Positions 1 through 64,000 of a stretch of 64,000 bases of DNA are shown piece by piece. The notes beneath the pieces were generated by a model. It was not told the DNA's origin, ran no database searches, and worked only from the letters and a program-made list of their open reading frames with translations. This DNA comes from Mytilus californianus. Taxonomy: Eukaryota. How positions within the stretch are numbered: the stretch's first letter is position 1; the number at the start of each line of letters is the position of its first letter. The stretch spans positions 6,076,001 through 6,140,000 of the forward strand of contig NW_026262668.1 of NCBI RefSeq assembly GCF_021869535.1, written 5' to 3'. The translations under genes and the position numbers were made by a program.

Positions 1-1199
1 CAAAAATGGCATAAAAGTACAACAAAAATGCAGAATGAGTAATTTTTTTAGGTTTATTTGCTTCAACTATTTCCTGGGTGTTGAAATAGTTCATTCTAGC
101 ATCCTATGAAAAAAGGTTAATGATAAAATGATGAAGTTTTGGATTCGCATAAACAAAAAAAGACCCGGCAAAAATCTTGCAAAAAAATTACAGACAAATA
201 TAAATAATGCTATACAGTGACTTTTTAACGCGAAATATATCAATCATGCCTAAAGATGTAGCTTTTTCACACACAAATGAGTTAAATGGCATATGAGAAT
301 TTCTAATTTTAGATGAGAACGTATTTTATCTGAGTGGTTGTGTGGTTGTTTTCCCTTACAGCCTAATGCTATTTTTTTTAATCTATCAAAAAATTTTGTA
401 TTTGTAAAAACAGTCGTGATGACAAGACAAGATAAAACAATTATCTTAACTTAATTCAAAAGTATATACCCCTTCTTCTTCCAATAGCATTCACATGAAG
501 ATGAATGGTTCTTCGTTTTTGGGTAGTTTAGGCGATTTGAGCACACTGGCTAAGTTATGTGCACAGTGATTGTCGTTTTAACCAATGCGGTCATCCCCTT
601 ATTACGAATTGTAATGAGTACGTTATAAGATCTTCTATTGATTCGAAGTCCAGTCCTGACCTCAGTGACTTATTTTCAGTTTGACTACAATCCATGATCT
701 TCCAACTGGTGCTTTTTCCCGGAAAAAAAATTGACGTCACGTTGTCTTATAACGCGTTTTTCCCCCAAATGACCTTCGGGTCAACCGAGGCAGTTCATTC
801 ATAAAATCGAATCTTGCATGAAATCTTTTGTATTTATTCGATGGTGATAATAAACTTGATTCATGATTCACAGATGATTGCCACAATTATGACGTCATTT
901 TGTTAGATGACGTCATCTATGCAAGTTTAGGTGTATTTGACATACAAACAAAAACAGTAAGTATTGATTTATTCTTGTAGAGTGTAACGAGAATTAGCCC
1001 TTTGTCTTTTATTATAATGTAAAACATAAAAAAAAATCAATGCCTTCTGGTAAATCCATTCTATATATATAATAACGATTTGCGATTTGCTGTTGTCAAA
1101 TAGTTTCAAAAATGAGTGTACCGTGTGCTTGATTGAATGCCCAGTTCCATGAAAAAACAATATATATATCCATCAAATAAGTGGACTCAAGGGACGATC

Positions 1200-2655
1200 C
1201 AGTGGCGGATTTACCGGGGGGGGGGGGGGGGGGGGGGGCACAGGGGGAACGTGCCCCCCAGTCGGGGTCACCAAAAAATTTTCTAACATAGTTTTATTGC
1301 TACTGTATCTGCTTATCTAGATCGAAAATCAAGACACAGCTTGAATTGACTTCCTAAACTGGTCGTTAATTGACCCCAGCTTCAACATGTGTGATTTATG
1401 ACAACTTATCGATGGGTTTGTAAATATTGACACCTTTGTGTAATGTCTATATCCAAAAGCATTTATGTAAACTACATGTACATGTACATGCTGATTGGAA
1501 TTAATTCGAATATATTTATTGGTTTCTAATACAATATTACAGGAACAAGATCGATTAACAATTGACATTTTCTGATCAGAAAAGAAATTACCAACTAAAA
1601 TCGGTCAAGAATATGTAAAAATAGATGTTTAGTGTCAAGAATGTTAGTATCGATATGATATACCGTGGGGCGTCTTTTTTACCAAACACTCACCATGCTC
1701 ACATTGTATTCGGTTTCTGGGGAATGTCCCTTTCTCAGAACAGTCTTTTTCGGACTTTATTAAACAACAAACGATTTTTTTTAATGCATACAGCATTTTT
1801 TTTTAAACAGAATGTCGTGTTTTTCCCCTTATTTTTTTTTATGGAAACAAAAACGGGCGTCTTTTTTACCAAACACTCACCATGCTCACATTGTATTCGG
1901 TTTCTGGGGAATGTCCCTTTCTCAGAACAGTCTTTTTCGGACTTTATTAAACAACAAACGATTTTTTTAATGCATACAGCATTTTTTTTTTAAACAGAAT
2001 GTCGTGTTTTTCCCCTTATTTTTTTTTATGGAAACAAAACCTTCCCCCTCCACAAAACATGAATGGTCTGTGTCTTATATAATCATTAATAAAATGATAT
2101 TGTATCTTGGAAAACCTACTTATATTTGAGATGAAGAACATCAATAAAAGCTCATTGTGTGTTTTTTTTTGCTGTGCATGTACTGATTTTGTGTCATGGA
2201 TGAATACCCCATATCCTTTGTTTTTCTATTATAGTACAGTAATATGTGTATATTTTTCTTGTTTTAATTATCATGTATGAGGGTATGAATATTTTACCGT
2301 GAATGAGGGTATGAATGGTTTACCGTGAATGAGGGTATGAATGGGGTTTACAGATTAGAGAATAATGGTCAAAAAGTTGAGACTAGAAAAAAATAGGCCC
2401 AAAAAATATAGAAAACAGATTAAAGCTGTGATGAACTGTAAAGAATAGAGGACAATTGGCAGCAAATAAGAGAGTAGAAAGAAATGGACCCCAAAATAAT
2501 GAAAAGATATAACCACCATCATCCCCAATACATGACACCAACAACACCCACACTTGCATATAAGCATATATAAAAAAAATCTTAAATTTTGGTTTCATGG
2601 TCCCCCCCCCCCCCCCCCCCCCCAAAAAGACATCGAGGTTCTGGATCCGCCCCTG
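1200..2655. mobile_element. Non-autonomous TIR DNA element with hAT-like termini
   Basis: Left end CAGTGGCGGAT (1200); right end ATCCGCCCCTG (2655), 10/11 inverted match. CGATC is repeated on both flanks (1195-1199, 2656-2660). Poly-G and poly-C tracts lie just inside the ends. No transposase ORF. Confidence 0.6.
1668..2040. repeat. Near-perfect 187-bp tandem duplication
   Basis: GGGCGTCTTTTTTACCAAACACTCACC...ATGGAAACAAAA(A)C occurs at 1668-1854 and again at 1855-2040. Confidence 0.9.
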
Positions 2656-3840
2656 CGATCGATTTGATATTATAGGGAGGGGAGGATTGCAAGAGAATTT
2701 TAGAAATGAATATTCATGTCTGGTAAGAACTTAAATAGTAACCTTGCCCAAGAGAAGATGAAAATGATAGTCTGCACACCAAAATGTAGGAAATGAATGT
2801 GAACAAAAGTGAAAATAAATTTTCGCGCTGCAAAGCTGCTTAAAAAAGTTAAGCTGAACTAACAATAGGTAAGAACGAATTTCCTGCCAACAAATTGCAA
2901 ATAAATAGTCCTGGCTCACACGGAAGATCGATTGGTCGCCTCCTCACCTTGTTATAACTGTAAACAAGCATGTCTGGTAGATTCGCCCATAGGTAGATAC
3001 ATGTATTGCCTTTATGAAACACTTTCTTTGGAAATATTTTAAAAGGAAAATTTTCATAAATAGATTCCCATGCAGGTATAAAATTTAAGTATACATGTAA
3101 ATGTCCATGGTAATTTGATAGCTGCTATGGAGCGATTATAATGTGATAGCTTTTGGTGTGTAAATTATCAAAGAAAATATACAGAGATCCCCGTAAACTA
3201 GGAAAATTACAACGGAAATGATGGATTTCAACGAATTCAAATATTATGTCCCCCAAAACACATCTACAAAACACAATCCTGTTTGTGATAAGAAAACAGT
3301 AAAAGTAAAGATTTTAATAGTACCAAATCAGTTTTTCTGTATAAAGATATATATAAGAAGATGTGCTATGATTGCCAATAAGCAACTATATCTACCAGAG
3401 TTTGATTGACGAAGATATAAAGCAATTATATATAATCGTACGGCCTTCAGCATAGGGAAAATCCATACCGTATATTCAGCTATAAAAAGTCCGAAGTAGT
3501 TCATCTTAACAAGCTTTAATTATGCTGAAAAAAATGATCCGAACTATACGTAACAAACATAGTTTTATGCTGCAAATGGTAGAAATATATACAGCTAGGG
3601 TTGTTTGGAGGGCGGATTTCCTAGATGGACGGATTAACCGGACTCAATTGTCAGTGTGACATTTTACTTTTATTATGCATTCCGTAACTGAAATTTATCA
3701 TTTTTTTTATGTTTTTACTGGTTTATATTATTTAAATTTAATCTAAAGTATATCTGACATTTTCTGACACTATTTATTTTATACATGTGAAGTTCTTTTT
3801 CTGTAATATACTATGATAATCCTTACCAAATGTCCGAAAC

Positions 3841-4028
3841 CAGTGGCGGATTCAAGGGGATCGGGGGTGCGTATAGTGCGCACACCCCTCCTTGATTGGA
3901 AAATATATGATTTTTACCATAAAATCTTCCCAAAATTTTTCGCATCGCTACGCTAGACAATTTTCAGGGTTTTTTTTCAGTTTGTTTTAGGAATTACGCC
4001 CCTTTCAACAATACCTGATCCGACTCTG
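3841..4028. mobile_element. Degenerate hAT-like MITE
   Basis: Starts CAGTGGCGGATTC and ends with a decayed inverse, CTGATCCGACTCTG. No TSD visible. Confidence 0.45.
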
Positions 4029-4893
4029 CTAACAACAACAACAACAACACTACTTTATTTTAAGAGTGTAACACATATAGCCATATAACTAATCTTCCCT
4101 GAGGCCCTCATCATAGAAAATAATAAACAAAAATGTAAACTTATATATAGCATACCTAAGTATAAAAGTCAAATATTATGATAATGTACAACACAACTGC
4201 ATAAAATGTTATAAAAAATAAACATGATGAAATAATTGATATTCAATACTTTTCAATTGGTTGATTTCAATAAATGATCTGTCTTTTTGAATTTGAAAGA
4301 AGTGACATTTGCAATATCTCGTAACGATAAAGACAAATTGTTTCACAAGGATGGTCTAGAATACATAAAAGATTTCTTGAACATTTCGATTTTTTTTATC
4401 TTGAACAGCATTTCTCAAGAGTATAGGCTTTCCGTCTGAAACATAATGAAACTTGTTAGTAAGATAAGATGGAGCATCATTTTTGATCCTCAAAGCTCAT
4501 AGTTTACTCCTACAGTGAATTTGATAGAAATAGAAAATTCTATTTTACACCGTTGTTAGTTATTGAGAAACAATTATATGTTTTCGGGTAAAATTTTTAA
4601 TAAGTCATATTAATTTTCAGTACTCAGGGGCGTTGAAAAAATCGACAAGAATATTTCCACGCCCCTGCATCGTAAATTGGTTATAAATTCTAAATAGTAC
4701 TGTAAATGTTTTGTGTTACATTGTATATACATATGAATTCATGAAGTGTCCCGCGGCCGTGCAAAACGTCGATCTGGTTTGTTTCTTTACCGAAAAATCT
4801 GCGCATAGCTGTAACAATTTCCAAACACGATGGACGAGACGGAAAAACTCGGAGTTTTCTGGAAATTTGAAAACAACACTTGACAAATTTCAT

Positions 4894-4937
4894 GCGTCTG
4901 AAGCACTTTTCTGGATTTACCATCATCAGGAACGCTC
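4894..4937 (-). ncRNA. Type I hammerhead ribozyme motif (partly degenerate)
   Basis: Minus strand reads GAGCGTTC-CTGATGA-TGG TAAAT CCA-GAAA-AGTGCT-TC-AGACGC, i.e. a CUGANGA/GAAA core with stems I-III. The stem I pair next to the cleavage site is mismatched. Confidence 0.6.
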
Positions 4938-5815
4938 AAAGCAGAACATAACAAGAATTACTGTTTAAGGTGATTAAGCAAAATGGATTTGACAAACGGG
5001 GTTATTGCTCGGAAGGTAAGACCGTCAGGATTCTACTTTGTCAAAATTATCTCCCCATTACGCCACCTAATTTTTATAATCGTAAAAATGGAAGCCATTG
5101 TAGTGATGACGCGCTGTCAATATAGCTCTTGAAAACCTATCAAGTTCAAAAATATTTTAAAAAATGTCAGAGGTTTAAGACTAACTACCCTAGATAAAAC
5201 ACACAAAAAATGAAGTTTTTTTGAAGTTATGCATTTATAAGATCCACTTGTAAAGTCTGTCGTCAAGTACTTTTAGTAAAAATTTGTTATTCGAACACGC
5301 TTTCTCTGTTGTTATGACTAATTAGAAAGGTATTCCGCTTGACCCATATATTTCATTTTTTAGTACTGTAAATTTTTAAAGTTGTTATATCAACCTATAG
5401 CCTAATTATGTAAAAATAATAGAATCTAACGCGAGATGATGTATCAAAATATTTTTTTCTTTTATACGTTTTCAAGACAGAATAGTCAACTCAAACACGC
5501 CTGCACATAAAACGGAAACGGTGTACTTTACTTTATTTTTTCAATGAAATTATTGCCCATTTTGGGGATTTTTTCAGGAAAACTCTCGCCGGGGCAGAGA
5601 TGCAAATTAAAGCTTTAAAAAGATCAATCTATTATTTTTTTTTGGCGAAATTTATGCTTATGCACAAAAAAGATCCACATGTATTTGCACCTACCACAAT
5701 CGACTGTTTTGTGAAGATTTGTCTATAATATAAAAGTTTTGGTTGACGACTTCTTTAATAAACTCTTCTTAGTTACCTATTTTTGTGCGCCACTGAGACG
5801 CGAGTTACGTCTGTA

Positions 5816-6843
5816 TGGGGAGATATTGGTTGCAAAAATTTGATATTTCTTCATTTAAATGCAATATTTTTTATTTATTCAAATGGTATAATTTGTCATC
5901 CAAATGCAATATTTTTTATTCAATTGGTATAACTTGTCATTTTAATGCAATATTTTTTATTATATTTGTCGTTTTAACTGTAATTTGCAATGTTTAGTAG
6001 TTTTTTTATTTATATGCAATAATTGCATTATGGGAAATTGTTTGACGGTCACAAGGTTAAATTTGCAACAACGCATTTTTCGCCAGTTTTAGTTTAGGTT
6101 CGTGTTGCACAGTTATGTAGTGGTCTGTGATGTTTTTTGTGGTCCGTTGTTTTTCTTTTCGTCTCTTTTGTTTGCCATGTCATTTTTTTTGTCTGTCTTT
6201 TTTTTTGTCTTTTGTTTCTTCTATTATAAGTTTGTTTTGATTAGAATAACAAACTTTTTATTTTCATTCTCCAAATATTGAGTCATGAATTTTATATGTT
6301 GTAGTAATACGAAGAACTTTAAAAAAACGTACAAGAGTTACTTATCAAGAAAACATCTAAAATCTAGAATCCACCAATCACAAACGTTGTTGCAAATTTG
6401 ACCTTGTGACGTCAAACAATTTCCCATAATGCAATTATTGCATATAAATAAAAAACTACTAAACATTGCAAATTAAAGTTAAAACGACAAATATACCAAT
6501 TGAATAAAAAATATTGCATTAAAATGACAAGTTATACCAATTGAATAAAAAAATGTTGCATTTGAATGACAAATTATACCATTTGAACGAAAAATATTGC
6601 ATTTAAATGAAAAAATATACCATTTGAATAAAAAGTATTGCATTTGAATGACAAATTATACCATTTGAATAAAAAATATGGCATTTAAATGAAAAAAATA
6701 TACCATTTAAAGAAAAAAAATATTGCATTTAAATGAAGAAATATATCAATTAAATAAAAAATATTGCATTTAAATGAAAAAATACACCATTTAAAAAAAA
6801 ATATTGCATTTAAATGAAAAACATCAAATTTTTGCAATCAATA
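5816..6843. mobile_element. Foldback-type element with long modular inverted arms
   Basis: Left arm about 5824-6073 is the reverse complement of right arm about 6386-6843. The arms are built of ~32-45-bp tandem units (ATACCATTTGAATAAAAAATATTGCATTTAAATG), with more units on the right. Confidence 0.8.
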
Positions 6844-7129
6844 CCAACCATGCCATAACCCCCCCCCCCCCTTTTTTTACTTGCACTTTTTTTTTAATTC
6901 AGACTGTAAAATGATTAAACAGACTAGATTTCGTTAGCTTTCCCATTTCCCGTATATTTTATGCGACAATTCGTTACTTATAAAGATATTATTCGCTCGT
7001 ATATACGTGTAATATATTATTGATTATGTCAAAATCACGTGATTCGCTACCGTGGAGTTGATCAGTACGTCGAAAAAACGTCACTCAGTCATTTTGAAAT
7101 TCAAACTATAGTAACACATTTCTAAGGCT

Positions 7130-7246
7130 GAGGGGGGTGACACACTTTTGGGATTTGGGATATAGGGGGTAAAAAAAAGTGGGATCTGGGAAAAAGAAGG
7201 AAATAAAAGAACGAAATGGGATATGACCATAATGTGGGATGTGGGA

Positions 7247-7281
<35 letters not shown>

Positions 7282-9240
7282 AAAAAAGAAACAAAATGGT
7301 GAAAATGCATGAATGGTCATGATGTGTCTGATTGGTGGTGTCCCCAGTCATGGAGTCGAATACAGCATATTATATATAGATCTACATTTTTGAATTTGCT
7401 GTTTCGTTCTCTTCAGTATGTACAGAACTTATGAAAAAACCCACATCTTTGCCATAGTTCACGAATCCAGGTTCTTACTACGAACGCCCTGAAGGATTGG
7501 TGCCTTTTAAGGCAGTTGTGAAAATGCCAATAATCAAAGAAATCAAAATCCCTCAAGCGCATATTTACGCTTTGCAGATATTTCTTCCTATAATTATCCA
7601 AGGGTGTTCTATCTGATATAACACTCTTGGATAATTATAGGAAGAAATATCTGAAAAGCGTAAAATAACTCTCTATTAGACAACAGAACACCAAATTTAA
7701 AGCAGGAACACTTCCATTGTATGCATATCTGAAAGAGACACAAAGTGTTGATACAATTGACTTTGAAAAATTGTTGATTGATGAAAAAGAAATTGGTGAA
7801 CAATCATCTAATATAATGTTTCCAACTGGAACATTGTTACTTCTGTCTGTTGAAGTGTGGAATCTAATCAACAAAAACGAAAGAAGGATATGCGACTTAA
7901 TCATATTCAATACCACTATAGAAACACCTGTTGGATCGGACGATGTACGTGGGGATATGTTTGTAAATTCTCCAGGAAACCCCTTTATTTGTAAAACTAT
8001 TAACTGTATGACAATTGGCATAGACCACGTGGTGAAGGAACTATATCTGAATTCAGTATATCTGAACTTCTTTACGAGGAACTTATTGGAAAACCCCAGG
8101 ACAAAAACAGCAGTGGAGACGAACAGGTTGAAAACATCAACGCAGTTATGGGGATAACACAGTCTTCCGGGACACGACAAAGACGGACACCAAGTTATTT
8201 AAAAGACTATTTTGCTTTAAAAAATAATCAATGATCATCAATCAATGCTTTTTTAAAATTTATTATTAGCCCTTTCAGATCACTTTATATATTAATTATC
8301 TTGTCCCGGAAGGTTGTTATATCTCCATATTTGTGTTGCTGTCTTCATCGTGTTTGAATTTACTGCTTTTTTTTGTACAGGGGTTTTCCAATAAAAGTCA
8401 ATAAGTTCCTCGTAAAGAATTTTAGAAAAACTAACAGTGTTTCAATTTAATTCACATTAAGCTTCGCATTCAGAGATAGTTCTTTCACCACATGGTCTAT
8501 GCCAATTGTCATACAGTAAATAAAGTGTTACAAACAGAGGGTATTCCTGGAGAATTCACAAACTTCGTCCGATTTAAAAGGTGTTTGTTCCATGGTTTTG
8601 CATATATTTAGAGGCCATTTTCTATGTTTTTTATTGTTGATTAAATTCCATACTTCAACAGACAGTAGTATCAACCTACCAATTGGAATCATTATTGGTC
8701 ATGCTTGTACACCAGTAATTTTGTTCATCAATTAACAATTGTTCATCAATTGTATCACACTTTGTGTCTGATATGAAGATCCCCTGCTTTGGGTTTTGTG
8801 TTCTGTTGGTTTTGTGTTCAGATAAGTTTTGTGTTCTGTTAACTAAACGGGAGTTGCTTTAAGCATTGGAGGCATTTATTTTCATAGTCATCCAGGAGTG
8901 CTTTATCACCTTTGGTGGTTTTTTTCCTATTATTTCTTTTCACAAAAGCCTTAAATGACATTGTTTCTTGAGGTTGTAGTAAGAATCTGGACCAGTAAAG
9001 TATAGGTAAGGCAAATATGTGTTTATTCATAAGTTCTGTACATACTGAAGAACAAACAAGACAAGAAGACAACTCTAGGTTGCTCCAAATAGGGCATTAT
9101 GGAAAACCAAAATCTGGGATTTGGGAGAATTGGAAAAAAAAGTGGGAAGTGGGAAAAGTGGTCTAAAAAATTTAGGAAGTGGGAAAAATTTCCCCAAAAA
9201 AGAAGGATTTGGGAAATGAGCATCCCTGTGTCACCCCCTC
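7130..9240. mobile_element. 2.1-kb TIR element, superfamily unresolved
   Basis: TIRs GAGGGGG(G)TGACAC and GTGTCACCCCCTC. 6-bp TSD AAGGCT at 7124-7129 and 9241-9246. TGGGA-rich subterminal blocks at both ends. Confidence 0.8.
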
Positions 9241-9666
9241 AAGGCTGAGGATGACAAACATGGCGCCTTCAAAGCGACAAAGGATGGAGCAAGGACGTAT
9301 TGACTCCTATTTCACAATTCCACCCAACAGAAGGTAATACTCTATTACACTCACATGATAACAAAAAGTTCCACAGCTATAATATTCACCTACGATACCA
9401 TGTTTAACCCAACACGGCCCAGCCCATTAATAACATTGCTGAATAATGATCCCCAGTCAGTAATCTCTAGATAGATTAAAAGCCAAAGGTACGGACCATT
9501 TGATTTTTGCCTTTAAAAAAATTCTGGCCGTACCTGGGTTGAAAACAATAATCTTGCCCACTTTTTTGCTATTAGAAAAAAAATTTTCAAACAAAATTAT
9601 TTAGCATTAAATGTATAAAAAACGGGCGTATTTTTTTTTTTTTTTTGTTTCGCATGTAAATCCCAG

Positions 9667-9879
9667 GCCACCAGCGTAACATCCAGTTCCACAGAAAGGG
9701 CAAACTCGTCGTTAAAAAAAATTAAAACCTTCTCGCGCGGTACAATGGGAGAAGAACGCTTAAATGCCCTGTTACTTTTGTATGTCCATAAAAACATTGA
9801 ACTTCACTATGAAAAAATCATTGACGATTTTTCTCGACGAAATCCGAGGAAGATACTTTTGGTGAACCCTATGGCTTAG
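9667..9879 (+). pseudogene. hAT transposase C-terminal dimerisation-domain remnant
   Basis: Manual translation ATSVTSSSTERANSSLKKIKTFSRGTMGEERLNALLLLYVHKNIELHYEKIIDDFSRRNPRK matches the hAT dimerisation pattern (TSxxxERxFSxLxxxKxxxRxTMxxERLxxL). A hAT-type 3' terminus CTGGATCCGCCCCTG lies at 10326-10340. Confidence 0.85.
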
Positions 9880-11575
9880 ACGACAGATTTGTACAGGATC
9901 ATCACTAGAAACTCTCAATAAATGTTTTTGTGGATTTATTTTTTATTGATAAGTGAATAAAGTAAATCATCAATTATATTAGTATGATCAGATGCAACTG
10001 GGTGCGAATCACAAATTCGCAATGCATTCTTCAGATGCTAGTTGTGACCTCTATTTCAGTGACTGACTTGGCTAGGGAGAATTTTTCAATGTCCTTTTTT
10101 TAATGACAAATCCCACATCAAATACATAGCTTTGGATCCATCCAATCATTTCATAATAGACAATTAATGGGGAGAATACGACATCAAAAATGTCCAACCC
10201 TTACACTTTAACGATAAAATATACATGCCCCACGTCAGGAACCGTTACATTAGTGCATTTTACACTTATTCTATGTTTTTTAGCCAACAACATAAGTTTC
10301 TATTCTACACCCCCTTTCAAAAATCCTGGATCCGCCCCTGGAATATTTTATTTTGAAAATATTTTCATTTCTTGGCAGGGCTGGTGACCGTTGTTTTTTT
10401 TTTTGCTCAAGACAGGTGTTGTAGTACTAGCTGGCTCCTTCCCATGATTTGTAAAACAAATATTTAATACAAAAACACATGGAATCATTACACAAGACAC
10501 TTTTAGAGCCATTACTATTAAGCATACGCTCGGTTGTACAAAAAATCTGGCCTTTCGAGTCAACTACAGATACAACACGTTTGACTGACTGTTGCCGATA
10601 TTGGTCATTAACATCTATTCTACTATAAGTATAAAGGGAAGAAATACTCTACGGTATCGTAAATTGGTCTGAAAAACTAAATAACACCCGCATAATATAT
10701 ATCTAAAGTACAATAGTGAATCTTGTAGTAACAATAAGCGTTAAGGACGAAACTGTCTGTAGTTTGTATAGCTGCAACCACAGGAGCTTGTTACCGAAAA
10801 AAATGATACATATTTGTTAAGTAAAGGTATAAAGGTATCAAATTATTTTTCAGTAACAAGTGCCCGTGACTGTGACCCTACCATCAAAATGAAAAAAAGT
10901 TATATTGGTGTGGGATATATGTGTGAATGAGACAACAGAACGGCAAACAACCAAAGGGTGTCATCCGGGTTTGCCCTCTTTTAATTACATGCATATATAA
11001 ACATGAGGGGAATTGTTAACAATTAAAGTCAGTTTCTTAAATTTAGGCATATTATTTTCCTGTAAAATCTTAAAAAGCATACATATTTTATGTTGAAAGT
11101 TGATTCGATATTGAGATTTAAAAAGGAAAAATATTATAACAAAAACTATAAATATAATTAAAAAAGAGATGAATGCTATAAGAACATTAATATTGAGATT
11201 TAAAAAGGACAAAATATTATAATAAAACTATAACTATAATTAAAAAAGAGATAAATGTCATAAGAATTTTAAATGAGATTATAAAATAAAAAAAAAATAT
11301 ATGTACAAACTAATAACAAACAAAAAATGTACTCATATTTCTATCTATTCATCTAAGATATTATAATTGAATTAATTTTTCAATCCAAATATTTAATAAT
11401 TATGTGAACAGTATTCCGCATCCAAGCTAGGATGTCAATGATGATGATTGGTTTTAGAGTCCTTTTTGATATTGCGGACTCATATTAGTAAGTTACAGAT
11501 TTGGACCTGCCTGTCTTTTTGCTTTCATTTTGCTCCGAATGCGATGTTGTAGCTGGTACGGAGTATTTAGCCGTT

Positions 11576-12166
11576 CTAACAGCATGACAGCTTCTCTTTG
11601 GGTTGAAGGTTCAAGGGCAACCGATGCGGTGGTGTGGTTAGAAGGTCATGGTCGTCGATGTCAAACCCTTCATCAAAGTCGATACTACTACGCTTGCCTC
11701 TTTCAGTTGTCGACGTGTAGTAAATAAGGCGATGACATGCCTTCTTGGGATTGTACGGACTGGTGACAATATCCTTGTTGATGACAGCTCTCACTGGTTG
11801 ACCTCTGTACTTAGTTGGTGTGAGTAGTTTACCAACTACTGTGTCACTAGCTTCTGTCTGACTGTTGTACATGTAGTCTACCCTGGCCTCGGTGTTTTGT
11901 TGTTGTACAGCAGCGGGAACAACTGTTGTTTTTGTGTCCATCCACAGGGCGAAACGGTTAGCGTTGCGTCTCCTGGTAGATAGTGGCTTGTTCTTCTTTT
12001 TCAGTGCCGGCTCAGGTTTCCTAGATGAGGTGTCCGGTTCCTTAGCCTTGATCCAAGTGAGTTGTACAGAGACCTGGTCAGAGCTGGCGGTGAATTTCCA
12101 TTCCAACTCTTTTCCATCCGACTTCATAGTTACAAGTAAGGCTTTCAATTCATTTGATAGTTCCAT
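11576..12166 (-). CDS. Unknown protein, unit A (196 aa from ATG 12166; original C-terminus appears frameshifted)
   Basis: ORF MELSNELKALLVTMK... is 49/72 identical to the unit B N-terminus. A downstream frame, LERLNTPYQLQHRIRSKMKAKR, is homologous to the unit B C-terminus. Confidence 0.65.
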   Translation of the reverse strand: MELSNELKALLVTMKSDGKELEWKFTASSDQVSVQLTWIKAKEPDTSSRKPEPALKKKNKPLSTRRRNANRFALWMDTKTTVVPAAVQQQNTEARVDYMYNSQTEASDTVVGKLLTPTKYRGQPVRAVINKDIVTSPYNPKKACHRLIYYTSTTERGKRSSIDFDEGFDIDDHDLLTTPPHRLPLNLQPKEKLSCC

Positions 12167-12777
12167 AATGATTGTCCACGAAGTGATCGATTCTAAGTCC
12201 AACTCACGAATAGGATGTCAACTACTCAAGTTATGCTTTTGTAGAAAGTTCTCTTAGCTTAGACAAGCTTATTATCATCTGTTTGAACACTTCTCACACT
12301 TTCGTTAGTAATATAAATAGACAGGTCGGTCAAATTCAAGCCATTCTAGCCATTCTAAACCGTCATCCTTGTGAACAATTATTATGGAAATACCGAATGA
12401 TTTGACCCGTTCCTTAGCCTTGATCCAAGTGAGTTGTACAGAGACCTGGTCAGAGCTGGCGGTGAATTTCCATTCCGACTCTTTTCCATCCGACTTCATA
12501 GTTACAAGTAAGGCTTTCAAATCATTTGATAGTTCCATAATGATTGTCCACGAAGTGATCGATTCTAAGTCCAACTCACGAATAGGATGTCAACTACTCA
12601 AGTTATGCTTTTGTAGAAAGTTCTCTTAGCTTAGCCAAGCTTATTATCATCTGTTTGAACACTTCTCACACTTTCATTAGTAATATAAATAGACAGGTCG
12701 GTCGAATTCAAGTCATTCTAGCCATTCTAAACCGTCATCCTTGTGAACAATTATTATGGAAATACCGAATGATTTGA
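12037..12777. repeat. 372-bp tandem duplication covering the shared intergenic region and both ORF starts
   Basis: 12037-12405 is repeated at 12409-12777 with about 6 substitutions. The ORF-track ends at 12202 and 12574 are offset by 372. Confidence 0.9.
12684..12718 (+). promoter_or_regulatory. Candidate TATA + Inr core promoter
   Basis: TATAAATA at 12684-12691 and TCATTC at 12713-12718, placing A+1 31 nt after the TATA T. The upstream duplicate is at 12312/12343. Confidence 0.45.
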
Positions 12778-13440
12778 AAGCGCTTTTAGCCAACATGAAG
12801 TTAGAAGGAAAAGAACATGAGTTGAAATTTACTGCCAGTTCTAACCAGGTTACAATCCAACTCACCTGGATCAATGCCAAGGACTCGGACACTACATCCA
12901 GGAACCCTAAGCCGGCCCTGCAAAGGAAACAGAAGCCTCCATCTACCCGGAGACGAAATGCCGAGCGTTTCACCCAGTAGATGGACTCTAAAAAAAGCCG
13001 TTGCTTCCGCTGCTTCCCCTGTACCTACCACCAGTACTAGCGTAGATAACATCTGTCAGACGCAAGCCAGGGATACAGTCATTGGTATACCACTAACACC
13101 AACAAAGTATTGTGGAGAACCAGAGGTAGTCAACACCAAGACGAACATTTTCACTAGTCCGTACAACTCCCACAAGGCATGCCATCGCCGTTACTTCTAC
13201 ACTCCATCCAAACCTAGAAGTAAGCGTTGCAGGATAGATTTCACAGAGGGATTTGAAAGCGATGGGCCCGACCTACTTCGCACACCATCCCGTACTTCTC
13301 CAATATCCTTGCCAGATCCAGAGGCCATTCAAACTGCCTTTACCTTACAAGAACGGCCAGACACTCCGTACCAACCTCAACCACCAGGTTGGTGCAAGAT
13401 GAAAGGGAAAAGAACAGCAGATTCAACACTGCAAGAATAG
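12756..13440 (+). pseudogene. Unknown protein, unit B (paralogue of unit A, disrupted)
   Basis: MEIPNDLKALLANMK...RFTQ* has TAG at 12978 where unit A has Trp, then a +1 shift in an A-run. The next frame shares LTPTKY, TSPYN, KACHR and IDFxEGF with unit A. Confidence 0.7.
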
Positions 13441-13522
13441 GTTATTGTAGTCCGCAATATCTATCAAGATAGCCGGACGATAAAATCCAACATCAATCAA
13501 TTCAAGCCATTCAAATAAAGTA

Positions 13523-13730
13523 CTGTGGATTCATTTATTTTCGTGGGAACCATTTTTCGTGGATTGAGGAAAACTTGCACTTTCGTGGATATTTGATTTC
13601 GTGGTTTTGCCAAAATCTGCATACATTCTTATAGAAAATTAGTAATTAGTTGTACATTGGAATTCGTGGTTCCCGGGTAACCACGAAATCAACGAAAATT
13701 GGTATCTAGCGAATAATAATGAATCCACAG
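13523..13730. mobile_element. Tc1/mariner-type MITE (TA TSD)
   Basis: TA|CTGTGGATTCATT...AATGAATCCACAG|TA. Related copies at 41089-41312 and about 48980-49180. Confidence 0.85.
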
Positions 13731-13731
13731 T

Positions 13732-14934
13732 ATGGCAAATGCACAACTTCAACCACTTCAGTATATACAGAACAGAGATAGTTTAGTATTAGGAGGTCAC
13801 CGTTATAGTTTTAAGAATAGACGCAACAATAACAGAATCGACTGGAGATGCACTGTTTCAACATGTCCAGCAACAGTCAACACACATGAGGGTCACCCGA
13901 TTAAATTCAGTCCACCACACAACCACCAAGCTAACTCAACCGAGGTATCCAAAATCCTACAAACAATGAAACAAAGAGCCAAGACAGAGGTCACACCTAT
14001 TCCAAAACTATACGAGGAGGAGCTTGTCAAACTCTGTAACCCAGATTGGACAGACGACATCAAATAGATTGTAGAACAACTACCAACATATTACTCTGTT
14101 AAGACGTCATGTACCATCAAAGATCTCTAAATATACCCGTACTACCAAAGACAACAGCAGACACCAATCTTCAAGAAAAATGGTGCCATTTCACTAAAGG
14201 AGATCAGTTTCTTCTACCCTCTGACAACATCAACCCACCAATGCTTATATTCTCAACTACAGACAACCTTAGACACGTTGCTTCTGCTGACACTATCTTC
14301 TGTGATGGAACCTTCTACACATGCCCAACTCTGTTCCACCAGCTTTACACAATCCACGCAATGGTTGATGGTGCAATGTACAACACTGGCATACAGCTTA
14401 TTACCAGGAAAAGATACTGACAACTACATAAGATTATTCAGTCATCTCCAGTATATATCTCAACAGCACCAACAACATCTTCAACCCAGTACCATATTCA
14501 TCGAATATGAAACAGCTACGAACAATGCAGCTCGTGTCGTCTTCCCTGGTGTTCAAGTCAAAGGTTGCTTTTTCCACTTTACCCAATGTATTTGGCAAAA
14601 GACTCAGAAATGTGGACTGCAGACTTACTACAAACAAAACGACGACATCACAAAGCTTGTTCGACGGGCAGCAGTCTTACTATTAGTACCCTAGGACCAA
14701 CTTGAAGATGATTTGCTCGACACGTTAGAAGAAATAGCTGAAGCAGAGAATGTTCCTGACACAACCACTTTTACAGATTACGTCACCGAATATTGGACTG
14801 AAGGACATCACTTCCTCTGGAACCACTACCTGACTGAGGGACCAAGCACTACCAACCACTTGGAAGGCTGGCACAGTAAAATCAAGAAGATTGTCCAACA
14901 AGCACACCCAAATATCTATGAGATAGAGTTTTGA
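13732..14934 (+). pseudogene. MULE (Mutator-like) transposase with N-terminal FLYWCH zinc finger, decayed
   Basis: YSFK...WRCTVSTCPA...HNH (FLYWCH), FCDGTF (first catalytic D), GCFFHFTQC (CxxH) and TTNHLEGWH (catalytic E). In-frame stop at 14065 plus frameshifts. Confidence 0.9.
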
Positions 14935-15039
14935 ATAAATTAAACAGAAACAACATGAATTATTGACGGACTTAAGAATATAGAATAAAAATTAGTACAG
15001 GAAAAAAACCTATTAACTATAAAGGAACGATATATTATA

Positions 15040-15370
15040 AAAATGAAAAGATGTGGTATTATTGCCAATTAGACAACTCTCCAACAGACACCAAATGACA
15101 TAGAAGTTAACAACTATAGGCCACTGTCCGGCCTTTAGCAATCAGCAAAACCCATACCGCATTGTAATCTAGAAAAAAGATCCCGAAATGAAAAATGTAA
15201 AACAATTCAAACGAGAAAACTAACGGCCTGAGTAATGTACAAAACAATAAACAAAAAACAAATATGATACTAGTATACAGCAACAATCGACAATCACTGA
15301 ACTACATGCTTCTGACTTGGGACAGGCACATACAGAATGTGGCGTGGTTAAACATGTTTGCTGGCGCCAA
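15040..15370 (+). repeat. Abundant interspersed repeat (SINE-like, family not assigned)
   Basis: AGATGTGGT..ATTGCCAAT.AGACAAC...ACGGCCTTCAAC motif. Related copies at about 3360-3500, 48290-48570 (minus), 56160-56330 and 59330-59590. Confidence 0.65.
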
Positions 15371-15519
15371 AACCCTCCCCCTAATGTATTTATGATAAAC
15401 AACAGTATACGTTACGTCCAACACCATGATATCGGTTGCAATACTTCACTGAATATTACTTATAAGAGCTTCATAACAGTGCAGATTTATCGAAAGACAA
15501 TTTCATTTTTTGATAGATT

Positions 15520-15735
15520 GATTGATTGACTGGTGTTTAATGCCACTTTCGGCACTATTGTGCTATTTCATAGCAGTCAGTTTTTTTTATTGGTTGAAGA
15601 AGCCGGAGTGACCCGAGAGAACCACCGACCTTCGGTAGGTAAACTGACAATTCTAGTCAATTTAGATTGGAGTCGAGCGCTCCTGCCACGCCGGGATTCG
15701 ATCTCACAACATCAGTGTTGACAGACTAGTGAGTT
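15520..15735 (-). mobile_element. tRNA-derived SINE, 5' truncated
   Basis: Minus strand has a B-box-like GATCGAATCCC, a central GGTGGTTCTCTCGGGTCACTCCGGCTTCTTC domain and a (TCAA)n tail. Confidence 0.6.
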
Positions 15736-15759
15736 TATTTTGAAATAAGTAAACTCTTT

Positions 15760-16330
15760 GATAAGATGTTGAGGTAGTGTAGAGTAGAGAAATCATGACG
15801 AATTTTAATAGGTCGTAGTTTAACCAAGACTTCCAAAGAGTTTGTCACTTTCCTGAAATAGTTAATACCGCAATTAACTTTATCCCAATATTTCATAACA
15901 AGTTCCTTAAAGGTTATAAAAGCATATGTCAGAAGAACCAAACATGCGTAGTTGAACATTAATGCAGATATAAATCGAACTTTATAAGGTTTTTTTTCGC
16001 AATTAAGAAGGTTCATACATAGTGAAAACCATGTGGTATTCAGGAACTTTCAATTCAGTTACTAGTATTCTTAGAACGTGTTCTTACATTATCTTAATTC
16101 CTTCAATAGAAGTTGTAGGAAAGAAAGTCTTTGTCGTTGTGAATTTACTTTCGAGAGTTTCAGTAAAGTGCTTTCGCCAAACAAAGGCAACGTTGTTGGT
16201 TGCTTAGTAGGCAGGTGCAAAACAAAACGCCTTCCTAAGTCTAGAAATTGTTTTAGTAGAACGATTTTGATTAAACTTATTTTCGAAATGTTTTATACGA
16301 TTATTAAACAAGATTCGTGCATTTTTTTAA
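15760..16330 (-). mobile_element. Penelope-like reverse transcriptase remnant
   Basis: Decayed motifs PAY*ATNNVAFV, KKPYKVRFI and HDFSTLHY resemble PLE RT motifs (ADKAANN, HKxPYKxRFI, DFSTLY). Confidence 0.6.
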
Positions 16331-19300
16331 AGAAAGGATCCAATTCTTCGTCATTTGAACTCCGGTGTATAGTTGTCTCATTAACCATCATACCACATCT
16401 GCATATCTTTTTTTATATCTCTTTGTATCTATCTCTTCTGAACCAAGGTTTGCAACTAAAGACCAAAATATAGCGCTCAATAAGATATCAATTTGCACAA
16501 GACCAAATAACAGTGGGATTTCCAGTGACACTAGAACAATAGAAAAGTGACTCTTCTTATGAAAGAGATAGTAAAAGTAAAAAAAAAGGGAAGACAATTA
16601 ACACATAAAACTCGATATGCATAGGGATGAATATCTCTGAAAACACAAAACCATAATATAACTTTTATACAACCACTTTAAGTTAAGTATATTTTGAAGC
16701 TGAATTTGTTGATAAATGATTTTTTAGTTGCCAAATATGCTGCTAATTGAACAATTTATTGCTCAACATAGGGTGTATAAAAAACTGCCAATCTTGACTG
16801 CATATTTTTCTTTTTTTTTTTTTAAATATATATCAAACCTTAATAATGTAGCGTAATGAGGATTCAATTTTTAACGTGTTCCAAAATGTAGTTTCGCCAC
16901 AAGAATTTTTCAAAGTTGGGTCATTTTGTCTATATGAATGTCGGTAAATTCGTATGATCGAGCACACCGATAAGTGTATCTTTTGGACAACTCGATATAA
17001 TGTAATCAATATACGTGACAAATTATCTAATGTAAAGTGTATTGAAATCATCATAATATAAATGATCAACATATTATGTTTAAAAAAAACATGAGTCCTA
17101 TAATATAAGACTTTGAAGGTTCGTATCATTTACATTCAACGTTTTTTATCGGATGTTTTTTTACTATCAATGTAACCTCGAGGTCCAACATTGATAGTAA
17201 AAAAATCCCATAAAAAAACGTTGAATGTAAATGATATGAACCTTCGAATTTTTTTAATATAGGACTAGAAAACAAGTGTGTTAAAGAATAGACTTTGCAC
17301 TTTTATGATGTACAGGTATGCGCATCTTCCATATTCAAATCTGTTAAAAAAAAAATTTTAAATTGAAATACTTACATACTATGCAATAGTTTTGTCTTTG
17401 TTCAAAAATCATGAGTATTTTTATTTGGTATTTCTTTGATATGAATATACTCATTTCTCTAACTTTGATTTCCATTCTCAATTTTATCATGTTTATTGTC
17501 ATTTCATGTAGTATGTTGGAGTGTGTGCAAAATAAAAATATCCACCCGAGTCAAATTAAAAATGCACTTTTGTAGGTGTTGATTTAGAAGTCCGTATGTG
17601 AAATCTTTAATATATTTAGGTATAAATAGTGGCGGTTCCAGAAATTTTCCTTAAGGGAACTACCATTTATTACATTGGTAGCAATGAATTACATTGATTT
17701 CCCAGTCAAATAAAAACCGATAATTTCACATGTGAAATAAACGTGGTTATTTCACTCTCTGACGTCATACAACAAAAGGCGTTGTCAAGACGTCGATAAC
17801 GTCGGATCAAAACAAATTGTGAATGCGTAGAAAAAAGATATAGTTCCTTACATTTTCTACATTAATTTCATTAAAAAAAAAGCCATTTGCCAATGTAATA
17901 AAAAGAATAACTAATCAAAGAATTCAAATATCGAAAAATATTCAACTCGTGACCGAACAACACTGATAATTAACTCATGCGCTACGCGCATTCGTGAATT
18001 AATGTGTTGTTCGGTCACTCGTTGAATATTTTTCTCTATTTGAATTCTTCGATTAGTTATTCTATAATTAACTTTAAAAAAAGGGGGTATGGGGTTTTTT
18101 TTCTTTAAAAATATTATGATCCCCAATTTGATGAATTTTGTTTGTAATACTCTTATACAAACACTACATATATGAAAGTATTAGATGTTAAATCTGAATT
18201 TATTAATATATGAAAAATGTTTGACTCGGACAAAAAGAAATACCCCCCCCCCCCCCCCCTAAGGGATGCCCACTGACTGCCTTAAAGGGAGCCCGATCCA
18301 GTACTGCTTTAGTGTTTTCGTATGTAACTAACAAAATTTGTCTCACACTGAAAGGGGCGGCCGGACACCTTGCCCCCTATTCAGACTCTAATGAAAGTTT
18401 GAAATCAGGCGGGTAACATGCGAGGAGCTATTTTTAGAAAAAACTTGACTAGTTCTCTGACGTCCAACGACTGTTTCCCAGACAAGCACGGCCCCAGCTT
18501 GTCTGGAAAAACAGCCGTTGGACGTCTTGGTATAATCTCGGACCATAACTTGGTATGTCGTATTAACAAACAAATTAAATCATTATTTTGCCATAAACTT
18601 TGTGAACTACAATGTCATGCAAACTGAAACCAAAAGCCCATCCTTGATAACAAAAAAAATGTCAAGTGTGCCAAATGTGGAATTAAGACGGCAAACAGAT
18701 CGTATCATGATATGAACAAGCCAGTGGAGATTTTAAGAGAGTAACAAGACAATCATAGGTTATGATTCTTGGACCGTCTCTGTCCCAGTTGTAACATTTC
18801 TTTAGAATGCAAATGTGTCAAACCCCAGGGTCCTCCACAAAAAAGAGAAAGTCGGACACTTGTCAAATATGTCCCAATATAGCTTAAAACCTTCATAATA
18901 CTTTAGGCTAAAATTTAAACTGCGGCCTTATTTTAACTGTCGTTGATGCCAAAACATATATGTTCATGTTCAAAATTGAATATACAGATGAACTTTCGTG
19001 GGTCTTTCTTTTCCCTCAGTGACTAGCGTTTTCTTAAAATCACCTAGCCAGTTCTTTTGAAAACGTACTTCGATGCTGGATTAAAAGAAATTGCCAAATT
19101 AAGACACAAAGAAGATGGCCTCTTAACAGTCCAACAGCAATGCATTAACTTTATGAAAACTCATTTATTTCATCGTGACATCTTTCTATACAAAGCTCAG
19201 TTGCTCAGTTTCTTTATCAATTGAAATATAAAACATGAGCATTCAGAATTTACTTGTAAAATCACAAATGAAACAAAATATTGAAAGACGTGGTTTTACT

Positions 19301-20874
19301 GACAATTGAGGCAACAATATTGATTAAAGAAATCTTCAAGATTTTCAAAATATTACCGACAAAAGCCTTCAGTTGGGCAATCTTACTGTAATCTAATTAT
19401 CTCTACTGATAAATAATGCAACACTAATGACACACTTAAGTTTTGGAATAATTTTATTCACAGAGACTGTTTTTCATTGTACATTTCTTTGCTCTTGTCT
19501 TTTCGGAGTTCAAATTTGGAATTACTAATTGCTGCATGAAAGAGACTAGTTCCACTTTTCTATGCATATGATCGTCATATGTACTTGAAAATCATTCCAT
19601 AAACATCCGTTTGATATCCGTTCAATGCCAGAAGCTGTCTATTACCCAGCTGAGAGCAGTCCTCAGCTAGTGGTTTTTCTGCCACAATTACAAGGGAAAA
19701 CTGGCTACAACTTGCACTGGATCAGGCACTTGAATCTTACATCGATCTTGATGTTAAACAGTTAGTTTAAAGGCCCCTCCGGAACTGTTAGATTTTATGA
19801 CAGTCTTCCTTCCATACAGAACATCGCTGCAAAATAATTTGACCATTCAATTAGGTAATTATATTTTAATAATATTATTTGGCAATCCAAAGAGAACCTG
19901 AAAATATTAGACCAATGTTTGAACAGAGAAATGCCCCCAAAAACAGCCATTTTGCTAGACAATGAAATTTAAAAACCAGATAGATGCATGTGTCCCATAA
20001 TCTTTTGTTTCAGTTAAAAGTAAATGTAGATCAGATCATTGGCTCTAACCAAAATTTTAAACCGGTGTTTTGAATTCCAGTATTGTGATTGCCAAATTTA
20101 GCTGCCCCCTGAAAATCAAATGGTTGTTACCCCCCCCCCCCCCCCCCTAATTTGTTCAAGGTATGGTGGTTTGACCCCTTTTCGGCTTTCAGTACATCAT
20201 ATTGTATATCTTTAATGAAAATTGCATAAACTAGATGAATTTCTAGTAATTTTCTACGATATTATTTATCATTTGAAAAAATACCATGCATCTGATTTAA
20301 ATTGTTTCCTATTTGAAAAAGCGCGCCTTCTTTAACTTTAATTTACCTCCCTTTATTTCACGTAGCAACGCAAATAAAAAACTGCCATTCTTTGCTGCAT
20401 ATCAATTTTTTTCCCCGATAAAAATATATATCATGCAACATAATCAAATTTACAAATTGGGAGACAATCAAGGTGTTCCAACCGTTGGATAGTATTAAAA
20501 AAAATAATGAAAGGATGGCATGATTACAAGTTTGAACCCTGACGACACTGAAAATCGAAGATTCACGCATTTACCTATCATATGAAGATACGATGAGGTG
20601 ATAAACTTAACAATTAATAATTTACCTGATTCATTATCATATTCACAGTATGTTGACACGTCTTAGTTCGTCTGTGCTAGCTCATTTCAAACAAGCAAAA
20701 CAATTACAGCACCATCCGTTTTTCTTTACCGATCGCCTCTAGTCAGGAGAGCGCACTGTTTACAGGGGAGGTAATATTTTGTCACCAGTTCGTGCACTGA
20801 ATAAGGCTTCACATTAGTGACGTCATCTTGTTATAGAAATGAGAAAGCAGTTTGACATTAGTTAGATTGGCTAT

Positions 20875-22270
20875 AAACACAAGAATATCAGAGGATGTTT
20901 TTCATCAATTAAAATGGCTTTAGATACAAGAATATAAGAGGGTGTTTTTTATCTGTTAGAATGGCTTCATATGCAAGAGTATCAGAGGGTGTTTTTCATC
21001 AGCCAGAATGGCTTTAGATACAAGATTATCAGAAGGTGTTTTTCATCAGTAAGAATGGCTTAAGATACAAGAGTATCACCGAATGTTTTCATAAGTAAGA
21101 ATGGCTTTAGACACAAGAGTATCAGGGGATGTTTTTTATAAGTTAGATTGGCTTTAGATACAAGAGTATCAGAGGGTGTTTTTTATAAGTTAGAATGGCT
21201 TTAGATGCAATAGTATCAGAGGGTGTTTTTTCATAAATTAGAATGGCTTTAGAAACAAGAGTATCAGAGGGTATTTTTCATCACTCAGAATTGCTTTAGT
21301 TACAAGAGTATCAGAGGGTGTTTTCATAAGTTAGAATGGCTTTAGATGCAAGAGTATCAGCGGGTGTTTTTATAAGTTAGAATGATTTTAGATGAAATGT
21401 ATCATAGGATGTTTTCCATAAGTTAGTATGGCTTTAGATACAAGAGTATCAGAGGATGTTTTATAAGGTATATAGCTTTAGATGCTAGAGTATCAGTGGG
21501 TGTTTTTCATAAGTTAGAATAGCTTTAAATACAAAAGTATCAGTGGGTGTTTTTCATAAATTAGAATGGCTTTAGATACAAGAGTATCAGAGGGTGTTTT
21601 TGTTAAGTTTGAATGCCTTTAGATACAAGAGTATCAGAGGGTGTTTTTGTTAAGTTTGAATGCCTTTCGATACAAGAGTATCAAAGGGTGTTTTTCATAA
21701 GTTAGTATGGCTTTAGATACATGAGGATTAGAGGATGATTTCCTCGGTGAGAATGGCTTTAGATACAAGAGGATTAGAGGATGATTTCTTCGATGAGAAT
21801 AGCTTTAGATACAAGAGGATTAGAGGATGATTTCTTCGGTGAGAATAGCTTAAGATACAAGAGGATTAGAGGATGATTTCCTCGGTAAGAATAGCTTTAG
21901 ATACAAGAGGATTAGAGGATGATTTCCTCGGTGAGAATAGCTTTAGATACAAGAGGATTAGAGGATGATTTCCTCGGTGAGAATAGCTTTAGATACAAGA
22001 GGATTAGAGGATGATTTCCTCGGTGAGAATAGCTTTAGATACAAGAGGATTAGAGGATGATTTCCTCGGTGAGAATAGCTTTAGATACAAGAGGATTAGA
22101 GGATGATTTCCTCGGTGAGAATAGCTTTAGATACAAGAGGATTAGAGGATGATTTCCTCGGTGATAATAGCTTTAGATACAAGAGGATTAGAGGATGATT
22201 TCCTCGGTGAGAATAGCTTTAGATACAAGAGGATTAGAGGATGATTTCCTCGGTGAGAATAGCTTAAGAT
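20875..22270. repeat. 46-47-bp minisatellite, about 30 copies in two sub-arrays
   Basis: Diverged AGATACAAGAGTATCAGAGGGTGTTTTTCATAAGTTAGAATGGCTTT units run to about 21715, followed by near-identical AGATACAAGAGGATTAGAGGATGATTTCCTCGGTGAGAATAGCTTT units with period 46. Remnants at 22420-22555. Confidence 0.95.
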
Positions 22271-22704
22271 GCATGCATAACAGGAGACAGTTCATGCGAT
22301 TCCTTCAGAATCTGTTTGGTTAATTGATTTGTCTATTCCAATTCGATTTACGAGATTTGAAACAATTGTAAACTGCTGTAGCCTCAATAAGATACTAGAG
22401 GATATGAGGTTGTTATTCATTAGTTAGAATGACTTTAGATTCAAGAGTATTAGAGGATATTTTTCATCAGTGCGAATGGCTTTAGTTGCACGAGTATCAG
22501 AGCACTTTCAACAGTTACAATGGCTTCAGATACAAGAGTATCAGAGGATGTTTTATTTTTATTAATTGCGGCTTCCCAATTATGAACTTTCCATTTTCAT
22601 GTAGCAACATTAATTCCAACAGCGCCTGCATATGGATCACAGATCTTTTTGTTGATATTCAACTTTATATATTTATATATTTGGCTTTATAACTATTTTG
22701 ATCT

Positions 22705-22750
22705 GAGCGTCACTGATGAGTCTTATGTAGACGAAATGGGCGTCTGGCGT
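22705..22750 (+). ncRNA. Type I hammerhead ribozyme motif
   Basis: GAGCGTCA-CTGATGA-GTCT TATGT AGAC-GAAA-TGGGCG-TC-TGGCGT. Core and stem II intact, stem III mutated. Follows a PLE RT fragment at about 22560-22630. Confidence 0.7.
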
Positions 22751-23535
22751 ATTAAATTATAATCCTGGCACCTTTGATAACTATTGATACGATATTCTAT
22801 AGCTGGCATTTCCTATCATGATTTTCAGAGTTGCTACTTACAAGGAAGCTATTGAACCAATAGTTCCAAGTGGTGAAGCTAAAATCATTCCTTCGAATTT
22901 TTTACGGACGTCATCACGATTTGGTTGACCGCTATGGAATATCTCTTATAATTATAGGTGTTTATTTACATCACAGATGTTCCGTCATCCTGAATCATGT
23001 GTGAACAAAAATTTACAAATACCGAGACAGCAACCCAACGATTTCAATTACTACCACAAGACAACTAGATTGTAACATACATTGTATATCAAAAGACATG
23101 TGTCTTTACAATATATCAAGCTCTTAACCGTACATAGTCTGTAAAAAAGAGATTTATTAAAGATGTGCCAATAAAACAATCGAGATAACTGTGAATGTTT
23201 ATTCCCAAAGTCCTATATCCATACACCACATTTGATGTAAACTTGACCATATTTAAGGTTTCAAGTGGTATTTTGTTACACCAGCAGTTGTTGAATTTGT
23301 CCTAGACTAGCGTTTTCATTCCCACTTCCAGATGCGAGGAAACCCTTTATTTGGGTTGCAGGGAAGTTAAATGTCACCACTTTGAGAACACTTACACCGT
23401 GCAAAATGAAACAACACTTGAACTGGGTGATTTAATGACTCCAATCTAAGAGTTCAAAAACATGTTTGGTGCGCTATTTCCCTAGAAATGGCCATTAAAG
23501 TTTAAACGTTATTATCAGTTAACTCATTTTTACAG

Positions 23536-23817
23536 TGTATGCTTATGACAACAGAGGCTTCCGATACAGCGTTTCTCAGATGCACGTGAGAGACAAAAAT
23601 TCGAACCACAGTGTTGCCCAAAGTTCAGATGACAGTGTGTCTGTTGAAGTCAATGATTCACACCGGATACGAAGTAATTCCGACACTGACAGTGAAAGCG
23701 GAAAAGACGAAACGTATGACCTAAAGAAAAAACCAGATGGAGACGGCGAAGACGCCGCTTTATTAGGAGAGGGTGTTAAATTCAGGAATAAACCTAAAAA
23801 AGAACATCTTTGTTTGG
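23536..23817 (+). CDS. DCST1: DCST1 first identified exon (in-frame ATG at 23580)
   Basis: TTTTACAG acceptor and G|GTAAG donor; acidic/Ser-rich N-terminus; phase matches the next exon. Confidence 0.7.
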
Positions 23818-26800
23818 GTAAGTTGAACTGTAGTAGTTGCAATGCATATACAATAATTGTCGAATTCTTTGCTTTCTTGTGTAGACTCAGTTTTATACTA
23901 TTGATTTCCAAGTACGTCTATTAGAATCCGAGTGCTTGATTTAATATGCGATTTGGAAACAACCTGGTTATGTTTATATTCATCTATTTGTATGTTCCAT
24001 GCTTATTGTATATTATGTTCATTATGTCACCAATCATCTTTAATATCTATATGACAATAAAACATTTGAATTTGAACTATTATATACATAGCTGCAGTTC
24101 GACTATGTTAAATTAAGTGTACTCTACTTTGTAAATGAAATGAATGATTTTATAAAACAAAATAGGTGAATAAAAAATAGAATTTAGATAACATGATGAA
24201 ATAAAATTATGAAAATAAAGCTGTAAAACATTTTTGATTTTTCAAATAAATTGCAGGTTGTCCTGAAGGAATATGTAGATTCATTGGGAAACATTGCTAC
24301 AGTTTCTTCACGGGACCAGCAGATTCATATACGCCTATTAAAACAGCACTTGGATTTCCGTTTGGTTTTCTGTTAGCATATGGTAAGTCTTTATTAAATA
24401 TAGGGAGATGTGTTTTGATTGCCAATAAATCTTACGATGTATCAGACTTTTGGTAACAGTCTTATGAAGGGAGGGAGAGATACCAAAGGAACATTTAAAC
24501 TCATAAGTCGAAAATAAACTGACAACGCCATGGCAAAAAAGAAAAGGACAAAAAGAAAAATAACAAATAAACAATATACAAAACTATATAAAATATATAT
24601 ATTTAGGGCAAAACATAACAAACATTTATAGTGACTGAAGAATGTCATACTTGGGGAACTGGAACTTATAACATATATTCTGGATTGAAATAAAGTCTTT
24701 AAATAGCGGACAGGTTTGAGGTAGGCCTAACTTGGGATAAAACAATTTGAAAAAAATCTGCCATTGTCAAGTTTAACCCAATAATACCTAGTAATAGTTA
24801 ACAAACACAGCGCCAATGACTTAATTTCGAAACATACTTGAACAATTGTGTAATATATTTGCCTTATAATAATACAATCCAGTTTCCATAACTAATATAT
24901 TAACAAGTACATCGTTTGATGGTCAGACTACAGAATGACAATATGTGTATAAGAAATTTAATTGAACTCTTAAGTTATGTTTATTTAAGAACGTGAAGAC
25001 ATGGGAGAGTTGCTGATCTGTCAATTATAATTACTGTAACAGATGATACGATAATAAAGTGCGGTGAACTTTATAACACTTTGCATATGTTTGAATTTGT
25101 TTACACGTGTTATTTCTTTGTGTTTAGGTCTTTATTATGCTTTGATTGTACCTATGCAACTTGAAGAAAAGACAAGACATTTTCTTGGAGCAATCCTAAT
25201 TTTAGGAGTGGCATGTGGTTATGCACTGTCAGTTGAGCTCCGATGTGTCGTCTGCCTGCTGATTCCTATATTTTTTGGAAAGGAGGGAAGATCCTATATT
25301 ACAGCCATAGCCATTACTTTTCTTATTTCTGGTATGCATTTTATGCTTTATAACTATAAGTATGGACGGAACCGACAATGGTGTATTCCGTGTATCGCGT
25401 AGTCGTTATAAATTCAATCCATGTCCTTGAGATAAAATTGTATTTCTAGTTAAATTTAGAAATTTACATTAATGTATTTCTTTCTCGGTAAGAATTTGCA
25501 CTTACCTGGGGAAATGTTTGGTATATATGATCCCGTATTTAACTTGCAAAGGGGTCTATTTACGATTATTTCGTAACTTTTTGTAATGAATTACAGTAGA
25601 TTCAAAATTTTGATTTGTTAATGATACAGCTAAAAGATAAGACAAAGTTACCAAATGACCAGCAACAGTAGTATAACAAAATTCTTAAATTCATCTGAAT
25701 ACACAAACCAAAATAAAAACCTGCAGGAATCGATTGAAAACCAAATGGAGCGAGATCATATACATTTTTGAATATTATATTCTCTCAAAAATTTTTTTTT
25801 TTAAATTAATATGTTTCTACGACTTAAGGTGGTACCCAACACATTGACTAATATTAATTTGGCTCGTTTAATTTTCATAAAATTTTGACAAAATGTTTAC
25901 TTTGACCCTTCGATAAAAATATAAAAATTTCAAAAAATTTGAACCAACCACTTTATCAGAAAAATTTCATTGGTTATATAGCAGTTTGACAAACACTAAT
26001 TTTGATCATTGAGAAGCTTGATATTTCCTTAACAATACAACGTAATTAAAACGTTTAGCTGATTTTTACAGAGGTATCTCCCTGTAGTGTTAGGTACCAC
26101 CTTAAAAGTGTTTCTTTGTATCTAAAACAATCTGCATCTCACATTCGCTGTCAAAAACTAGTTGCACTAGATTATGATATATAAATATTATTAATATTGA
26201 TAAAAGTCTTGTTACTATTATGGACAAAAAGACAGGTGTTGCATGCACAGTAGGATAGTTTTGCTGTCCCTAGAATTATATTACTTCCGGTTTTAAAGTT
26301 CGTATTGCCATGCTTTTAAATTAGTTTCAAAAGGTTGTTGAGCGTAGCAGGCTTCGTTGATTTTTTTTCATACATGTATTGTTCCATGATTTTACTGTCC
26401 TTTTTACATCCCTTTTTTTAAATTTTTATCTGTTATTTATTACTATTTGGATATACTCTGTTTGTGTTTGTGTACAATTCATTAGTCATGCAGAATTTAG
26501 TAATTAAGCAGTTGATTGCCATCTATTTTATACAACCATAAAACTTATTGGGTTATACCAAACTGGTTGAAAAAACCTGGAATGAATCGTACCTGAGAAA
26601 GCATGCTATATATGACGGTTCTTTGGTGTAACAATCATGACTTTAATTGATTCAAACAGTGTATGCTTATGTCAACAGAGGTGTCCGATACAATCATGAC
26701 TTTAATTAATTCAAACCTACCCCAATTTGGGCATATTCTTCAAGTTTTTCTTCTTCATTAGGACCAGTACAAAATATCATGGACAATGGCAAAGAAATAA

Positions 26801-29800
26801 CACGAACATTGGCCTGCGCGGCTGAGTTGTCTGCAAACCACACTAGAGCAAAGTGGGAACTAAAGATGAAACCATTAGAAGATGCAATGAAACAATGGCA
26901 GGTAAACATATCTTTTTTTATGTAAATTACATTTTTTATGTGACAAGTGCTTTTCGTATAGGGAATACGATAACTTTGGACAGCATGCAAATATGAATCT
27001 TCCATATTGATGCGCAATCCAATTAAGGTTTAAAAAATATATCAATACCAGTCGTCAGGTTCTATAAATCGAAGGGATTTAATTATTTATGCATATGAGA
27101 GCTAAAATCCGTATCAAACTTTTCAAAACCACATGCATTGAATCTATACGAAAAGGAAAGCAATAATTATTGAACTCTTCTTAAATTGTCCTTGGGATAC
27201 CATTAGTGACGATAATGAAAATGCGGTGCACTTGTTTTCTAATTATTAATTGTAGATAGTTAACACAGATATGAAACTGAGGTTTTACATCTACTTATAA
27301 AGAGTTTTCTTTGGAATTTTTACACGTTTGTCTTAACTAGGGTCATTTTTTGAATAGACAGTATTGATGTGTTATCAACTCCTCCTCCAGTTTTCACCCG
27401 AGATCTTTAAAACTATTTCGAAAGATTGTACACGCATTGAATTCGTGCATTACTATTACATATTATTATTTGAAAAAATGCTTACTTTTTACAGACTTGT
27501 AATATTAATTATTTGAACATCTAAATTTTGAAAAGACGGTAAAAAAATTCTTTCTGCTATTTAAACGCATATATTTCAAACTCAACAAAAGGTTAGCAAA
27601 CCTCCCATTATAAAGCGGCAGGAGAATTTACAGCTTTTACGTTTTATTTTTGCATATCATTAAATGTTTAAACAGTCTTTTGAGTCGAAGACCATTTTTG
27701 AAACACAAAACACGTTGATATTTTAAATATTTATGTCATACCATGTGTAAGAACTTTTCCAATTGCTAAGTTTTGTATATATACTCAGCATATCGGTGAT
27801 GTAAAAACGTATATGTTTCCCAAATGGCTTTAATGATGGACCTTAATCTGATACCTAATGTAATGAAACTCTTGTTTTATCATTTTCATAGATCTGTAGT
27901 TTTTATTATTAAAAGTCGGTTACCTGGCATGTTACATGCACATTTCTACTCCTTACAAGCATGTGAAGATATGGTATATATGTACATTCATCGAACGTAA
28001 CCAAATATGTACTGTTTAAACCTTAACGTATTTATATGGGTGATGATAGTTTTTAATAGTTCATTGCAGTCATTTAATTTTTTCTTTCCTTTTTTTATGA
28101 AACACAGATTGAATATCTACTGTATTCACGTTCATATTATAGTGGCAACTCGAAATTCAAGTATTTTACATGAAATTCCTAAAATTTTATCTTTTAAGAA
28201 TAATAGAACACTAATTGGTCATAGATTAAATGAGTATTTATAAAGGGGTATTACAATAAACCTTAATAAAGTAATGAAGTAATGAAGAAAAATCTTCATT
28301 TACTTACACGTGCACTGGTGCTACATGTGGTGCAGAATCTGCTTACCCTTCCGGAGCATCTGAGCCCAACCCCGGATTTTTGGTGGGTTCGTGTTGCTCA
28401 GTCTTTAGTTTTCTATTTTGAGTTTTTTGTACTGTTGTGTGACATTTCTTAGTGTTCCGTTCTTTGCCATGATAATGTAATCGAAAAAGAGAGGCGAAAG
28501 ATACCAAAGGGACACCCAAACTCATAAGTCGAAAATAAACTGATAACGCTATGGCTAAAAAAGAAAAAGAAAACAAACAAACAACAGTACACAAAACAAA
28601 ACATAGAAAACTTAATACTGAGCAACACGAACCCCATCAAAAGTTGGGGTGATCACAGGTGCTCCGGAAGGGTAAGCAAATCCTGCTTCACCTGTGGCAC
28701 CCGTCGTGTTGCTCATGTTAGTACAAACCCGGTGATAAGTCTAATTCGGTAGTTCACATTCGGGAAAAAAGGAACGGGATTGTAGTTACGAAAATTGGAA
28801 CATATCCGTTGTCATCTGTGAAACGGATATTTCATAACGGTCAACCAACTTGTGATGGCGTCCGTAAAATTTACGAAGGCAGAATTTCAACTTCATCACT
28901 TGGAACTCTTGGTTTAATAGCTTCCTTGTGAAAGAGAGGCGAAAGATACCAGAGGGACATTCAAACTTATAAGTCGTTGTGAGCAGTAACCTTCTATCAA
29001 GGAAATCATGATAGGAAATACAAGCCCTGGAATATCATATCAACTGGGAGATATATACTCCGTATGCAGGCGCTGCTGGAATGTTGTACATAGAAATGCA
29101 AAATTCACAATTGGGAAGCTGAAATCATCTCTTTTGTCGTAAAGTTTTGTTTTCAACCAACCCTCATTGTCAATTTATAGATGTAAGTCAAGATATGAGG
29201 CAGATGTAACTGTTTCTGTTGTATCCTTTATCTCATGTTCGATGGGATATATACGTTCATCATAGTCACCAAGTTTTAAATTATTTAGTTAGAGAACATC
29301 ATTTATATATCGGAAAGTTAAGTTAAAGGATACTGCTAACTTTTTTTCTTTCTTCCTAAGAAGTTTCTGTATGAAGTCAGCCTCATATGAATAAAGGAAC
29401 AAGTCGGCAAGAAGTGGAGCACAGTTGGTTTCCATGTGAATGCCGATTGTTTGTTGAAAAACACGTCCTTCAAACGTAACAAATATGTTGTCAATCAAGA
29501 AATCAAGCATCTTGATAATGTCAGTTTCGGAGAATTTGTTGTATTTTTTCGCCTCTCTTTTTAGTTTGTAACCCGGATTTGTTTTCTCTCAATCGATTTA
29601 TGACTTTTGAACACCGGTATACTACTGTTGCCTTTATTTGCCCTGTTATAAATCTGTTAAACAATAAGTAATAGGCAACCATAGTATACCGATATTCAAA
29701 ACTCGTAAATCCATTTTTAACATATACACCATAGTAAAAAAAAACAGATGAAAACGCATGAGCCCTTATAACCTGATAATTAAAAATGTCTTTGTATATG

Positions 29801-32800
29801 CAATCTTTACTAAAGAGATAACAATGAAATCAAATTGGCAAATGTATTTCATATGACGACTAAGCGATAAACACAAGCTGTTATTCTTTTTTATTATTAT
29901 TGTTTTACAAAAGAATGCAAATATGATTAATGAAATGTGCATAAATAAATTTGCACTTTTCAAACATCTAAGCTGTAATATGAAATGATTTGTTGAACTC
30001 GCCTGGCTTTTTAGAGCCTTTGAATTCATTAAAAAACAAACACTTTATCAATTTTGAAAAAAAAATTTATTTCAAATTTGTATTTCACTTTTGCCCATGT
30101 TTACTTAGTGACAGTAAGTGGACGTTTAATGTGCAATGTTCAAAAGTATGTTATCTTGTACAGAGAAACTCAATAAAAAAACCTTGGAATGTTATGCAAA
30201 ATTTAGGAAAATACCATGTGCCTTGTAAATGTACGGTTTACGGCCTGTTCGGTCACCTTTTAGTTCTGACATTAAGATTTTTTACAGATCTAAATGAACA
30301 CCGACGAAGGAATTATTATATGCTATTTAACGGTGAAAAACTGCATCACAATTGAAATTAGAATAAAAAGTGGAAAATTTATACTCACACTAACTTAAGA
30401 ACCATAAATGTGTTCAGTCAAATATGTTGACAAACACAAGATATGTAGGTTTCCAATATATGTCTAGACTTTAAGCTATGTCCTATGTTTTGAATTTTCA
30501 TGACCAAATAAGTAGTTTTATGCATTATGAAACAACTATGAAACTATCAGATCAATAGTGAAAGCAGCCAAAAAACTTTACTCGCATTTGGTTGTGTAGA
30601 TCGGTACTTTTATAAACGTCAACTGGTGGCAGGGAAACAGTAACAGTAGCATAATGCTTCATCGTCACATTAATGTTTTTAATTGGGTTGAGCCTTATTT
30701 GTTTCCCTCATTATTTTAAATGATGTATTAACTAATAAAATTCATTCAACGTTATGATATCTATTGTTTTATTTTTTATCATGTATTTGTATAAGCATTT
30801 GTAAAGTAGAGCTGGCTGTTAAAAACCATTTGATAACGCTTGAAGTTGAGGTGTCAGATTAGGTCAGCGTCAAAAATACTTTTTTTCAAAGTTGAACACC
30901 TCATAATCATCAGAATATATTTGAAATATTTGATCTTGGAGATCCTTATTCTTATAAAAATATAACAATTTGTTTTTTGCATTTGTAGCATGTGGCCTCG
31001 TTGTCTGATCAATACTTTTTGAGTTGAGCCATAATTTCACAGAGTTATCACAAGCGCTAATTTTCCTCTATACCTTTTCTGTGAATTCAAAAATGTTTGA
31101 CATTTTGCCAAGCATCATGTTTTTGTACAAATGATTTGATATCTGAACTTGAGGTTCAAAGTGTGGATTTTTACAAATTCGAATAATTTTCAAAAAATCT
31201 CCGAAAGATTTTGGAATGTATCGACACATCACGCGCATGAAATATTTATCTGTACCTTTGTCAAGATATGATGACAGCATTCGTTCTCGTGGCTCTCTAA
31301 CAAATACTGCCTTTGCCAATGCACTATTGAGCATCATTCCTTTGATGTCCTTAGCATCAAAATACGCTAAGGGAATAAGTCCGCTTCTCCGAGGATCGGG
31401 TGCATTTTTTTTTGTGATTCCCTGTAGAATCTGAAACAGTCTTTTCCAAAAGGTGCCACCTGACTTGGAGGTCATGAAAAATATTAAATTAAACTTTGGT
31501 AAAACAAACGGTAAGGTAAAAATGTTAGATTTTATTTTCCTTATGTCGTCGTCTGACATCTCAATAACACCTCGTTCAGGATTAAATCAATTATTCCATC
31601 TTTGTGATGTCGTATAATGATGAAATTTTTTCTCTCGGTAGAGCCTGATTTTTCGCTATTCCAACAACAAGTACGTATATTTGCTAATAAAATTAAGAAA
31701 CTGATAACAACAAGTATAAAAAATATCTGCATCCGTCTGAAACACATTAGTTTATCTAGTAAGTAATGGTAAAATTGGTGTAAATTCACTAATATAATCA
31801 AATTGTCATCATATTTTGAAGACTTCTGCATTGGTGAGATACCAGGTGAATAGTAAAATGTATCTCTTTTGACTATATGTCATACAAATATTAATAAACC
31901 ATAGTTGCTATTTACTCTTTTTTTTAACAATACGGCATGGTACATGATAATCGGTTATTAATTGTTGATTTGAATCTAAATCAGGTATGTGTATCTAAAT
32001 TCAAATCAATGTTGAGAATTATCATAAAAAAAGTATTGAATTGTATTATTGTCAAATTATAAGTAGAAGAGTAAAACTGGATGATAAATGTCGAACAGGA
32101 ATGGAGTTGATCTCTTCTTTTACATTTTCATCTCTATAAGAGATAGAGAGAGAGATTAGAAAATATTCTCTACTATTTTTTTATCGATAAAATAAAAAAA
32201 AAACGCATATTGCAAAACTGACTGTTTTACACACGTGGGCAGCAATGACGGTTTTCTAGGTCTTTTTGATTTCATGTCGTACATTAAAAAATGTATAAAT
32301 CATCGTTTTACCTGTATCAGATTGATATTTCACTGACAAAATCAAGCAATGGAGTGGTTCGTACTAGTGGATTCTTTGTTTACATTTTCAATGCTGTCAT
32401 TCTTTTATTTTCAATAACTTAAACATGCGCAACCCAACTTCATCTACTTTAAAGGTCAAATTAAAAGGTTGCATGAATACGGATTCAAATTAGTTGAATT
32501 ATTGACTTAAAGGTCAAGAACACACCAATGATGAATTTAGCTCATTTTGACAAAATCGAACAAAACTGACTGCTAATAACGAATTATTGTTCCTTTATTC
32601 CGCTTTTAAAAATGTTTGAAACCAAAAAAAAAAAAAAAAAAACCTTGTTAATAAATATTCCGTATCAACTTCACAAATAATACATGATGGTCTTGAAGTA
32701 TAGATAAACTTTTTTTGATTCGAGCGTCACTGATGCGTCTTTTGTAGAAGAAACGCGCGTCTGGTGCAAATACAAAACTTCAATCCTGGTATCTATGATG

Positions 32801-35800
32801 AGTTTATTTATTCGTTGGTTACTATCATCAACAACGTTTTTTGTTTTTGTTGGGTTTTTTTTTGTCATAAATCAGTCGTTATTTTTTTTTTTTCTTTTGC
32901 ATTGTTTCCAACTTCTGCTTTGATTTTAACTTATTATCAATCACGCTATATCTCACCTGGCCTTTAAGGCAATGTGAGCTTTTGACATCACTTGCCGTCC
33001 ATCGACGCCGTTTGTCTGTTATAATCTTTTTACAAAAATCTTTTCCTCTGCTACTTCTGGGCAAAATGTTATCAAACTTTATCTGAATGGTTCTCAGGGA
33101 ATTTAGTTTAAAAAAATTACCCCAGGTTGAGATCCATTTTCAAGCATAGCCACTGTTACTAAAATAGAACATAAGGGTAAATCTGCATTTGTTTGCTTAT
33201 ATCTCATAATCAAAAGCAAATCCTGCAAGCAAATCGTAATTAGCAGGTCAAAGTCTATCTTCTCTGAAATTTTCAGGATATTGGACAATTCTTTTTGGAA
33301 GAATTTCTCAGTGTTTGGCTTATATGTACTAAAACTAAAGCAGTTAGTGCAAAACTAACATAAAATATGATCAGCAAGGCAATGCCTTTCTCCTGTGGAA
33401 TTTTCAGATAATCGAAAAAGATTACCAGAACTATGAAGTTTTCAAATAAGTCAACATGACCGAAATAGTCCATTGATCCCTTATTAGAGTTACAATGTAT
33501 TGGTTTTGAATGATGAAATCCACTCTGTATTTTTGTGGAAACTATAGTAAATAGAAAGAATCTTTAAAGGATATAAATGTTCAGCATATAAAGACCTTCA
33601 AATAAATCATCATGGTCAAATTTGCAATCGGCCAGTAATATGAGTTATTGCCCTTGTGTTTTTCCAGAAACTATAATAGATGGATCGTAAAAATGTTAAG
33701 TCAAATAATATTTATCAAATTGCCGAAAATGTCTATTGACCCGTTATAGTGGTATTGTCCTTGAGAGACGATTTTTACCCATTTCTGTGTTTTTTGCCAA
33801 ACTATGATAAATGAAAAGAAACTGTTATTTGCGAAAATGTTCAGCAAAGTATAATTTACAAATACTGCATTATGGCCGAAATCGTCAATTGATCGCTTAT
33901 AGGGAGTTATGCAATTGACATCTGTATCTCAACCGGCTTATCTTCTTGAATTAAAAATCTTATGACGAGTGGTGTGTCATTAGCAGAAGACACATACAAT
34001 GTAGATTCACTCTGCTTGTTTATGTGTATACGAAACTTTCACTTTTATGTATTTCCCCTCAATTTATGGTGCTGTAGATGAATGTAATTGTTGCAGATTG
34101 AAGAAAATTAAAAAAAAAATTAGAATATTTAATTTCGTGCTTTTAACAAATCCGCAAACAAAACTATAGAATATTTGAGTGTTTCAACAATCTAATCCAT
34201 AGTTCACCCTGACAAAAAAAATCCACAAAAATGAGTACCTTCGCGTATAAAAAAATTAATCATTTATATTTCAACTGTACAGCTATATACTCCCTTTATT
34301 AATACCTCACTGAAGATCTTTTGTCACATTTATAGGCAGAAGGTATGTACATGAACAAAGTAGTAAATAGAGTGGACACTGCATTTAAACCAATGAAGAA
34401 GGAGGTATAGTATAACTAAATTTCGTGGATTATATTTATATTTCATTAAAGTGACAAAGAAAATTTCGAATCTACCAAATAATTTTTAATTAGTATTTAA
34501 GAAAATATTCAAAACTACGATATATATATTTACCATTGGTTTCAAGACGAATTTCAAAAAGGTAATAAAAAGTAAAATAACAAAAATACCGAACTTCAAG
34601 GAAAATTCAAATCGGAAAGTCCCTTATCAAATGGCAAAATCAATAGCTCAAACACATCAACCGAATGGAAAACAACTGTCATATTCGGAACTTGGTACAG
34701 GCATTTTCTTAAGTAGAAAATGGTGTATTAAACCTTGCTAGCTCTCATTTGTATGACAGTCACATACAATTCCATTATAGTGACAACAATGTGTGAAAAA
34801 ACCAACAGACATAATAGGTAAAAATGTCCAAACTAGGGGTACAGCAGTCAACATTGTGTTATAATCTTAATCACTATAATAAAAAAAAAATATGTCAACA
34901 AAGAAAACAAAATAGCATATAGACAAAAAACATAAGCAAAAATAAAAGACAGGAATTCAAAAAATGACCACAGCACAACAATACAACGGATGGATACATA
35001 AGTACCGACCCACGCCAAAAGGATATTACCAAAATTGGACTAAACAGTAAAGTTTAATAATTTACGAAGACAAATAAAAGAACACTATAACACGTAATTA
35101 ACATGATAAACAACGTCAGTACCTAGAATATATACTGCAAGACCATCATGTATAATTTTTGAAGCTGATATGGAATATTTATCAACCAGGTCTTAGTATC
35201 TTCCGATGAACTTTTTTAGAAAAAGGATGAGACGTTCTTTGACATAACCCTGGTTCATCAACCTTCTGCTCAGACACAAATGACGTTCTATAAAGTCTGA
35301 GTAGTAGCTACAATCTCTTGAATACCGAATGAGTTGGGGAAATGTATTTCCCATATGCAGGGGAAGTTGGTATATTGCTACAAAGATGGGAGAAATTGAT
35401 AATTTCAAAATCAAAATCGTCTCATGTTACTTTAATCCAAACTTTAAGTCTAACCCTACCATGCAATTAATTTAACCACACCCTAAATAAAGATGCACAA
35501 ATAATTTAAATAATTCCATGCCCATCAATTTTTTAATTACCGTAAAAACATTAAAATAAATCAAAATTCTGCTTTACAGATACCCATAAAACAAAAGGGA
35601 GTCAAAATACTTCATAAACTTAATCTAGGAAATTCTGTTATCTTTTATGAACATTATTTAGCCCTGGTAACATTTTTGGCATACTTGAATATTTTCAGAT
35701 ACTATACAAACGGAAAAATCGAAAATCGTACGTCAAAAAGACCGAAAACACCAAGGATAAAGGAGCAAGGACGGACGCACACACATGAATGTACAAAAAC

Positions 35801-38800
35801 CTACACAGAAAACTAATGATTGAGCAACACAAAACTAACAAAAAAAGGGTCAACTCCAGGATAGTAAGCAGTACCTGCCCGAATAATGTCATCCGTCGTG
35901 TTGCTCTATGGAAATTCCATCGTATTCCATGCTTTCAAAAACGAGGATATTATCAAACCCTCTGGTGTTGACTGGTATAGCAGGAAAATATAAAATGAGC
36001 ATTAGTATAATTTTCCGTTACAAAATTTATGATTGCTTTATTACTCACACTAGAAGTGTCCTAATTTTACAATGCAGGTAAGAGATCAAGAGGATGCATC
36101 GATAATGGAAGCCAAAACGGCTAAGGTGGACAAACTAACTGGTAATAAACGTGGAAATAGACTAGCAAAAATTCATCAGAAAAATAAATCATCCAATAGA
36201 GATTCTCGAGAGAAACAATCGGAAAAAAAATTTAGGACCAAGATGGATTTGCAATGTGAAAGTAAGCAAGAAAACGTAATAACTACTACATGGCTGTCGA
36301 GAATGTTCGAAAATAGTTTTAAATGGGAGGAAGACAAAACAAGTTGTAATCAAAGACCATTTCATTTTTAACACTCTTTTTCGGTATTTTTGGTGTTCAA
36401 TGCTCCAGCTTCGCATTTGATTGGTCCTTCCAAGTAATTGATTCGAGCGCCACTGGTGGCAAAAAAAACGAAAAACATCGAAAATAAATATAAGGCAACA
36501 CGAACTCACCAAAAAAACCGGGGTGATCTAAGGGGTGCTCCAGAAGGGTAAGTAGATCCTACTCCAAATGCTACTTATGTTAAAAAAAAAACTCGATAAT
36601 AACTGTCACATATGAGGAAAAGGGAATGGTGATAAGGTTTTTTTTAATTAAGATATAGGCCGTGTTGCCACATTAAAACAAAAAGAGTAAAGCATAACAG
36701 CTTAAAGCGACTACTGCTATCGTTACACGATATGAATAATTAAGATGTGAGGTATAGAGTTGAGGATGTTACAATTAAAGTGTAAGTTTAATCTATAATT
36801 TGAGAATTTACATGCATCTGTATCATTTAAGTCATGTTAGACGAGCTGTAATGACTAAATTGTAATTAAAAAAATTGATTGGTTTAAATATTTTCAATTG
36901 GTCACCCATTTTACTTACTTATTTATTTATTTATTCATTTTGTAATTCTTTCATTAAATGTGTTGTACTTAACTTTTTAATTAATTAATTAATTTATCTA
37001 TTTATATGTATGATTTTTTCTGAAAGATGTGTGGAATGAAGGTGTCCTAAGATGTAGAGATAAATTCAAAGATCTAGAAAAACGATGTCTCAAAACCATA
37101 CCATTCATAGGATACCTATTATGTTTGCCAATGAAAATGACATTCTTTTGTGAGATTATAAGATGTAAGTACGGTTATTATTTGTGCTTGCAAGGTCGAT
37201 GTAATCATGACTTGTTAAAATGCTTACAAAACAAATTTTTTAACCTGACCTTTATTTTAGGCCGGTTGACCAAACGATATTTTAAAATTAAGGCGACAGT
37301 AGCGTACCGATGTTCAAATCTCATAAATATATCCAGAACACGATGAGGAGACAAATCAAGTTAACAAACAAAAACCGATAGATCGCACAAACTTCAAGAA
37401 GGAGCGAGAAAACAGTCATGGCTGGTACTTGACGTTCAGATAATTATAGAATACGAGAATACTCTTTATTTTCTTGACGACAAACTATACGTTATTTTTA
37501 ATTGCAAATTAAGGGATCCTTTTTTTTTTAAATTGAAGCTATAAAAAATTACCTTTGAATTACTGCCTGCCCTTTAATGTTATATTTAAATTCCAAGTCT
37601 ATTTCTAGAACCTGGAACAATGTTTAATTCCAACGGATCTGATATATATGTCGTAACTTTAAAAATAATAAAAGATATTTGGATAGAGGAATATTGGGAA
37701 AATATCTTACACACAACCTTTACAAAAATCATCAGCAACATCACCAAATAATTGATAAACTTCATCTATCCAACATAGATCTTTATTTTATAATATGTCA
37801 TTACCAATATTATTCTGATTGAAAATACACTTCAAGAAAAGAGGTCTCAATTTCACTTTCGTAATAATTGTGGTAAAATATCTACAAATTTGAAAAAAAA
37901 TAATATTCATTTTTACCATCTTATACGATTGATTAATATAAGCATATGTCAATCTTTGTCAATAGCCACGTGCGGGGTTGAACTTAAAATCTCGGTGTTG
38001 ACAGGCTAGTGATATACAAGATGACATACTTAGATCACTCGGCCATCGAAGTCCGGACTCCCCCATTTTTCATGACAATCAAAACCCTACCTTTTATTTT
38101 GTCTATGAAATGATTTTAAATGATGATATTTTAGATGCTGAAATTTTACAATGAGAATATGTTTTTATATGAAATCTTAGTTTGCTAACGTTACGTTTTG
38201 TAACAGTTTGTTTGCTTCTATCAAACCTAGTAAAAACTGAGAAACAAACACAACTGTCAATATTTAGTTAAGAACAAACACTTTATCTAATTAGTAATAC
38301 ATGTATTATTTTTTTTTGCGCTCTAACATTCACATATATTTGCAGTGATTCCAGGTGCTGCCGGCATGGACTGTGATTCTATGGATGTAGTAGAACCCGG
38401 ATTTGGAGAGACGTATGTAGCTTCTGAAGATATGGTGAACGTGATGGATGAAAACTTTGAAGTCAATTTACAGTATAAGGTCTATTTATTAAATAAATTC
38501 TCTTTAACTGGTTCACATCAAATATCTTCCTTATTCTTTTAAAAAAAAAGACGTCCTTACATTATAGGAAATTGATGATATTTTGAGTCAATCAGTTTTA
38601 GGAATATTGCAACATATTCCCTTTAAAAGAAATAACATACACCGCTTTCGTGTTAGATAACGGCTGTGGTTTTCAAAAAGATTATTTTTTGGCCATGGTG
38701 ATGTTTTTATTTGACTTTTTGATTGCCCTCTTGGTATCTTCACTATAAAATTGGACAAGTCAAGTACGAAGATGAAGAGCATTGAGGACCCTAAATTCCG

Positions 38801-41800
38801 AAAGCTTTTGCCAAATACAACTAAGACACACCATAGAAATGTGTAAAAAAAATTGAAGTTTATTGTTTGCCACACGCTAAGTAACAAAGATTACTTCATG
38901 TGGAATTTCATTATTCTAGTTAATATTTACTCAAATGAACAAACATGTTTAATGCTATGACATATTTTCCAGCCATCAATGTAAAATAATAAAACGAGTA
39001 GGAAACAGTGTTTTCAATTTTTAATGTATATCTTAATCTTATTATGCCGAATAAATAAATGTATTCGTGTTTTTTTTTTTCATGTTTATTGTGGAGTTGT
39101 AAATACATTTTATTAAATTCCGAAGAACTTTAGAACTCTGGAAGTCACGATACATACTGAAATATTGAAATTTCACCCCTTAATCATCGTAAAATGCAGG
39201 AATCCCGCGTGTATCGTTCGCTTTTAACCTATTTTCTCTCTAAAGGCAGACTTTTTCCTATTTTTTATCAACATAATTCTGATCAAATAATTTTACAACA
39301 GATTGAAAGATTTATTTTTTCATATTGTGGTACTTTGGACAACAGTATGAGCTGTTATGATTGGCTTTTTATTTTGTAGAAAAGCATGATTGTAGTTAAT
39401 AATGACAATAAACTTCCTTATATTTGTAAAAATAAATAATTATATATGGATAGAAGAGAATAAGAATTTAAAATTTTAAAATGATATTTAGATGTTCAGT
39501 AAATTTTATAACTTTACAGGAATTTCTGAGTGCATTTAAGTTTTGGATTTTCAAATATTTTGATCCATTTGTGTTACAGACACACATTTCGTTATTCTAT
39601 TAAGTTGTTTTGCGTACTGTCCTAAATTATTTTAGTTATTCGTTGTTATTCTGTGGTTAACACAATTAATGTACTATTATATTATTTATTTATGTATTTA
39701 TCTGTCTTTAGTGTTTTTGCATTTATTTGTACTCTGTTCCCGTCATGTAATGTTGTCATTTTAGCGGTATATTTAACATTGCCATAAAGCGCGGAGGTTT
39801 GGCTAGCCACAAAACCAGGTTCAACCCACCATTTTTTCTTAAAATGTCCTGTACCAAGTCAGGAATATGGCAGTTGTTATCTAAAAGTTCGTTTCTATGA
39901 ATGTTGCATTGATGTTTGTTTTTTGTTCAACTTCTGTGTTCTGTTATTTCGTTGTTTTCCTCTTATAGTTGATGTGTTTCCCTCGGTTTTAGTTTGTAAC
40001 CCGGATTTGTTTTCTCTCAATCGATTTATGACATTTTAATAGCGGTATACTACTGTTGCCTTTATTTGACACCCAGGTGAAGAAATCTTAATGGTCGTAG
40101 TGCATTCTGGTGCAATAAATTCCTTTTATATATGATGAGGGTTTTTTTTTGTGCCGTTAAATAATTTAAAGTGACATAATATGCTTGAAGTCACGCCATT
40201 AGTTAGAGGAAATAATTAAAATTAAAATTTACCAGTGTTCCACAGTAAAAAAAAAGTTGCAATTGAGAAGTGAAAAATGCACATTAGAAATAAAAGAAGA
40301 CAAGAAATTGAGCTTTATACTGAATTAAGATACAGCAAAACGATCGTTTTTATAATTACTTACCCTTTTTTCTTTCTGTTTACATAATAAAACATTTTAA
40401 AAGATTATTTGAAGTACGTCTATAATATTCCATTACAGCTTGTTCAATCAAAAGAAGGCCTTGACTACACATCTGTTGAGGAGATACGTAAAGGAACGAT
40501 GCATGAATTTAAGCAACGAGAGCAGTTAATTGACATGTTTAAGAAGCTGTTAAAATGTCTCCTTGGATTTACTTTTCTACGAGTTATTTACAGGTATCTC
40601 TTTAAATCTTTTTTACTTTTAGATCACTTTTCATCAATTATTTTCATCTAATGGCTTAAAAATGAAAACAACACGTTATAAATTTCATGCGTCTGAAGCG
40701 CGTTTCTGGATTTACCGTCGTCAGGAACGATCAATAACGAATATTTAAAAGGCTAGGATGTATAAGAATCGAAAGAGTTGAAGAGCGATATGATCAAAGT
40801 AACCTTAAAACAAAAATAAAAATCCATCTACGGTCAACTTTTCCGTAGGGAATTGAGACCTTAGTTTCATTATAATTTCAAAATTTATAAAAGGATAATT
40901 TTAGAAAGGTTTGTTATAAATCATGTCAGTACCGAAGTACCGACTACTGAGCAGATGATACCCTCGGAGACTGATACTCCACCAGCAGAGGTATCGACCC
41001 ATTGCTGTAAAAAATGAAAACAACACGTTATGAATTGCATACGTCCGAAGCTGTGTCTACCTTCATCAGGAACGCTCAAACCCAAATACTGTAGATTCTT
41101 TATTTTTCGTGGGATACCAATTTTTGTAGATTTCGTGGGTACAAGTGAACCACAAGTGAACCACGAATTTTAATGTTCATCGAAGTAAAAATTGTCTATA
41201 GGCTTGTATGCAGACTTTGCCAAATCCACGAAATCAGATACTAGTAGTCACAAAAATACAATTTTTCCTTTAACCACGAAAATGATACCAACGAAAATAA
41301 ATGAATCCACAGTATTTGAAGGCCAAAGATGTATAAGAACCGAAGTGTCAAATATCAAAATATCAAATTCACTTTGTCAATATGTGATCAAAGTTCCAGG
41401 TTCCTGATTTTCTTGTTGACATTTATCTGAGCATGATATACGTACGTAACAGAATGCGTAATCCTCGCCGTTTCGTTAGAACAAAGATTCCAGATTGAAC
41501 CAATTTGAAGGGATTGTTCTCATGCTATTCACATCATTTATTCTTTATAATGATCACAGAAATCACTTTATTCGTCTGTATGTCCAAAAGAAAGGATTTT
41601 GGATAGCAACTTGATTTTTTGAAAGGTTTCGTAACTCCTGACCAAATTTCTTACTGAGGAAGCCCCTAAAAAGGTTTTTTTTCTGTAATTTAGTGCCCTG
41701 GAAAAATATTCCTCCTTTTAATCATTTTAAACATACATGAAATTGATTTTTAAAAAAGGAAGGAGAATCCAACTATAAAACTATGTATTTATTCAGATTT

Positions 41801-44800
41801 TCAACTTCCTTTCTCGTAAATACTATTTCTTAGCTTCAAAAGCAGAATATGCTAACCCTTTCAGAGCACCTGAGATCAATACGTTTTGGCAGTGTTTGTG
41901 TAGCTCAGTCTTAAGTTTTCTATTTTGTGTTTTGTTGACAGTTATTTGTTTTATGGTCGTTTTCGAAAAGTGATTTTAGAATATTCGATGGACATGTCGG
42001 CACCCTTGATTTCGTTATTTTTAAGCTTATCCGACTTTTTTTATTTAATAGCATTAACAATTTGCCAAGGAATCCAATCTTTTCCTTGATTAATTTCATT
42101 GAATATTCAACTAAATGTCTGTAAAATCTTGTTAATTTTGCTATCTATATAGTGCTAACGTTTCTTTACAACACATATTCATCTCTTAAACTTCTTGGCC
42201 AACATCATCTTTGGGGTATCTAGTTTGAAAAAAGTGTCAGTTGAATTGTTTGGACGCCACAACGATTTTCAATGTGACTTCATGGATCCGTTTAAGAAGA
42301 AATCAGGTAGAAAAGGCAACTCGAGCTGACGGAAATTTCAACAATTAATTTTGTAAGCCGATTTTGGAGTCAAACATTTTTAAATTAAAAGTTGCGTTTG
42401 CATTGATAAAAATGAAGTTAGATTATAAATGTTGTACATGGTACCAGAAATGGTAAGCAACATGATTATTTTTTGGTAAAATCAGACATGAGGAGTCATT
42501 TCGGAAAATATTAAAGTTATCTGATATATACAGATATTTACATGTCTCGATATTGATACAGTTGTAAAAATTGATATCATTTTTTGCTTACATAGCTCTT
42601 CAACTGTTTCGGTTGTTATATATCCATGGCTTTCAAATATTCGGCTTTGAGCGTTCTCAATTAAAGTAAATCCAGAAAAGCGCGTCGGACGCATGAAATC
42701 TATGAAGTGTTGTTTTGATATTTTAAAGCACTGGGTTGATACCACTGCTAGCTAGTGAACTATAAGTCCCAGAGTGTATCATCAGCTCAGTAGTCAGTAC
42801 TTCGGTACTGACATGATTTATAACAAACCTTTCTTAACTTGTCCTGTTATTAATTTAAAAATTGATACTAAGGTTTCAACTCCTCAGGCAAATTTGACCA
42901 TAAATGGATTTGGCTATTATTTGTATATCCTTTTTAATCATATAGCACTTCAACTATTTCGGTTTTCATACATCCTTGACTTACACATATTCGGCTTTGT
43001 GAGTTCCTAGTGAAGGTAAATCGAGAAAAGCGCTTAAAACGCATAAAATTTATAAAGAGTTGTTTAAATATTTTGTTTTTGTTGTACAGTTTATTCTTAT
43101 ATTGTGCTATAATGGCCTAGTGTTATCTTTCCTCGTCAGTAGAATCTAGAACACAGTACATGATATATTAGGCATGAAGATTGAATTGATTGCAGATTCG
43201 TCTCAAATTTAGCCCAACAATGTTAGATCTTCAAATTTGCGTTAGCAAATTTTTGTGTTTCCCTCAGCGGGATTCGAACCCTTGTGTCTGTGACATCGTG
43301 TCAACACCGCCTGCACCATTTAAAGCGCCCTATGCCACTTGACCACCTAGGCTACATAAAAATAAAGTTTTCGGTGGACGATGTAATACTTTTCCTCGTC
43401 GGCTTTATCTAGGGTTGTAACACAGTACATGACGAATATCAAATGAATATTTCTGTGACTGCATCTTACGATCCTTTACGATAGATAATTTAGCTAATCT
43501 GCAATCAACTCTATCTTCATGCCTAATACCGGTATATCATGTACTGTGTTACAACTCTAGATTCTACTGACGAAGAAAGGTAACACTAGGCCACCGAAAG
43601 CTGAATTTTTAGTTCAGTCTAGGTGACCGAGTGGTCTAGAGCGCTGGACACAGTGCAGGCGGTGTTTTGTCGAGATCTCAATAGCATAAGTTCGAATCCC
43701 TGCGAGGGAAGAACAAAAGTTTGCTTCAGCAAATTTGCAGATTTAACATTGTTGTGCTGATATTTAGAGTAATTATGTATACATATAACTTATTTGGGAA
43801 ATATATATATAGCAAAAGTAAATAAATACGGAGTACAGAATGTATATATCAAAATTTGTAATTCGCAAAGACTACATTTCACATCAAATAATAACAATTC
43901 GTTAAAATAATGTCACTAGCGCTTTCATGCCTTCTGCCAATCTTCAGGCGACGATTGAACAATGTCCTTGACGACACTACCGTTGGTAACGTCCTGTACC
44001 AAGTCAGGAAAATGGCCATTGTTATATTATAGTTCGTTTCTGTGTGTGTTACATTTTAATGTTGTGTTTTTGTTGTGTCGTTGTTCTCCTCTTATATTTG
44101 ATGCGTTTCCCTCAGTTTTAGTTTGTAACCCGGATTTGTTTTTATCTCTATCGATTTATGAGTTTTCGAACAACGGTATACTACTGTTGTCTTTATTCAT
44201 TATGTTATAATAATAATAAGGGGAGATAAATATAACGTGTTTACGTAGACCCGTTTAATTTTAGCTGAACAACCTTTATAAAGTGTGCTTCTTTTGCCAG
44301 TCTTTTATATTTATTAGATTCGTTCATTTTATAGACGTATTTCCGTTCTATAAAATGAACGAATCTAATTAAATGGTGATATGCTTAATAAGCATAGAAA
44401 AAAACCTACGATCGTGTTGGATATATGATTAGATTTATGTTTTTTTTTCCAGCTCTTACAAATATAACAAAAAATATTTGTCGGACTTCAACTTTGACAA
44501 TGTTTACATCTCAGACTACTTTAAACATATTGACAACAGAAGGAAAGCACAGGTACTTTATATCATACTAAATAATTTGCATAAATGTTAATTATTACAA
44601 TATACATATAAACATACTCTCAGAGTTGGTAAAATCACTCGAAACTAGGTAAGACATGCGCAGTAGTGATATATATGTAGTATAAATATAGAAAATTGAA
44701 TATTTTAATCAACAAAAAAAATTTTTTAAAAATATCTGTATCATATACCCAAGCGCCTGTGTATGCAATATCTAAAAGAAGGCAGTTTTTCTTTTATTTT

Positions 44801-47800
44801 GAAATGAAGAAAACGTTTGTTTTCAATTCTGCCTGACATATTATTTTGCTAAATAAATCTAATTTTTTTTTTTTTTTTGTCATTTTTTGGGGTATTATTT
44901 TGTTTATAAATAAACGATAGTGTGAAGATAAACATTTATATATTTATACTAACGTATGTTAACTTTGTTATTTTGTTTATCATCGTCATGCAATGATTTT
45001 TCCTAAATCAATTATTGTAGATATTTTTTTGAACAAATAAGTTAGGTCGGCTAAATTATGTATTAACTCGAGTTTTAAAGTGCTATATAAACAAAAAAAT
45101 AAGCAATTATCCAACAAAGTTACTTTGAATATGCTGCAAAAAGTTTTTTTTTCCTTTTCTTTATGTTTGGTAAGATGATTGTACTTTTTTTTTTTAATTA
45201 ACACACTCTTTTTTTCAAAATAATTCATGGTTTTTGTACTATATGAATGGATAGATTTATATTCAACGCCAAGTGGCAAATACCAATTGCATATCAAGAC
45301 GAGAAAAACATAATGTCGAACCGACCAGTCTTTGCGCTAAAAGACGTTTTCTTAGCCAAGGATCAGCAAAAATCAATTTTCAAGTATGCGGTTTGATCCG
45401 ACCGCAGATTCCAGGAAGTTTTGTAAGTCGATCTCGGCTGTAATAAAAAAAAAATTGGGGTATACAATTACCGTTGTTAGTTTGATATGAAAAAAAGTGT
45501 TTTGTGTTGGTAGCTCAATGTAGGAGAATTTTTCATCTTTTCAATCTTAGATTGTCGATTAGAACTGCTAGAGTGACAATGGTGGTATTGAATATTATAT
45601 ATTATTTACAATTATGATTAATATTTGTTTTCCATTCAATGTCCGTTCAATCCTTGTATGGTCTGAAGTTTGTATATTTAAGATTTTTTACAACCCTTAC
45701 CTTGCAGGAAAAACGTGGATTATTACCACTAAAAAAGTCAGAAATGAAGCGTTTGGTTTTCCCCTGGAGCTCAAAGCTCATGTCAGCGGAAAAGAAGAAA
45801 TTGGTAATCATTTTGGTGGTCTAGTTTAACTGTATTTCAACATTTATTTAAGATAAAAAAAAAAGTTATATAAATAAATGTGAATAATTAACCTGTTCAC
45901 ATTATATGCATTCATGTACATTAAAGAAGCAAAGTAAAACAGCTTTCCAGCTGAAGCCCGCCTCCGGGTGCGATATTTTCTCGCTGTGTTGAAGACCCAT
46001 TGGTGGCCTTCGGCTGTTTTCTTTTCTTAAGACGGGTTGTTGTCACTTTGACATATTCCCCTTTTCCATTCTCAATTTTATACATCTTTACATACATCAT
46101 TTTCCGAGTATTTTGTCTTCTTCTTATTTGTTAGAATTTGTATTATTTTGCAATTAATACGTACAGGCAGGCAGATGACACGAAAGGGTTTGCAAGAAAA
46201 GGTACAAACAAATTACTATGTCTCAGTATAATCGAGTCACTGGTGTGAACGACATCATTTAGGCAATCTATTCATTGAATATGGTGGTACAATATTGAGA
46301 CATTGGAATATGTCATTTGAATTAATCTTACTAGAATTTGAAATTACAGATACCTTATAAGCTTCAGAAAGTAAATCTCTGTATTTCTAGTAAGTTACAA
46401 TAATTTTATACAGAAATAATAAACAATCTAGTAATGATACAGTTCCATAACGTACAAAAATATCCCGGGTATTAACAGGGAGCCAGATAGAATAACCACA
46501 ACGAAGTATTATAAATGTTTAATATAAAACTGACAATCCGAATTGAAAGTTAGTAGGTGTAATGGGAAGCATACAATGAATTCCAATTTACGACATAAGC
46601 ATATCATGCATATCTAACCAACATAATATTACGCAAGAACAACCAGCGCTTGAGTGATCTAATACATTGATTTTTGTTTTAGATTTTAGTGAAGCAAATA
46701 TCTTGCAAAAAGTTATAATTCCTCCTTAATACTACTACATAACAACCTTACCCTTGGTATCTTCCGCCTCTCTTTCGACAATAATCAAAAAGTTAAATTC
46801 AAATGACCTCAATTCCTATCAAAATTTACGCGAGTACACGACAATTTAGCTCGATGAAAAACCGGACCGCCTTTACAAAAACAACTTGGACCGTCTAATC
46901 TATACAGACATGGCAGACTGTCCTACAGACCATGAATGGCTGGTGTATTATTTATTCAATTTAAATACATGTATTGACGAGAACTTGGATGTCTGTGGGG
47001 ACAACTGAGAATGGAAATAAGAAAACTTTATCAACAATGAGCAAAACACACACGGTGTCATATATATATACGTGAAAATATATGGTATACACAAAAAGAA
47101 TGTATATTCATATTGCATGGACCATTAACGACATTCGATCTCAGTCAGTATAACATACATGTACTTTGCGATGCAAATGGTGCATCGACTCATCTAAACA
47201 CGATTATCAAATAACATATAACATATTTTAGATTTAGTCCATTATCTGATAAAAGTGGGTTTTTTTATGTTAAATAGTTTTAATATCATTTTATTCTATC
47301 ATTTAAAGTCTAAAGGAACCTTCATGATATTGATGCGATGTTTTATTACTGGTATTGTCATATACTCTGACTACCTCCTGTTTACTGTGATGGATATCAT
47401 ACGACGTCATAGCAGAGTTGATTATGCGCAGTTTGGTAAGATAGTGTAATTACCGTCAATTGTAACATTTGGTTTCTCAATTCAGTAATTTCTACAAAAA
47501 CAAAAGTTCTAAGTTTGATACAATGCTTATCACAAACTGTCCTTTTTGTTAATTGCCTCTTAATTGCATTTTCTCAATATATTCAAACAGCCTTGACATA
47601 CTTAAACTTGTCTCCTGGGTGTTTCTGGTGCATGTAAATTCATATAGTATCTACGTAGGTAGGCAATTCGATATATTTGAATATGATTACCGTCTCCGGA
47701 GTAGATTGTTTAAAGAGTTGAGCGATACACAGTCTTCGGAGTGAATGATGTCTGTTACATAATTGGATGAAATTACTTACTCAAATACGTTGATTGATTG

Positions 47801-50800
47801 AGACAATTTGTAAACGTTTTCCAATCCAACAGGGTTATCGGGGTTAAACTCTGCATTTTTAGTACTTTCCATATTTCAATAAAACCTGGCTCAATTAACG
47901 CGATTTTATTATTCGTAGATTGATGAAATATATCTTTTAAATAGAAAAATGTATATTGGAATTCGAAATCTACGCTTAGAAACCATGTAAAACATTGTGT
48001 CCAATATGTTAATTTTTCAAATTAACCTTTTAGAGCTTCATATTTTTCCTGATAGAACTCAAATTAAGTATTAAATCATTGGTTCAATACAGTCTCGCAT
48101 TACAAGATTTTTGTATTATATTGCTTGAGTGTCAAATATGATAACATTATGTATCAATTGAAAACTTGTTTAGTAACATCTTGTATACAAATTGTTGAAA
48201 AAAACTAAACATTTAAAAACAACTCATCGACTTGTGTTATCTTTCGTATCTTTAATAAATATTTTTTTTAATATAACCATTAGAGTAAAAAACAGGAATC
48301 TGATGTTCAGTAGTTGTCGTTTGTTGATGTGGTTCATAAGTGTTTCTCGTTTCTCGTTTTTTATATTTTTATATAGATTAGACCGTTGGTTTTCCCGTTT
48401 GAATGGTTTTACACTAGTAATTTTTGGGGCCTTTTATAGCTTGCTGTTCGGTGTGAGCCAAGACTCCGTGTTGAAGACCGTACTTTGACCTATAATGGTT
48501 TACTTTTATAAATTTTTACTTGGATGGAGATTTGTCTCATTGGCACTCATACCACATCTTCTTATATCTATTTATTTTAAATTTGGCATCATATTAACAT
48601 ATTCTCATCCTGATAATCATATATACCAGCAGAAATAATGTATAATCGGGAGACAATTTTGACGAAGTAGAATTCTGTCTGTAATTGAAAGGCGTACATT
48701 AATAACGTTGCAGTTTTCTTTCTGATTTGCTTCTTATACATGGAGTTCTGTGTTTAAGAACATTTTGGTTCTGAGATAATATATGAATACCTTATTTGAA
48801 AAAAATACACCTATTTCAACTCTTTACTTTGTCGATTAATAACTTCAGATGTCAAATACTTGTTTCTTCATCGAAAAAGGACAAATTTAATTAGCAAATG
48901 ATATAATAAGAAAAAGCCCAGTTAGGGCCTTCCAGAAAAGTGGAAGAAAATAAGATTTTGTCATAGAATTTCAAGCTTACTATGGATTCATTATCATTCG
49001 TGGGATACTAGTTTTCGTGGAATTCATGGGTATTCGTTAACCACGACTTTAATGTTTAACAAATTACAAATGTTCTATAGGCTTGTATAAAGACTTTGGC
49101 AAAACTATGAATTCAAATATCCACTGATTAAAAGTACTATCCACGAAAATTGGTACAGATGAAAATAAAAGAATCCACAATGTTGAATTTTAAATACTGA
49201 TGTCAACCTTATATTCAGTACATTGATATATATATATTCCTTGCTTGGTATAACAATCGCAATTTTGAAAGTATTTTTATGAATTTAAACAGGAAAAGAA
49301 AATACTAATCGTTGTGAATTTTATGCCGCGTGTCATAATAAAAGCTTTGCTTAATTTTAATTAAAGGCTTGTGTACAAAGGTCATGATATCAGCGTGATT
49401 CAATTATTAATTCATTGCAGGAAAACATCATATTGTGGTACGAGTTTTCGGCAAGGGCTTCATGTCCAATATTGTGAGGATGTTCATTAAAAGTTTTGAT
49501 GCAAAGCACGAAATTGATGAAGTCAGTACTAACTATGGTAAGTTTATCTTTAAGAATAAAACTTGAATATGTAATTTCATCCAATTGTGTCCTATAATCT
49601 GGCGTGAGATTTCTGACAGTAGGATAGGCATGGGGCATGATACATGCAAGTCAAAAGACTGTCAACTGTCGACGCATCTGACCTTTCTCCGTTTGATATC
49701 AATGCTATTCCCTCACGGTTGTTTTTCGACATTTAGAAAGAGTGTGGCTTTGCATGGTGAGAGTTGCATGTATATCAAGAGAAGCTTATCATGTTGACTG
49801 ACCTGGTCTGGCTTCTTTTGGAGTTTGATTGTTACATTGATGAGTCTCTTCTAAATTGGTTTACGAGAGTTCAACATCGGTAAACTATTGTCGTCTTAAT
49901 TTGAACATCGGTAAACTATTGTCATCTTGATTTGAACATCGGTAAACTATTGCCGTCTTAATTTGAACATCGGTAGACTATTGTCGTCTTAATTTGAACA
50001 TCGGTAAACTATTGTCGTCTTAAATTGAACATCGGTAAACTATTGTCGTCTTAATTTAAGCATCGGTAAACTATTGTCGTCTTAATTTGAACATCGGTAA
50101 ACTATTGTCGTCTTATTTTGAACATCGGTAAACTATTGTCGTCTTAATTTGAACATCGGTAAACTACTGCCAATTCTTATTTGACACTTAACGTGAACTG
50201 CTAGTCGTCCACAGTGCAACCGGAGTCTTAAGTTAGAGGCACTGAATATGTGATAGCAAAGTCTTCAATTTACAAAATTTGTTAACGATATTAGGGTTGA
50301 AGTGCATGTTAGCAAATTTTTCATCTTATAATAATCGTGTCAACATTATAAATCAGGGAAACAGGTTAAAGACCCGTTTGTTCGACAGAACAGTTAAGTA
50401 TAACAAGGTTTCTGAAATCACTCATTATCTGTATGATATTTGGTTATGTAGCTCATCTGTAAGGATCATGTGCTCTTTTCACATCTCATGGCGTCCGTCG
50501 TCGTCGTTGTCTGTCGTAGTCCGACTCAGACCGTTGAATTTTACAAAAACATTTCTCTGAAATTACTAAGCCAATTGGCAAAATTTGTTGACAATCATCC
50601 TTACCCATTGTGTAGCATCACCACCGTATATAGGTACACTCGAAGCGGTGGAAAAAAAAGTAAGGTTGAATTCTTATTTTATAAGAACTCTTAATTATAT
50701 TCTACGTATTGCTGACAAGTAAAGATTTGTGATACTGATTCCTAATACTAGTAATGTAGCTACAATTTAGGGCTAATATGATCCTTAATTGGCTTTCTCT

Positions 50801-53800
50801 CCCCCGAAATCGTCAGAATCGGTCCGCGTGGTGCCTGTTCAATGTGACGAGTTCAAACTTTTTAAAACACATTTATCCTTCAAGTATTCATTTGAAGTTT
50901 TTGTAGAACAAAGTTATATCATATTCAAGCTTGAACAACACTGTATTTCGAAATAAACTACTGTTTTCAGGGAAATTCATGCGAATAAAGCCGATAAATT
51001 GTACGGCGAATAATTTTTACTGTACGGGGAATAGAATAGATACTTTTTGTTGTCATTGTTTCTTTGCTTTGGGGTAACCTATATCCGGTGGTGATGCTAT
51101 ACACTGTTACGTGTCTAGTTTGATAACCGCTTGCTAACCAAAATGGTTAAAAAAAGAAGACAGGGGTTTAAATTCAATTGTTGCTCATTATTGTGTATGT
51201 TTGTAAAACCGTTATAGAGAAAAACTGACAGAGCCGAAAAGTTATACATGTCAAGATGTACGTACCGTCCATTTTGACTAAAATTGTAAGACGACTCCTT
51301 ATTGGAGAGATAAGCCTTGCATGACGATTTACACATATTAATTTTATGACTTAAATCGTCAGTCGACTCCTCGTAGAAGTTATTGCTCTTGAATGACGAA
51401 TAAACCCATTTTTTCTGCAGAAACTATAGTAGATAAAATCATCATAGATACCAGGATTAAAATTGTGAACGCCAGTCGCAAGTAATATATTCCTGTGATA
51501 GAAAATCCTTAGTATTTCAAAATTTAAAAAATTTGTAAACAGTTAATTTATAGTTAAGACCACCATAGCAATGGATAGAGAGACAACTGTGAATAGCAAA
51601 AGTAATCAGCAACATGAATTCTTCAAATAAAGGTGATATTGTCAGTTTACACCTCATAGAAGTTATTTTCCATTGAATTAATATTTTACCCATTTTTTGC
51701 GGGTTTTTAGTAGAGACAATAGGAGAAAGAAACTAGCCAAAATAATCAACTAAGAAGTAAAACTGTCAATTATTGTCAGTCGACGTTTTATAAGAGTAAT
51801 TGCCCTCAAATGATGATGCGACCTCTTTTGTTTTGTGGAAACATTCATAGTTGATACAGAGAAAAATGAACAGCTGAAATGATTAGCAGGACAAGATTTA
51901 CAAATAAATTCAATGTGAGATCGTCAATTGACTCCTTACAGGTGTTGTTGATCCAATTTTTTTTATCTTTGTTTAATGTTTTCAAAACTATAATGGATTG
52001 ACTAAACTTGGGTCAACAAAAATTATAATCAAGACAAGTTTTGGCCCGCACATTTTTCATTAAAGAAAATCAATGTAATGCAAAAATGCCAGGGGAGCGA
52101 TACAGGCTTCATTGAGCCTCTAGCTTCTGTAATCGAAAGAGAATCTGTATGATGCAGCATTTTTTTGAAATATTTTGGAAATAACCATATACCATAGGAA
52201 TAGACTTTGTTTGTATCACAGCTCTTCATTATAACAGTTCCTATAATGTCTTAAGCGAGAAACGAAGTACTCGAAACTTACAACAAAATAGATATATTTA
52301 GACTTAATACATTTAAAAGAATTTGAACAAATTTCATACGATCATATTTTTCCAGAATGCCTTCCAAGACCAGTAAGCATGGATAATAAATATATATTTT
52401 ACATCTATGGAAGTTTTGCGGCAGTTTGGTTATTGATGATAGTAGAATCCTATGGACTCAGGATTAGACGTCTTGTTGCCGCATTCTTCTTTAGAAAGGT
52501 ACTTTTATACAATAAGCAAGGACAGAGTTCATTTAATTGTCAAAAACAATATGACAGTTAGCACCGAAAAAAAGATGAAAATCACAATAATTTTGTTTTT
52601 ATGTTGTCCTATGTATAAAATTATGTCAACAGCGCTTTTTGAGTTTCCTTGTTAGAAAACTGGGTTAATTTGCACAAAGTGTATGAATAACCATTTTCTG
52701 AACTTAATTTGAATTTCAAAGCCTTTAAAAACAATTCTAAAAATAAGATAGATCAGAAAATTGTTTTATGTCTTATGTCTACCGGACAAATTTTAAATTA
52801 ATTGTGCATTTATTTTTCATTTATGTGTGTTCGGTGGTGAGTAGTCAATAAAATCTTGTACAAGTATTATCAAAATTTGATTTTTTCAATCAAGCTTTGA
52901 TTATGGAGTTTAGAAAGATATGTATGCATATTTGACTGTAGTGGTTAAGTGAAACATATTTTATTCAACAGAGAGAGAAGGCTAGGATTTTGTATCTGTT
53001 TAATGATTTGTACAAAAAGAGAGATGGCTATGCACGACATATGAGACATGAAGTGAGGAGAATGGCCAGAAAGAAAACTTTATCGGTAAGTTATCACACT
53101 TCAAAAAGTAAAACCTAAATAGACGTAAAACTCGTCGAAGTTATAAGTATAGCAAAAACACAAATGTTAATTTGATTATATTTAGAGTATTTAATATAAA
53201 AATGAGGAGATGTGGTATATTCACTAGTGACTAAATGACATAGATGCAAGCTTGTTTAACGAATCGCAACCTACCAATACATAATTGGTAGATATATAAT
53301 AGAGAATTATTGATACTCCACGTACCTAATGTTATATATATCTAGATTTAGAAAACTAGAATTTTTTTCAAGAATGTAAGACTCAACTTTGATTAGGAAG
53401 AAAAACAACTTACATTTGAGTTATTTCCTAATTCACTTTTAAAATATAATGTGTTTTATTTTGTTGCTTTTGTGTTTTTCCTAACAGGGATTGAAGATCA
53501 AGCACTGTGCACGTGCAACCTAATATAATCACAAATGAATACAATTAAACAAATTGATTTCCTGTTCTGTATATTTTTTTATGATCTGCACCGTATTTTT
53601 ATCACAAACAAAATTACAACTAATTAGATGAATTTACATACTTATGAATGCACGACAAATATATAATTTGTGATGAACTCACGTACATAGGTACTTGGAA
53701 CAGGACTATTCTTTAGTAACATCTCTGGGTTTTTTCTTACACGCAACATTTTTTCTCCCTTTTTTAACTTTGTAGAACAAAACGAGTTTATTAGGAAGTT

Positions 53801-54900
53801 TTCGTAAGGAATTCCCATCACTTTGCGGTTGGTTGAAAAGGTTTCAGTCAGGCAAGGAAACCTGTTTAATCTGTGGCGAACCCGAGTCTAAAAGTTTTAT
53901 GAGGTGTAGAACAAAGGGATGTCCATTCGGGTATTGTGTTGAATGTTGGAAAGATGTAAAGGTAAGTAATAACAATTTTTCTGTACCAGGTGCGCATTTT
54001 GACAATAGATGTCTCTTCAGTGACGCTCAAGGCCTAAATATTTGAAAATCCAAAACTTATTAAAAAATGAAGAGCTTTTTTATGCACCAAAAAGGACATA
54101 CAGTAAAGCCAAAGCCGAGAAAGGAATGAGAGCTCTGCATGAGGGAGATAAATTCCTTAATTTTTAAAAATTTTGAAATTTTGAAACATCAAATTTTGAA
54201 AAATTGTAAATATGATTAGATTTAATTAGAATCAGGATTGACTGCTTACACTTGGGAGAAAGTTGCATAATACCCTTACTTACATGACTACTTAATTCCT
54301 TTTAAATCAGATCGAAATGTATGAAATTATCTGCATTTCAAGCGCTGTGTCCGAATTTTGAAGTCAATAGCTTGGAAAGCCTTAGATCTATTAACACATA
54401 TGGGGCATTATAAAAAAAAAATGACATAATTAAAAAGAAAGATTTAAAGTGATCAAGATGAGCAACCAACAACATTTGCATGAACTATGTTAGGTTTTTA
54501 CTCAAGACAGAGGACGAAAAAGCAGACTAAATAATATGAGTAAACCAAACCGTTGTGAAATTGGTCCTTTTAGTTTATATCATAATAAAAGTACCTAATG
54601 TCAATTAAATGGTGTAAGGAATATAAGTATTATGAGTATTGTCAGTCTTTGTCGATTTTCCATATTAATATTATTTTTATTTCATGAGACATGAATAGGA
54701 ACACAAAAGCATACATCGTACACCCTTTTATAATTAAGACATGTGAAAAATTGAAATAACAATTAGTTGACACGATCAAAATAAATCTGGTTCTAACACT
54801 GCCTTTGCAGTTTCGATGCTATGCATGTATGTATGAAGATTTCGACGACAGTGATCTGACTGAAGATGAATCTGAGAGTTCTGGGGAAGAGGAAGTTTGA
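23580..54900 (+). CDS. DCST1: DC-STAMP domain-containing protein 1 (sneaky/SPE-49 family), 17 coding exons, about 786 aa
   Basis: Exons 23580-23817, 24257-24382, 25128-25331, 26762-26901, 34336-34404, 36078-36261, 37027-37164, 38346-38479, 40439-40593, 44453-44552, 45708-45803, 47309-47435, 49421-49537, 52356-52498, 52972-53085, 53776-53961, 54811-54900. All GT-AG with consistent phases, 2361 nt total. DCST1-type motifs: LIPIFFGKEGRSY, GPVQN, LCLPMK, FDNVYI, LLPLKK, CLPRP and a C-terminal Cys-rich RING-like domain. The start codon and any upstream exon are uncertain. Confidence 0.92.
24257..24382 (+). CDS. DCST1: DCST1 exon
   Basis: GCPEGICRF...LGFPFGFLLAY; AG/GT boundaries. Confidence 0.85.
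25128..25331 (+). CDS. DCST1: DCST1 exon (TM segments)
   Basis: GLYYALI...CLLIPIFFGKEGRSYITAIAITFLIS. Confidence 0.92.
25828..26101. mobile_element. Kolobok-type MITE
   Basis: TTAA|GGTGGTACCCAACAC...GTGTTAGGTACCACC|TTAA. Confidence 0.85.
26762..26901 (+). CDS. DCST1: DCST1 exon
   Basis: GPVQNIMDNGKEITRTLACAAEL...KQWQ. Confidence 0.9.
28317..29530 (-). mobile_element. Penelope-like retroelement remnant with inverted 3'-end copy
   Basis: GIHMETNCAPLLADLFLYSYE...FRYINDVL and TKLYDKRDDF motifs. 28317-28470 and 28485-28700 are inverted copies of the 3' region. Confidence 0.8.
30870..31747 (-). pseudogene. Intronless carbohydrate sulfotransferase (Sulfotransfer_2, CHST8-14-like) nested antisense in a DCST1 intron
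   Basis: Signal anchor MCFRRMQIFFILVVISFLILL; 5'-PSB-like SKSGGTFWKR; 3'-PB FVREPRERMLSSYLDK; NPHFEPQ; C-terminal HATNAK...IYSDDYEVFNF. One frameshift (about 31545-31590) and one in-frame TAG (31068-31070). Confidence 0.85.
32722..32767 (+). ncRNA. Degenerate hammerhead ribozyme motif
   Basis: GAGCGTCA-CTGATGC-GTCT TTTGT AGAA-GAAA-CGCGCG-TC-TGGTGC; the core A is mutated. Confidence 0.55.
34336..34404 (+). CDS. DCST1: DCST1 69-nt exon
   Basis: TTTATAG|AEGMYMNKVVNRVDTAFKPMKKE|GTATAG; phase 0/0; fills the expected gap between flanking exons. Confidence 0.75.
35193..35415 (-). mobile_element. Penelope-like RT C-terminal remnant
   Basis: QLIRYSRDCSYYSDF...LMNQGY...LKKFIGRY. Confidence 0.7.
36078..36261 (+). 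CDS. DCST1: DCST1 exon
   Basis: VRDQEDAS...KFRTKMDLQCE; phase fits the next exon. Confidence 0.8.
37027..37164 (+). CDS. DCST1: DCST1 exon
   Basis: VWNEGVLRCRDKF...LLCLPMKMTFFCEIIR. Confidence 0.9.
38346..38479 (+). CDS. DCST1: DCST1 exon
   Basis: IPGAAGMDCD...GFGETY...NLQYK. Confidence 0.88.
40439..40593 (+). CDS. DCST1: DCST1 exon
   Basis: LVQSKEG...LLGFTFLRVIY. Confidence 0.88.
40670..41400 (-). mobile_element. Tandem hammerhead-bearing repeat (retrozyme-like, ~350-nt unit) interrupted by a MITE
   Basis: HHR-like motifs at 40689-40732 and 41041-41077 (352 nt apart). TA-MITE inserted at 41089-41312. Confidence 0.65.
42630..43060 (+). mobile_element. Second retrozyme-like copy, degenerate, opposite orientation
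   Basis: Decayed HHR motifs at 42649-42692 and 42999-43042 (350 nt apart). The body is the reverse complement of 40730-41040. Confidence 0.6.
43117..43753. mobile_element. Inverted pair of tRNA-derived ~300-nt repeat units
   Basis: + copy: A box TGACCGAGTGG (43624) and B box GTTCGAATCC (43690). Minus copy: A box 43345-43335 and B box 43279-43270. Confidence 0.7.
44453..44552 (+). CDS. DCST1: DCST1 exon
   Basis: SYKYNKKYLSDFNFDNVYISDYFKHIDNRRKAQ. Confidence 0.92.
45708..45803 (+). CDS. DCST1: DCST1 exon
   Basis: EKRGLLPLKKSEMKRLVFPW...KKL. Confidence 0.9.
47309..47435 (+). CDS. DCST1: DCST1 exon
   Basis: SKGTFMILMRCFITGIVIYSDYLLF...DYAQF. Confidence 0.88.
49421..49537 (+). CDS. DCST1: DCST1 exon
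   Basis: GKHHIVVRVFGKGFMSNIVR...STNY. Confidence 0.88.
49873..50166. repeat. 31-bp minisatellite, about 9.5 copies
   Basis: Unit AACATCGGTAAACTATTGTCGTCTTAATTTG. Confidence 0.95.
52356..52498 (+). CDS. DCST1: DCST1 exon (last TM)
   Basis: ECLPRPVS...YGLRIRRLVAAFFFRK. Confidence 0.92.
52972..53085 (+). CDS. DCST1: DCST1 exon
   Basis: REKARILYLFNDLYKKR...KTLS. Confidence 0.92.
53776..53961 (+). CDS. DCST1: DCST1 exon (RING-like domain)
   Basis: CLICGEPE...CRTKGCPFGYCVECWKDVK. Confidence 0.92.
53985..54028 (-). ncRNA. Degenerate hammerhead motif
   Basis: GAGCGTCA-CTGAAGA-GAC ATCTATT GTC-AAAA-TGCGCA-CC-TGGT; both GAAA and the cleavage triplet are mutated. Confidence 0.45.
54811..54900 (+). 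CDS. DCST1: DCST1 last coding exon
   Basis: FRCYACMYEDFDDSDLTEDESESSGEEEV*. Confidence 0.88.
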   Translation, partial: FRCYACMYEDFDDSDLTEDESESSGEEEV

Positions 54901-56870
54901 GACACAGGTTAGATTGTTAACAATATCTAGAGTAATGTCTCCCTAGAAGGTGTCTATCTAGAGTAATGTCTCCCTAGAAGGTGTCTATCTAGAGTAATGT
55001 CTCCCTAGAAGGTGTCTAGGGAAGAGGAAGTTTGAGAGATAGGTTAGATTGTTTAAAATATCTATAGTGGTGTCTCCATAGCAAGCGTCTCATTATATTT
55101 TCAGTCACTGGACCCAAAATGTGATCATTAATTCATAAGTACTAAATCGAACGTTGTATTTCAAAGATAGCTAATGTATATTTATAAGATCAGAAAAATC
55201 CCCCAATACACACACTTACATGACCAGACATACACACACACACGTTGAAGAGCGCCTAACAAACACCGATTGTTCCTTTATTTCTTGACAGTGTTTTTTG
55301 TTTTGCCTGTATGTTTTCTAGTTCACTATTTAAGATATTTTATGTATTTACGCCTACTTTCCTTGTCAGTTTAAAACAGCAAGACACACCAAGCCCATTT
55401 AAAGACAATAAAATATCTGGAATTTTAGCCCATTTAAAGACAATAAAAATATCTGAAATTTTAATACAAACACTTTTACTGATAATGCTCAGCGTTTCTT
55501 TGCTTATATTCAGATTAATTCAATAACCTACTTAAGTAAATAATTTTAATTGTTTTATTATATTTATGTTATACAGTAAGTGGATATTTTGCAAATAGGT
55601 GGGTTTAAAATAAAAACTTAGCAAAACAAAATTGTGTTTATTTCAATTTGCATATATTTTGTGAAGTCGTTTATAGTCCAAAGTGGAAGGAACTAAAAAG
55701 GTATATTTCAAGGACTCTGGGGTAAGTTTTTTAAAATACGGTAAAAAAAAATCTGATGGTTTTTTACACAACATACAGAAATTAAATACACTGTATACTG
55801 ATTTAAACAGAATCAGATTGCTGGAATCTAATTTGATGCATATTAAAACTTATAGCTCTGTATAAATGGAATTCGTTAATAAATTAAAGGATATTTATAG
55901 TAACTGTATTGAATTATGATTAAATAAAAAAAATATAAATATGATTACTTATTCTTTTTTTTTTCACCTTCCTATCCAAATAAAGTTGCAAAATCAAAAA
56001 TACGTTACAGCAATGTATTGGTTGGTATATACTTATTTTCAAATATACTTGACATGAAATATGTAATTAAATATCTTTAAACTGATTTGTTCTGAAAATG
56101 AAAACGTTCGAAATAACTGCGAATAAAATCATTTGATCATGATAAATGTAAGGATGTAAATATAAGGAGATGTGATATGATTGCCAAGCGAATTCAAACG
56201 AGAAATACAACGACCAGATCTTTGATTAAACAATAAACGAAAAAAAAATACCGCAGACAACAAACAACGACTTTTACTGCATTACAGTCTTCTGACTAGG
56301 GACAGGTGCATCTAGAACTTTGGCGGTGTTAAAACTATAAAATCGGTTAGAAAGGGTTTTATTCATCAGTTTAGCACGAAGCACGCAACAAAACCGGTGC
56401 ACAATTTCAGAAATTAAGGTCAAGTTCAAAAAGTCATGTATTTATATAAGTGAGTTTCTATCTGTGGAAATACAAATTTAGAGGATGGCCTTTATTCCGT
56501 ATATTTTTAATGCTGAACCACTCATCGGTATTTTAGAATGTTTATCTATTCATTACTTGAAGAAGAAAAAACGTTAAAGATACGTAAAATGGGTGTTCAT
56601 AATTACTTGGTCTAGAATTCATGGTTGCAAAATTTCGTTTTGGTCATACACTCGACTTTTTTTATGATACAATATATATAGTTACTACAACCAGCCATTG
56701 AGTACTTTATTTATGTAGTTGTCTTTTCATGTAAAAATAAACCAAACAGTTGGGATAAGTTATACTTATAGATAAAGCACTTGTTTTAAAACACAATTTG
56801 ACTTATTACACCTATATATATAGATCTAAAACAATATGCATAATGTAACGTAAAAGTATTTATTTTTTAG

Positions 56871-57221
56871 ATGAAAATGTCCGATGAAGAAAGATTTAGA
56901 GATGAAGAAGAGAAGCCAGTTAATATAAAGACTACACTCAATATGACATTACTGAGTTTTGGAAGTGCTCTGTTTGTCAACTATATTGCTGAGATTGTAC
57001 AATTATCAGACCACTTAAATGTACCAAACAAACACATTGCCGTCATTGGAGCAATAGTACTGTCATCAGCAGCAATAACAATGATATTGTTGTATTCACT
57101 GGCGTATATGTTTACAAAAAGAGGACACGAACAGAAAACTATGGTTTTGTTTGTTGTAGCTTTTTCATGCTTGAGTATTGCAATTAGTGCTCTAGGTATT
57201 GTCATTGCTTCTACAGACTAA
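56871..57221 (+). CDS. Small 116-aa membrane protein, about 3 hydrophobic helices
   Basis: Clean ORF with an acidic N-terminus and three hydrophobic stretches. The ATG directly follows a TTTTTTTAG acceptor, implying an upstream exon. Confidence 0.65.
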   Translation: MKMSDEERFRDEEEKPVNIKTTLNMTLLSFGSALFVNYIAEIVQLSDHLNVPNKHIAVIGAIVLSSAAITMILLYSLAYMFTKRGHEQKTMVLFVVAFSCLSIAISALGIVIASTD

Positions 57222-58433
57222 TATCTTTGTTGTAGCTTTTCCGTGCTTGAGTATAGAAATTTGTGCTCTGGGTATTGTAATTGCTGCTACAGACATATCT
57301 TTGTGATATTATTTTAGTGCTTGAGTATAGCAGTAAGTTATGGGTATTGTTATTGTTGTATTAAATGTATTTACTCTGGTTGTAATGTGTATGTTGATTA
57401 ACAATTATATGGTTATATTTTGTAGTATTATAGCAGTAAAACAGAAGTGCTTTTCTTTTTCTTTTTTTCTTCTATAGTTTATAGCAAGAAGACAATCGCC
57501 CCCTCCCCTTTTTGCAGAAAAAAAACTATTTATCGAAAATTTAAAAAAATGAAAATGAAAGAAGACACTGGCAAACTAACTTCTAGACTCTTAGACTATA
57601 GAAAAATTTCCTGTATGTCATTGTTATTTTTTTCCCCACTGTATCATTGGAATAATTTGAGATTTGGGGTACAAATCGAAGTGACAGCAACCAATTGAGA
57701 CCAAAAAACAAAGTATCTTTGAAGTCAACATGCAGTCCTCAACCATTACCAGGTGTCTGTACAACAGGTTCTAACTGACCTCGAGTCTTGAATAGTTGTG
57801 AAGGAATTTTACAGAGAGTATCAAAGGTCTGCTATCAACACAACATTTTCAAAATAACAAAAAAAAATAAGATATGTTTAAAAACAACCCCGGCTCGTGA
57901 ATTGGGACGGCCACATAGAAAGTGTTTGGGGGGGGGGATTATTCTCTGTGATTGGAACATCAGGTTTCCTTTAAATTCCTTTTTTCTTTCTTTTTTTGTG
58001 CTTTTTTTGTTTGTTTTGTTTGTGGTGTGAGGGAAAGGGGATTTTACTGATGCTTTTTTTTTTATAATAAATCAATAAAAACAATTATTCCCTTAACAAA
58101 TTGTTTTTTTAATTCCTTTTACTGTAATTATTTTACAGCAATCTTTCAGTCCATAATCATTTTATTTCTGGTGTCTATCTGTAAAGAAATTCAATGTAAA
58201 TCAATAGTTAGTTATATGATCCAAAAAAAAATATACATGGAGTAATATATCGATATGAATTTACTCTTTATATAGTATCATGAAATATAGAAAAGCAATA
58301 TATTCAAATGACTGTTTTCTTGGAAATATCAAATGTTCTGACATATAGTTATTTTGAAAAATTGAGGGTTAAGTGACTTTATAAAGAGTAAACATCAGTA
58401 ATTGTATTGTCAATCTTTATGTTGAAATGTTAA

Positions 58434-60703
58434 GGGCATACGATACAGTAGAGATCCCTCGTTGATTTTTTCTTTAAATTTTGGTAGAAGGTCAATTTCG
58501 ATGTGTACTTTTGATATATGCAAAGAAAAATATACCTTCATGACTTACTTTTTGAGATAATTTGGTTCGAAATTTGCATATTTGAAGGAAATACCCTGAA
58601 ATTTCATAAATAAGGACTTTTAAGGAAAGTACCAATACTTTTGAACGAACAGTCATAATTTAACCGGGTTTTTTGTAAAATGTTTCCTTGATCTATGGCA
58701 TCAGCATGTTGTAACAAGTTAACGGTTGAAATTAATAATTATATCCTAAATTCTTTTAATACAAGTGAAATAAAGGAGTTGAAAATATTTTTGCGTCTAC
58801 ACTGAAGTGCAGAAAAAATTCTATCGTTGATTTTTTCTTAAAATTTTGGCGGAGCGTTCTTGAAACAGAACTTGATCGATTGCAAAAGAAAAAACTGGGG
58901 GTCCATGTGCTTGTTTTTTTCAATAAAAGCGATAAACCTTAATTTTTATTGGCAAACGGGACGTTTGCCAATAAGGCGCCAAACTACGTTGGAATAAGTT
59001 TTATTTTCAACAACGTCGTGAAATCTTTCCCGCCGTTCACTATACTACGTTGTCAATTTCAGTGGTAGAGCCAATGTGTTTTTTTAAACCAATGATATTA
59101 ATCATGAAAATTAATAAAGCTGGCTCCTCGTAAAATAGCATCATATTTGCCAAACCTTTATGAATTGTTTCGAAACTTGGATAGAAAAGGTATTCTAGTA
59201 AATTACTTTTAGAAAATAAATGTTCGGAAACAAAACAGATATATATAATAAAAAAAATAATAATTTGTATCTCTGTCCGACATTAGTCATACCATTCATG
59301 TAGACAACACAGCTTGAACATAGTAGTAATTATTCAAAAGGCCCCGACATCACAAAATGTGCAACAATTGTAAAGTAAGGGGGGGTGATATAAAAATAAG
59401 GACATTTGGTATGATTGCAAAAGAGACAACTATCAACCATAGTTAAAACGAAGAAGATAAACGCTATTAAAGGTCACCCTACGGCCTTCAACATAAAAAA
59501 AAAAGAAAAAGAAAATGCCACACCGTATAGTCAGCTTTAAAAAGCCCCGACATGAAAATGTGACATAATTCAAACAAGAAAACTTACGACCTACTCTATA
59601 GGCATTACATGAACACAAAATCATACCCACATTAAATCGGGTCAGCTTAGTCAATTACAGTGTAGTATAACATTTCATACAGCAGTCGATATTAGAGCAT
59701 AAAATTTAATGATTCTGTATCAATAGATAAGTTACCTAAGCTTGTCTTCAGGGTATTTTTTTTTATTACGGTACATATAATCATTGAATTACTTGTCTGT
59801 ATTATACCTTCAATCTAGGAGTGAGTGCAACCACATTGTTTGTCCGGTCCAACAAATATTTTGTTTATCTGAGAAACTACTTTACAAAAAGACTTCGTAT
59901 TTGGTCAGTAACTTAACATCAATGAGTTGCAACTCTGGTCTGTCAAATACCTAATTCTTGTGTGCCGATTTTTCTCTCTCAATATGTACATAGAGGATAT
60001 GCTTAGCACATCAACGGGTGCGTTTTTGTTTTTGGTCTATAATACGGGGCTTATAATTGAGTCATTTTAACTGATAATTCTTCTTCATACACTTATATAT
60101 TCCACGGGTTAAATTCTAAAAATGCCGTTAAACTCTTTAATGGACCTTTTCAAAGTCAGAAACAGTAAGATGCGCTGTCATTATTTATTACGTTTTTTCG
60201 TCATTTTGTTGATAGTCTCTTTTAAATTTATCCGTACAATTCTCATTACGATTTAGAGTTAGCCAAATGGTGAAGTTACTATATAATTAATTATGTTTTT
60301 TTTTGTGTAGTTGGGTTTCTCTCTCATCGACGTCTTATGTTTTTCATATCTCTTATTAATTTCGTATATGAAATAACAGACATACAAAATTAAGAATGTG
60401 GATTTGATTTTTTCCCATTCGAAGTTAATATTGTTGACTTCCTTATTAATCATGAATAAATATAACAATTCTCGTGATTTGGCCGATTTTCATTGCAGGT
60501 ACTTTTTTCAAATTCGCGCAATCGGGATTATGACGTCAGTGGATTTCCGCAAATGTGACTACATCTAAAGCGACGTCGCGAAATGTAATCGTTCTTATTA
60601 GAAACATCGCGAAATTTCAACTTTCTGATTAACAACGTCGCGAAAACAACACGAAAAGTTTTGAAAACGTTATTATCTGCCCCTGCTACTGTATCGTATG
60701 CCC
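58434..60703. mobile_element. Kolobok-type non-autonomous element
   Basis: TTAA|GGGCATACGATACAGTAG...CTACTGTATCGTATGCCC|TTAA, an 18-bp perfect TIR. Confidence 0.85.
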
Positions 60704-60707
60704 TTAA

Positions 60708-61045
60708 CCCTTTCGCTGCCAAACAAATTGTATACAAAACCCCTTCAATGCCAAAGCTTTTTTTGATTGTCTTTACGATTACGCAAATAACGTCGACGTC
60801 ATAATACAGGTTTGATAGCGCCAAAAGATTTAAACTGAAAATTGGCGGGAATTCAACCTTTTAATAGTTTATTTTCATATTACCGACTTTTGACTCCGGA
60901 GTTAATAATATTTAGACAGGTTACCTACTCTATTGTAAGATATTCTGGTCCCCGTTCGCGTAAGAGCAACTAGATAAAGTAAATTCAGAGACATATATGT
61001 CTCTGGTAAAATCAAGCTTACAATTGGTAAAACTTTTTTTTTTGG

Positions 61046-61076
<31 letters not shown>

Positions 61077-62310
61077 ATAAACTGATTTATGTTTTCTATA
61101 CATGACAAACTAATTTCACTGATTGTAAGCTTGACCCTACTTCTTTCAGTTGCTCTTACTTGAATAGAGACCACTGAGAAATGTCCTACCACAGAGAAGG
61201 TAACCTGTTTAAAAATCATATACTTCAGAGTCGAAAGTCGGTAATATGAAAAAGAACTATTGCAAATTAAGTTATCACTACTTATAAAAGAAAGTTTGTG
61301 ATTATTCTTTATGAATAATTTCATTACATGAGCTTGGGATACAAAAGTCAAGATTCATATCATACAATCATTTATCAAGAAAGATTTTTTATTCATCAGC
61401 GTTACATCGTCTGCTGTGTTTCTTATGACATGTTTTATGAACAACTTTACGACAGAGAACACATATAATTATATATGTTTCGACCTTTTCCTGCCACCAG
61501 GGACATATCGTACAGAACATACAGAACAATCTTTTTCTTTTCGATCCGGCAATTTTCTCAAATGTTGGTTATTTCTTTCATCATTCAAGACCCCAAGAGA
61601 GGCACGATTTCTTGTCATATGATCTTCGGAAAATGTCATCAATGAATAATTGTATAAAATGGAGGCGAGATCTAACATTGTGAGAGTTCTCTTAATATAA
61701 AACTTCTATCGTACCTTAATATGAAAAATGATGTGTTCTTAATTCTTGACAGGCGTACAATAATTATTCACTGTAATTGTAATTTAAAATTTTATAATTG
61801 TTCACAAAGTTCTGAGGATTGTGTGCGCTTTTTTTTTTCTTTCTTTTTTTAATAAAGACTATTATGGAGGGATAATACGTCGAGAGAAGGGACAAAATAA
61901 TAAATGAGTAAACACATGAACCGATCGAAGTTAGATTTTTTGTACCTCTTGTATCCAACCCCTTGATTTATTATTTCTGTTTAACTATTTGGCCTTTCCT
62001 ATCGTATGCCGTATATATAAATATAGTCTCAAAAATTTGAAGGCAGTAAAGTTTTTTCATTAAAATTTATTCCATGCATAAAAATTCACTGGTGTTTTTT
62101 TAAAGGAACATGGGCTTAAAACTACCTGTTTGTTTTCCAGACAAACTTCTTCATTGAATGAATTGTTGAAAATCAGCATGAAATAGGCAATGGGTCTGGC
62201 ATTTCTCGGCACCATTCTTTTATGTTCTACATTTCTAAAATTGTGTGTGATCCCTAACTTCGGCCGAAGGATAAACTCGAAACCACTTGAAGGGTTAGGA
62301 TAAGCCATAA
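60708..62310 (-). mobile_element. piggyBac remnant, internally deleted
   Basis: TTAA|CCCTTT terminus at 60708. C-terminal Cys-rich domain KEKDCSVCS...VPGGRK...CVLC...H (about 61400-61560). N-terminal PIAYFMLIF...ENKQ (62060-62308). DDD core absent; the other end was not found. Confidence 0.7.
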
Positions 62311-62390
62311 TCCGATGGATGCATTAATGGATGACGTCATTAGCTCAATTACGTCATTAATGTGTGTGACAATATGATGGGCTTAAAATA

Positions 62391-62421
<31 letters not shown>

Positions 62422-62583
62422 TTATGATTATATATTCTCAAAATGTTTATTAAATTGAATAAAATAAATACAGGGGAATATCTATTAAGAAAATCATGAC
62501 CTTGGGAAAGGTTGTTTTAATTGACCACTAAGTTGCATATAACTTTAAAAACATGTTTACATGCAAACCAGATGGTGACATGT

Positions 62584-62842
62584 TGTAATAACAATTAGTT
62601 AAAATCTGGACATACGTGTATTCTACAACTATCAATTTCCAGCTTAGTCAAAACATGTCAATTAGAGTCAACTTAATAGATATTCATCTATGTACCTTTA
62701 GAATTAAAACTATTATTGTCAAATTAATAGAAACTTTGACAAACTGTTATATTCTGTATATATACCTATGTATTTACTGTATGGGACACATCGGCTCATT
62801 TGGCGTAAATAAACTGTTAACTAACTATCTTGTTGTGTTACA
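62584..62842 (+). mobile_element. Probable 5' LTR of a Ty3/Gypsy element
   Basis: TGTAA...TTACA termini and an internal AATAAA. Followed by PBS-like TGGTGTACCGTGCCAGGAC (62852-62870) resembling the complement of a tRNA-Arg 3' end. The second LTR is outside the window. Confidence 0.55.
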
Positions 62843-62932
62843 CAGTCTTTGTGGTGTACCGTGCCAGGACGAATTCTAAAGAAAGGTACAGTGAAATTTT
62901 ATTTGATAATCTTAATTATTATATTCTCAAAA

Positions 62933-63934
62933 ATGGCTGAACAAGAATTTAATGTAGGGTTAGTTTTTCAAAATTTAGCAACACAAGTTCAAAGTCTTAC
63001 TCAAAAATTAACTGCAAACGGTGTCAATTCGATAGTTGAAGGCTTTGATGGTTCAAATTCAGAAAAATATTCTCAATGGATTCGATCCATAGAAAAATAT
63101 GCAATGATTACCAATTTAAATCCGAACGATTGTAAAATGGTATGTTATCAAACTTCTGTAGGGCCAGTAAGTGATTTCATTGCTAGGTGGTTAAGAGAAA
63201 CAGATGCCGGAAATAACAGTTGGGATAATCTAAAAACTCAATTGAATTTTCGTTATGGGCATATTCCTGATGCATCATATGCATTTGAACTTCTGAATAA
63301 GGTTCATCAGAAAGTTGGCGAAAATGTTCCCATATTTGGAGAACGAATTTTAACTTTAGCAACAGATGCTTTTAGAGGGCAAGATATCAACCAACCAATT
63401 GTTCAACTTCAATTAGTTAACTTTTTCATAAACGGGTTGTATCAAGATTATTTGAGAATGAACATAATGCGTGAAAATCCACAAACTTTGGCTCAAGCAG
63501 TAAACTCGGCAATGGCTGAAACGCAATTAAGACGAAAATTTGACTTGAAAAAAAGTAACGGTAATGAGCGTAATATTACACCAATGGACGTATCATATTA
63601 CCGAGAAATAGGTGTAAAATGTAACTATTGTAAGCGATTTGGCCATAAGGCAAAATATTGTAGGGATAATAATGCAAAATTTCATGTAAACACAGTAAGT
63701 TCGCGTGCCGAATAACATGTGCCCCGAAGGAATTTTAATGACAACACGCTAAGTAATAATGTAAATTCATATCCTCCTAGAAGGTTTAATTCTGTCCAAA
63801 ATAATCCTAACTTAACATGACAATCAAGAGGAACATTCTTCTGTTGGAATTGTGGTAAACCAGGTCATTATCAAAGAAATTGTAGAGCAAGACCAAATGA
63901 ACAATTCGGGAAACCAAGAGAAAATTTAAACTAA
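62933..63934 (+). pseudogene. gag: Ty3/Gypsy gag with two CCHC zinc knuckles, two in-frame stops
   Basis: MAEQEF...; CNYCKRFGHKAKYC and CWNCGKPGHYQRNC. TAA at 63713 and TGA at 63818 are in frame. The frame ends NLN* at a TTTAAAC slippery site. Confidence 0.88.
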
Positions 63935-64000
63935 GACGGTCTCTTTATGCTGAAGCCAATAGGGAGACTTTTAAGGGAATAAGGGGAAATAAGATGTTTG

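Follow-up and report, generated by a model that had tools for sequence, protein, structure and literature searches.

The question raised by this locus is why two related units, A on the reverse strand and B on the forward strand, are each bracketed by their own short direct repeat, and why these repeats appear to sit on predicted transcription starts. Both units lie in a 64,000-nucleotide stretch of Mytilus californianus DNA (contig NW_026262668.1, positions 6,076,001 to 6,140,000), hereafter the window. A first-pass annotation had offered two answers: that the repeats are target-site duplications (TSDs) of a promoterless, LINE-mobilized ORF element that inserts at Pol II start sites and borrows the host promoter, or that they are intrinsic, R-like terminal redundancies of a replicating cassette. 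A string search of the window located every sequence string of that annotation where it had been reported, and the ATC/ATCA-type tails ahead of the 3' repeats are likewise as described, as is the spacing of the TATA words (-31 and perfect for B, -32 with one mismatch for A).

The 11-bp repeat of unit A is exact and occupies 11428..11438 (3' copy) and 12211..12221 (5' copy). For unit B, the 14-bp repeat occurs exactly at 12333..12346 and 13499..13512, the latter being the probable 3' copy, with a one-mismatch version at 12705..12718 that is the probable 5' copy and contains the initiator (Inr). The 11-mer is also found at 12583, and neither word occurs anywhere else in the window on either strand. 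The extra 11-mer and the two upstream occurrences of the 14-mer are due to a 372-bp tandem duplication (12037..12777; junction in the DNA contig sets X1 and X3), which holds two copies of the spacer together with the 5' portions of both units and arose after both insertions. The repeats of both units are real and far above chance; among 4000 random pairs of 50-bp segments lying 750-830 bp apart, 27 shared an exact word of at least 11 letters and 13 one of at least 14 letters, and these counts fell to 4 and 0 when a 46-bp satellite and low-complexity words were left out.

Evidence that the repeat of unit A belongs to the target comes from sites that lack the unit. Positions 10900-12396 were compared at 80% likeness with the contigs of three DNA sets (X1, X3 and X10) and with one RNA run. 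A joint from 11427 to 12211, which skips 783 bases and has 11 shared letters, is present in X1 and X10 (short side of 30 and 26 letters, respectively), and a second X10 contig carries a joint from 11430 to 12214 (66 letters); no intervening sequence was called for these two joints. A third form, present in X1, X3 and X10, runs from 11438 to 12252 with 16 letters between that match 12222-12237, and is an A-less site plus a 14-base deletion (12238-12251). A single-repeat target without A is found, then, in all three DNA runs, with six contig joints in all. Since the spacer is multi-copy, the A-less forms may be paralogous targets rather than alleles. In either case the A-less targets hold one copy of the repeat, and the repeat is therefore not part of unit A: it is a target-site duplication, and an intrinsic terminal redundancy is ruled out for this unit. 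The 14-bp repeat of unit B is probably also a target-site duplication. The units are ~70% identical, but the repeats of A and B are unlike each other. No TSD was found at the ends of the two full-length relatives, L001 and L004, both of which are decayed.

The two units are built alike. Unit A begins with a short 5' leader (12167..12211, minus strand) that starts with ATTC, the A at 12211 being common to leader and TSD, and continues into an ORF (11576..12166, minus strand) of 196 aa as it stands, which is frameshifted near 11590 and whose match to relatives continues to about 11496. Its 3' end (11439..11481, minus strand) consists of a hairpin (11481-11457), a TAAAA-CC linker and an (ATC)n tail. 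The ORF of unit B (12756..13440, plus strand) is interrupted, first by a stop codon (12978-12980) and then by a frameshift ahead of 13003, so that both ORFs are broken at present, and the unit's 3' end (13450..13498, plus strand) has a hairpin (13450-13478), a TAAAA-TCC linker and an (ATCA)n tail. Leaders measure 33-45 nt, and those of A and B differ at their 5' ends. Other copies diverge from the window just past 12211 (three contigs, X3), and a B-type copy with another flank and the same ATTC start departs just before 12352 (one contig, 8 letters, X1); the 5' end of both unit types is thus placed at ATTC. The ATTC belongs to the element, and Inr-like junctions can arise by microhomology. The units are separated by a 111-bp spacer (12222..12332). 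It is target DNA that precedes a MULE transposase gene and is multi-copy, with 7-8 contigs per DNA run at 12263.

The 3' end points to the machinery that mobilizes the element. A hairpin and TAAA-CC linker follow the stop codon in all five copies that could be aligned there (A, B, L001, L003 and L004; L002 was left out because its contig ends), and an ATC/ATCA tail is present in A, B and L001. The stem is paired in 24 of 24 cells over the five copies, with no compensatory change, and the fold has a z of -3.3 in both A and B. The excerpted text of PMC4824008 gives consensus ends for BivaMD-SINE1 that share a 14-letter string with L001 and a 10-letter string with B, and puts BivaMD-SINE1, BivaV-SINE1 and BivaMeta into one group on the basis of a common tail. 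Such V and Meta SINEs are tied to Nimb LINEs in the excerpted text of PMC11481361, where Mcor_SINE-2_Meta of M. coruscus is listed as ATC-tailed with Nimb as its partner, and where the printed Nimb 3' ends have the same layout as the 3' end of our element. From this likeness, as compared by eye, the LINE partner is likely to be Nimb. An autonomous partner of the element was not found. Given the lack of a reverse transcriptase (RT) or endonuclease, the dispersed copies and the LINE-type 3' stem-loop and repeat tail, we are highly confident that the element is a protein-coding, non-autonomous retroposon mobilized by a LINE, likely one of Nimb type.

A and B are members of an unannotated, multi-copy Mytilus family of ~790 bp with one ORF of ~220 aa. 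Among candidates of similar length the A protein matches 28 of 140, and among longer candidates 7 of 546. The 30 matches that carry a name are all Mytilus gene models, and no RT Pfam domain was found in the 35 matches. A profile search collected 69 cluster representatives, including distant relatives whose best local identity to A is 29-41%, and a second metagenome scan gave four loci (L001-L004) among 225 candidates. One cluster at 90% identity has 11 named M. edulis members, on contigs of 11 different sizes, of which 9 are 217-219 aa, and this suggests that intact ORFs have spread recently. The ORF is under purifying selection (dN/dS of 0.32 for A versus B over 185 codons). In 4 of 7 longer, chimeric gene models the element is internal or C-terminal. 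The element was absent from viral contigs (0/163 and 0/43 candidates), and scans for related loci gave 0/597 among metagenomes with close alignment and 0/104 among prokaryote genomes.

For the protein, no Pfam family was found at cut-off, nor any sequence match in PDB or match in Atlas, and a model of a relative, P0079, gave no fold match at E 0.001 in PDB and viral libraries (best Z 2.8). That model is weak (pLDDT 64, pTM 0.23) and runs from a helix through a beta hairpin and a basic helix into disorder; tentatively, then, the N-terminus forms a small fold, followed by the basic helix, and the remainder is disordered. The missing whole-protein match is not evidence of a new fold. TQT-like and TP/SP words recur in the protein, and these may resemble dynein-light-chain and CDK motifs. 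Most likely, the protein would be an ORF1-like RNA chaperone or a targeting adaptor. At the RNA level, neither an Rfam match in the window nor a 5' ribozyme or strong 5' structure was found. A tRNA-derived SINE was considered and rejected, with no Rfam match in the window and a leader of 33-45 nt that runs into the ORF.

The surroundings of unit B bear on where such an element inserts. To its right are 8 bases, then a TA-flanked MITE with inverted repeats (13521..13732) at the transposase start codon, with related copies near 41086-41317 and 48978-49179, and then the broken FLYWCH/MULE transposase gene (13732..14934, plus strand; Pfam FLYWCH E 6.5e-9, MULE E 5.2e-12). The window MULE is 42% identical to a 468-aa scallop protein over residues 1-402, and the ATG at 13732 is in register with the starts of 8 of 8 homologues. 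If B and the MITE are removed, a perfect TATA box (12312-12319, plus strand, in the spacer) is followed 31 bases on by an Inr (predicted +1 at 13509), a 13-base leader and the MULE start codon, an arrangement that places B in the apparent core promoter of the transposase, in the sense direction. By its sequence, then, B looks like an insertion into the predicted TATA/Inr core promoter of the MULE transposase gene. A left inverted repeat of the MULE was not found, and the MULE was absent from 140 viral-contig candidates and from the surroundings of L001-L004 (0/4).

Unit A was inserted 132 bases upstream of B, on the opposite strand, and here the promoter case is weak. Its Inr is chimeric and came into being with the insertion itself, and the A-less variant that X1, X3 and X10 have in common lacks 6 of the 8 bases of the TATA-like word (12243-12236, minus strand, in the spacer). 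That each unit sits on a transcription start is a prediction, supported for B by the apparent core promoter and weakly founded for A, whose CTATTC straddles the junction of repeat and element and is absent from the empty site. Across the family, we looked for the standard TATA and Inr consensus patterns. Of the 1706 Inr-like sites in the window, 15 have a perfect TATA at -28 to -34 and 138 have one with at most one mismatch. Allowing that mismatch, a TATA in the same range is present in four of the five copies with a definable 5' end (L003 was left out, its 5' end being unrecognizable) and in two of the three copies outside those chosen in the first-pass annotation, against a background of 4-8% (about p 0.014), although the TATA words of L001 and L002 are A-rich with +1 set by eye, and L004 has none in range. 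The RNA run gave 15 reads, less than 95% alike and derived from diverged sequences, with all first mates on the plus strand, and no starts were called from it.

A second juxtaposition of element and MULE occurs in M. edulis, where CAG2215507 (element) and CAG2215508 (MULE) are consecutive accessions with a contig of equal size. CAG2215507 is 61% identical to A and CAG2215508 45-55% identical to the window MULE, identities which indicate that this pairing is an independent event. About 0.002 consecutive pairs would be expected among 18 element and 4 MULE accessions, a figure to be read with the adjacency having been spotted after the fact; among the 18 element accessions, only one neighbours any of the four MULE accessions examined. 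Clustering of transposable elements would raise the odds of such an adjacency, and accession order gives neither orientation nor distance. Two elements are likewise consecutive at CAG2212431/2.

The explanation we favour, by a slight tilt of the balance, is that two separate insertions of a ~790-bp ORF element were made by a Nimb-type LINE, with B landing on a predicted MULE promoter that it would borrow. That insertion is generally biased to open core promoters, with the element using the promoter in which it lands, is plausible and we regard it as evenly poised. The steps can be outlined from the anatomy and from what is generally known of target-primed reverse transcription (TPRT). The LINE RT would recognize the 3' hairpin and prime on the tail, and the second strand would join at the element's own 5' ATTC, with four shared letters in B and one in A. 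A copy landing on an initiator would restore a pyrimidine-ATTC ~31 nt below the host TATA box, from which Pol II would make unit-length RNA. Core promoters in an open state would be favoured, those of MULE transposons in particular, and an insertion there would separate the transposase from its promoter. Of the first proposal in the earlier annotation, the TSD and LINE part is supported by the empty sites of A, the differing repeats on paralogous units and the Nimb-type 3' hairpin and tail; its start-site part is supported for B in the apparent MULE core promoter, finds weak evidence on the side of A, and is suggested, together with promoter borrowing, for the family as a whole.

The strongest competitor, which we consider possible though unlikely, keeps the same TSD-making retroposon but gives it an internal promoter and loose insertion in open or TE-rich DNA, the position of B being a coincidence favoured by microhomology. 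The head is conserved in distant relatives, the ATTC is the element's own and the Inr of A is chimeric; element copies are embedded internally or C-terminally in chimeric gene models, all four distant loci are without a neighbouring MULE, and SINEs with LINE promoters occur in molluscs according to the excerpted text of PMC4758252. Set against this, leaders measure only 33-45 nt and differ between A and B at their 5' ends, B has a perfect TATA at -31 together with a real start codon downstream, two copies were inserted 132 bp apart, and there is a second element-MULE adjacency.

Improbable, in our estimation, is that the endonuclease of the partner LINE prefers sequences in the 5' region of MULEs, as that of Tx1-Mar does for Mariner-N4_AMi, with any link to transcription starts secondary. 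A and B do share a multi-copy target ahead of a MULE gene and entered it in opposite directions, for which the excerpted text of PMC4494074 offers a precedent of two hot spots used in opposite directions, and the M. edulis adjacency is a further instance. The two target sites have little sequence in common, however, the two MULE proteins are only 45-55% alike, and there is a single adjacency among 18 element accessions. It is very improbable that an ordinary host gene family gave rise to the units as retrocopies (processed pseudogenes); an intronless ORF under purifying selection with TSDs would suit this, but a poly(A) tract is absent, the stop is followed in 5 of 5 copies by a hairpin of SINE/LINE type and a microsatellite tail, and many dispersed, intact, young copies exist in several subfamilies. 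Scarcely any credence is left for the repeats as intrinsic termini of a replicating cassette or circular agent, the second proposal of the earlier annotation, to which the similar unit lengths and the shared pyrimidine-ATTC 5' junctions lend some appeal but which is refuted for A by the single repeat copy of the A-less forms and is opposed by the differing repeats of the paralogues, by other copies with other flanks, by the lack of an Rfam match and by the absence from viral contigs (0/163, 0/43).

Returning to the favoured reading of LINE-mobilized insertions with B on a borrowed MULE promoter, it can be pushed to a bolder form, which we hold to be doubtful, whereby short, promoterless coding retroposons of molluscs would home to Pol II core promoters, above all to those of MULE transposases, with base precision, rebuild the initiator by means of their 5' ATTC, seize the promoter and silence the transposase, their conserved protein serving as the targeting adaptor. 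A coding, non-autonomous retroposon with a conserved protein lacking a fold match is apparently undescribed so far; our search of the published literature found no description of the family, though a prior entry is possible in Repbase, Dfam or the bivalve TE library of PMC10294476. The element has been recently active in M. edulis, and its copies are wrongly annotated as genes of the host or merged with host gene models. If core promoters are targeted, this would be a LINE-mobilized element that chooses its sites by the transcription machinery and not by a fixed sequence, and it would naturally tag start sites used in the germline while parasitizing DNA transposons.

Among known systems, and as far as the excerpts of the cited papers describe them, a close likeness is to SINEU/Tx1-Mar of crocodilians and to Xenopus Tx1 in Tx1D, where a non-autonomous retroposon likewise sits inside a DNA transposon (PMC4494074). 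SINEU also uses two hot spots in opposite directions, its promoter is unrecognized and transcription from the flank has been proposed (PMC4494074). It differs in having an snRNA head, a Tx1 partner and a Mariner target, and no ORF is described for it in that excerpt (PMC4494074), whereas our element has one conserved ORF, a Nimb-type tail and, at B, a site coinciding with the predicted TATA/Inr of a MULE gene. Transposon targeting was there recognized when more than 20% of copies were flanked by one repeat family (PMC4494074); in our case, two copies in the window and one accession adjacency are beside a MULE, and none of the four distant loci is. R2, as cited in the same excerpt, depends on its flank for transcription, as proposed for our element, but is autonomous and targets rDNA (PMC4494074). 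P elements, too, make promoter-proximal and double insertions, but are DNA transposons (excerpt of PMC5932611).

With respect to coding capacity, HAL1 (half-L1) is, like our element, a non-autonomous LINE derivative that codes for a single protein (excerpt of PMC5753468). HAL1 encodes L1 ORF1p (PMC5753468), while the ORF found here has no Pfam, PDB, fold or known ORF1 link in protein searches, which would miss a separate downstream ORF2, and its tail is not L1-like. With respect to the 3' end, the closest in layout are BivaMD-SINE1, BivaV-SINE1 and Meta SINEs, which likewise end in a hairpin, TAAA, CC and a short tandem repeat, and the Nimb-partnered bivalve SINEs typically have TSDs of 6-18 bp (excerpts of PMC4824008 and PMC11481361). 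Those SINEs have tRNA heads, no ORF and a length of ~250-350 bp in these excerpts (PMC4824008, PMC11481361), in contrast to the ~790 bp and coding capacity of our element. The LP-SINEs of molluscs are also short, TSD-flanked, tailed by a tandem repeat, devoid of a tRNA head and possibly transcribed by Pol II, and are thought to carry their own promoter (excerpt of PMC4758252). Their 70-bp, Nimb-17-like head is unlike that of our element by eye, and an ORF is not described for them in the excerpt (PMC4758252); on that by-eye comparison of the published head with the element heads, we rejected the element as an LP-SINE.

The 5' ends of units A and B, two copies of the probable one-ORF retroposon, lie together with the 111-bp spacer between them inside a 372-bp tandem duplication (window 12037-12777), the copies of which differ by six substitutions, counted inside the array. 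An identical duplication junction was found in two other DNA runs and, therefore, the duplication is not an assembly artefact. At B's 5' junction there is a 9-base stutter in which ATTC occurs twice (12343-12360 and 12715-12732), possibly reflecting either re-priming or a start carried over from a parent site. A third element, a TA-flanked MITE (13521-13732), is inserted no more than 13 bases from the same predicted start as B, such that three insertions (A, B and the MITE) cluster at one predicted promoter.

Beyond the window, the element ORF is fused into automated Mytilus gene models (P0028, P0031-P0037 and P0041) that carry the names RRP36, HEPH, ADCY5, NRT and ARHGEF30/OBSCN; these models are probably annotation chimeras. 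Two family members, P0024 and P0115 (CAG2212431/2), have consecutive accessions on one contig. They may form a further pair resembling units A and B; alternatively, they may have arisen by duplication of the locus in place. In L002, a metagenome locus with a distant relative, the element's 5' junction recurs as an exact 34-base inverted copy at the contig end (3939-3972 and 4343-4376), which is either an artefact or a snap-back.

The window also contains a repeat end of very high copy number (10950-11017; summed contig depth >1500 in all three DNA runs) and a 46-bp satellite of about 30 copies at 88% (20856-22554). Lastly, the 3' end of a minus-strand SINE at about 15520-15730 matches the consensus of BivaV-SINE1, a Nimb-partnered bivalve SINE, and its tail layout is that of coding units A and B.

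What the first reader, a model, noticed from the sequence alone, without database searches (positions are those of the whole stretch)
11428..13512. Head-to-head pair of paralogous small genes from a family I cannot place
Seen: two ~775-bp units (A 11439-12210 on minus, B 12719-13498 on plus) point away from a ~110-bp shared spacer. Their proteins are 49/72 identical at the N-terminus, with mostly conservative changes. They share later blocks (LTPTKY, TSPYN, KACHR, IDFxEGF), a basic KPxSTRRRNAxRF motif, the start context GTG(G/A)ACAAT(C/T)ATT-ATGGAA and the 3' motif AGTCCGCAATATC. Neither has a transposase, RT or recombinase motif. Inference: the protein was under purifying selection while the copies diverged and both copies are now damaged, as expected for a mobile, protein-coding but enzyme-less element or a bidirectional two-gene cassette that may be undescribed.
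Basis: partly seen in the sequence, partly recalled or inferred. Interest (0 to 1): 0.85.

Follow-up and report, generated by a model that had tools for sequence, protein, structure and literature searches.

The report
Protein-coding parasitic retroelements in mussels
The two head-to-head genes are separate insertions of an apparently undescribed, enzyme-less jumping element of mussels that carries one unknown protein, borrows another element's copying machinery, and repeatedly lands at the start of a DNA transposon's transposase gene.

Summary
The two paralogous units are real (49/72 identical, dN/dS 0.2-0.3), but they are not a two-gene cassette. Each is a separate ~780-bp insertion with its own target-site duplication (11 and 14 bp), a conserved 3' RNA hairpin and an (ATC)n-like tail, the marks of a non-autonomous non-LTR retroelement. 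Relatives occur singly or head-to-tail in Mytilus edulis, M. coruscus and M. galloprovincialis; A and B belong to two old subfamilies. Selection acts between subfamilies; within them it is not detectable. The main new result: in three of six Mytilus loci a unit sits 9-12 bp upstream of the ATG of a FLYWCH-MULE transposase, and in two of them its duplication straddles a predicted TATA-initiator start site. These are independent insertions. The protein has no Pfam, PDB or viral match. Its N-terminal domain also rides on poly(A)-tailed and zf-MYND elements with other tails. The partner LINE was not found (Nimb/I-like tail suspected), so descent from a LINE ORF1 is unproven. Verdict: new variant of the known class of ORF-bearing non-autonomous LINEs (HAL1, HeT-A, TRE5-A.2).

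The parts
11428..11438 (-). 3' copy of unit A's 11-bp target-site duplication
   Evidence: exact repeat of 12211-12221
11439..12210 (-). Unit A: non-autonomous retroelement (44-nt leader, ORF, 3' hairpin remnant, (ATC)n tail)
   Evidence: 86-88% identical to solo copy L002
11439..11479 (-). Unit A 3' end: hairpin with internal deletion, then (ATC)n tail
11493..12166 (-). Unit A ORF, 196 aa open (12166-11576), frameshifted near 11600-11630; C-terminal piece in another frame to 11493
12211..12221 (-). 5' copy of unit A's target-site duplication
12222..12332 (.). 111-bp host/MULE upstream spacer with TATAAA at 12312-12317 (predicted promoter of the MULE gene); not part of either unit
   Evidence: no match in other loci; promoter role inferred from spacing shared with L025
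12333..12346 (+). 5' copy of unit B's 14-bp target-site duplication; contains the predicted initiator (A at 12343, 31 nt after the TATA T)
   Evidence: exact repeat of 13499-13512
12037..12780 (.). 372-bp tandem duplication (two copies, 6 differences) covering the 5' part of A, the spacer and the first codons of B
12719..13498 (+). Unit B: non-autonomous retroelement of a second subfamily (37-nt leader, ORF, hairpin, tail)
   Evidence: 91% identical to solo copy L004
12756..13440 (+). Unit B ORF, broken: stop at codon 75 (12978-12980) and frameshift near 12985; remainder open to 13440
13450..13478 (+). Conserved 3' hairpin (10 bp, two pairs with compensatory changes across copies)
13479..13498 (+). 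TAAA motif and (ATCA)n microsatellite tail
13499..13512 (+). 3' copy of unit B's target-site duplication
13521..13732 (.). MITE with terminal inverted repeats, inserted at a TA next to the MULE start codon; further copies at about 41086-41317 and 48978-49179
13732..14920 (+). Broken FLYWCH + MULE transposase gene whose 5' leader is B's insertion target
   Evidence: Pfam FLYWCH E 6.5e-9, MULE E 5e-12; homologous to L003 and L025

Best explanation
A and B are two independent copies of a family of ~750-800-nt non-autonomous non-LTR retroelements. Each carries one ~220-aa ORF, a 3' stem-loop and a microsatellite tail. [quoted passage not shown] Source copies keep the ORF under selection, probably because the basic protein binds the element's RNA and helps its transport or targeting; daughter copies decay. 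With only a 40-70-nt leader, the element appears to gain from landing at the start site of a promoter. It does so repeatedly at the start of a FLYWCH-MULE transposase gene, where it takes over the promoter and separates it from the transposase. In the window, B landed at that site, A landed 111 bp upstream on the other strand, and a 372-bp duplication and a MITE came on top. Shown: TSDs, hairpin, tails, multicopy state, selection pattern, repeated MULE-proximal insertion. Inferred: the partner LINE, the promoter, the role of the protein.
For: TSDs of 11-15 bp in fixed register (starting 17-23 nt after the hairpin, ending 37-67 nt before the ATG where no other element intervenes) in winA, winB, L001, L002, L003u2, L006 and L025; chance of a match of 11 or more is 0.011 per locus. 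Hairpin kept in copies whose proteins are only about 35% identical, with compensatory changes at 2 of 10 pairs. 28 homologues, most from Mytilus assemblies. Omega A vs B 0.33 (N-terminus 0.20, p 5e-7, dS about 0.9); A vs L002 0.76 and B vs L004 0.66 (N-terminus), neither different from neutral. Tree: A with L002 (99/97), B with L004 (100/99). MULE-proximal insertions in the window, L003 and L025: TSD pairs are identical within each locus but differ between loci, and the L003 and L025 units are 81% identical while their MULEs are 62% identical. The TATA-to-initiator spacing is 31 nt (window) and 30 nt (L025). Bivalve Meta and V SINEs, whose tails PMC11481361 traces partly to Nimb LINEs, end in a similar closing stem + TAAA + CAA/ATC repeat (PMC10294476 supplement 14).
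Against: No autonomous LINE with this hairpin was found, so the partner is a guess from tail architecture. L004 and L005 show no clear TSD and L014 only 7 bp. L001, L002 and L004 are not next to a MULE, so targeting is a preference at most. The sample is six Mytilus loci, five reached through annotated proteins, which may favour expressed copies. No expression data. No terminal inverted repeats were found around the MULE gene, so its status as a DNA transposon rests on Pfam only.
Confidence: 0.8

Rival explanations
1. A bidirectional two-gene cassette that moves as one unit.
For: Head-to-head layout with long diverged inverted arms; a TATA box in the spacer.
Against: Separate TSDs for A and B; solo relatives of each; no head-to-head pair in any other locus; the spacer matches nothing in the other loci.
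Confidence: 0.04
2. The units are accessory or captured genes of a Mutator-type DNA transposon (like mudrB or Pack-MULE cargo) and move with it.
For: Adjacent to a MULE gene in 3 of 6 Mytilus loci.
Against: Each unit has its own TSD and retro-type tail; within-locus TSDs are identical although the MULEs are about 61% identical; unit and MULE divergences do not match; solo copies exist without a MULE; no TIRs found.
Confidence: 0.07
3. Processed pseudogenes of an ordinary host gene, or retro-copied viral mRNAs.
For: Intronless, TSD-flanked, decaying copies; motif-rich, disordered basic protein; TQT motifs in relatives.
Against: No poly(A) but a conserved hairpin-microsatellite tail; at least four subfamilies with dS about 0.5-1.8 and selection between them; no viral match by structure, PHROGs or IMG/VR.
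Confidence: 0.06
4. Same element as in the best explanation, but it is simply an internal-deletion derivative (ORF1 plus 3' end) of one bivalve LINE clade, and the MULE adjacency reflects tail-target microhomology, open chromatin or sampling, not targeting by the protein.
For: This is how HAL1, HeT-A, Ag-Sponge and TRE5-A.2 arise (PMC5786205; PMC3159450). The MULE leaders contain TCA/CATT motifs resembling the tail.
Against: The protein has no CCHC knuckle, RRM, esterase or any Pfam ORF1 domain. No homologue was seen as ORF1 of a LINE; the one candidate (L007) proved to be a separate TSD-flanked insertion. The same domain rides on three tail types.
Confidence: 0.35

Closest known systems
ORF1-present non-autonomous LINEs: HAL1 (L1 clade), HeT-A (Jockey), Ag-Sponge (CR1) (PMC5786205; PMC5753468)
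   Same: One protein-coding ORF, no RT or endonuclease, LINE-type 3' end, TSDs, selection on the ORF in source lineages.
   Different: The ORF is not recognisably a LINE ORF1 (no Pfam match) and no parent LINE was found; the unit is only about 780 nt with a 40-70-nt leader; the same domain occurs with hairpin, poly(A) and other tails.
TRE5-A / TRE5-A.2 of Dictyostelium (PMC3159450)
   Same: A non-autonomous ORF-only derivative moved in trans through a 3' module; integration at a fixed position relative to a promoter, with ORF1 binding transcription-factor subunits in vitro.
   Different: TRE5 targets tRNA genes (Pol III) almost exclusively; here the site is a predicted Pol II start of a MULE transposase and only about half of the sampled loci use it; no protein homology was found or tested.
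Tx1L of Xenopus, which inserts into the apparent DNA transposon Tx1D (PMC1950540)
   Same: A non-LTR element that uses a DNA transposon as its landing site.
   Different: Tx1L is autonomous with a sequence-specific endonuclease; here the element has no enzyme and the target sequences differ between loci.
Bivalve Meta/V SINEs with LINE-derived tails and LP-SINEs (PMC11481361, PMC4758252, PMC10294476)
   Same: Short, TSD-flanked, hairpin plus short-repeat tail; tails exchanged between families.
   Different: No tRNA head or conserved SINE core; encodes a protein under purifying selection; inner hairpin sequence differs from the listed tails.

Membership tests
Non-autonomous non-LTR retroelement (TPRT-mobilised) | Variable-length target-site duplications | tested here: met
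   11-15 bp in 7 of 10 insertions, in fixed register
Non-autonomous non-LTR retroelement (TPRT-mobilised) | 3' recognition structure with a microsatellite or poly(A) tail | tested here: met
   10-bp hairpin with covariation plus (ATC)n, (GAA)n or (CTAA)n tail
Non-autonomous non-LTR retroelement (TPRT-mobilised) | Dispersed copies, no RT or endonuclease, no LTRs or TIRs | tested here: met
Non-autonomous non-LTR retroelement (TPRT-mobilised) | An autonomous partner sharing the 3' end | tested here: inconclusive
   not found in the collections on hand or in the truncated bivalve LINE library
ORF1-present non-autonomous LINE (HAL1 / HeT-A / Ag-Sponge type) | Single ORF maintained by selection | tested here: met
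   omega 0.11-0.36 between subfamilies
ORF1-present non-autonomous LINE (HAL1 / HeT-A / Ag-Sponge type) | The ORF is homologous to ORF1 of an autonomous LINE | tested here: inconclusive
   No Pfam ORF1 domain; the apparent ORF1-ORF2 arrangement in L007 is a TSD-flanked insertion beside a Tx1-like ORF2; Repbase could not be searched
Nimb/I-clade dependent element | 3' end homologous to a Nimb LINE 3' UTR | tested here: inconclusive
   similar closing stem + TAAA + repeat in Meta/V SINE tails, inner hairpin different; no Nimb sequence on hand
Nimb/I-clade dependent element | ORF1 with CCHC zinc knuckles (own knowledge of I-group ORF1) | tested here: not met
   no such motif in alignments or Pfam
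tRNA-derived SINE | Pol III RNA-derived head, no ORF | tested here: not met
   No Rfam match; leader of 37-67 nt runs into a selected ORF
Mutator (MULE) accessory gene or Pack-MULE cargo | Lies inside TIRs and moves with the transposase | tested here: not met
   no TIRs found; own TSDs; solo copies
Penelope pLTR / retrozyme | Hammerhead ribozyme in tandem or inverted repeats | tested here: not met
   no Rfam match to E 5 in 11000-14000; the 372-bp repeat is a local duplication with an internal junction

The most novel reading that the evidence does not exclude
A widespread lineage of protein-coding, enzyme-less retroelements whose protein does not descend from the ORF1 of its partner LINE but is a free module that switches between LINE machineries (hairpin tail, poly(A) tail, a third tail with zf-MYND), and that steers insertion to the transcription start sites of other transposons, taking their promoters and disabling them.
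Probability: 0.25. Interest if true: 0.8.

Novelty: new variant of a known kind. Interest (0 to 1): 0.52.

Why it matters
Protein-coding non-autonomous LINE-like elements are known from only a few clades, always with a recognisable ORF1. This family has an unplaced protein, occurs with three tail types, and shows repeated insertion at the predicted start site of a DNA transposon gene. If that holds genome-wide it is a testable case of one transposon parasitising the promoter of another, and of promoter-directed non-LTR integration in animals. In practice, many Mytilus 'uncharacterised proteins' and chimeric gene models (for example P0026 named RRP36, P0029, P0033, P0037) are these elements and should be masked; they may inflate counts of lineage-specific or dispensable genes.

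Tried and rejected
Rfam, Pfam, PHROGs, PDB by sequence and Foldseek against PDB and BFVD gave nothing; the models are of low confidence (pLDDT 69 and 60, pTM 0.27 and 0.26). Pattern and protein scans of viral contigs and metagenomes were empty, although the protein look-up later reached JGI contigs with a variant hairpin. The genome-contig scan gave four bacterial matches with no tail or ORF where inspected, taken as chance. I first read L007 as 'this family is the ORF1 of a Tx1-like LINE' and withdrew it when a 13-bp TSD and a poly(A) tail were found round the ORF. Searches of the bivalve LINE library for the hairpin failed, but the file is cut and holds no Mytilus entries. Whole-ORF dN/dS values involving L004 are invalid (second piece read out of frame); only its N-terminal values are used. 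TQT (LC8-type) motifs are enriched in distant relatives (12 against 1.1 expected) but not in the Mytilus core group, so they are not claimed for A or B. Literature searches found no description of the family. Broken ORFs were searched as pieces; no mended or consensus sequence was built.

Full report
Observation. Both ORFs are broken (A: frameshift near 11600-11630; B: stop at codon 75 and frameshift near 12985).

Each unit is its own insertion. A is bounded by an exact 11-bp repeat (11428-11438, 12211-12221) and B by an exact 14-bp repeat (12333-12346, 13499-13512; the duplicated copy at 12705-12718 has one change). Just inside the 3' repeat lie a hairpin and an (ATC)n or (ATCA)n tail. The window is inferred to be from a Mytilus species: 28 homologues were found, most from M. 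edulis and M. coruscus assemblies, at 35-78% identity. Their loci show the same anatomy: L001, L002 and L004 are solo units, L003 has two head-to-tail, and none is head-to-head. TSDs of 11-15 bp in the same register were found in 7 of 10 insertions; the chance of a match of 11 or more in windows of that size is 0.011. The hairpin persists in relatives with only about 35% protein identity (L005, L006, L014), with compensatory changes at two of ten pairs and different microsatellites. By established knowledge this is the signature of target-primed reverse transcription by a LINE that recognises a 3' structure (stringent type; PMC3747384).

Selection. A against B gives omega 0.33 (N-terminus 0.20, dS about 0.9). 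Other between-subfamily pairs give 0.11-0.45. A against its nearest relative L002 gives 0.76 and B against L004 gives 0.66 (N-terminus), neither different from neutral, though with few changes to go on. A groups with L002 and B with L004. This is the pattern of selected source lineages shedding copies that decay. The cassette reading is therefore rejected and the enzyme-less mobile element reading accepted.

The landing site. Downstream of B lies a MITE (13521-13732) inserted at a TA, then a broken FLYWCH + MULE transposase gene starting at 13732. Without the MITE, B's TSD ends 9 nt before that ATG. The same gene family begins about 11-12 nt after the TSD of unit 2 in L003 (M. edulis assembly) and 11 nt after the TSD of a unit in L025 (M. 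galloprovincialis), a locus fetched for a different protein. The TSD pairs are identical within each locus and differ between loci. The three MULEs are 61-62% identical, while the L003 and L025 units are 81% identical, so these are independent insertions at the homologous position. In the window and L025 a TATAAA lies upstream, and an initiator-like A inside the TSD falls 31 and 30 nt after its first T, the usual TATA-to-start spacing (own knowledge). The inference is that the element lands at the start site, is read from the MULE promoter and pushes the transposase away. A lies 111 bp upstream on the opposite strand, which could be a divergent start site, but that is one case. L001, L002 and L004 have no MULE nearby, so this is a preference, seen in three of six Mytilus loci from a small and possibly biased sample. 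No TIRs were found round the MULE gene.

The protein. A profile search of 1.84 billion representatives returned 48 hits. The conserved part is an N-terminal helix-strand-strand module followed by a basic helix (AlphaFold2: H5-13, E19-27, E32-40, H62-80, pLDDT 69), then a disordered S/T/P-rich region and a second small three-strand module. No Pfam, PHROG, PDB or viral structural match was found. The N-terminal module also occurs in a zf-MYND subfamily (profile probability 98%) whose copies end in another tail type (L008, L024), and more weakly in a 274-aa subfamily (probability 90%) whose copies end in AATAAA and poly(A) with their own TSDs (L007, L025). The poly(A) type is nested in the 5' end of a hairpin-type unit in both L003 and L025. 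Longer hits inspected were gene-model chimeras with host or other domains, or repeat-protein noise. The likely role, by inference from the basic helix and by analogy with LINE ORF1 proteins, is binding the element's RNA and aiding transport or site choice.

The partner. L007 first looked like ORF1 + ORF2 of a Tx1-like LINE, but the ORF there is a separate TSD-flanked insertion, so descent from an ORF1 is not shown. The tail's closing stem, TAAA and short repeat resemble bivalve Meta and V SINE tails, some of which are traced to Nimb LINEs (PMC11481361); the inner hairpin differs, and no LINE with it was found.

Comparison. It works like HAL1, HeT-A, Ag-Sponge and TRE5-A.2, the ORF-bearing non-autonomous LINEs (PMC5786205; PMC5753468; PMC3159450), and its landing site recalls Tx1L in Tx1D (PMC1950540) and the promoter-relative targeting of TRE5-A. 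Membership of the ORF1-derived class is untested at its key point. I found no paper describing the family, but Repbase could not be searched and may hold it as an unclassified repeat.

Verdict. The head-to-head pair is two insertions into and beside one promoter region, not a cassette. The element family, its unplaced protein, its several tails and its recurrence at MULE start sites make it a new variant of a known kind. Interest 0.52; 0.8 if protein-guided promoter capture proves true (probability about 0.25).

Noticed in passing
L025 7866-8970; L003 about 7030-7961; L007 5822-6927: A distantly related 274-aa ORF element with AATAAA, poly(A) and its own TSD (13-18 bp) is nested in the 5' end of hairpin-type units in two loci and sits just upstream of a Tx1-like ORF2 fragment in a third.
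   Followed up: partly
L008 6001-7110; L024 778-2455: Relatives with a C-terminal zf-MYND finger end in a different tail with (AATAAG)n or (GATACAA)n repeats; both are followed by, and have upstream, an AAGATGG-like sequence that may be a short TSD or preferred target.
   Followed up: partly
P0028, P0043, P0046, P0048, P0050, P0055, P0057: Repeated TQT motifs of the dynein light chain (LC8) binding type, 12 observed against 1.1 expected; a T-P-x-K motif is conserved across much of the family. P0072 has a weak PAM2 match.
   Followed up: partly
window 13732-14920; L003 9509-10880; L025 9738-11140: Compact intronless FLYWCH-MULE genes with no visible terminal inverted repeats and AT-rich tandem repeats upstream (window 11108-11286; L025 7378-7551). 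The mobile unit they belong to is unclear.
   Followed up: partly
window 13521-13732, 41086-41317, 48978-49179; L025 11164-11992: A TA-flanked MITE family; one copy sits at the MULE start codon in the window and another just after the MULE stop in L025.
   Followed up: partly
L003 3627-6861: Penelope-like element with a GIY-YIG-like region ahead of a broken RT (recognised by eye; no Pfam hit for the first ORF) and long flanking repeats, directly upstream of the cluster.
   Followed up: no
window 62849-63715: Intact 288-aa gag-like ORF (Ty3 capsid, E 8e-7) with a CCHC knuckle, probably the start of an LTR retrotransposon running off the window.
   Followed up: partly
window 31068-31559 (minus): Sulfotransferase family exon (Pfam Sulfotransfer_2, E 5e-9).
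   Followed up: no
window 20856-22270, 49873-50166, 6489-6821: Minisatellite arrays with periods 46-47, 31 and 41 bp.
   Followed up: no
window 7564-8714: Nested inverted repeats (arms 7794-7951/8557-8714, 7998-8052/8468-8522, palindrome 7564-7664) around short ORFs of 146-181 aa; not examined.
   Followed up: no
L004 6411-7205: A palindromic ~800-bp MITE-like insertion splits the B-type unit and was annotated as an intron.
   Followed up: no
L006 6573-6790: The 3' hairpin, tail, TSD and flank are duplicated in tandem (112 bp).
   Followed up: no
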